Below the pieces are notes generated by a model. The model was not told the origin of the DNA. It ran no database searches and was given only the letters and a program-made list of their open reading frames with translations. From NCBI GenBank assembly GCA_051382305.1, contig JBBCAV010000119.1, forward strand, positions 1 through 17,402: DNA of 17,402 nucleotides, given 5' to 3'. Made by a program: the position numbers and the translations under genes. This document shows, one piece after another, positions 1-17,402 of the stretch. Source of the stretch: Bdellovibrionota bacterium FG-2. GTDB taxonomy: Bacteria; Bdellovibrionota; UBA1018. How positions within the stretch are numbered: the stretch's first letter is position 1; every line of letters starts with the position of its first letter.

Positions 1-323
1 TCGCCTCTTATAGGGGATCGTGGGAGGGGCATTTTTGAGAAGTAGATTGAAAAAACCGAAACCAGGAGACCGTTGAGCCCTACTTATCCTAGGCCGCTAA
101 ACTGTCCAAACTTCGGGGCGCAGCCCATCCAGGCCATTTTGATTTCCATGCGTTGATGCAGAAGGTTCAGGAAATCAACACAAAACTAGACCACGTTCAG
201 GAAACCGAAGATCAAATTCTGGAAAAACGAGCTTGACGTAATTACGAGTGACCGACAAATTGATGAATTTCAACGGGCGTCCAGGAGGTCACCGCTTTTA
301 GAGGGATATATTTGCGGACTGTT

Positions 324-370
324 GGTATTGTCTATTAGTCATACCCATGGTATTCTCTGAACAGAATACC
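324..370 (+). promoter_or_regulatory. Sigma70-type promoter (TTGTCT-N17-TATTCT, extended -10) overlapped by two tandem GGTAT-N12-ATACC operators of the TA operon
   Basis: -35 TTGTCT at 328-333; TGg+TATTCT at 348-356. GGTAT(324-328)-12 nt-ATACC(341-345) and GGTAT(349-353)-12 nt-ATACC(366-370). GGAGA RBS at 372-376 before ATG 384. Confidence 0.7.
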
Positions 371-383
371 GGGAGAAGCCCCT

Positions 384-644
384 ATGACCGTCCGAAAAAT
401 TACAATTTCACTTCCAGAGGAGATTCTTCTCCAAGTCGATCGCTTGGCGAAACGCACGCACACGACCCGCAGTGGATGTATCGCGCGAGTCCTTTCAGAG
501 GTTTCGCGCGCAAGTACTCAAGCGGAAATTACTGAGCGGATTAATCAACTCTTCAGTGAGCCGGAGGTTAAAGAAGAGCAGTCCGAGGTTGCTGCGCACT
601 ATCTGAAGGCCGCAGAGAAGGGTTTTGAGGATTCGGAATGGTAA
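384..644 (+). CDS. Ribbon-helix-helix (CopG-type) antitoxin, MazE/ChpI-like
   Basis: 86 aa with an N-terminal RHH pattern (KITISLPEEILLQVDRLAKRTHTTRSGCIARVL) and an acidic C-terminus ending in EW. Overlaps the toxin start by 7 nt (ATGGTAA). Confidence 0.85.
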   Translation: MTVRKITISLPEEILLQVDRLAKRTHTTRSGCIARVLSEVSRASTQAEITERINQLFSEPEVKEEQSEVAAHYLKAAEKGFEDSEW

Positions 645-988
645 TCAAGCAGGGCGACTTGGTTTGGGTGAGCTTTCCCCGTCCCAGGGGATCAGAGCCA
701 GCGGGTCGACGTCCAGCCCTAGTGATTCAGTCAAACACATTTAACTTGAGTCGAATAAATACCGTGATCGTGGCTGCAGTGACTTCGACCCTTCGGTTCG
801 AAGCGATGCCTGGCAATGTACGGCTGAATAAAGGTGAGGCCGGGATGCCGAAGTCAAGTGTGGTGAATGTTTCACAGATCCACTCGATTGATCGCAGCTA
901 TATTGAATCTAGAATCGGGACGCTTAGTGCCGAAAAATTCAAGCAGGTTCAATTGGGTCTTCGAACGATTTTTGATATTACTGAGTAA
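638..988 (+). CDS. mazF: Type II toxin, PemK/MazF-family endoribonuclease
   Basis: MVIKQGDLVWV...GSEPAGRRPALVIQSN...VIVAAVTS...SVVNVSQIHSIDR...IGTLS matches the PemK/MazF signature; translationally coupled to the antitoxin. Confidence 0.93.
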   Translation: MVIKQGDLVWVSFPRPRGSEPAGRRPALVIQSNTFNLSRINTVIVAAVTSTLRFEAMPGNVRLNKGEAGMPKSSVVNVSQIHSIDRSYIESRIGTLSAEKFKQVQLGLRTIFDITE

Positions 989-1000
989 CTTCCTAAAAAT

Positions 1001-1819
1001 ATGATGAAACCTAAAACGACACTCAAATCCCCCCATTTTTCGCCCCAAACCCTCAAGTTCCTCGAAAAAGCGGGACGGCAGAAGAGCCCCAAATGGCTCG
1101 ACCACAATCGCTCCGAATACGAAAGTCTTCTCGTCGCACCGCTTAAGCACTTGGCCCAGCATCTCAAATCCACCTTGGGTCGCGAAGCCCCCCTTTATCA
1201 CTTTCCTCAAAAAGGAATCGGCCGAATCAAGCGCCCCTCAAATCGGGTGAAAGAGCGTGGGGGTTCGCTCTATCGCGACTGGATGACCTACTCGGCCTCA
1301 CGCCCGGCGCAGTCTCGGTTTGAGCACAACCCAAATCTCTTTTTCTTGATGAACCCTGAGGACAAAAAAGACAGCGTATTGGTCGCAGGCGGACTCTACA
1401 TGCCGTCCTCACGGCAAGTGAAGGCAATCCGACAGGCGATCGCTGAGAGCCCTTTATTCGTAAAAGAGTTAAAGGCATTGTTTGCTTCGAAGGCCTTTTC
1501 CGCCTGTTTCAAGGGCGGATTCTCAAGCGAAAGAATATCCTCACGGATTCCTAGAGGTTTTGATCCTTCTCATCCTCAAATTGAGTGGATCAAGCTTCAG
1601 GCGTTTTTCGTGTGGAGATCCTATACCCGCAAGGAGTTTATCTCGCCAAAGTTTCCTGCGATCATGGAGCGCGATTGGCGACAGATCTTACGGCTCAATG
1701 CCTTGCTTAAAAAAGCGCTTGGCGGGCCCTCTTCTTTAGAAACGAAAGAGTCCCGCACCAGCGAATTAGCAGATCGCCTGGATGTGCTTAAGCACAAGCT
1801 CAGAGCGCCAGACTTCTAG
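1001..1819 (+). CDS. DUF2461-family (TIGR02453-like) conserved protein
   Basis: FSPQTLKFLE...WLDHNRSEYE...VAGGLYMPSSRQVKAIRQAI...PRGFDPSHPQIEWIKLQAF resembles the family pattern. Start may be ATG 1001 or 1004. Confidence 0.75.
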   Translation: MMKPKTTLKSPHFSPQTLKFLEKAGRQKSPKWLDHNRSEYESLLVAPLKHLAQHLKSTLGREAPLYHFPQKGIGRIKRPSNRVKERGGSLYRDWMTYSASRPAQSRFEHNPNLFFLMNPEDKKDSVLVAGGLYMPSSRQVKAIRQAIAESPLFVKELKALFASKAFSACFKGGFSSERISSRIPRGFDPSHPQIEWIKLQAFFVWRSYTRKEFISPKFPAIMERDWRQILRLNALLKKALGGPSSLETKESRTSELADRLDVLKHKLRAPDF

Positions 1820-2562
1820 AATCCCAGCGTGCCGCCAATACCAGCGGTAACCAGCCACTCTGTGCCATCGGGAAGTTGCTCAACTTCAGCGCGAAGTTCA
1901 GGCCCGAGCGTAAGGAGTGGAAGTGAAATCGCCTTGAAGAAAAGCTTATCCGAAGCAATGATGCCGTTGGCCCAACCACTCACCACGCTTTTGCCGCCTG
2001 AGGTGAGGGCTTGTTCTGGATCGAAATTGAAGCTTGGGGTCGCGTAGTAGGCGACGCGTAGCTCATTTTGAAATCTCCAAACATGCATGTAGAGCGTCCC
2101 GCCTGCGTAGAAGCCGAACATCTTTTGATCTGCCCCTTCCGGACGCTGCCACAACACACCCATGGCGCCAACGCTTGCGCTCAATTTTCCGAGATTCATC
2201 GGCAGTCCAAAAGTCCCACCCAAGCCGAGCGCGGCTCTTTTTTCTTCGCCCTGTGTTCCACCTGTTCGGATATAAATCTCATGAAGTTTTAAGATCAAAA
2301 CACTTGCTGAGCCGCGAATTTCAAAATTTGTTGTGTCTTCTTTGTGGGCTGTAAACTCAGCCTCGGCTTCGACGAGTAACAAATTGAGTTTTCCGCCAAC
2401 GGTTGCGGTGTAGCTTGGGATGACTTGCCACTCCTGGCCGCTGGTATAGGGCGAGTCAAAGCGGGTGTCGACGCTTGCATTGATTTCAATCATGGGATCA
2501 TCACTGGCGAATGCGGTGACGCTGGATACTAACGCTAGAAGGGCAAAAAGACTGAATTTCAT
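1816..2562 (-). CDS. Secreted protein, probable outer-membrane beta-barrel of unknown family
   Basis: ATG at 2562 preceded by AGGAG. Signal peptide MKFSLFALLALVSSVTAFA, alternating amphipathic strands rich in Gly and aromatics, and C-terminal Phe (GIGGTLGF). Stop overlaps the convergent DUF2461 stop (CTAG 1816-1819). Confidence 0.6.
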   Translation of the reverse strand: MKFSLFALLALVSSVTAFASDDPMIEINASVDTRFDSPYTSGQEWQVIPSYTATVGGKLNLLLVEAEAEFTAHKEDTTNFEIRGSASVLILKLHEIYIRTGGTQGEEKRAALGLGGTFGLPMNLGKLSASVGAMGVLWQRPEGADQKMFGFYAGGTLYMHVWRFQNELRVAYYATPSFNFDPEQALTSGGKSVVSGWANGIIASDKLFFKAISLPLLTLGPELRAEVEQLPDGTEWLVTAGIGGTLGF

Positions 2563-2640
2563 AAAAGCTCCTAAGGAATTTAATACCAATTGATCACAGC
2601 TATATATCGCCGCACAGCGTTACGCAAGGGAAAACCGAAT

Positions 2641-2678
2641 AAAAAAAGGGCCCAACTCGATAATTTCGAATTGAGCCC
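2641..2678 (-). terminator. Rho-independent terminator downstream of the clostripain gene
   Basis: Minus strand GGGCTCAATTCGA-AATTA-TCGAGTTGGGCCC forms a 13-bp stem whose two mismatches are G:U pairs only on this strand; followed by T7. Confidence 0.85.
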
Positions 2679-2715
2679 CATTTTCGCCAGTTTGGCGGTT
2701 TTCAATCGTTAGTAT

Positions 2716-3951
2716 TCAGTTAACAGGGTTGTCTTGGAACAAGAATTTCAAGGCATCTCCCCATTTTGTGCCACTTGAAAACTGCAGCGTCGAATAGCGT
2801 TTTGAGTAAGTGCTGTACTCGTACTTGGAGCTTGGGAGCCAGATGGAAACCCCTGAGGCACGCTTGTAGCCCGTGCTTACGCTGTTCGTCGTTACAAAGC
2901 TGCTCATCGCCGACTCTATCCCTGCAAGTGACGTTGGCTCAATCGACTTAACGTCCGACTTCTTAAGAATGCTCACGAAGTCCATCAGATCGCCGTAATC
3001 ACCATAGGTAAAGTCCTGTGTGGTGCTTGCCGCTGAAATCACTTTGGTTCTCTCTGCTGAGTTAAGTTTTTGAATATCTGTTGCAAAGAGGGTGATGGCA
3101 TTATTTAAGCCTGCCAAATGAGCCATATTGTAGACTGAGAAAGTTACATCTTGGAATCCGTTTGCTCCACCTTGGTAGGACTTGAAATACTCCTCAGAGA
3201 GGTATTTTCCAACTTCGCCAGGGCCCGCTTTTGGATTTCTTGCCCATTGTTGCAAGAAAGTGTCGTAGGGCCAGCCAGCTGCTGCCTCGGTTTCTTGCGA
3301 ACCTGCGAAGAAGTCGACAGAATTCCCCATTTCAGTTGCGACTTCAACCATGGCCATCAAGCAGGCATCGCTGCCGTAGAGATCAACGTTGTGACCGATG
3401 ATCTTTGCAGATTCTGCCATGGCTTGTCCCAACTGGACCGTCGTCATAAAGTGACCGGTGAGATCGTCCCAGCTGATGTCGTTGGTGTGAATTCCTCCTG
3501 CGGCTCTTTGATTTTGCAGATGCCAACCACCACCGTGGTCCCACACGTTAATGAAGTAGTGTTTAGCGGGGTAATTTTCAACGCCCCATCGAACAAATTC
3601 CACAAGGTTCCGATAATCTCCCATGTCGACACTGCCCATGCTTTGAACAATGGGGGAGGTGACCAGGTTCATGTTGTTATCTTTTTGTACGTAGAGGCGG
3701 TTAACCTTCTTTTTCGCAAGGCTCGCCCATTGGACGACAATGTTGAGGTCATCAGATGAGCCGACCTTTTCCATTTGATTCATGTTGAGGGTGCCGTAGG
3801 AATCAAGATTATTGTTCCCATTCAAGAAGACTAGAAACGTCCACTCTTTTTGCTGTTTGGGGGCGGACGCATCATCGGCACGCGAGATCCCGGTTAAAAT
3901 GAGCGGAAGAAAAAGACACGACGACAAGATCAGTTTCATTATTTTGCGCAT
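2716..3951 (-). CDS. Secreted clostripain-family (peptidase C11) cysteine protease
   Basis: Signal peptide, then EWTFLVFLNGNNNL, D-M-G-D...LVEFVRWGVENYPAKHY, catalytic WDHGGGW and SDACLMA, SQETE...GWPY and C-terminal GVSIWLP. GGAGGAG RBS before ATG 3951. Confidence 0.92.
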   Translation of the reverse strand: MRKIMKLILSSCLFLPLILTGISRADDASAPKQQKEWTFLVFLNGNNNLDSYGTLNMNQMEKVGSSDDLNIVVQWASLAKKKVNRLYVQKDNNMNLVTSPIVQSMGSVDMGDYRNLVEFVRWGVENYPAKHYFINVWDHGGGWHLQNQRAAGGIHTNDISWDDLTGHFMTTVQLGQAMAESAKIIGHNVDLYGSDACLMAMVEVATEMGNSVDFFAGSQETEAAAGWPYDTFLQQWARNPKAGPGEVGKYLSEEYFKSYQGGANGFQDVTFSVYNMAHLAGLNNAITLFATDIQKLNSAERTKVISAASTTQDFTYGDYGDLMDFVSILKKSDVKSIEPTSLAGIESAMSSFVTTNSVSTGYKRASGVSIWLPSSKYEYSTYSKRYSTLQFSSGTKWGDALKFLFQDNPVN

Positions 3952-4046
3952 GCGGCTCCTCCATGAGTGGCGCTACTTTTTAACGAAACCGAAAATACCA
4001 ACCATGGTGTATTCGGCATCGTCTTGGTACTTCTGATTTATAATAA

Positions 4047-4074
4047 ATCGTATCACGAAACTTGGCGCTAGCAA
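4047..4074 (-). promoter_or_regulatory. Candidate sigma70 promoter for the clostripain gene
   Basis: Minus strand TTGCTA-N16-TACGAT with an extended -10 TG, in an AT-rich intergenic region about 95 nt upstream of the start. Confidence 0.35.
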
Positions 4075-4172
4075 CCGCTCCTTCAATGAACAGGTAAAAA
4101 AAACATGAAAAAATGAAAGGCTCAAGAATGGAGTCGTGTAAATATTTCACGAATCGTCTTGTTTTTGGCGCC

Positions 4173-5297
4173 CTATTCAACTTGGTTAGGCAGAATCGTT
4201 CCGATGCAGTGATCGCATTGATTGCAGGGCCTGAAATGGTGAGCGCGAAAAAGCTTTGAAAGAGCCTCTTTTCGACAGCCGGTAGTTTTGAAAAAACGTA
4301 GGACGTTTTGGAGATCTTCTCTTTTTTCTGCGGAATTGGCGGTGATCCACTCATTGTTTTCAAAATCCTGATCGTCCCAAAAAACGAGAGCGCTTCCAAA
4401 CTCCGAGCGTCCCACGCGCCCAATGGCTTGTGCGAGGGCAAGGAGGGAAGCGGGGGCTTGCCAAACCAAGCACCACCGAAGATGGGGGATGTCCATTCCC
4501 ATTCCGAAGGCGGAGGTTGCGACGACCAGATTAAAGTCTCCCCGGCTGATTATGTGCTCGAGGTTTAGGCGCTCCTCCTTTGAGAGCCCTGCGTGGTAGT
4601 GAAGCGATCTTTTTCCCGCGGCTTGAAGCCCTCGGCATAGGTTTTCGGCAAATCGTCGTGTCTGAACAAAGATGATGCCGCACCCTTGTTGAGCCCCTAT
4701 CCACTCTAGAGCAAGCTCGGTTCGATCGAGCCACGGCACTTTTGCAATGCTGAGTCCGAGTTTCTCGGGGAGTGCAAAATCGCCTATTTTTATGAGGTCG
4801 CGTCCCACGAGGTTTTCTAATTGCGCGATGCCTGGAGTGGGAAGGGTGGCGGTAAGCCAAAGGCTTGTTGGAATTTTGAACTTCTCGATTAAAAAAGGAA
4901 TTTCCAAAAATGCAGGTCTGAAGCTTTGTCCCCATTCCCAGAGACAATGACATTCGTCCACGGCGAGAAAGTTGGGATTCCACAGACGTAAGCGCTCTTG
5001 GGTCGCGGGAAGCGTGAGCGATTCAGGAGAAAGAATCCAAACGTCAGGTGTTGAATTATATTTTGTTCCATTTAGCGGCCCATTTTGAACTTTCAGTCCG
5101 CTGGCCCCCAATTTATCCGCGTGCTGTCTCGACAGTGCAATAAGAGGAGAAATGAGTAAGGTCCGAGTGCCCGCGCACCGCGCGCGGCGTTCAATGATAA
5201 GACTTTTTCCAGAGCCCGTTGGAGCGATTGCAAGAATGTGTCCGGGGTTTTGAAGTAAAGCGAGGGCCTGTTTTTGAAAGGGACGAAGTTCAAGCAC
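4173..5297 (-). CDS. Short RecQ-family DEAD/DEAH-box helicase (helicase core plus Zn-binding subdomain, no winged-helix or HRDC)
   Basis: LRPFQ, APTGSGKS, SPLIAL, SPE, VDECHCLWEWGQSFRP, LTAT, YHAGL, ATSAFGMGMD, QAIGRVGR, then CRK...CNQCDHC 9 aa before the stop. GTG start. Confidence 0.88.
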   Translation of the reverse strand: MLELRPFQKQALALLQNPGHILAIAPTGSGKSLIIERRARCAGTRTLLISPLIALSRQHADKLGASGLKVQNGPLNGTKYNSTPDVWILSPESLTLPATQERLRLWNPNFLAVDECHCLWEWGQSFRPAFLEIPFLIEKFKIPTSLWLTATLPTPGIAQLENLVGRDLIKIGDFALPEKLGLSIAKVPWLDRTELALEWIGAQQGCGIIFVQTRRFAENLCRGLQAAGKRSLHYHAGLSKEERLNLEHIISRGDFNLVVATSAFGMGMDIPHLRWCLVWQAPASLLALAQAIGRVGRSEFGSALVFWDDQDFENNEWITANSAEKREDLQNVLRFFKTTGCRKEALSKLFRAHHFRPCNQCDHCIGTILPNQVE

Positions 5298-5340
5298 CCC
5301 CGGCTCTCAGCTAAAACCGTGCCGGCTTCCCGTATCAGGA

Positions 5341-6357
5341 CTAAGGGCTTTGGGCGGACTGTGAGAGATCAAGCTGTGGCGATTTGGCTTTGAATTGAAG
5401 GTAGATCAGGCCTCCAAGTGCGCCAAAAGTCATGTTTGCCAGCGCAAAAAGAGTAAATACGTCTGCTCCGCGTTGAGAGCCAATGAGGCCAAAAAGAGCG
5501 GTGTAGGCGAGATGTCCAGTTCCGATTCCGGCTGGAGCGACCGGAATTGCGACTATAAGGAGGCCTAGCGGAAACACCACATACACTGAGAGTAAGCTTA
5601 GATTGGTGTCCCCAAGGGCCTCGGCAAAGGTCAGAAACACCCAGCCGACAATAAGGTGAATAACAACTGACAAGAGGAGTGTCGTGACCACGGCCAAACG
5701 ATGATTGTGGAAGGCGCGAAGCCCTTCGTAGATGCGGGCAAAAGAGCCAAGTTTGGAAACTTTGGCTTCGGCAAAACGCAATAATCGAAGTACTGGATCG
5801 TGATGCTCTCTCACCAAGAAAAGGTAGGCAAAAAAACCGACAACACAAAGCGCTGCAATCACGACAAAGAGATGAATCGCAGAGTACAGGGAGGTTCCAT
5901 AGAAACTCTTCAGCCCCAGGGTGAGTGCGCCGGCAGAGAGTAGGACAAGGGCGGAAAGGCCCGCCACACGATCAAAAAGGATGGTGCCAAAGGCCCAGGC
6001 GCGTTTTCCTTTGATTTCGTTTCCTAAATAAAATGCTTTCACAAAATCACCACTGACGGCACCAGGCAGGGCTATATTGAAGAAGTTTCCAATGAGCGCG
6101 ATTTGAAAAACCTTACCCCAGGTGACCTGCATGTTTTGCGCGCGAAGCAAAATCTGCCAGCGGGTCACACCAAAGACGAGGGTCAAAGCGAGTCCAAGCA
6201 TTGCTGGGAGCATCTTGTCCCACCGGGCAAAAGCCTCGCCCGTGTGTTGCATGGAAATAAAGCCATTCTTTGCTAGGAAATAAAGGAGGCCGCCAACGAG
6301 CGCAAGCTTGAGGAGGAGTTTGATCTTGGATTTGTAGGATTTCGGCTTTTTTTCCAT
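5341..6357 (-). CDS. Lysylphosphatidylglycerol synthase TM-domain (UPF0104/flippase-like) membrane protein
   Basis: Multiple TM helices with RWQILL, IGNFFNIALPGAVSGDFVKAFYL, TILFDRVAGL and IPVAPAGIG motifs. Confidence 0.88.
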   Translation of the reverse strand: MEKKPKSYKSKIKLLLKLALVGGLLYFLAKNGFISMQHTGEAFARWDKMLPAMLGLALTLVFGVTRWQILLRAQNMQVTWGKVFQIALIGNFFNIALPGAVSGDFVKAFYLGNEIKGKRAWAFGTILFDRVAGLSALVLLSAGALTLGLKSFYGTSLYSAIHLFVVIAALCVVGFFAYLFLVREHHDPVLRLLRFAEAKVSKLGSFARIYEGLRAFHNHRLAVVTTLLLSVVIHLIVGWVFLTFAEALGDTNLSLLSVYVVFPLGLLIVAIPVAPAGIGTGHLAYTALFGLIGSQRGADVFTLFALANMTFGALGGLIYLQFKAKSPQLDLSQSAQSP

Positions 6358-6367
6358 GTATCTCTAG

Positions 6368-7051
6368 TCATAAGCTAAAAAAGTTAGCAAATAAAGTGTC
6401 TCCTACGAGAGGGTCAAAAAGTTCTTCGCTGCGCGTAGGATTGAGTAGGGGAATGGTGGGGTAGCTTTTACCGATGATTTCATAGATTCGGTGGCCATCT
6501 TCAATGGTTTTCTCGGGGTGGAACTGAATTCCAAAAGTGGGGCTGTCACCAATTTGAAAGGCCTGAACTTGGCACCAATCCGAAGAGGCGAGGGGCTTCA
6601 TGCCCTTGGGAAGAGTACAAACTTCGTCATGATGTGAGGCAAAAGAATAGAAAGACTTGGGCAAACCTTGGGTAAGGGGGCTGGTTTGGTGGACCTTGAT
6701 TTGAGTCCAGCCGAATTCTGCGCGGTCGGCCTTCCGCACTGCGTCCTTGCCGCCGAGGGCGCGCGCGAGTATTTGATGGCCGTAACACACTCCTAAGATG
6801 GGTTTTCCAGCGCTCATGACTTTTTGCAGAAATTCAATGAGGTGATCAATCCAAGGGGCGTCCTCCATTGCAGAAGTGCGCGATCCAGACAATACGAAGC
6901 GATCAAAGGCCAGGGGGTCGCGAGGCAGGTCATCTTGTGGCGCACGTCGGATGCTTAGGGTTGCTCCGGATACTTTACGCGCAAATCTCGCTAGGCTCGG
7001 GGCGCTCCAAGAGTCTCGGTCTATGTTGTTGTCGATGATAAGAATTTTCAT
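6368..7051 (-). CDS. Stand-alone class I glutamine amidotransferase (GuaA N-domain-like)
   Basis: LSGS, PILGVCYGHQILARALGG (catalytic Cys), EFGW, SHHDEV and GIQFHPE (His-Glu). ATGA overlap with the GT2 stop. Confidence 0.92.
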   Translation of the reverse strand: MKILIIDNNIDRDSWSAPSLARFARKVSGATLSIRRAPQDDLPRDPLAFDRFVLSGSRTSAMEDAPWIDHLIEFLQKVMSAGKPILGVCYGHQILARALGGKDAVRKADRAEFGWTQIKVHQTSPLTQGLPKSFYSFASHHDEVCTLPKGMKPLASSDWCQVQAFQIGDSPTFGIQFHPEKTIEDGHRIYEIIGKSYPTIPLLNPTRSEELFDPLVGDTLFANFFSL

Positions 7052-7842
7052 GTTTTTATCTTGCCCCTTATTTTTGGCTCCATGAGAAAGGCGTATTTTA
7101 GGAACATGCTATGGGCGGCATTGATGGAAATAATGAACCCCGGAAGTCCGTCCAGAAATCCGAACTTCAGTAAGTAGGTTTCAACAAATTTCCCAAACGG
7201 CTTTAATAGGAGTTTTAGAAGGCTTCCGGAAGCGCCTCGGCGATGAAGATCTTCAGAGCCGAGCTTTGAAAGTCGGAGGTTGGTCGAGATCTGATGGTGA
7301 ATGCTCGGGAATCCAAAATGGTCTAGGGCGTTCTTCAATCGTTGTGTGCGGCCGTTTACTTCGAGTTCTTCGTGCACGTGCGGCTCGCTCCACTGACAGT
7401 GTTTGCGGTTTCCTAGGCGGGTAAGAACATTGGGGTACCAACCGCCATGACGGATCCAGCGGCCTAAGAAAAAGGTTTTTCGGGGAAAGCACATCGCCTG
7501 CAGGTCCTTGTAACCTGGGGTGTTTGCCAAGGTTTGACGAAGAGCGGCTTGGATTTCATTGGCTAGTTCGGCGGGTACTCGCTCGTCTCCATCAAGATTA
7601 AGGACCCATTCGTTCTTGGCTTGATTTTGGGCATAATTCTTTTGTTTCCCATAGCCCGGCCATGGGTTATAGATCACACGAGCCCCTAAGTTTTTTGCGA
7701 TTTCAACGGTTTGGTCGGTGCTACCTGAGTCGATGACCAGGATTTCATCGGCCCATTGAACGCTTTGAATGGCCGAAGCAATGGTCTTTTGTTCGTTCAA
7801 CGTGATGATCGTAACTGATAAGGGGCAGTGCGTGGAGTTCAC
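7048..7842 (-). CDS. Glycosyltransferase family 2, WaaE/KdtX-like LPS core glucosyltransferase
   Basis: LSVTIITLNE, VIDSGSTDQT, WPGYGKQKN, WVLNLDGDE, IRHGGWYP, VHEEL, GFLDGLPGFIIS and FLKYA. GTG start. Confidence 0.9.
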   Translation of the reverse strand: MNSTHCPLSVTIITLNEQKTIASAIQSVQWADEILVIDSGSTDQTVEIAKNLGARVIYNPWPGYGKQKNYAQNQAKNEWVLNLDGDERVPAELANEIQAALRQTLANTPGYKDLQAMCFPRKTFFLGRWIRHGGWYPNVLTRLGNRKHCQWSEPHVHEELEVNGRTQRLKNALDHFGFPSIHHQISTNLRLSKLGSEDLHRRGASGSLLKLLLKPFGKFVETYLLKFGFLDGLPGFIISINAAHSMFLKYAFLMEPKIRGKIKT

Positions 7843-7876
7843 GCTTTAGTGCTAACACATTTGAGGAGGATTGGCG

Positions 7877-9205
7877 ATGCGAGTTGCAGTGATTGGGACA
7901 GGATATGTGGGGCTGGTGGCTGGAACCTGTTTTGCGGATGCGGGAAATATCGTTTATTGCGTCGACAACGATCCAAAGAAGATCGAAGGGCTTAAAAAGG
8001 GCGAACTTCCGATCTATGAACCCGGCCTCGATGTGCTCGTTGAGCGTAGTGTAAAAGAAGGTCGTTTATTTTTTACCACTTCTACTCCTGAGGCCGTGAA
8101 AGAATGTGAGATTGTGTTCCTAGCGGTGGGTACTCCGCCGAATGAGGACGGCACTTCGAATCTTCAGTATTTGAAAGCGGCATCCGAAGAAGTGGGCGCA
8201 GCGATGGAACTCGCAAAGACGGGTCATCGCATTGTTGTCAACAAATCCACCGTCCCCATCGGCTCTCACAAAACCGTCGCAGGATGGATTTCCTCGAAGA
8301 CGTCGCAAGCCGTAGATGTGGTGAGCAATCCTGAGTTTCTAAAAGAAGGTGACGCTCTGGATGACTTCTTAAAGCCGGAACGGGTAGTGATTGGGACTGC
8401 AAAAAAAGAAGTTTACGAGAAAATGCTAGAGCTTTATGCCCCTTTTGTGCGCCAAGGGAATCCCGTTATTTGGATGGATCCGGTTTCCGCCGAAATCACC
8501 AAATATGCGTGCAATTCGTTTCTGGCCACGCGGATTAGTTTTATGAACGAACTTTCGCATCTTTGTGATGCCACGGGTGGAGATGTTGAGGCCATTCGCA
8601 AAGGGATGGCCACTGACTCTCGTATCGGAAAACACTTTTTGTATGCCGGTGCGGGTTACGGCGGATCCTGTTTCCCAAAAGATGTGCAAGCTTTGTTGCA
8701 TACGGGGAGAGCCCTTTCCTTAGATCTTTCGATTATTGATGCAGCCGAAGAAGCGAATGCTCGCCAGAAACAAGTGCTTGTGAAAAAGGTGAAGGCCCAT
8801 TTTGGAAACGATCTCAAAGGCAAAATCTTTGCGGTGCTCGGTGTGGCGTTTAAACCTAATACGGATGATATTCGTGAAGCCCCAGCGTTGACGATTATGG
8901 AAGAGCTGCTCAAGGCGGGCGCCAAGGTTCGGACCTTTGATCCCGTGGCCATGGAGAACGGTAAAAAGGTTCTCGAGAATCGTGTTACTTGGACGGAATC
9001 TTTTTATGATGCTGCAGAGGGCGCCGATGCGCTTTTGCTCGTCACCGAGTGGAACGAGTTTAGAAACCCTGACTTGGACAAGCTTGGCAAAAAGCTCAAA
9101 GGCCGCGTGATCTTTGACGGGCGCAATATTTATGATCCCAAAGTGATGCGAGCCCACGGGTATACGTATTTTGGAATTGGGCGCGGGAACGCGAATTTAG
9201 GGTAG
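7877..9205 (+). CDS. ugd: UDP-glucose 6-dehydrogenase (UDP-glucose/GDP-mannose dehydrogenase family)
   Basis: GTGYVG Rossmann motif, PIYEPGL, AVGTP, KSTVP, SNPEFLKEG, GYGGSCFPKD (catalytic Cys), FKPNTDDIRE and FDGRN. GAGGAGGA RBS at 7863-7870 favours ATG 7877. Confidence 0.96.
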   Translation: MRVAVIGTGYVGLVAGTCFADAGNIVYCVDNDPKKIEGLKKGELPIYEPGLDVLVERSVKEGRLFFTTSTPEAVKECEIVFLAVGTPPNEDGTSNLQYLKAASEEVGAAMELAKTGHRIVVNKSTVPIGSHKTVAGWISSKTSQAVDVVSNPEFLKEGDALDDFLKPERVVIGTAKKEVYEKMLELYAPFVRQGNPVIWMDPVSAEITKYACNSFLATRISFMNELSHLCDATGGDVEAIRKGMATDSRIGKHFLYAGAGYGGSCFPKDVQALLHTGRALSLDLSIIDAAEEANARQKQVLVKKVKAHFGNDLKGKIFAVLGVAFKPNTDDIREAPALTIMEELLKAGAKVRTFDPVAMENGKKVLENRVTWTESFYDAAEGADALLLVTEWNEFRNPDLDKLGKKLKGRVIFDGRNIYDPKVMRAHGYTYFGIGRGNANLG

Positions 9206-9442
9206 GTTTTTTCAACGACCCACCCTCGGCTGTCTATTGATCACGGTCCAATAATAGGACGAAACGTTTGAAAACCAAACCAAGCAGCTCTCTTCATGAG
9301 TGACCTTCGGTTAATGCTATACCCAAAGCCCACCTCATGCTCATCTCAAGTAGTAGTAGTGATATTCGCTAGAAGAAACAAAACCTTGGCTAAGATGACG
9401 AAAATCCAGGTTTTTGTAGGCAGAAGGAAGTTTTGTCAGGAC

Positions 9443-10534
9443 TTATGCGGCCTGTTTGACCGAGACAAATGACTCATCGGTTGCTTCCTGATTTGCTTGA
9501 ATTTGGATTGGACTCGGGCCGTCTTTGTAGAGCCAGTTCTCTATCTGCTGTTTGTAGTCGGCCAAGAATTCATTCGATGTTCTCCATCCCAGAGCTTTAC
9601 GTCTGCGCTTGTCATTCCTCCACTCACAGTGCTGTGAGAGGATCTTATTGAATGCCTCAAGACTCAGTGGTTTGATTCGATGGAAGAGCTCTTCATCGTC
9701 TTGCCGGTGGGATCTTTCGACCAAGCCTTGCAGTTCTTTTTCGCCCGGCGGGATCAGTACGTGGCGAATGCCGCTGCTCTCGCACAGTTGATCCAGAGCG
9801 TGCTTTTTAGGGTTATCCGCGTGTGAGACATACTTATTTGTGAACTCAATGCCATTGTCACTTTGAAGCCTGTATATCGTGAATGAGGCTGCTGCGATCA
9901 CAGCCATGATGAAGTCCTTCGTTTCACTCGGACCGTATGAATCATAGGCCTTTTTGAATGACCATCGTGAGGCGTGATCGACAAAATTATACACGTAACA
10001 CTTCTGTGCCTGAGGCAGGAGATGAGGCAAATGTTTTACATCCGTTTGGGTATGAGTTCCAGGTTGTTCAACGCGAACCACTCGCGTGTGCTTCTTCTTG
10101 ATCTTGCACGTTTTACGCACAAGCAGGCCCTTTTTCCTTAGGTATCGATTGATTTTGTATTGACTGATGTCAGTGTCACAGTCGTGTTTGAGATGGGCCT
10201 GAATGACCTCTGCTCCCCAATTGTAGAGCTTACGCCATTCTCGGATTCTCTTTGCTGTGTGGCCACGTATCACCGTTGCAGGGCGACCCGATGACTTATT
10301 CGGGATCAGCGCTTCGACCCCCCTTGACCGGTAGGCAGCTTCCCATCGATACAACGTGCGTCCCGTCGTACCCTGCCTCACCGCAATTCGCTCTCGATCT
10401 TGCTCCGTCGCAGGACCCCATGACTGACTGTGTTTAACGAGCTCAATCAGAGTCAAAAGTCTGACAACAACTCGCGGGTTTTCTTTTTGAAATCGCTTCA
10501 CTTCTTGACGCAAAACACTTAGCTTAAGATCCAT
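9443..10534 (-). CDS. IS481-family DDE transposase (HTH plus integrase core)
   Basis: TLYRWEAAYRSRGVEALIPNKSSGRP HTH, WGAEVI, PGTHTQTDVK, VDHASR, LQSDNGIEF, QGLVERSHR and RRRKALGWRT. CAGGAG RBS before ATG 10534 (MDLKLSV). Confidence 0.9.
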   Translation of the reverse strand: MDLKLSVLRQEVKRFQKENPRVVVRLLTLIELVKHSQSWGPATEQDRERIAVRQGTTGRTLYRWEAAYRSRGVEALIPNKSSGRPATVIRGHTAKRIREWRKLYNWGAEVIQAHLKHDCDTDISQYKINRYLRKKGLLVRKTCKIKKKHTRVVRVEQPGTHTQTDVKHLPHLLPQAQKCYVYNFVDHASRWSFKKAYDSYGPSETKDFIMAVIAAASFTIYRLQSDNGIEFTNKYVSHADNPKKHALDQLCESSGIRHVLIPPGEKELQGLVERSHRQDDEELFHRIKPLSLEAFNKILSQHCEWRNDKRRRKALGWRTSNEFLADYKQQIENWLYKDGPSPIQIQANQEATDESFVSVKQAA

Positions 10535-10605
10535 TTCAAGCTCCTGTTTTCTATGAGGGTTTAGTTGTATCAAACAAAACATCTCAGTGAATCAGGAGCT
10601 TGAAA
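10534..10605 (-). promoter_or_regulatory. Long hairpin sequestering the transposase Shine-Dalgarno and start
   Basis: Perfect 13-bp IR TTTCAAGCTCCTG (10534-10546) / CAGGAGCTTGAAA (10593-10605), with further imperfect inner pairing. On the transcript the 3' arm contains the SD and the A of the ATG. Confidence 0.75.
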
Positions 10606-10690
10606 ACCTTTATTTCAGGGTTTTTCGAGCTTTTTACCACTCTTTCTCTGACAAAACTTCCTTCTGCGAAGACTTATCTTGTAAATCCTG

Positions 10691-10719
10691 CTAAAGTCCT
10701 GCATTCCGACCGCCGATAA
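10691..10719 (+). promoter_or_regulatory. Sigma28 (FliA/SigD) promoter
   Basis: CTAAAG at 10691-10696 (TAAA 10692-10695), 16-nt spacer, GCCGATAA at 10712-10719. Matches TAAA-N15/16-GCCGATAA and lies 10 nt upstream of ATG 10730. Confidence 0.8.
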
Positions 10720-10729
10720 GCCTCTAGGT

Positions 10730-12406
10730 ATGGGAAAACTCATCTTTCACGTCGATGATTCGTCCACGGCTACGCGTATGGCGGGCAATGTCTTTAAACA
10801 GCTTGAGCCGGATTGCGAGTTCAAGGGGTTTCTCTCGGGCGCAGAGCTTACCGCTGCGCTTGAGGTGGCGCCGGAGCTGCCGTGGATTATTTTTTCGGAT
10901 GTGAATATGCCCGGCATGAATGGCTGGGATGTTTTATCTTGGATCAAACGGCATCCCAAGTTTCACGTCATCCCAGTGGTCATGCTCACGGCAGAAGTGA
11001 GTGATGAGGATCGCGTCAGAGGACTGAAAGACGGTGCTTTTGAGTATTTGGGAAAACCTGCGACGGCTGCCCTTCTGCAATCGGCTCTCAAAAAGCGCGA
11101 AGAGCTGGGGATTGAATATTCGGCCTTGTTTCCCATTGATCAGGATTATGCCGAAGAAGGTTTGGATTTGATTTCGGAGTGCCATCGCTTCGTGGATCAA
11201 CTTGATGAAGCGGGAGTTAAAGAAATCTATCGCGCGTTTCACACCGTAAAGGGAGGTGCGAACTCACTTCAGTTTCCTGCGCTGGGTGCCTTTATGCATC
11301 ATGCGGAAGGGCTCCTAACGGCGATTCGAAACGGCAACCTTTTTGCCCTGCCGCAAACCAAGGAGCTTCTCTTTGTGATTTTCTCCTACGTCGAAGAACA
11401 GTGCGAGAAGATCAAGGCGAAAGTGCTTCTCGAGATGCCGCCCCAAAAACTTTTTGATGATATTACTTTGGTGAAATCAAATGTCGCGGCCGGCTGGAAT
11501 ATGGCGGGAGCAAGTGCCGTGCCGGTGGCAGCGGGAGCGCCCGAGGGCTCTCCTGATATCGCTAAAGTGAACAAGTCTGCCGAAGGGGGCGATCTTCCTG
11601 GAGGCGTGATCAGCCGTTCTTCAAGCAGCACGCGCTTGTCCAATGAAAAGCTTAATGAGATTCAGCTCAAATTTAAAAAAATAATGACCCACAAAGTGCG
11701 ACTCAGTTCTTTTGCGAACAAGCTCAAGGGCGAATTTTTTGATGAAGAGTTTCCCAATGACCTTTTGAAAATTGTGGAGGGACTTAATAACGACGCCATG
11801 GAAGTCATGGATTTTTTTATTTCGTTGCGGGTCGTGCCAGCCTCCCGACTTAAAATATTTTCTGAGCGGGTGGTGAGTCAGACGAGTGATCAATTAGGGA
11901 AACCTGCACGACTGGAGTTTAGAAGCGATGAAGGACTTGAGATCGATCAGGCGGTCGTGGAGTGCATGGAAGCGGGGCTTTTGCATCTTCTTCGTAACTC
12001 CGTGGACCATGGCCTTGAGGTGCTGGAGAAGAGAACCGCGGCCGGGAAGGATCCGGTCGGGTTAATCAAACTCAGCATTGAACGAAGCGGTGACGAGAAT
12101 GTCCTAGCGACGATTATCGATGACGGGGGCGGAATCAACGCTGAAGGACTTAAAGCGGCGGTCGCGAAAAAGAGTTTGATTGCCAAAGAAGTGTTGGAAA
12201 AACTCAAAGAAAAAGAAATCTACGAGCTCGTGTTTATTGATGGACTGTCTACCCGCGAAGAGGTTTCGGATGTCTCCGGCCGGGGCGTGGGACTGGGGGC
12301 CGTGAAGCAGAAGATCGTGGATATGGGTGGAAAAGTCGAAGTGGATTCGACGCTGGGTAAAGGCACGGTGTTCAATATTACATTACCGAGGATCTTCAGA
12401 TTATGA
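10730..12406 (+). CDS. Atypical CheA-like histidine kinase: REC - Hpt(P1) - short linker - divergent dimerisation (P3) - HATPase (P4), no CheW-like P5
   Basis: REC with VDDS, D57 (SDVNMPG), MLTAE and GKP; Hpt YRAFHTVKGGA (H171); N-box LLHLLRNSVDHGLE, DDGGGIN, VFIDGLST, DVSGRGVGL. The protein ends at GKGTVFNITLPRIFRL*, where P5 would start. Confidence 0.9.
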   Translation: MGKLIFHVDDSSTATRMAGNVFKQLEPDCEFKGFLSGAELTAALEVAPELPWIIFSDVNMPGMNGWDVLSWIKRHPKFHVIPVVMLTAEVSDEDRVRGLKDGAFEYLGKPATAALLQSALKKREELGIEYSALFPIDQDYAEEGLDLISECHRFVDQLDEAGVKEIYRAFHTVKGGANSLQFPALGAFMHHAEGLLTAIRNGNLFALPQTKELLFVIFSYVEEQCEKIKAKVLLEMPPQKLFDDITLVKSNVAAGWNMAGASAVPVAAGAPEGSPDIAKVNKSAEGGDLPGGVISRSSSSTRLSNEKLNEIQLKFKKIMTHKVRLSSFANKLKGEFFDEEFPNDLLKIVEGLNNDAMEVMDFFISLRVVPASRLKIFSERVVSQTSDQLGKPARLEFRSDEGLEIDQAVVECMEAGLLHLLRNSVDHGLEVLEKRTAAGKDPVGLIKLSIERSGDENVLATIIDDGGGINAEGLKAAVAKKSLIAKEVLEKLKEKEIYELVFIDGLSTREEVSDVSGRGVGLGAVKQKIVDMGGKVEVDSTLGKGTVFNITLPRIFRL

Positions 12407-12416
12407 GGCAAAGACT

Positions 12417-12833
12417 ATGAGCCAAAAAAGAATCTTAGTGGTGGATGATTCGGGGAGTCTGAGGCGAATCATCAAGAACTACCTTGAACAAGGGTTTCCG
12501 GAGGCGATTTTTTATTCCGCGGAAAACGGAGACCTGGCAGAACGGCTCATTCAAGAGCAAGCCGTTTATGGCGAGCCGATTGATGTTGTCATCTTGGATT
12601 GGATGATGCCGGATGTGTCGGGATATGAGTTTCTGAAGCGCATTCGAAGTGTCGCCGCTTTTTCGAAGCTGCCCAAAGTCATCATGTTGACGGCGGAAAC
12701 GGATCCGACCCAGGTCGAGGCCTGTTTGAAGTACAACATCGAAGCGTATCTCACGAAGCCGTTTTCGCAGCAGCAAATTATTGATGCCGTAAAGCATGTT
12801 CTAGCTGGAGAGGAGATGAAAAATGCCGTTTGA
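12417..12833 (+). CDS. Single-domain response regulator (CheY-like)
   Basis: ATG 12417 after GAGG. RILVVDDS, ILDWMMP, MLTAE and YLTKPF present; 138 aa. Confidence 0.9.
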   Translation: MSQKRILVVDDSGSLRRIIKNYLEQGFPEAIFYSAENGDLAERLIQEQAVYGEPIDVVILDWMMPDVSGYEFLKRIRSVAAFSKLPKVIMLTAETDPTQVEACLKYNIEAYLTKPFSQQQIIDAVKHVLAGEEMKNAV

Positions 12834-13752
12834 AGTAACCACGCAAACTGACTATCTCGTAGTGACCCTGAAGGGCGATTGTAATGGTGACGGAGCCGAT
12901 AAACTCGCGCCGGCCGCCGACAAGCAGCTCTTGGCCGGAGCGCTGAAGTACATCGTCGTTCAGTGTAGTGAATGCGGCGATATCGATCCGACCTTCATGC
13001 GGGTGCTGGCCATGCTTTACAAAAGGGGTAAGGAGCTGAACGGCAAGCTGTGCTTGGTACACGCAAATGATCGAATTCAGGAGGCCATTAAGCGCTCCGG
13101 CTTGGATCGAATCCTGCCGTGTAAGATGAGCTTAAGAGGCGCGCTCGTGGAGTTTGGTTTGGTGAAGGCTAAAGAGTTCGATGTGAACTTCATCAATCCT
13201 TTTTTGGCAGCGACGCAAAAAGTGCTTAAAGTCCAGTGTTTCTTGGAAACCACTGCGCAAAAACCGTTTATCAAGAAGCCCACCGATCCGCCACTTTTTG
13301 GGGATATCAGCGGGATTATTGGTCTGACCGCGGAGACTTTTAATGGGACGCTGGCGATTAGTTTTCCTGGGCCGCTGTTCTTGGTGCTTGCGAGTAATAT
13401 GTTTGGTCAGCCCTACAAAGAGATCACAAATGAGATCGTCGATTTGGCGGGCGAGCTTTCGAACATGATTCTCGGACAGGCGAAGATGGTGCTCAATCCT
13501 TTGGGGTATCAGATTCAGCAGGCGATTCCTTCGTGCGTGTGGGGGAAGGATCACAAAATCAAGCACTTTGGCGGCGGCGCGTGCGTCGTGATGCCATTTG
13601 AAACGAAGGCCGGAGTTTTTCACGTCGAAGTGATCAGTAACTCTGGAGTGCAAGAAAAGAAGCCAATGGCTGTGCCACCGGCTTCGGGCGGACCGGCTGC
13701 TCCGGCAGCACCCGCTGCGCCTGCGACTCCTTCTTCGGGAAAGGCTGCGTAG
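12823..13752 (+). CDS. cheX: STAS domain - CheX phosphatase fusion with a Pro/Ala-rich tail
   Basis: aa 1-113 are STAS-like (VVTLKGD...IDPTFMRVLAMLYK...GKLCL...IKRSGLDRIL). aa ~119-272 are CheX (FDVNFINPF, DISGIIGLT, GTLAISF, GELSNMILG with E-x-x-N, AIPS, PFET). GGAG RBS; overlaps the upstream gene by 11 nt. Confidence 0.85.
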   Translation: MPFEVTTQTDYLVVTLKGDCNGDGADKLAPAADKQLLAGALKYIVVQCSECGDIDPTFMRVLAMLYKRGKELNGKLCLVHANDRIQEAIKRSGLDRILPCKMSLRGALVEFGLVKAKEFDVNFINPFLAATQKVLKVQCFLETTAQKPFIKKPTDPPLFGDISGIIGLTAETFNGTLAISFPGPLFLVLASNMFGQPYKEITNEIVDLAGELSNMILGQAKMVLNPLGYQIQQAIPSCVWGKDHKIKHFGGGACVVMPFETKAGVFHVEVISNSGVQEKKPMAVPPASGGPAAPAAPAAPATPSSGKAA

Positions 13753-13754
13753 TT

Positions 13755-14156
13755 ATGTTGGAAACATCCTCGCGGATTTTGGTGGTTGACGATTCGTTAT
13801 CTCTGCGAAAAATCATGGCAGTCATGATTCGCGGGGGCGGATATCAAGATGTGATTGAAGCGGCAAACGGCGAAAAAGCTTGGGAGGTGCTCACGCAATC
13901 CGAAAAGCCGGTGAGTCTCATCGTTTGTGATTGGATGATGCCAGTATGCACGGGCTTGGATTTTTTGAAAAAGCTTCGTGCGGACCCGCGGTTTCAGAGT
14001 GTGCCGTTTTTCATGCTGACCGCCGAGGCGGACGATGAGCGAAAGGTTGAAGCGTTGGCGGCCGGTGCGACGGATTATCTCATGAAGCCATTTACGGCTC
14101 AGGTGTTGCGTGAAAAAGTGGCAGGGCTTTCCGCGCAGAGCGCGCAGGCGGCTTAG
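13755..14156 (+). CDS. cheY: CheY-like single-domain response regulator, close to canonical motor-binding CheY
   Basis: RILVVDDS, DVIEAANG, VCDWMMP, GLDFLKKLRAD, MLTAEA and AGATDYLMKPFTAQVLREK parallel enteric CheY. Starts 2 nt after the STAS-CheX stop. Confidence 0.85.
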   Translation: MLETSSRILVVDDSLSLRKIMAVMIRGGGYQDVIEAANGEKAWEVLTQSEKPVSLIVCDWMMPVCTGLDFLKKLRADPRFQSVPFFMLTAEADDERKVEALAAGATDYLMKPFTAQVLREKVAGLSAQSAQAA

Positions 14157-14178
14157 GCGAGAGGGCTGTTTTTAGGGG

Positions 14179-14215
14179 TTGACTTCACCCCGGATTTAAC
14201 CGCATAATCCGGGGT
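14179..14215 (+). promoter_or_regulatory. Sigma70 promoter with a perfect 10-bp inverted repeat; leaderless start
   Basis: TTGACT (14179-14184)-N18-CATAAT (14203-14208), with ATG 7 nt downstream and no SD. ACCCCGGATT (14187-14196) / AATCCGGGGT (14206-14215). Confidence 0.7.
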
Positions 14216-15382
14216 ATGGTCGGAAGAATTATAAGTCCTCTTAATAATAAGAGTTTTTTCCTATTTGGGGTCCGCGGATCCGGCAAAACAACCTATTTGG
14301 AACGTAAATTCGCGCCTGAACAGGCGCTGTTTATCGATCTGCTTAATCCCGAGGTGTTAGAGGAATTTGTTTTTGATATTGCCCGTTTCAACGCAATCAT
14401 TACGCAATCAGAGAATGCGAAGAAGATTGTTGTTGTCGATGAAATCCAAAAGCTCCCTGCTCTTTTGGATTGGGTTCAAATTCATATTCAGAAAGGCAAG
14501 CGAGTATTTGTACTTACGGGGTCGAGTGCTCGAAGACTGAAGCAAGTCGGGAGTAATCTATTGGCGGGTCGCGCTCTTGTGTATTCGCTTTTTCCATTCT
14601 CAACTTTTGAGCTCGGTGAGAAGTTTGATTTGGATATGGCGCTTAATTGGGGGAGTTTGCCCGACGCCTATTGTGCTGAATCAAGGGAGCACGCCAAGGC
14701 GTATCTTAGTGCTTATGTTATTATGTATCTCGAAAAAGAAATTCAACAAGAGCAGTGGGTGCGCAAAATTGAACCTTTCCGGCGTTTTCTGAGGATCGCC
14801 GCCCAGATGAATGGGAAAATAATCAATTATTCTGCTATTGCAAAAGATGTCGGTGTCGATGACTCCACTGTGAAGGGGTATTTCGAAATTCTCGAGGACA
14901 CCCTTTTGGGGTTCATGCTCCCTTCCTACGACAAGTCGGTGCGAAAATCTCAAAGGGTTGCCCCTAAGTTTTACTTTGTAGATCCTGGGATCAAAAGAGC
15001 GATCGAAAAAATGTTAGCCTTTCCGCTGGCTCCCCAAACAGGGGCCTATGGCGAAGCTTTTGAACACTGGATTTTTCTTGAGCTGACCAAGTTGATTGCC
15101 TATTGTCAGACCGACTGGTCTCTGAGTTATTGTCGGTCCCGTGATGATGTAGAAATTGATTTTATTATTGAGCGCCCTAATCAGCCTACGATCCAGATCG
15201 AAGTGAAATCAAAGTTTAAAGTTTCTGCGGCTGATGCGAAGGCCCTCGAGACTCTTGGAAAAGATCTGGACCCCAAAGCGACTCGATATTTGTTATCGCA
15301 GGATCCGCTGGCGCAGGAGTTGGGCTCTACGCATGCTCGGCTGTGGATACAGGGGTTGAGGGATATCTTCGGCGTGAAGTAG
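14216..15382 (+). CDS. AAA+ ATPase of the AAA_14/DUF4143 type (ATPase - HTH - PD-(D/E)xK-like C-terminus)
   Basis: Walker A GVRGSGKT, Walker B VVVDEIQK, LTGSSAR, LAGRA, WGSLP, HTH INYSAIAKDVGVDDSTVKGYFEIL, PKFYFVDPG, GEAFEH and EIDFII...IEVKS. Confidence 0.92.
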   Translation: MVGRIISPLNNKSFFLFGVRGSGKTTYLERKFAPEQALFIDLLNPEVLEEFVFDIARFNAIITQSENAKKIVVVDEIQKLPALLDWVQIHIQKGKRVFVLTGSSARRLKQVGSNLLAGRALVYSLFPFSTFELGEKFDLDMALNWGSLPDAYCAESREHAKAYLSAYVIMYLEKEIQQEQWVRKIEPFRRFLRIAAQMNGKIINYSAIAKDVGVDDSTVKGYFEILEDTLLGFMLPSYDKSVRKSQRVAPKFYFVDPGIKRAIEKMLAFPLAPQTGAYGEAFEHWIFLELTKLIAYCQTDWSLSYCRSRDDVEIDFIIERPNQPTIQIEVKSKFKVSAADAKALETLGKDLDPKATRYLLSQDPLAQELGSTHARLWIQGLRDIFGVK

Positions 15383-15429
15383 GGGATGTAACAGTATGAA
15401 GGTGGCTTTATACTTTTCACAGTGATGCC

Positions 15430-16714
15430 TTAAAGGTGTCTTGTGTCGGAGAGTAGATCCTGCGCCCGCTGAAGCGCCAGTGCCGGATCGTCACCAAATC
15501 GCCTGGACAGAAGTTCAATCACTTCTTCGGCAGCAAATACACGCCCTGATTGTCGCCCCGTTCGCTCACGTACAATTTTCCGCGAACGAAGTTGCTCGCT
15601 TGCGCGACTTGCAGCGGGAGGGCTGACGGCGAGCTCTTGGCTCAATTGCTTGGCGGTAAAGATAGGGTTTGACAGTAACCAGGTGAGAGCCCGTGCCGAA
15701 GCAGAATTCTCTCGGAACGTTCCCCTTTTGAGCCAGAGGGCAGGGAGTTTCTCAATCCAGCTCTTGGTTTGTTCGGCTTCGCGGTTTGATGCAAAAAGTG
15801 CATCTGCGATGAGCATCGACGATGGGCCCATAATTGAGTTTCTTTTGAGCTTGTTGAAGGGCCCGAACGTACTCTCTTTTTTCTGCTTCGATGTATCCGG
15901 AGAGATAGATCGGGAGTTTTCCTGAGCAAGCCATTTGCAGTGCCAAAAGCATTCTGCCTACGCGGCCATTACCATCTGGAAATGGGTGAATGGCTTCAAA
16001 ATGGGAATGTCCTAGCGCCATTCGGACGGCAAGGGGTAAGCCCATGCCTGCATCCCCGAGTTCAATCGTTTCCAGGTCCGACATCCAATTCATAAAATCT
16101 TTAAGGCAGCGATGGACGTGTTTTGCGGGTGTAGGGTTATAGATAGAGTCTTCAGGTCTGCCAAGGGGCCCTATCCAGACAACGCTCCCTGGTTTGTTTG
16201 GTTCGCGCAGGTTTCCCGGGCGTCCTTTATAGTCGGGGTCTTTACTCATGACCGCTTTATGTAGCCGACAGACGAGATCTGCTGTAAAGATCGTGGCCCC
16301 TTTTTTCAGTGCCGGGAGGAATTCATGCTCTAGTGCCGTGGCATACCCTAATACAGACGCACGTCCCGACTTGCTCTCGTTTTGGTCGTAAACTTCTGCT
16401 GGAGTAAGAATGTGATCTATTGTTGAAAAAGTGCGTTCCATGCGAGAAGACTCGACTGCCTCGCGTCGGACATAGAGGGACGAAACAAGCTTATCCATTG
16501 TGGTGGCGAGGGCGGCAGTCGGTAGCTGTTCAATGAGTCGATTGGCTTTTGCAAGTGCCTGAGTCGGAAGTCCCTTTGGGCGTGTCTTGGGTACCGGAGG
16601 CGGGACCACAAACCACATATTCTTGTAGGTGGGGTCATCAACCTTCTCGACTCCGCAGGGCAGATCGGCAGTATATTTGCGTTTTAGCGTGGGGTGTAGG
16701 TCGTCGCGAGTCAT
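15430..16714 (-). pseudogene. Fic-family protein with C-terminal HTH, split by one frameshift near 15814 (true pseudogene or sequencing indel)
   Basis: EAVESSRME, HSHFEAIHPFPDGNGRVGRMLL and YVRALQQAQ in ORF 15752-16714. The reading ...YGPIVD continues as LIADALFAS...PIFTAKQLSQELAVSPPAASRA...ERTGRQSGRVFAAEEVI in the frame ending at 15430. Removing 1 nt gives a 427-aa ORF. Confidence 0.85.
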
Positions 16715-16763
16715 TTAACTTTATGAGTATAAGGTTAAATTGGGAGGGTTGCAATTTAACTTT
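16713..16763 (-). promoter_or_regulatory. Sigma70 promoter of the Fic gene with three GTTAAAT boxes
   Basis: Minus strand TTGCAA (16749-16754)-N17-TATACT (16726-16731), with ATG 11 nt downstream. ATTTAACTTT at 16713-16722 and 16754-16763; inverted AAGGTTAAAT at 16731-16740. Confidence 0.7.
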
Positions 16764-16764
16764 G

Positions 16765-17144
16765 TTTTTCGTTCACCCAGGTCCCCGTAGAGTGGTTGTT
16801 GACGAACGCTTCGATTGTCTTGTTGAGGGGGGCTACGATACAAGACTTTCAAGTGGATTGATTGTGCTGCGTCTTGAACGCTTCCAACCTGCGATATCAG
16901 GCGAAAGGATGTGGGGTCCGAACTGCACGTCAGGTCCAATTTCGATAATCGGCCTCTCTCCGAGTCCGTCGGAGTCGGCAGTATCGCCAATTTTTCCGCC
17001 GAGTTTTCGACTTGCGTAGCGATGTCCAAAATTTGGCTTTGCAGCAGCCGTCTCTAGTTGACCGTTGATTATTTCGGCACGGATGCCTTCTGGGAGCACC
17101 AAGAGTTCTTGGTACGTAGGAATTTTTTTTGCGGGTTCATTCAT
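16765..17144 (-). pseudogene. Uma2 (DUF820) family PD-(D/E)xK endonuclease, disrupted and C-terminally truncated
   Basis: TYQELLVLPEGIRAEIINGQL...P...H and GPHILSPDIAGWKRSR are typical of the Uma2 N-half. Stop at 16833-16835; expected downstream fragments (PSTR, QPLYGDLG) lie after the stop or in another frame, and the PDW-x-x-EVLS motif is missing. Confidence 0.75.
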
Positions 17145-17149
17145 AACTG

Positions 17150-17402
17150 TTAAGCGGCTCGCTTTTTGCGGGTGCGCCCTTTGATCTCTTCGAGCTTATG
17201 GGTAATTCGTCCTTTGTTAACAGAAACTTCAACTCGGTAACGACCCAATAGGAGCGTCTGATGGTTTTTTGTTTCCTCTACGTGCTCTGGTTAGCGGCGT
17301 AAGGCACCAAGCAGGGCGGATCTGACCGGACGATTTGCCGCAGTTGGCCGAGGTTTCCTTTTCGAGGAGGAAGCCCATGTCTAAAAATGCGACGTCCCGT
17401 AG
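17150..17402 (-). pseudogene. 3' part of an unidentified gene running off the window, apparently frameshifted
   Basis: Frame ending ...HQTLLLGRYRVEVSVNKGRITHKLEEIKGRTRKKRAA* stops 5 nt before the Uma2 ATG. That frame is closed upstream by TAA, while protein-like text appears in other frames. Confidence 0.35.

Follow-up and report, generated by a model that had tools for sequence, protein, structure and literature searches.

A sigma-28-type promoter precedes a CheW-less cassette of CheA-type kinase, receiver and STAS-CheX phosphatase in Bdellovibrionota

Four genes from the uncultured Bdellovibrionota bacterium FG-2 raise the question of what circuit a CheA-type kinase can form without a P5/CheW domain and without adjoining cheW or mcp genes. 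They lie on the plus strand of the 17,402-nucleotide stretch analysed here (the window) and encode, in order, a P5-less CheA-type kinase (P0001, 558 aa, 10730..12406), a single-domain receiver, REC138, specific to the cassette (P0002, 138 aa from the ATG at 12417, 12417..12833), a STAS-CheX fusion (P0003, 309 aa, 12823..13752) and a second receiver, REC133, which is optional (P0004, 133 aa, 13755..14156). The initial annotation described four tightly coupled genes for a REC-CheA lacking P5, a CheY, a STAS-CheX and a CheY. The ORF coordinates agree, giving a 10-nt gap, an 11-nt overlap and a 2-nt gap, and the Pfam scan returns the same make-up, with no CheW domain in the kinase. Likewise, the window ORFs, read by eye with ten of them scanned against Pfam, include no recognisable cheW, mcp, cheR or cheB, and the ATPase downstream is preceded by a sigma-70-like site at 14179-14208, where a promoter had been proposed. 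An IS481-type transposase lies directly upstream of the cassette.

The promoter proposed upstream of the kinase gene exists as a promoter-like site, but of a sigma-28-like kind, as a sigma-70 scan gave no site there. A pattern search and a scored scan place a sigma-28 (FliA)-type promoter, TAAAG-N15-GCCGATAA, at 10692..10719 (+), the single match to the sigma-28 pattern in the window against 0.01 expected. The predicted transcript would be nearly leaderless, since 10 nt separate the end of the predicted −10 box from the kinase start codon. In related genomes, with start codons chosen by alignment, 15 of the 16 orthologous kinase genes have an upstream promoter score of 9 of 13 or more and 10 of the 16 a score of 10 or more; the background at these thresholds is 6.3% and 2.5% of 2406 G000 ORFs, and is higher, at 13.6% and 7.4% of 176, in the signalling-rich loci of the relatives. 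FliA is encoded in G000, and the canonical cheA of that genome bears the same sigma-28 motif. The strict pattern missed most flagellin genes, while the scored scan gave sites upstream of three of the five. The cassette promoter matches the consensus of the FliA attack-phase regulon of Bdellovibrio bacteriovorus, TTAAG-N16-CCGATA, which occurs in 92 of 140 attack-phase promoters (PMC3627812). The lineage in which that regulon was mapped is a different one within the phylum. With a FliA consensus match at a fixed upstream place, FliA-dependent transcription of the cassette is predicted.

The kinase has the layout REC-Hpt-linker-P3-P4, assigned from Pfam, profiles, alignment and a model, and belongs to a family of about 45 full-length proteins of REC-Hpt-P3-P4 architecture with 27-57% identity. 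Pfam matches Response_reg at residues 5-120, Hpt at 146-208 and HATPase_c at 417-553, and neither CheW nor H-kinase_dim. The N-terminal receiver (10730..11104) carries D9, D10, D57, T87 and K109, together with a family-specific H79; all 14 cassette kinases have D57, and in the wider family only 37 of the 45 rows have Asp at this position. The CheA-type Hpt or P1 domain (11117..11494), found by Pfam, model and alignment, contains H171, K174, H190 and E193, which we take to be the CheA catalytic tetrad of P1 and which are retained in 44, 44, 44 and 45 of the 45 family rows, respectively. A divergent, Pfam-negative P3 dimerisation hairpin (11627..11824) is recognised from profiles and from the kinase model, which shows a strand and two helices with pLDDT of about 70-79. 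The P4 ATP-binding domain (11825..12388; Pfam and alignment) has N423, D464-x-G466-x-G468, F502 and an SGRGVG box, with N423 and D464/G466/G468 present in all 45 rows and G517/G519 in 44. Alignment of the family profile to E. coli CheA is continuous over residues 240-509, as is that to the P3-P4 region of T. maritima CheA.

The C-terminus of the kinase, PRIFRL-stop, corresponds to the P4-P5 hinge. Exactly five residues past the last P4 proline is where 34 of the 45 family kinases stop, and none of the 45 ends more than 17 residues from that column, a shared end point that excludes an assembly or frameshift artefact. The solubility proposed for the kinase also holds across the family: the 19-residue hydropathy peaks at 1.57, and no membrane segment was found in the 45 rows. 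An inactive kinase, which would have spoken against a working circuit, is not what the residues suggest. Read from their sequences, the family kinases are soluble with intact catalytic sites, and P4 is judged to be under strong purifying selection, with pN of 0.079 against pS of 0.72 (G000 vs G001). The first match in the ESM Atlas was a 57-member REC/Hpt/HATPase cluster of 698 aa without CheW.

P0002 and P0004 each consist of one Response_reg domain in Pfam, and direct reading finds phospho-site residues in all three receivers, as had been claimed. D10, D11, D61, T92 and K114 of REC138 are invariant. Of the 116 genomes of the order, 16 encode a REC138 orthologue, in every case adjoining STAS-CheX. 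REC133 is 39% identical to the canonical CheY of the genome and is present in 3 of 18 orthologous loci. In P0003, Pfam, alignment and structure comparison place STAS at residues 1-116 and CheX at 119-273 (Pfam matches 4-105 and 162-260), followed by a Pro/Ala-rich tail. The CheX domain superimposes on 3hm4 (Z 21.5, rmsd 2.1, 148 aligned), and both residues of its E211-x-x-N214 site are invariant in 17 of 17 orthologues. The STAS domain shares the fold of SpoIIAA/RsbV (1tid: Z 19.0, rmsd 1.6, 114 aligned). In these anti-anti-sigma proteins a phosphorylated serine is conserved after an Asp, whereas P0003 lacks a conserved phosphorylatable serine: positions 55-57, D-P-T in P0003, vary freely among the 17 orthologues. 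A second type of STAS-CheX adjoins canonical CheY genes (L264, L266).

Of 18 orthologous loci, 15 keep the order kinase-REC138-STAS/CheX, and conservation was thus borne out for a three-gene core; the four-gene unit as the conserved cassette was rejected, the fourth receiver being confined to the 3 loci noted above. The family kinase is found in 14 of the 116 genomes. Two collection scans, in which the G2-box pattern drew mostly canonical CheAs, yielded 2 family loci out of 160 and carry no information on its range. The initial annotation named cheW/mcp or a full-length CheA in orthologous operons as evidence against its proposal; no CheW match lies beside any cassette examined (loci searched with the CheW of the genome, wider loci L031-L036 by eye), and the kinases are P5-less. 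Two genomes, G042 (92% complete) and G112 (71%), retain the cassette together with flagellins and FliM and gave no match to a CheW domain or to canonical CheA. A missing contig may account for the two MCP hits that G042 shows without CheW. Departures from the pattern are seen in G010 (89% complete), which has REC138 and STAS-CheX without the kinase and flanking genes that by eye look as in G006, in G104, whose kinase is REC-less and divergent, and in G134, where the kinase lacks its two partners; the three-gene coupling and the REC gate are therefore not obligatory. The circuit proposed in the initial annotation is supported in part: the kinases are soluble, and no CheW is found beside the cassettes or at all in G042 and G112, but 13 of 15 intact carriers also have a canonical CheA. 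FliM was dropped as a marker of the output, since its presence in 112 of the 116 genomes makes it uninformative and unable to single out the motor as the target. The analysis brought to light neither an input kinase nor an output target.

Class III histidine kinase (HKIII) systems, reportedly named by Adebali et al. in 2017, join Hpt and ATPase domains of CheA type to sensory input domain(s) and have neither a CheW domain nor P3. Their operons hold a single-domain receiver and CheX, pilT is present in the genome, and they can occur in genomes without chemotaxis genes. The cassette likewise unites a CheW-less CheA-type Hpt and ATPase, a single-domain receiver and CheX in one operon, and some of its carriers share pilT and a possible lack of chemotaxis genes. 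It differs in that an N-terminal receiver replaces the sensory or membrane domain of the kinase, P3 is retained, CheX is fused to STAS, the kinases form their own clade and the promoter is of sigma-28 type. The initial annotation did not recognise the combination as a described chemosensory class, but because HKIII systems follow the same logic the cassette is not a new kind of circuit: the CheW-less kinase circuit is known in kind, and the cassette is an unstudied variant of it. HKIII systems are also cited in PMC6501615.

CheA itself, a class II histidine kinase (E. coli and T. maritima structures 6s1k, 4xiv and 1b3q), has the P1 tetrad, P3 and P4 in the same order as the cassette kinase, which differs by having no P5/CheW domain, no P2, an N-terminal receiver and no adjoining cheW or mcp. 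A P5/CheW domain is present in all 13,673 CheAs surveyed, always together with P3 (PMC10782961). The Wuichet-Zhulin chemosensory classes need a chemoreceptor, CheA, CheW and CheY together, a set that the cassette does not hold. Within the phylum, the REC-Hpt-P3-P4-CheW(-CheW) CheAs of Bdellovibrionota (L207-L216, L224-L232) share the four N-terminal domains and are the next-best hits to the family profile, but retain one or two CheW domains where the family kinases have none. The tree comparison allows descent of the family from these REC-CheAs through loss of P5. Literature searches found no description of a REC-Hpt-P3-P4 / receiver / STAS-CheX architecture.

We give about an even chance to the reading that the cassette is an array-independent kinase-receiver-phosphatase switch of the swimming, attack-phase (FliA) programme, gated by the receiver of the kinase itself. 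FliA would transcribe the operon along with the motile attack-phase genes. The kinase would dimerise through P3, bind ATP in P4 and become phosphorylated on H171 without receptors or CheW. Because the kinase has neither a sensor domain nor P5, it is probably switched on and off by its N-terminal receiver, with D57 phosphorylated by another kinase or, as feedback, by its own Hpt. The phosphoryl group would pass to REC138 and be removed by the translationally coupled STAS-CheX, a pairing seen in the gene coupling. STAS, having lost the serine site, may be a binding module that is not itself phosphorylated and serves to position or gate the phosphatase, and REC138-P is predicted to contact a motile-phase target through its conserved alpha4-beta5-alpha5 face. 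The flagellar switch as this target is possible though short of probable, and the same holds for a target of some other kind; type IV pilus or surface machinery is a candidate of only slightly lower probability. REC133 would be an optional extra CheY-like output or sink.

It is unlikely that the cassette is instead an ordinary HKIII system, with a receiver in place of the sensor domain, that works likewise and perhaps acts on type IV pili. At L269 and L275, sensor-fused kinases have the same partners next to them, a single receiver and CheX. All five carriers tested have pilT, a weak HKIII criterion because it is probably general in the phylum, and a free P4 tree groups 27 of 27 P5-less rows on one side of a branch, with support of 7. 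The family departs from the sensor-fused P5-less comparison kinases, our own picks rather than a published HKIII set (sensor, HAMP or kinase-input domain in 8 of 12 by Pfam), in three respects. The CheA-P3 profile scores at least 10 bits in 12 of 15 family rows, P0001 itself giving only 3.3, while none of the 12 sensor-fused rows reaches 4; the His-to-N-box distance is 223-288 in the family and 152-169 in 6 of 7 measurable sensor-fused rows; and the family Hpt profile favours CheAs (medians 36-38 bits) over sensor-fused kinases (22). The family kinases form one clade with SH-aLRT of 96-100 in three trees (27/28, 15/15 and 15/15 rows, long-branch family rows being omitted from both 15-row trees), although its placement meets long branches and leaves the deep forks open. 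A tree joining the family with the Bdellovibrionota REC-CheA-CheW kinases has a log-likelihood 8.4 above the free tree, which at p-AU 0.67 is not decisive. That the family is an undescribed CheA-derived class arisen apart from HKIII, a P5-deleted Bdellovibrionota REC-CheA that retains P1, P3 and P4 and is switched by its own receiver instead of a receptor array, with a STAS-gated CheX, forming an attack-phase phospho-switch also in chemotaxis-less lineages, is offered tentatively.

Less probable still is a drain in which the Hpt takes phosphoryl groups from flagellar CheY-P and hands them to REC138 for destruction by STAS-CheX, much as in CheA/CheS/CheY1 of Sinorhizobium meliloti. In that system CheS, a STAS protein, binds to CheA and directs phosphotransfer between the two CheYs (PMC12654446); STAS in a CheA pathway, two CheY-like proteins and signal termination thus recur here, but CheS is a stand-alone STAS acting with an array-bound CheA and the cassette STAS is fused to CheX. 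The kinase-less G010, the second STAS-CheX type beside canonical CheY genes and the frequent service of CheA-fused receivers as sinks (PMC10782961) fit such a drain. A pure relay would not need the ATP-binding motifs kept in 43-45 of 45 rows or the purifying selection on P4, and G042 and G112 hold the cassette where no canonical CheA was found. We think it improbable that the kinase is a split CheA half joining receptor arrays in trans, for example by docking its PRxFxL end on a CheW-type protein. Split CheAs are known (PMC10782961), the motif is conserved (R554 in 32, F556 in 30 and L558 in 34 of 45 rows) at the P4-P5 linker position of E. coli CheA, and G000 has spare CheW-domain genes, including one for an Hpt-CheW protein. 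Yet G042 and G112 lack any CheW-domain match, and the terminal Leu can be fixed without a docking role because its codon is often shared in part with the start of the following gene (4-nt overlaps). The Hpt-CheW protein was rejected as the split partner, as it does not track the cassette, with full-length matches in only G000 and G001 of the 116 genomes. A cheA in decay, cut short when a local deletion occurred beside the insertion sequence, or an assembly error, is barely credible: the transposase lies next door and degenerate members exist (P0159 without a G2 box, and G104), but for the family such decay is refuted by conserved ends and catalytic residues in about 45 divergent proteins and by pN far below pS, and the cassette also occurs in unrelated contexts without an insertion sequence.

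The overall logic of the proposed array-independent switch is thus known from class III systems, and the family is rare, with mostly uncultured carriers. The new element, judged from promoter motifs, is the sigma-28-type promoter, which is a perfect match in the window and can be recognised upstream of nearly all orthologous kinase genes (15/16). The CheW domain is generally regarded as indispensable to CheA, and in the latest survey P3 is always found with that domain (PMC10782961), so that a P1 + P3 + P4 family stopping at the P4-P5 hinge offers a natural test of switching by an array-free CheA core. The small size and solubility of all its components make the circuit suitable for reconstitution in vitro, and the family may serve as a model of the transition between CheA and class III kinases with fused sensors. 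Through its predicted sigma-28 promoter, the cassette would be linked to the attack-phase programme of predatory bacteria, a group in which little is known about signalling.

Four open reading frames on the plus strand encode the kinase P0001 (10730-12406; 558 aa), the receiver REC138 (12417-12833), STAS-CheX (12823-13752) and a further receiver, REC133 (13755-14156). The tight coupling reported in the initial annotation was reproduced, both in the ORF positions and in all three spacings (in order, a gap of 10 nt, an overlap of 11 nt and a gap of 2 nt), and the domain scan that it had proposed returned, with Pfam, REC-Hpt-HATPase_c without CheW for the kinase, two single receivers, and STAS plus CheX for the third protein. 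The best NCBIfam matches of the kinase are CheA models, at scores far under their cut-offs. The window is an entire contig of genome G000, which is 85% complete. An IS481-type transposase (9443-10582, minus strand; rve and HTH_32 by Pfam) lies immediately upstream of the promoter, a site occupied by different genes in a same-genus genome. The stretch 14216-16714 carries an AAA_14/DUF4143 ATPase, with a sigma-70-like site in front of it, as well as a gene of the Fic family (15752-16714, minus strand). Overlapping the Fic gene is a short ORF downstream of it (15430-15831, minus strand), which may be its frameshifted tail, and a fragment of the same Fic gene is found near the cassette in the same-genus relative G001 (L031:6020-6511). 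Two small overlapping ORFs (384-988, plus strand) resemble, by eye, an antitoxin of the ribbon-helix-helix kind and a toxin of the MazF/PemK type.

A word search yielded 15 full-length relatives of the kinase at 34-89% identity, all without CheW, and a profile search over 1.84 billion representatives extended the family to an alignment of 45 rows (481-600 aa). E193, N423, D464, G466, G468 and F502 are retained in every row, while H171, K174, H190, G517 and G519 are each retained in 44, and a membrane segment was found in none of the 45. The C-terminus falls exactly five residues past the last proline of the P4 ATPase domain in 34/45 kinases, and since the family profile aligns unbroken with E. 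coli CheA 240-509 and T. maritima P3-P4, the proteins stop at the P4-P5 hinge. The structure model (mean pLDDT 80.8, pTM 0.49), whose best structural matches are CheA, is composed of the receiver, a helical Hpt, a disordered linker replacing P2, a strand-helix-helix P3 and P4. A W-x-K-R-H-P loop within the receiver (residues 70-83) is family-specific, with H79 in 44/45 rows.

REC138 carries D10, D11, D61, T92 and K114, together with a family-specific TAET-x-x-x-Q in helix 4, in 15-16 of 16 orthologues. Its identity to canonical CheY is 34%; that of REC133 is 39%, with a far higher score. The CheX part of STAS-CheX matches solved CheX structures, and E211-x-x-N214 is present in 17/17 orthologues. 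The STAS part folds like SpoIIAA (Z 19.0, rmsd 1.6, 114 aligned), but its serine site is not conserved among the orthologues, making a classical partner switch unlikely. The fusion is not peculiar to the cassette, because a second STAS-CheX type (279-289 aa; L264, L266, L253, L263, L255) lies at three of these loci next to genes for CheY or to a canonical che operon. Seven CheX-query matches occur in G000, counting the cassette's own; the other six, on contigs C285, C45, C305, C280, C323 and C89, include a tandem CheX-CheX and longer fusions carrying an N-terminal domain.

At 18 loci, each centred on an orthologous STAS-CheX, the order kinase-REC138-STAS/CheX is found in 15 and the fourth receiver follows in 3, so that the four-gene unit of the initial annotation reduces to a conserved, unstudied three-gene cassette, which is real. 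The three other loci are G053, where the contig breaks off between kinase and receiver, G111, which ends within the receiver, and G010, where receiver and phosphatase occur without the kinase. G010 (L257) and G006 (L036) apparently have common flanks, with a kinase before REC138 in G006 only; no strict sigma-28 pattern precedes REC138 in G010. Of the 116 genomes of the order, 14 have the full kinase and 16 have REC138 orthologues; 2 more genomes with the full kinase came from a 401-genome phylum sample (three candidates scored per genome). The genes flanking the cassette vary between loci, and two named cassette-bearing records (L038, L039) are both Bdellovibrionota. A strict reading of the coupling is weakened by G104, which has a divergent kinase without REC, and G134, which has the kinase without its partners.

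The upstream promoter claimed initially corresponds to a sigma-28 type site, TAAAG-N15-GCCGATAA at 10692-10719 (1 match against 0.01 expected). On a 13-point score for the sigma-28 consensus, 15/16 orthologous kinase genes have 9 or more and 10/16 have 10 or more. The corresponding fractions are 6.3% and 2.5% among 2406 long ORFs of G000, and 13.6% and 7.4% among 176 ORFs from the relatives' loci; because the genomes are kin, these counts carry no p-value weight. In 14 of the 15 scoring genes the -10 box starts 12-23 nt ahead of the start codon, so these kinase transcripts would be nearly leaderless. FliA was found in G000 and 4/5 other genomes checked, and a similar site is present at the canonical cheA of G000. 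In Bdellovibrio bacteriovorus, TTAAG-N16-CCGATA is reported in 92/140 attack-phase promoters, many non-flagellar (accessible part of PMC3627812).

The initial annotation had also proposed an array-independent circuit without CheW in the operon, and a CheW query of the cassette loci found none beside the cassette. G000 itself encodes a canonical CheA operon, one CheA with a receiver and two CheW domains, and 8 MCP matches; a short frame on its contig C96 (43-546, minus strand; L294), with just the final P4 strand and a CheW domain, is perhaps a broken cheA. Five carriers were checked for CheW and CheA, four of them picked as earlier searches listed no canonical CheA there. Three of these encode several CheW domains and CheAs, while G042 (92% complete) and G112 (71%) gave zero CheW-domain matches and no CheA besides the P5-less one. 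Both have flagellins, FliM and pilT, with two MCP matches in G042 and none in G112. As these genomes are incomplete, they support array independence without proving it. The kinase might instead be half of a split CheA, still array-bound: G000 encodes a protein that lacks a kinase domain and has its Hpt fused straight to CheW (C321:2-682, minus strand, clipped by the contig end; L296). This candidate partner has a whole-length match in G001 only, among the other genomes searched, and the split arrangement is improbable. That the kinase is a decayed cheA, shorn of its CheW domain, is scarcely credible; pN is 0.079 and pS 0.72 (close to saturation) between G000 and its same-genus relative, and the P5-less kinase is a true family, not an accident.

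In class III histidine kinase (HKIII) systems, a CheA-type kinase lacking CheW reportedly occurs together with a single receiver and CheX; such kinases are said to have sensory domains and no dimerisation domain. The cassette would work likewise, so its logic has precedent and the new circuit class assumed initially does not stand; yet the cassette departs from HKIII on both of the latter features. The CheA-P3 profile matches 12/15 family rows (though P0001 itself has only 3.3 bits) but 0/12 sensor-type P5-less kinases from the same order plus one metagenome, and retention of P3 thus separates the family from them. Sensor-type forms in this order (L272, L277, L279, L275) include giants of ~2000 aa built as Ser/Thr kinase-AAA-GAF-Hpt-ATPase, as well as a cNMP-binding form and a fusion of Hpt-ATPase to CheX. 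The family is one clade in trees, its deeper placement being tentative: the branch that has all P5-less rows on one side has support 7, and a tree uniting the family with Bdellovibrionota REC-CheA-CheW kinases gains 8.4 in log-likelihood (p-AU 0.67). HKIII has been linked to chemotaxis-free genomes and a pilus marker (accessible part of the citing paper PMC6501615), and family proteins may already stand in the supplement of the published HKIII set. A plain HKIII variant is unlikely.

The kinase departs from CheA in lacking CheW. P1, P3 and P4 accompany CheW in all 13,673 CheAs and P3 never occurs without it in the accessible part of PMC10782961, whose set is partly defined by the CheW domain, so that P5-less proteins fall outside; N-terminal receivers are termed rare there. 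Widespread Bdellovibrionota CheAs (L207-L216, L224-L232) have a receiver at the N-terminus and either one or two CheW domains. No description of the REC-Hpt-P3-P4 cassette architecture was found in a search of mostly non-subscription literature, nor any mention in the accessible parts of 10.1101/2022.05.07.491035, PMC8396549, PMC9239204 and PMC10767990. What is distinctive is the retained P3, the inferred receiver gate, STAS-CheX and the sigma-28 promoter.

The reading we favour, with an even chance of being right, starts from what was observed: the anatomy, the intact sites, the coupling of the genes, the promoter motif and two genomes without detectable CheW. FliA would switch the operon on, and a soluble dimeric kinase, under the control of its own receiver, would autophosphorylate with no need of receptors; the phosphoryl group would pass to REC138, which STAS-CheX would reset, perhaps with a partner for the STAS domain. 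CheA lacking P5 still autophosphorylates; a literature search on this point returned nothing relevant. The cassette might instead act as a CheS-like phosphate drain (accessible part of PMC12654446), a somewhat fainter prospect than the HKIII variant. The sigma-28 motif, which points to no particular target, would place the cassette in the motile-phase programme.

Follow-up and report, generated by a model that had tools for sequence, protein, structure and literature searches.

The window analysed here, a stretch of 17,402 nucleotides (17.4 kb) from the genome of Bdellovibrionota bacterium FG-2, carries an IS element, a promoter-like element and a run of genes that begins with a CheA-type kinase. 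The IS element (9420..10667, reverse strand) is delimited by perfect 20-nt terminal inverted repeats and encodes an rve transposase (9443-10582; Pfam rve/HTH_32), and other copies of it in the genome terminate exactly at the same borders. Its right end is followed, after 24 nt, by a sequence that resembles the FliA (sigma-28)/attack-phase type of promoter, TAAAG-N16-CCGATA (10692..10718, forward strand), starting 38 nt before the start codon of the kinase. The kinase gene itself (P0001, 558 aa; 10730..12406, forward strand) is the sole long frame at that place. It is followed on the same strand by a single-domain CheY-like response regulator (P0006, 138 aa; 12417..12833; PF00072, E 4.1e-24), the presumed phosphoryl acceptor; by a STAS-CheX fusion (P0002, 309 aa; 12823..13752; PF01740, E 4.2e-11, and PF13690, E 2.6e-18), the presumed CheY-P phosphatase; and by a second single-domain receiver (P0003, 133 aa; 13755..14156; PF00072, E 1.9e-26), which is a lineage-specific extra.

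The domains of the 558-residue kinase, assigned using Pfam, alignment and an AlphaFold2 model with a mean pLDDT of 80.8, follow one another in the order receiver (REC), Hpt/P1, Ala/Gly/Pro linker, divergent P3 and CheA-type P4. The N-terminal receiver (residues 1-126, 10730..11107) is matched by Response_reg (PF00072) at residues 5-120 with an E of 3.4e-17, has its strands and helices at 4-126 in the model, and also matches CheY structures (E about 1e-18). It contains the full acceptor set D9, D10, D57, T87 and K109, the D57 codon (gat) being located at 10898-10900. The P1/Hpt helical bundle comes next (residues 130-253, 11117..11488), matched by PF01627 at 146-208 (E 4.4e-6) and aligned to P1 of E. 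coli CheA, with helices that reach residue 253 in the model and with H171 (cac, 11240-11242) as the phospho-acceptor. The position of REC ahead of Hpt, as the original prediction described it, was thereby confirmed, and the arrangement is indeed rare, being mentioned as “several cases” in the relevant part of a CheA census (PMC10782961). At the place of P2, a flexible Ala/Gly/Pro-rich linker of about 45 residues (residues 254-298, 11489..11623) joins P1 to P3, and the model is disordered at 260-288 (pLDDT <50). No P2/CheY-binding, H-kinase_dim (PF02895) or CheW (PF01584) match was obtained in the kinase with Pfam at E<=0.01.

The divergent P3 (residues 299-366, 11624..11827) forms in the model a two-helix hairpin (305-335 and 340-364) directly before P4, with the motif EFFDEEFP (335-342) at its tip, and pairing of two kinase subunits through P3 is predicted from this modelled hairpin. 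P3 was missed by Pfam, yet the family profile aligns through P3 of E. coli CheA, the alignment covering residues 243-507 of 6s1k_A with an E of 2.8e-67 in addition to P1. Both the linker length of about 45 residues and the divergent P3 given in the original prediction were thus borne out. The P4 ATP-binding domain (residues 367-553, 11828..12388) is matched by HATPase_c (PF02518) at 417-553 with an E of 1.5e-14 and superimposes on the P4 structures of T. maritima CheA with TM scores of 0.80-0.89; the top Foldseek matches of the kinase model are CheA P3P4 and P4. Against the curated CheA models of NCBI, the kinase family scores far under the cut-offs.

The kinase ends in ...ITLPRIFRL*, 5 residues past P4, with the stop codon at 12404-12406, and the ATG of the receiver-domain gene at 12417 follows after 10 nt, just as had been noted at the outset; this leaves no space for a remnant of P5. 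The 5-residue tail RIFRL (12389..12406 with the stop) sits at the position of a P4-P5 linker remnant, as seen in the alignment of the family profile to E. coli CheA, which ends at residue 507, i.e., at the P4/P5 border. In the part of the preprint 10.1101/2021.08.17.456688 that concerns it, this residue of E. coli CheA belongs to the L4 linker. The tail is conserved, the pattern P-R/I-x-F-x-L being common to 16/16 proteins of an alignment (A1) with identities of 34-89%, and F556 and L558 are kept in 35/51 and 39/51 full-length family members, respectively.

Fifty-five distinct homologues of the same build were found, with lengths of 513-600 aa, and all 55 are without P5. In an unrooted tree with 55 sampled P5-bearing CheAs, the P5-less sequences make up one side of a branch with an SH-aLRT of 99. 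A search for close homologues with a CheW domain, proposed along with the original prediction, yielded none: the 15 proteins closest to the query (34-89% identity, 513-568 aa) all lack the domain, whereas P5-bearing CheAs reach top identities of 28-36% in best local alignments and, among the matches listed, all from P0023 onward carry it. Among the 150 best-ranking representatives from a library of 1.84 billion proteins, about 41 are full-length P5-less forms of 520-600 aa. These results support the earlier view that the loss of P5 evolved and did not come from a frameshift. A truncated or decaying CheA gene, or an artefact of assembly, could be suspected from the IS element immediately upstream and from the state of the genome, a fragmented MAG of 433 contigs that is 85% complete. 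The suspicion was rejected, and its probability is negligible, since 55 distinct sequences, drawn from many assemblies, share the same end, purifying conservation is strong and extends to conserved partners and the promoter-like element, and the IS lies outside both the gene and that element.

The constraint on the catalytic core is visible at individual positions. H171 is kept in 50/51 full-length members, and the residues of the P4 nucleotide-binding boxes (N, G1, F and G2) are kept in 48-51/51, with N423, H427, G428, D464, G466, G468 and F502 present in 51/51; the P4 motifs are thus intact, as first read from the DNA. The P3-tip motif EFx[DE]ExFP is found in 41/55 P5-less sequences vs 0/136 P5-bearing ones, and together with the conserved tail it looks, from the sequence, like a binding surface. 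The receiver is more variable: D57 is kept in 44/51 full-length members (E in 4, other residues in 3), D10 in 38/51, K109 in 42/51 and H79 in 50/51, and in a divergent relative (genome G230), REC is absent altogether. The original prediction had supposed that phosphorylation of D57 replaces receptor control of the kinase. The residue is there in the FG-2 protein; however, it is not universal, and because of the losses at D57, D10 and K109 and the relative without REC, a phospho-D57 switch is not the family-wide means of control. The CheY-like REC, the STAS-CheX protein and the FliA-type promoter are further candidate control points.

The kinase belongs to a conserved and apparently undescribed family of the Bdellovibrionota, bacteria of the predatory type. 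A search for related loci in genome contigs contained 2 true orthologues among the 80 loci listed, which is no basis for limiting the family to a single phylum. Neither a P5-less CheA nor an N-terminal-REC CheA without CheW was found described in the literature searched.

The promoter-like element differs by 1 mismatch from the B. bacteriovorus attack-phase consensus TTAAG-N16-CCGATA, as given in the corresponding part of PMC3627812. An element of this kind (<=1 mismatch, N15-17) is found at -34 to -43 in 7/14 orthologous upstream regions, compared with a background of 211/86,322 windows of 100 nt in the FG-2 genome, and the upstream region of a congener aligns with it. A looser pattern matched 9/14 upstream regions; it was defined post hoc, and the count with the published consensus (7/14) is the one relied upon. 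The genome encodes a FliA orthologue (FliA_WhiG, 264.9 bits, cut-off 189.6), and a FliA-type promoter appears to read the operon. The E. coli-type sigma-28 pattern, TAAA-N15/16-GCCGATA, occurs 10 times in this genome, mostly without a clear gene downstream, and a strict pattern gave no match within 250 nt upstream of any of 6 flagellin genes. With a relaxed, self-defined motif, 24 sites with an ORF behind them were obtained, of which 20 were scanned (the kinase and 3 short doubtful ORFs were left out); recognisable flagellar or chemotaxis genes stood behind 0/20 of these sites in the genome, and one of the genes encodes a PilZ protein. These scans did not validate the sigma-28 reading within the genome. 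According to the part of PMC3627812 that treats it, the FliA of B. bacteriovorus drives many non-flagellar attack-phase genes, which makes the lack of flagellar genes behind the motif less damaging, though it does not count in favour of the reading. Upstream of one flagellin gene (C392), an element resembling TTAAG...CCGATG was seen by eye.

The genes for the kinase, the CheY-like REC and STAS-CheX are adjacent in 12/14 kinase-carrying genomes, and the stop and start codons within this cassette often overlap; in FG-2, the STAS-CheX gene shares 11 nt with the REC gene upstream of it. REC and STAS-CheX can also occur without an adjoining kinase (genome G290), and of the loci examined, only those of G263 and G347 have a counterpart of the second receiver behind STAS-CheX. 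The STAS-CheX fusion is common in Bdellovibrionota, the FG-2 protein having 86 close relatives, and no paper on it was found in the literature searched, with unrelated senses of the terms dominating part of the matches. Like the CheX/CheC/FliY phosphatases, it has a C-terminal half that matches Pfam CheX; unlike them, it has a STAS domain fused at the N-terminus. Residues D207, E211, N214 and P236 are invariant in 12/12 sequences, and the spacing D207-x3-E211-x2-N214-x21-P236 resembles what we take to be the CheX active-site motif, D/S-x3-E-x2-N-x22-P, with 21 residues between N214 and P236. Four cysteines are invariant as well. The structure model supports a STAS fold for the N-terminal half (pLDDT 81-90), and the CheX half has a pLDDT <50. 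A complex prediction with the full kinase and residues 1-280 of STAS-CheX gave a score of 0.00 (mark 0.32), which speaks neither for nor against a contact. Separately, a full-length STAS-CheX paralogue was seen clustered with the gene of a CheA that bears P5.

Canonical CheA is a class II histidine kinase of the order P1-P2-P3-P4-P5 (E. coli 6s1k/8c5v, T. maritima 1b3q/4xiv), with which the FG-2 kinase shares the P1 phospho-histidine, the P3 hairpin and the full set of P4 boxes. It differs in the absence of P2 and P5, in the N-terminal receiver, in a divergent P3 with its own tip motif, and in the lack of receptor, CheW, CheR and CheB genes near the kinase. In the parts of PMC10782961 that describe its census of 13,673 CheAs, a CheW-like P5 is present in 100% and is listed with Hpt, H-kinase_dim and HATPase_c among the core domains; as described there, the set was gathered via MiST or the CheW domain, and P5-less forms therefore could not enter it. 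A receiver in front was found in only 2/212 P5-bearing CheAs of the present set, namely the 729-aa protein of genome G197, a genome in the same family-level group as that of the window, and P0024 (878 aa). These two have the same order REC-Hpt-P3-P4, but they keep H-kinase_dim and CheW, lack EFx[DE]ExFP and the cassette partners, are 29-32% identical, and fall outside the P5-less clade of the unrooted tree. The CheA-CheY hybrids (H. pylori CheAY2, M. xanthus FrzE, P. aeruginosa ChpA) likewise have a receiver fused to CheA; in contrast to the FG-2 kinase, with its receiver at 5-120 before Hpt, they carry it C-terminal to P5 and are still coupled to receptors. Two CheAs of the ordinary kind, complete with CheW domains, are encoded elsewhere in the FG-2 genome along with CheW genes, so the cassette is not a substitute for normal chemotaxis.

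Several explanations can be considered for how such a kinase might be controlled. The N-terminal receiver could be a mere phosphate sink, draining His171 without any role in input, which is possible if doubtful. In the model, only 3 residues separate helix 5 of REC from the helix that opens Hpt, this protein and most relatives have all the acceptor residues, and sink or regulatory roles have been reported for receivers fused to CheA, the sink being the common one in the pertinent sections of PMC10782961. The same sections, however, argue for sinks where phosphatases are absent, these being lacking in 811/871 such genomes, whereas here a CheX is encoded in the operon, which weakens the sink that had initially been proposed as one role of D57. 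In addition, the receiver domain persists in members whose residue 57 is E, I or F, and H79 is nearly invariant, which points to a role beyond phosphate acceptance. The kinase could instead be the node of a phosphorelay, in which an unlinked sensor kinase would pass the phosphoryl group to D57, from where it would reach H171 and then the CheY-like protein, with P4 as a second, ATP-driven entry. Phosphorelays place REC before Hpt in this way, other kinases and receivers are numerous in the genome, and in genome G021, where the usual REC and STAS-CheX partners are absent within 1.5 kb, the P5-less kinase adjoins a convergent PAS-HisKA-HATPase sensor kinase. Such a relay is nevertheless unlikely: no conserved sensor kinase stands beside the cassette in the window or at the related loci L001 and L002, D57 is lost in 7/51 members, and the strong constraint on P4 clearly indicates that ATP-driven autophosphorylation has been kept.

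A response to chemoreceptors by a route other than P5, e.g., through the P3-tip motif or the tail binding to a receptor tip or to free CheW, would draw on the conservation of these two elements, the tip motif being specific to the family, and on the CheW genes elsewhere in the genome, where MCP, CheR and CheB-type genes are present too. This must be considered improbable, as MCP, CheW, CheR and CheB genes are absent from the 17.4-kb window and from the 6-kb flanks of L001 and L002, and the P5-CheW rings of the receptor array, as covered in part of the preprint 10.1101/2021.08.17.456688, are impossible without P5. The last alternative, that the HATPase is an RsbW/SpoIIAB-like serine kinase acting on the STAS domain by partner switching, is highly improbable. 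The operon does encode a STAS domain, and this domain has some similarity to the anti-sigma factor antagonists of NCBIfam, with 42 bits, i.e., below the cut-off of 53.45. Against it, P4 is of the CheA type in sequence and fold, H171 of the Hpt is nearly invariant, and the phosphorylatable serine of SpoIIAA/RsbV antagonists is not conserved in STAS-CheX: the position that presumably corresponds to it is D, G, S, N or T in 12 orthologues. Moreover, no RsbW/SpoIIAB-type kinase, sigma or anti-sigma gene was found near STAS-CheX in the window.

The kinase is therefore probably best understood as a functional, evolved CheA derivative that operates outside chemoreceptor arrays, signals to its own CheY and is reset by STAS-CheX. 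Going by its sequence, control through P5-coupled receptors can be taken as excluded: without P5, CheW-coupled receptors have no means of setting the output and control must arise within the cassette, with the receiver and STAS domains as candidate sources of input. Two kinase subunits would pair via P3, the P4 of one would phosphorylate His171, and the phosphoryl group would then pass to the co-transcribed CheY-like protein (12417-12833), steps that follow from how CheA works. The second receiver (13755-14156) is perhaps another acceptor in this genus, and STAS-CheX (12823-13752) would strip the phosphoryl group again. The leading guess for the N-terminal receiver is that D57 accepts the phosphoryl group, with His171 or another kinase as the donor, and thereby gates or drains the kinase, while the STAS domain may provide a signal-dependent arm of the phosphatase. 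The FliA-type promoter would make the cassette active in a motile, attack-phase-like state, where it would most likely act on motility behaviour. That a CheA can work in this form is in keeping with the passages of the preprint 10.1101/2021.08.17.456688 that describe a P5-less CheA as still active and tuned by residues of the P4-P5 linker. A more far-reaching reading, put forward tentatively and thought unlikely, is that the lineage is a receptor-free attack-phase node, in which H171 would be loaded both by P4 with ATP and, via the receiver, by other kinases, with a private CheY, a phosphatase whose STAS domain would sense a ligand or a partner, and the P3 tip and the tail replacing P5 as surfaces of control.

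The existence of this family has consequences for how CheAs are found and understood. Programs that identify CheA by its P5/CheW domain are blind to it, and the constraint on P1, P3 and P4 in the absence of P5 suggests that the catalytic core of CheA can be reused outside receptor arrays. The FG-2 kinase offers a natural minimal CheA for asking how P4 is set without receptors, and its cassette lets one ask what is gained from a receiver at the N-terminus and from a phosphatase coupled to STAS. If the reading as a receptor-free node is true, the pathway would derive from chemotaxis and yet do its computing with no chemoreceptors, CheW or methylation. In Bdellovibrionota, the cassette appears to be part of the FliA-driven motile, prey-seeking phase, and it may bear on the steering of these predators or on the switching of their behaviour.

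One long frame on the forward strand (10730..12406) encodes the kinase, a protein of 558 residues with Pfam matches to a receiver (residues 5-120, E 3.4e-17), an Hpt domain (146-208, E 4.4e-6) and HATPase_c (417-553, E 1.5e-14), while no P2/CheY-binding, H-kinase_dim or CheW domain was found in it by Pfam at E<=0.01. In an AlphaFold2 model based on 16 relatives (mean pLDDT 80.8), residues 1-126 fold as a receiver and 130-253 as a bundle of Hpt helices; next comes a stretch rich in Ala, Gly and Pro, which is disordered (pLDDT below 50 at 260-288), followed by two helices that form a hairpin (305-335 and 340-364) and by the ATP-binding domain (368-553). The stop codon lies five residues past the final strand of the ATP-binding domain, and the start codon of a receiver gene is found 10 nt downstream of the kinase frame. 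The original prediction had described a CheA with an N-terminal receiver and neither P2 nor P5, and all elements of that description are present in the frame, the Pfam matches and the model. The P1, P3 and P4 domains are homologues of those of CheA, with P5 missing, as follows from the profile alignment and the Foldseek ranking: at E 2.8e-67 the family profile aligned with P1 of E. coli CheA (6s1k_A) and, in a second and unbroken segment, with the region that begins with P3 and ends at residue 507, the P4/P5 border, and the top Foldseek matches were CheA P3P4 and P4 structures (TM 0.80-0.89, P4 alone). P3 is overlooked by Pfam because it is divergent. The curated CheA models of NCBI score the kinase at 190 and 152 bits, far under their cut-offs of 950 and 793, so that no curated family covers it.

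The claim that the loss of P5 is evolved rather than a frameshift artefact is borne out by the relatives of the kinase. A word-indexed search of 5.8 billion proteins returned 15 relatives besides the query (34-89% identity, 513-568 aa), and a CheW domain is absent from all 15; the C-terminus P-R/I-x-F-x-L is common to all 16 aligned sequences. Next came a 395-aa REC-Hpt protein, and PF01584 was present in every protein listed from the match P0023 on. Among the loci listed in a separate scan of genome contigs, the named relatives, “Bdellovibrionota bacterium FG-1” and “uncultured Oligoflexia bacterium”, place the family in Bdellovibrionota. A profile search that read every one of 1.84 billion representatives found about 41 full-length P5-less forms (520-600 aa) among its best 150, the remainder being giant multi-Hpt ChpA-like proteins that scored via many stretches. 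When all fetched proteins were pooled, 58 ended no more than 18 residues past P4, of which 55 were distinct, one 4,858-aa oddity being set aside. This protein (P0141 of the representative library) has 33 matched stretches and a C-terminal CheA-type P4 with a 6-residue tail and no P5; it may be a mis-assembly or else a kinase of giant size with multiple Hpt/REC domains.

A maximum likelihood tree of the P3-P4 region (quick search, LG+G4, unrooted) was built from the 55 P5-less and 55 P5-bearing sequences. For the latter, 45 were drawn at random out of the 88 that do not exceed 1000 aa and 8 out of the 46 that do, and the two N-terminal-REC forms were included. All P5-less sequences fall on one side of a branch with an SH-aLRT of 99, which fits one P5-loss event, relative to a comparison set chosen by similarity to the query and not balanced across CheA classes. 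A 729-aa CheA (REC-Hpt-H-kinase_dim-HATPase_c-CheW; locus L110, G197:C78, ORF 994-3183, minus strand), whose host is in the same family-level group as the window genome, possibly pictures the ancestral state; the unrooted tree puts it apart from the P5-less clade.

Conservation was counted over 51 full-length P5-less members, of which 50 retain H171, all 51 retain the P4 residues N423, H427, G428, D464, G466, G468 and F502, and 48-50 retain the SGRGVG stretch of P4. The active site of the receiver is looser (D57 in 44/51, with E in 4; D10 in 38/51; K109 in 42/51; T/S87 in 41/51), and its H79 is kept in 50/51, so that the domain is retained even where phosphorylation is impossible. At the tip of the P3 hairpin the motif EFx[DE]ExFP is found in 41 of 55 P5-less versus 0 of 136 P5-bearing sequences, and both this motif and the conserved five-residue tail are specific to the P5-less family. 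The tail sits where CheA has its P4-P5 linker, substitutions in which are reported to raise or lower the basal autophosphorylation of CheA, even without P5 (preprint 10.1101/2021.08.17.456688).

Downstream of the kinase, on the same strand, lie a single-domain receiver gene (12417-12833), a STAS-CheX fusion (12823-13752) that overlaps it by 11 nt, and a second receiver (13755-14156), which starts 2 nt past the STAS-CheX stop. Among 401 sampled genomes of the phylum, the window's own included, 15 have kinase matches at E<=1e-50; that of G197 is P5-bearing, leaving 14 with the P5-less form. In 12 of these 14 the kinase gene is followed directly by the receiver gene and this by STAS-CheX, and stop and start codons often overlap; in G242 the genes lie on contig ends, which prevents a judgement on adjacency, and the kinase of G021 is without both partners and adjoins a convergent PAS-HisKA-HATPase kinase. 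The second receiver was found again only in G263 and G347, and comparison of the window with the orthologous loci L001 and L002 revealed no further conserved neighbour. Mobile or defence-like genes lie around the cassette, namely a PemK/MazF-type toxin gene (638-988), an AAA_14/DUF4143 ATPase (14216-15382) and a Fic/DOC protein (15752-16714) overlapping a small HTH_13 ORF (15430-15831, minus strand); a clostripain-family (peptidase C11) gene is found at 2716-3951. The window genome is a MAG (4.34 Mb, 433 contigs, 85% complete) in which two further CheAs, these with CheW-like domains, are encoded: one has CheW and CheY genes beside it, and the other is large, with three CheW matches; the P5-less kinase therefore adds to the ordinary chemosensory systems and does not replace them.

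The STAS-CheX protein is better conserved than the kinase (51-87% identity, 12 orthologues), and D207, E211, N214 and P236, which presumably fit the CheC/CheX active-site motif, are present in 12/12. The STAS position that we take to match the phosphorylated serine of anti-sigma antagonists is variable across the 12. C51, C139, C238 and C254 are invariant in all 12 and the interdomain stretch (~101-131) is nearly so; these residues may belong to a docking surface or to a site for redox chemistry or metal binding. In the word-indexed search its close relatives number 86 and distant ones did not appear; the five organism names available were all of Bdellovibrionota type. Orthologue-level matches (E<=1e-90) occur in 16 genomes of the phylum sample, three of them (G230, G290 and G371) without a kinase match at E<=1e-50. 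In G230 (locus L112, G230:C4:5000-12500) a 473-aa kinase relative (ORF 3334-4755, minus strand; 24% identity, hhalign probability 99.9) adjoins REC and STAS-CheX and has Hpt, the EF..E.FP motif and P4, without a receiver or P5; about 100 of its N-terminal residues are of unknown kind. In G290 the receiver and STAS-CheX lie beside an unrelated 259-aa ORF, and the G371 locus is interrupted by a contig end. Matches at E<=1e-20 extend to 215/401 genomes, many in the CheX half only, and weaker full-length paralogues are common across the phylum. At least one of these closes a cluster with a P5-bearing CheA (locus L120, G284:C27:36000-43500: Hpt-HATPase_c-CheW kinase, PAS protein, unknown ORF, CheY-like REC, 471-aa HD_5 protein, STAS-CheX). 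Since paralogues are so widespread, the fusion is a habit of the phylum and not a cassette-specific mark. At four further loci (L116, L117, L118 and L121) a STAS-CheX paralogue has a REC gene some 1.4 kb upstream, and the window genome encodes a 301-aa REC-CheX fusion (L119, G000:C280, ORF 4814-5719, plus strand) as well as stand-alone CheX genes, at least two in number (C45 and C305).

When the 5′ region of the kinase was compared with that of the congener G263, a block immediately ahead of the start codon proved to be conserved, TAAAG-N16-CCGATA (10692-10718). The attack-phase promoter consensus of B. bacteriovorus, TTAAG-N16-CCGATA, was reported for 92/140 promoters and attributed to FliA (sigma-28), which in that organism controls many genes besides the flagellar ones (PMC3627812). 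The upstream regions (100 nt each) of 14 kinase orthologues were scanned for this consensus, with 100-nt windows of the window genome as background. Exact N16 matches were found in 2/14 (background 5/86,322), matches with up to one mismatch in 5/14 at N16 (88/86,322) and in 7/14 at N15-17 (211/86,322); close kinship among several of the 14 genomes makes these trials non-independent. The matches all fall at positions -34 to -43. The window genome encodes a FliA orthologue that passes the curated cut-off. Against the promoter reading, a flagellar regulon sharing the motif was not recovered within this genome. The putative kinase promoter is thus best described as a well-placed match to the FliA consensus. 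Elsewhere in the window genome a FliA-like motif also precedes an ORF of 902 aa (G000:C177:20813-23518) whose C-terminal domain is an ADP-ribosyltransferase. A multi-copy IS element with perfect 20-nt terminal inverted repeats (9420-10667; rve/HTH_32 transposase at 9443-10582, minus strand) ends 24 nt upstream of the promoter-like element, which is intact, and 62 nt ahead of the start codon of the kinase. The window genome has at least five more partial copies (99-100% identical), located at the ends of contigs, so the IS is probably active and a cause of assembly breaks.

In a census of CheA architectures, CheW was present in 100% of 13,673 CheAs and N-terminal receivers were noted in “several cases” (PMC10782961); its archaeal sequences were collected through the CheW domain itself and the others came from MiST, which puts P5-less forms beyond its reach. 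No published description of P5-less CheAs or of STAS-CheX was found in the literature searched. Compared with CheA, the window kinase is a CheA derivative with the receptor-coupling domain removed, a receiver in front and a putative STAS-coupled phosphatase as partner.

With the parts, their conservation and their partners in hand, a working scheme can be proposed from the known mechanism of CheA: the kinase would dimerise through P3, P4 would trans-phosphorylate H171, the phosphoryl group would pass to the adjacent CheY-like protein, and CheX would hydrolyse it. The hypothesis that phosphorylation of D57 replaces receptor control fits the window kinase, which has the full set of acceptor residues, but does not extend to the whole family, because degenerate receivers and a receiver-less relative occur in it. 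That the N-terminal receiver serves as a pure phosphate sink is less likely, since a phosphatase is encoded in the same operon, after an argument made in PMC10782961. The absence of P5 suggests that the kinase is not controlled by CheW-coupled receptor arrays; control could instead be exerted at the STAS domain, the P3-tip motif or the tail, as alternative surfaces.
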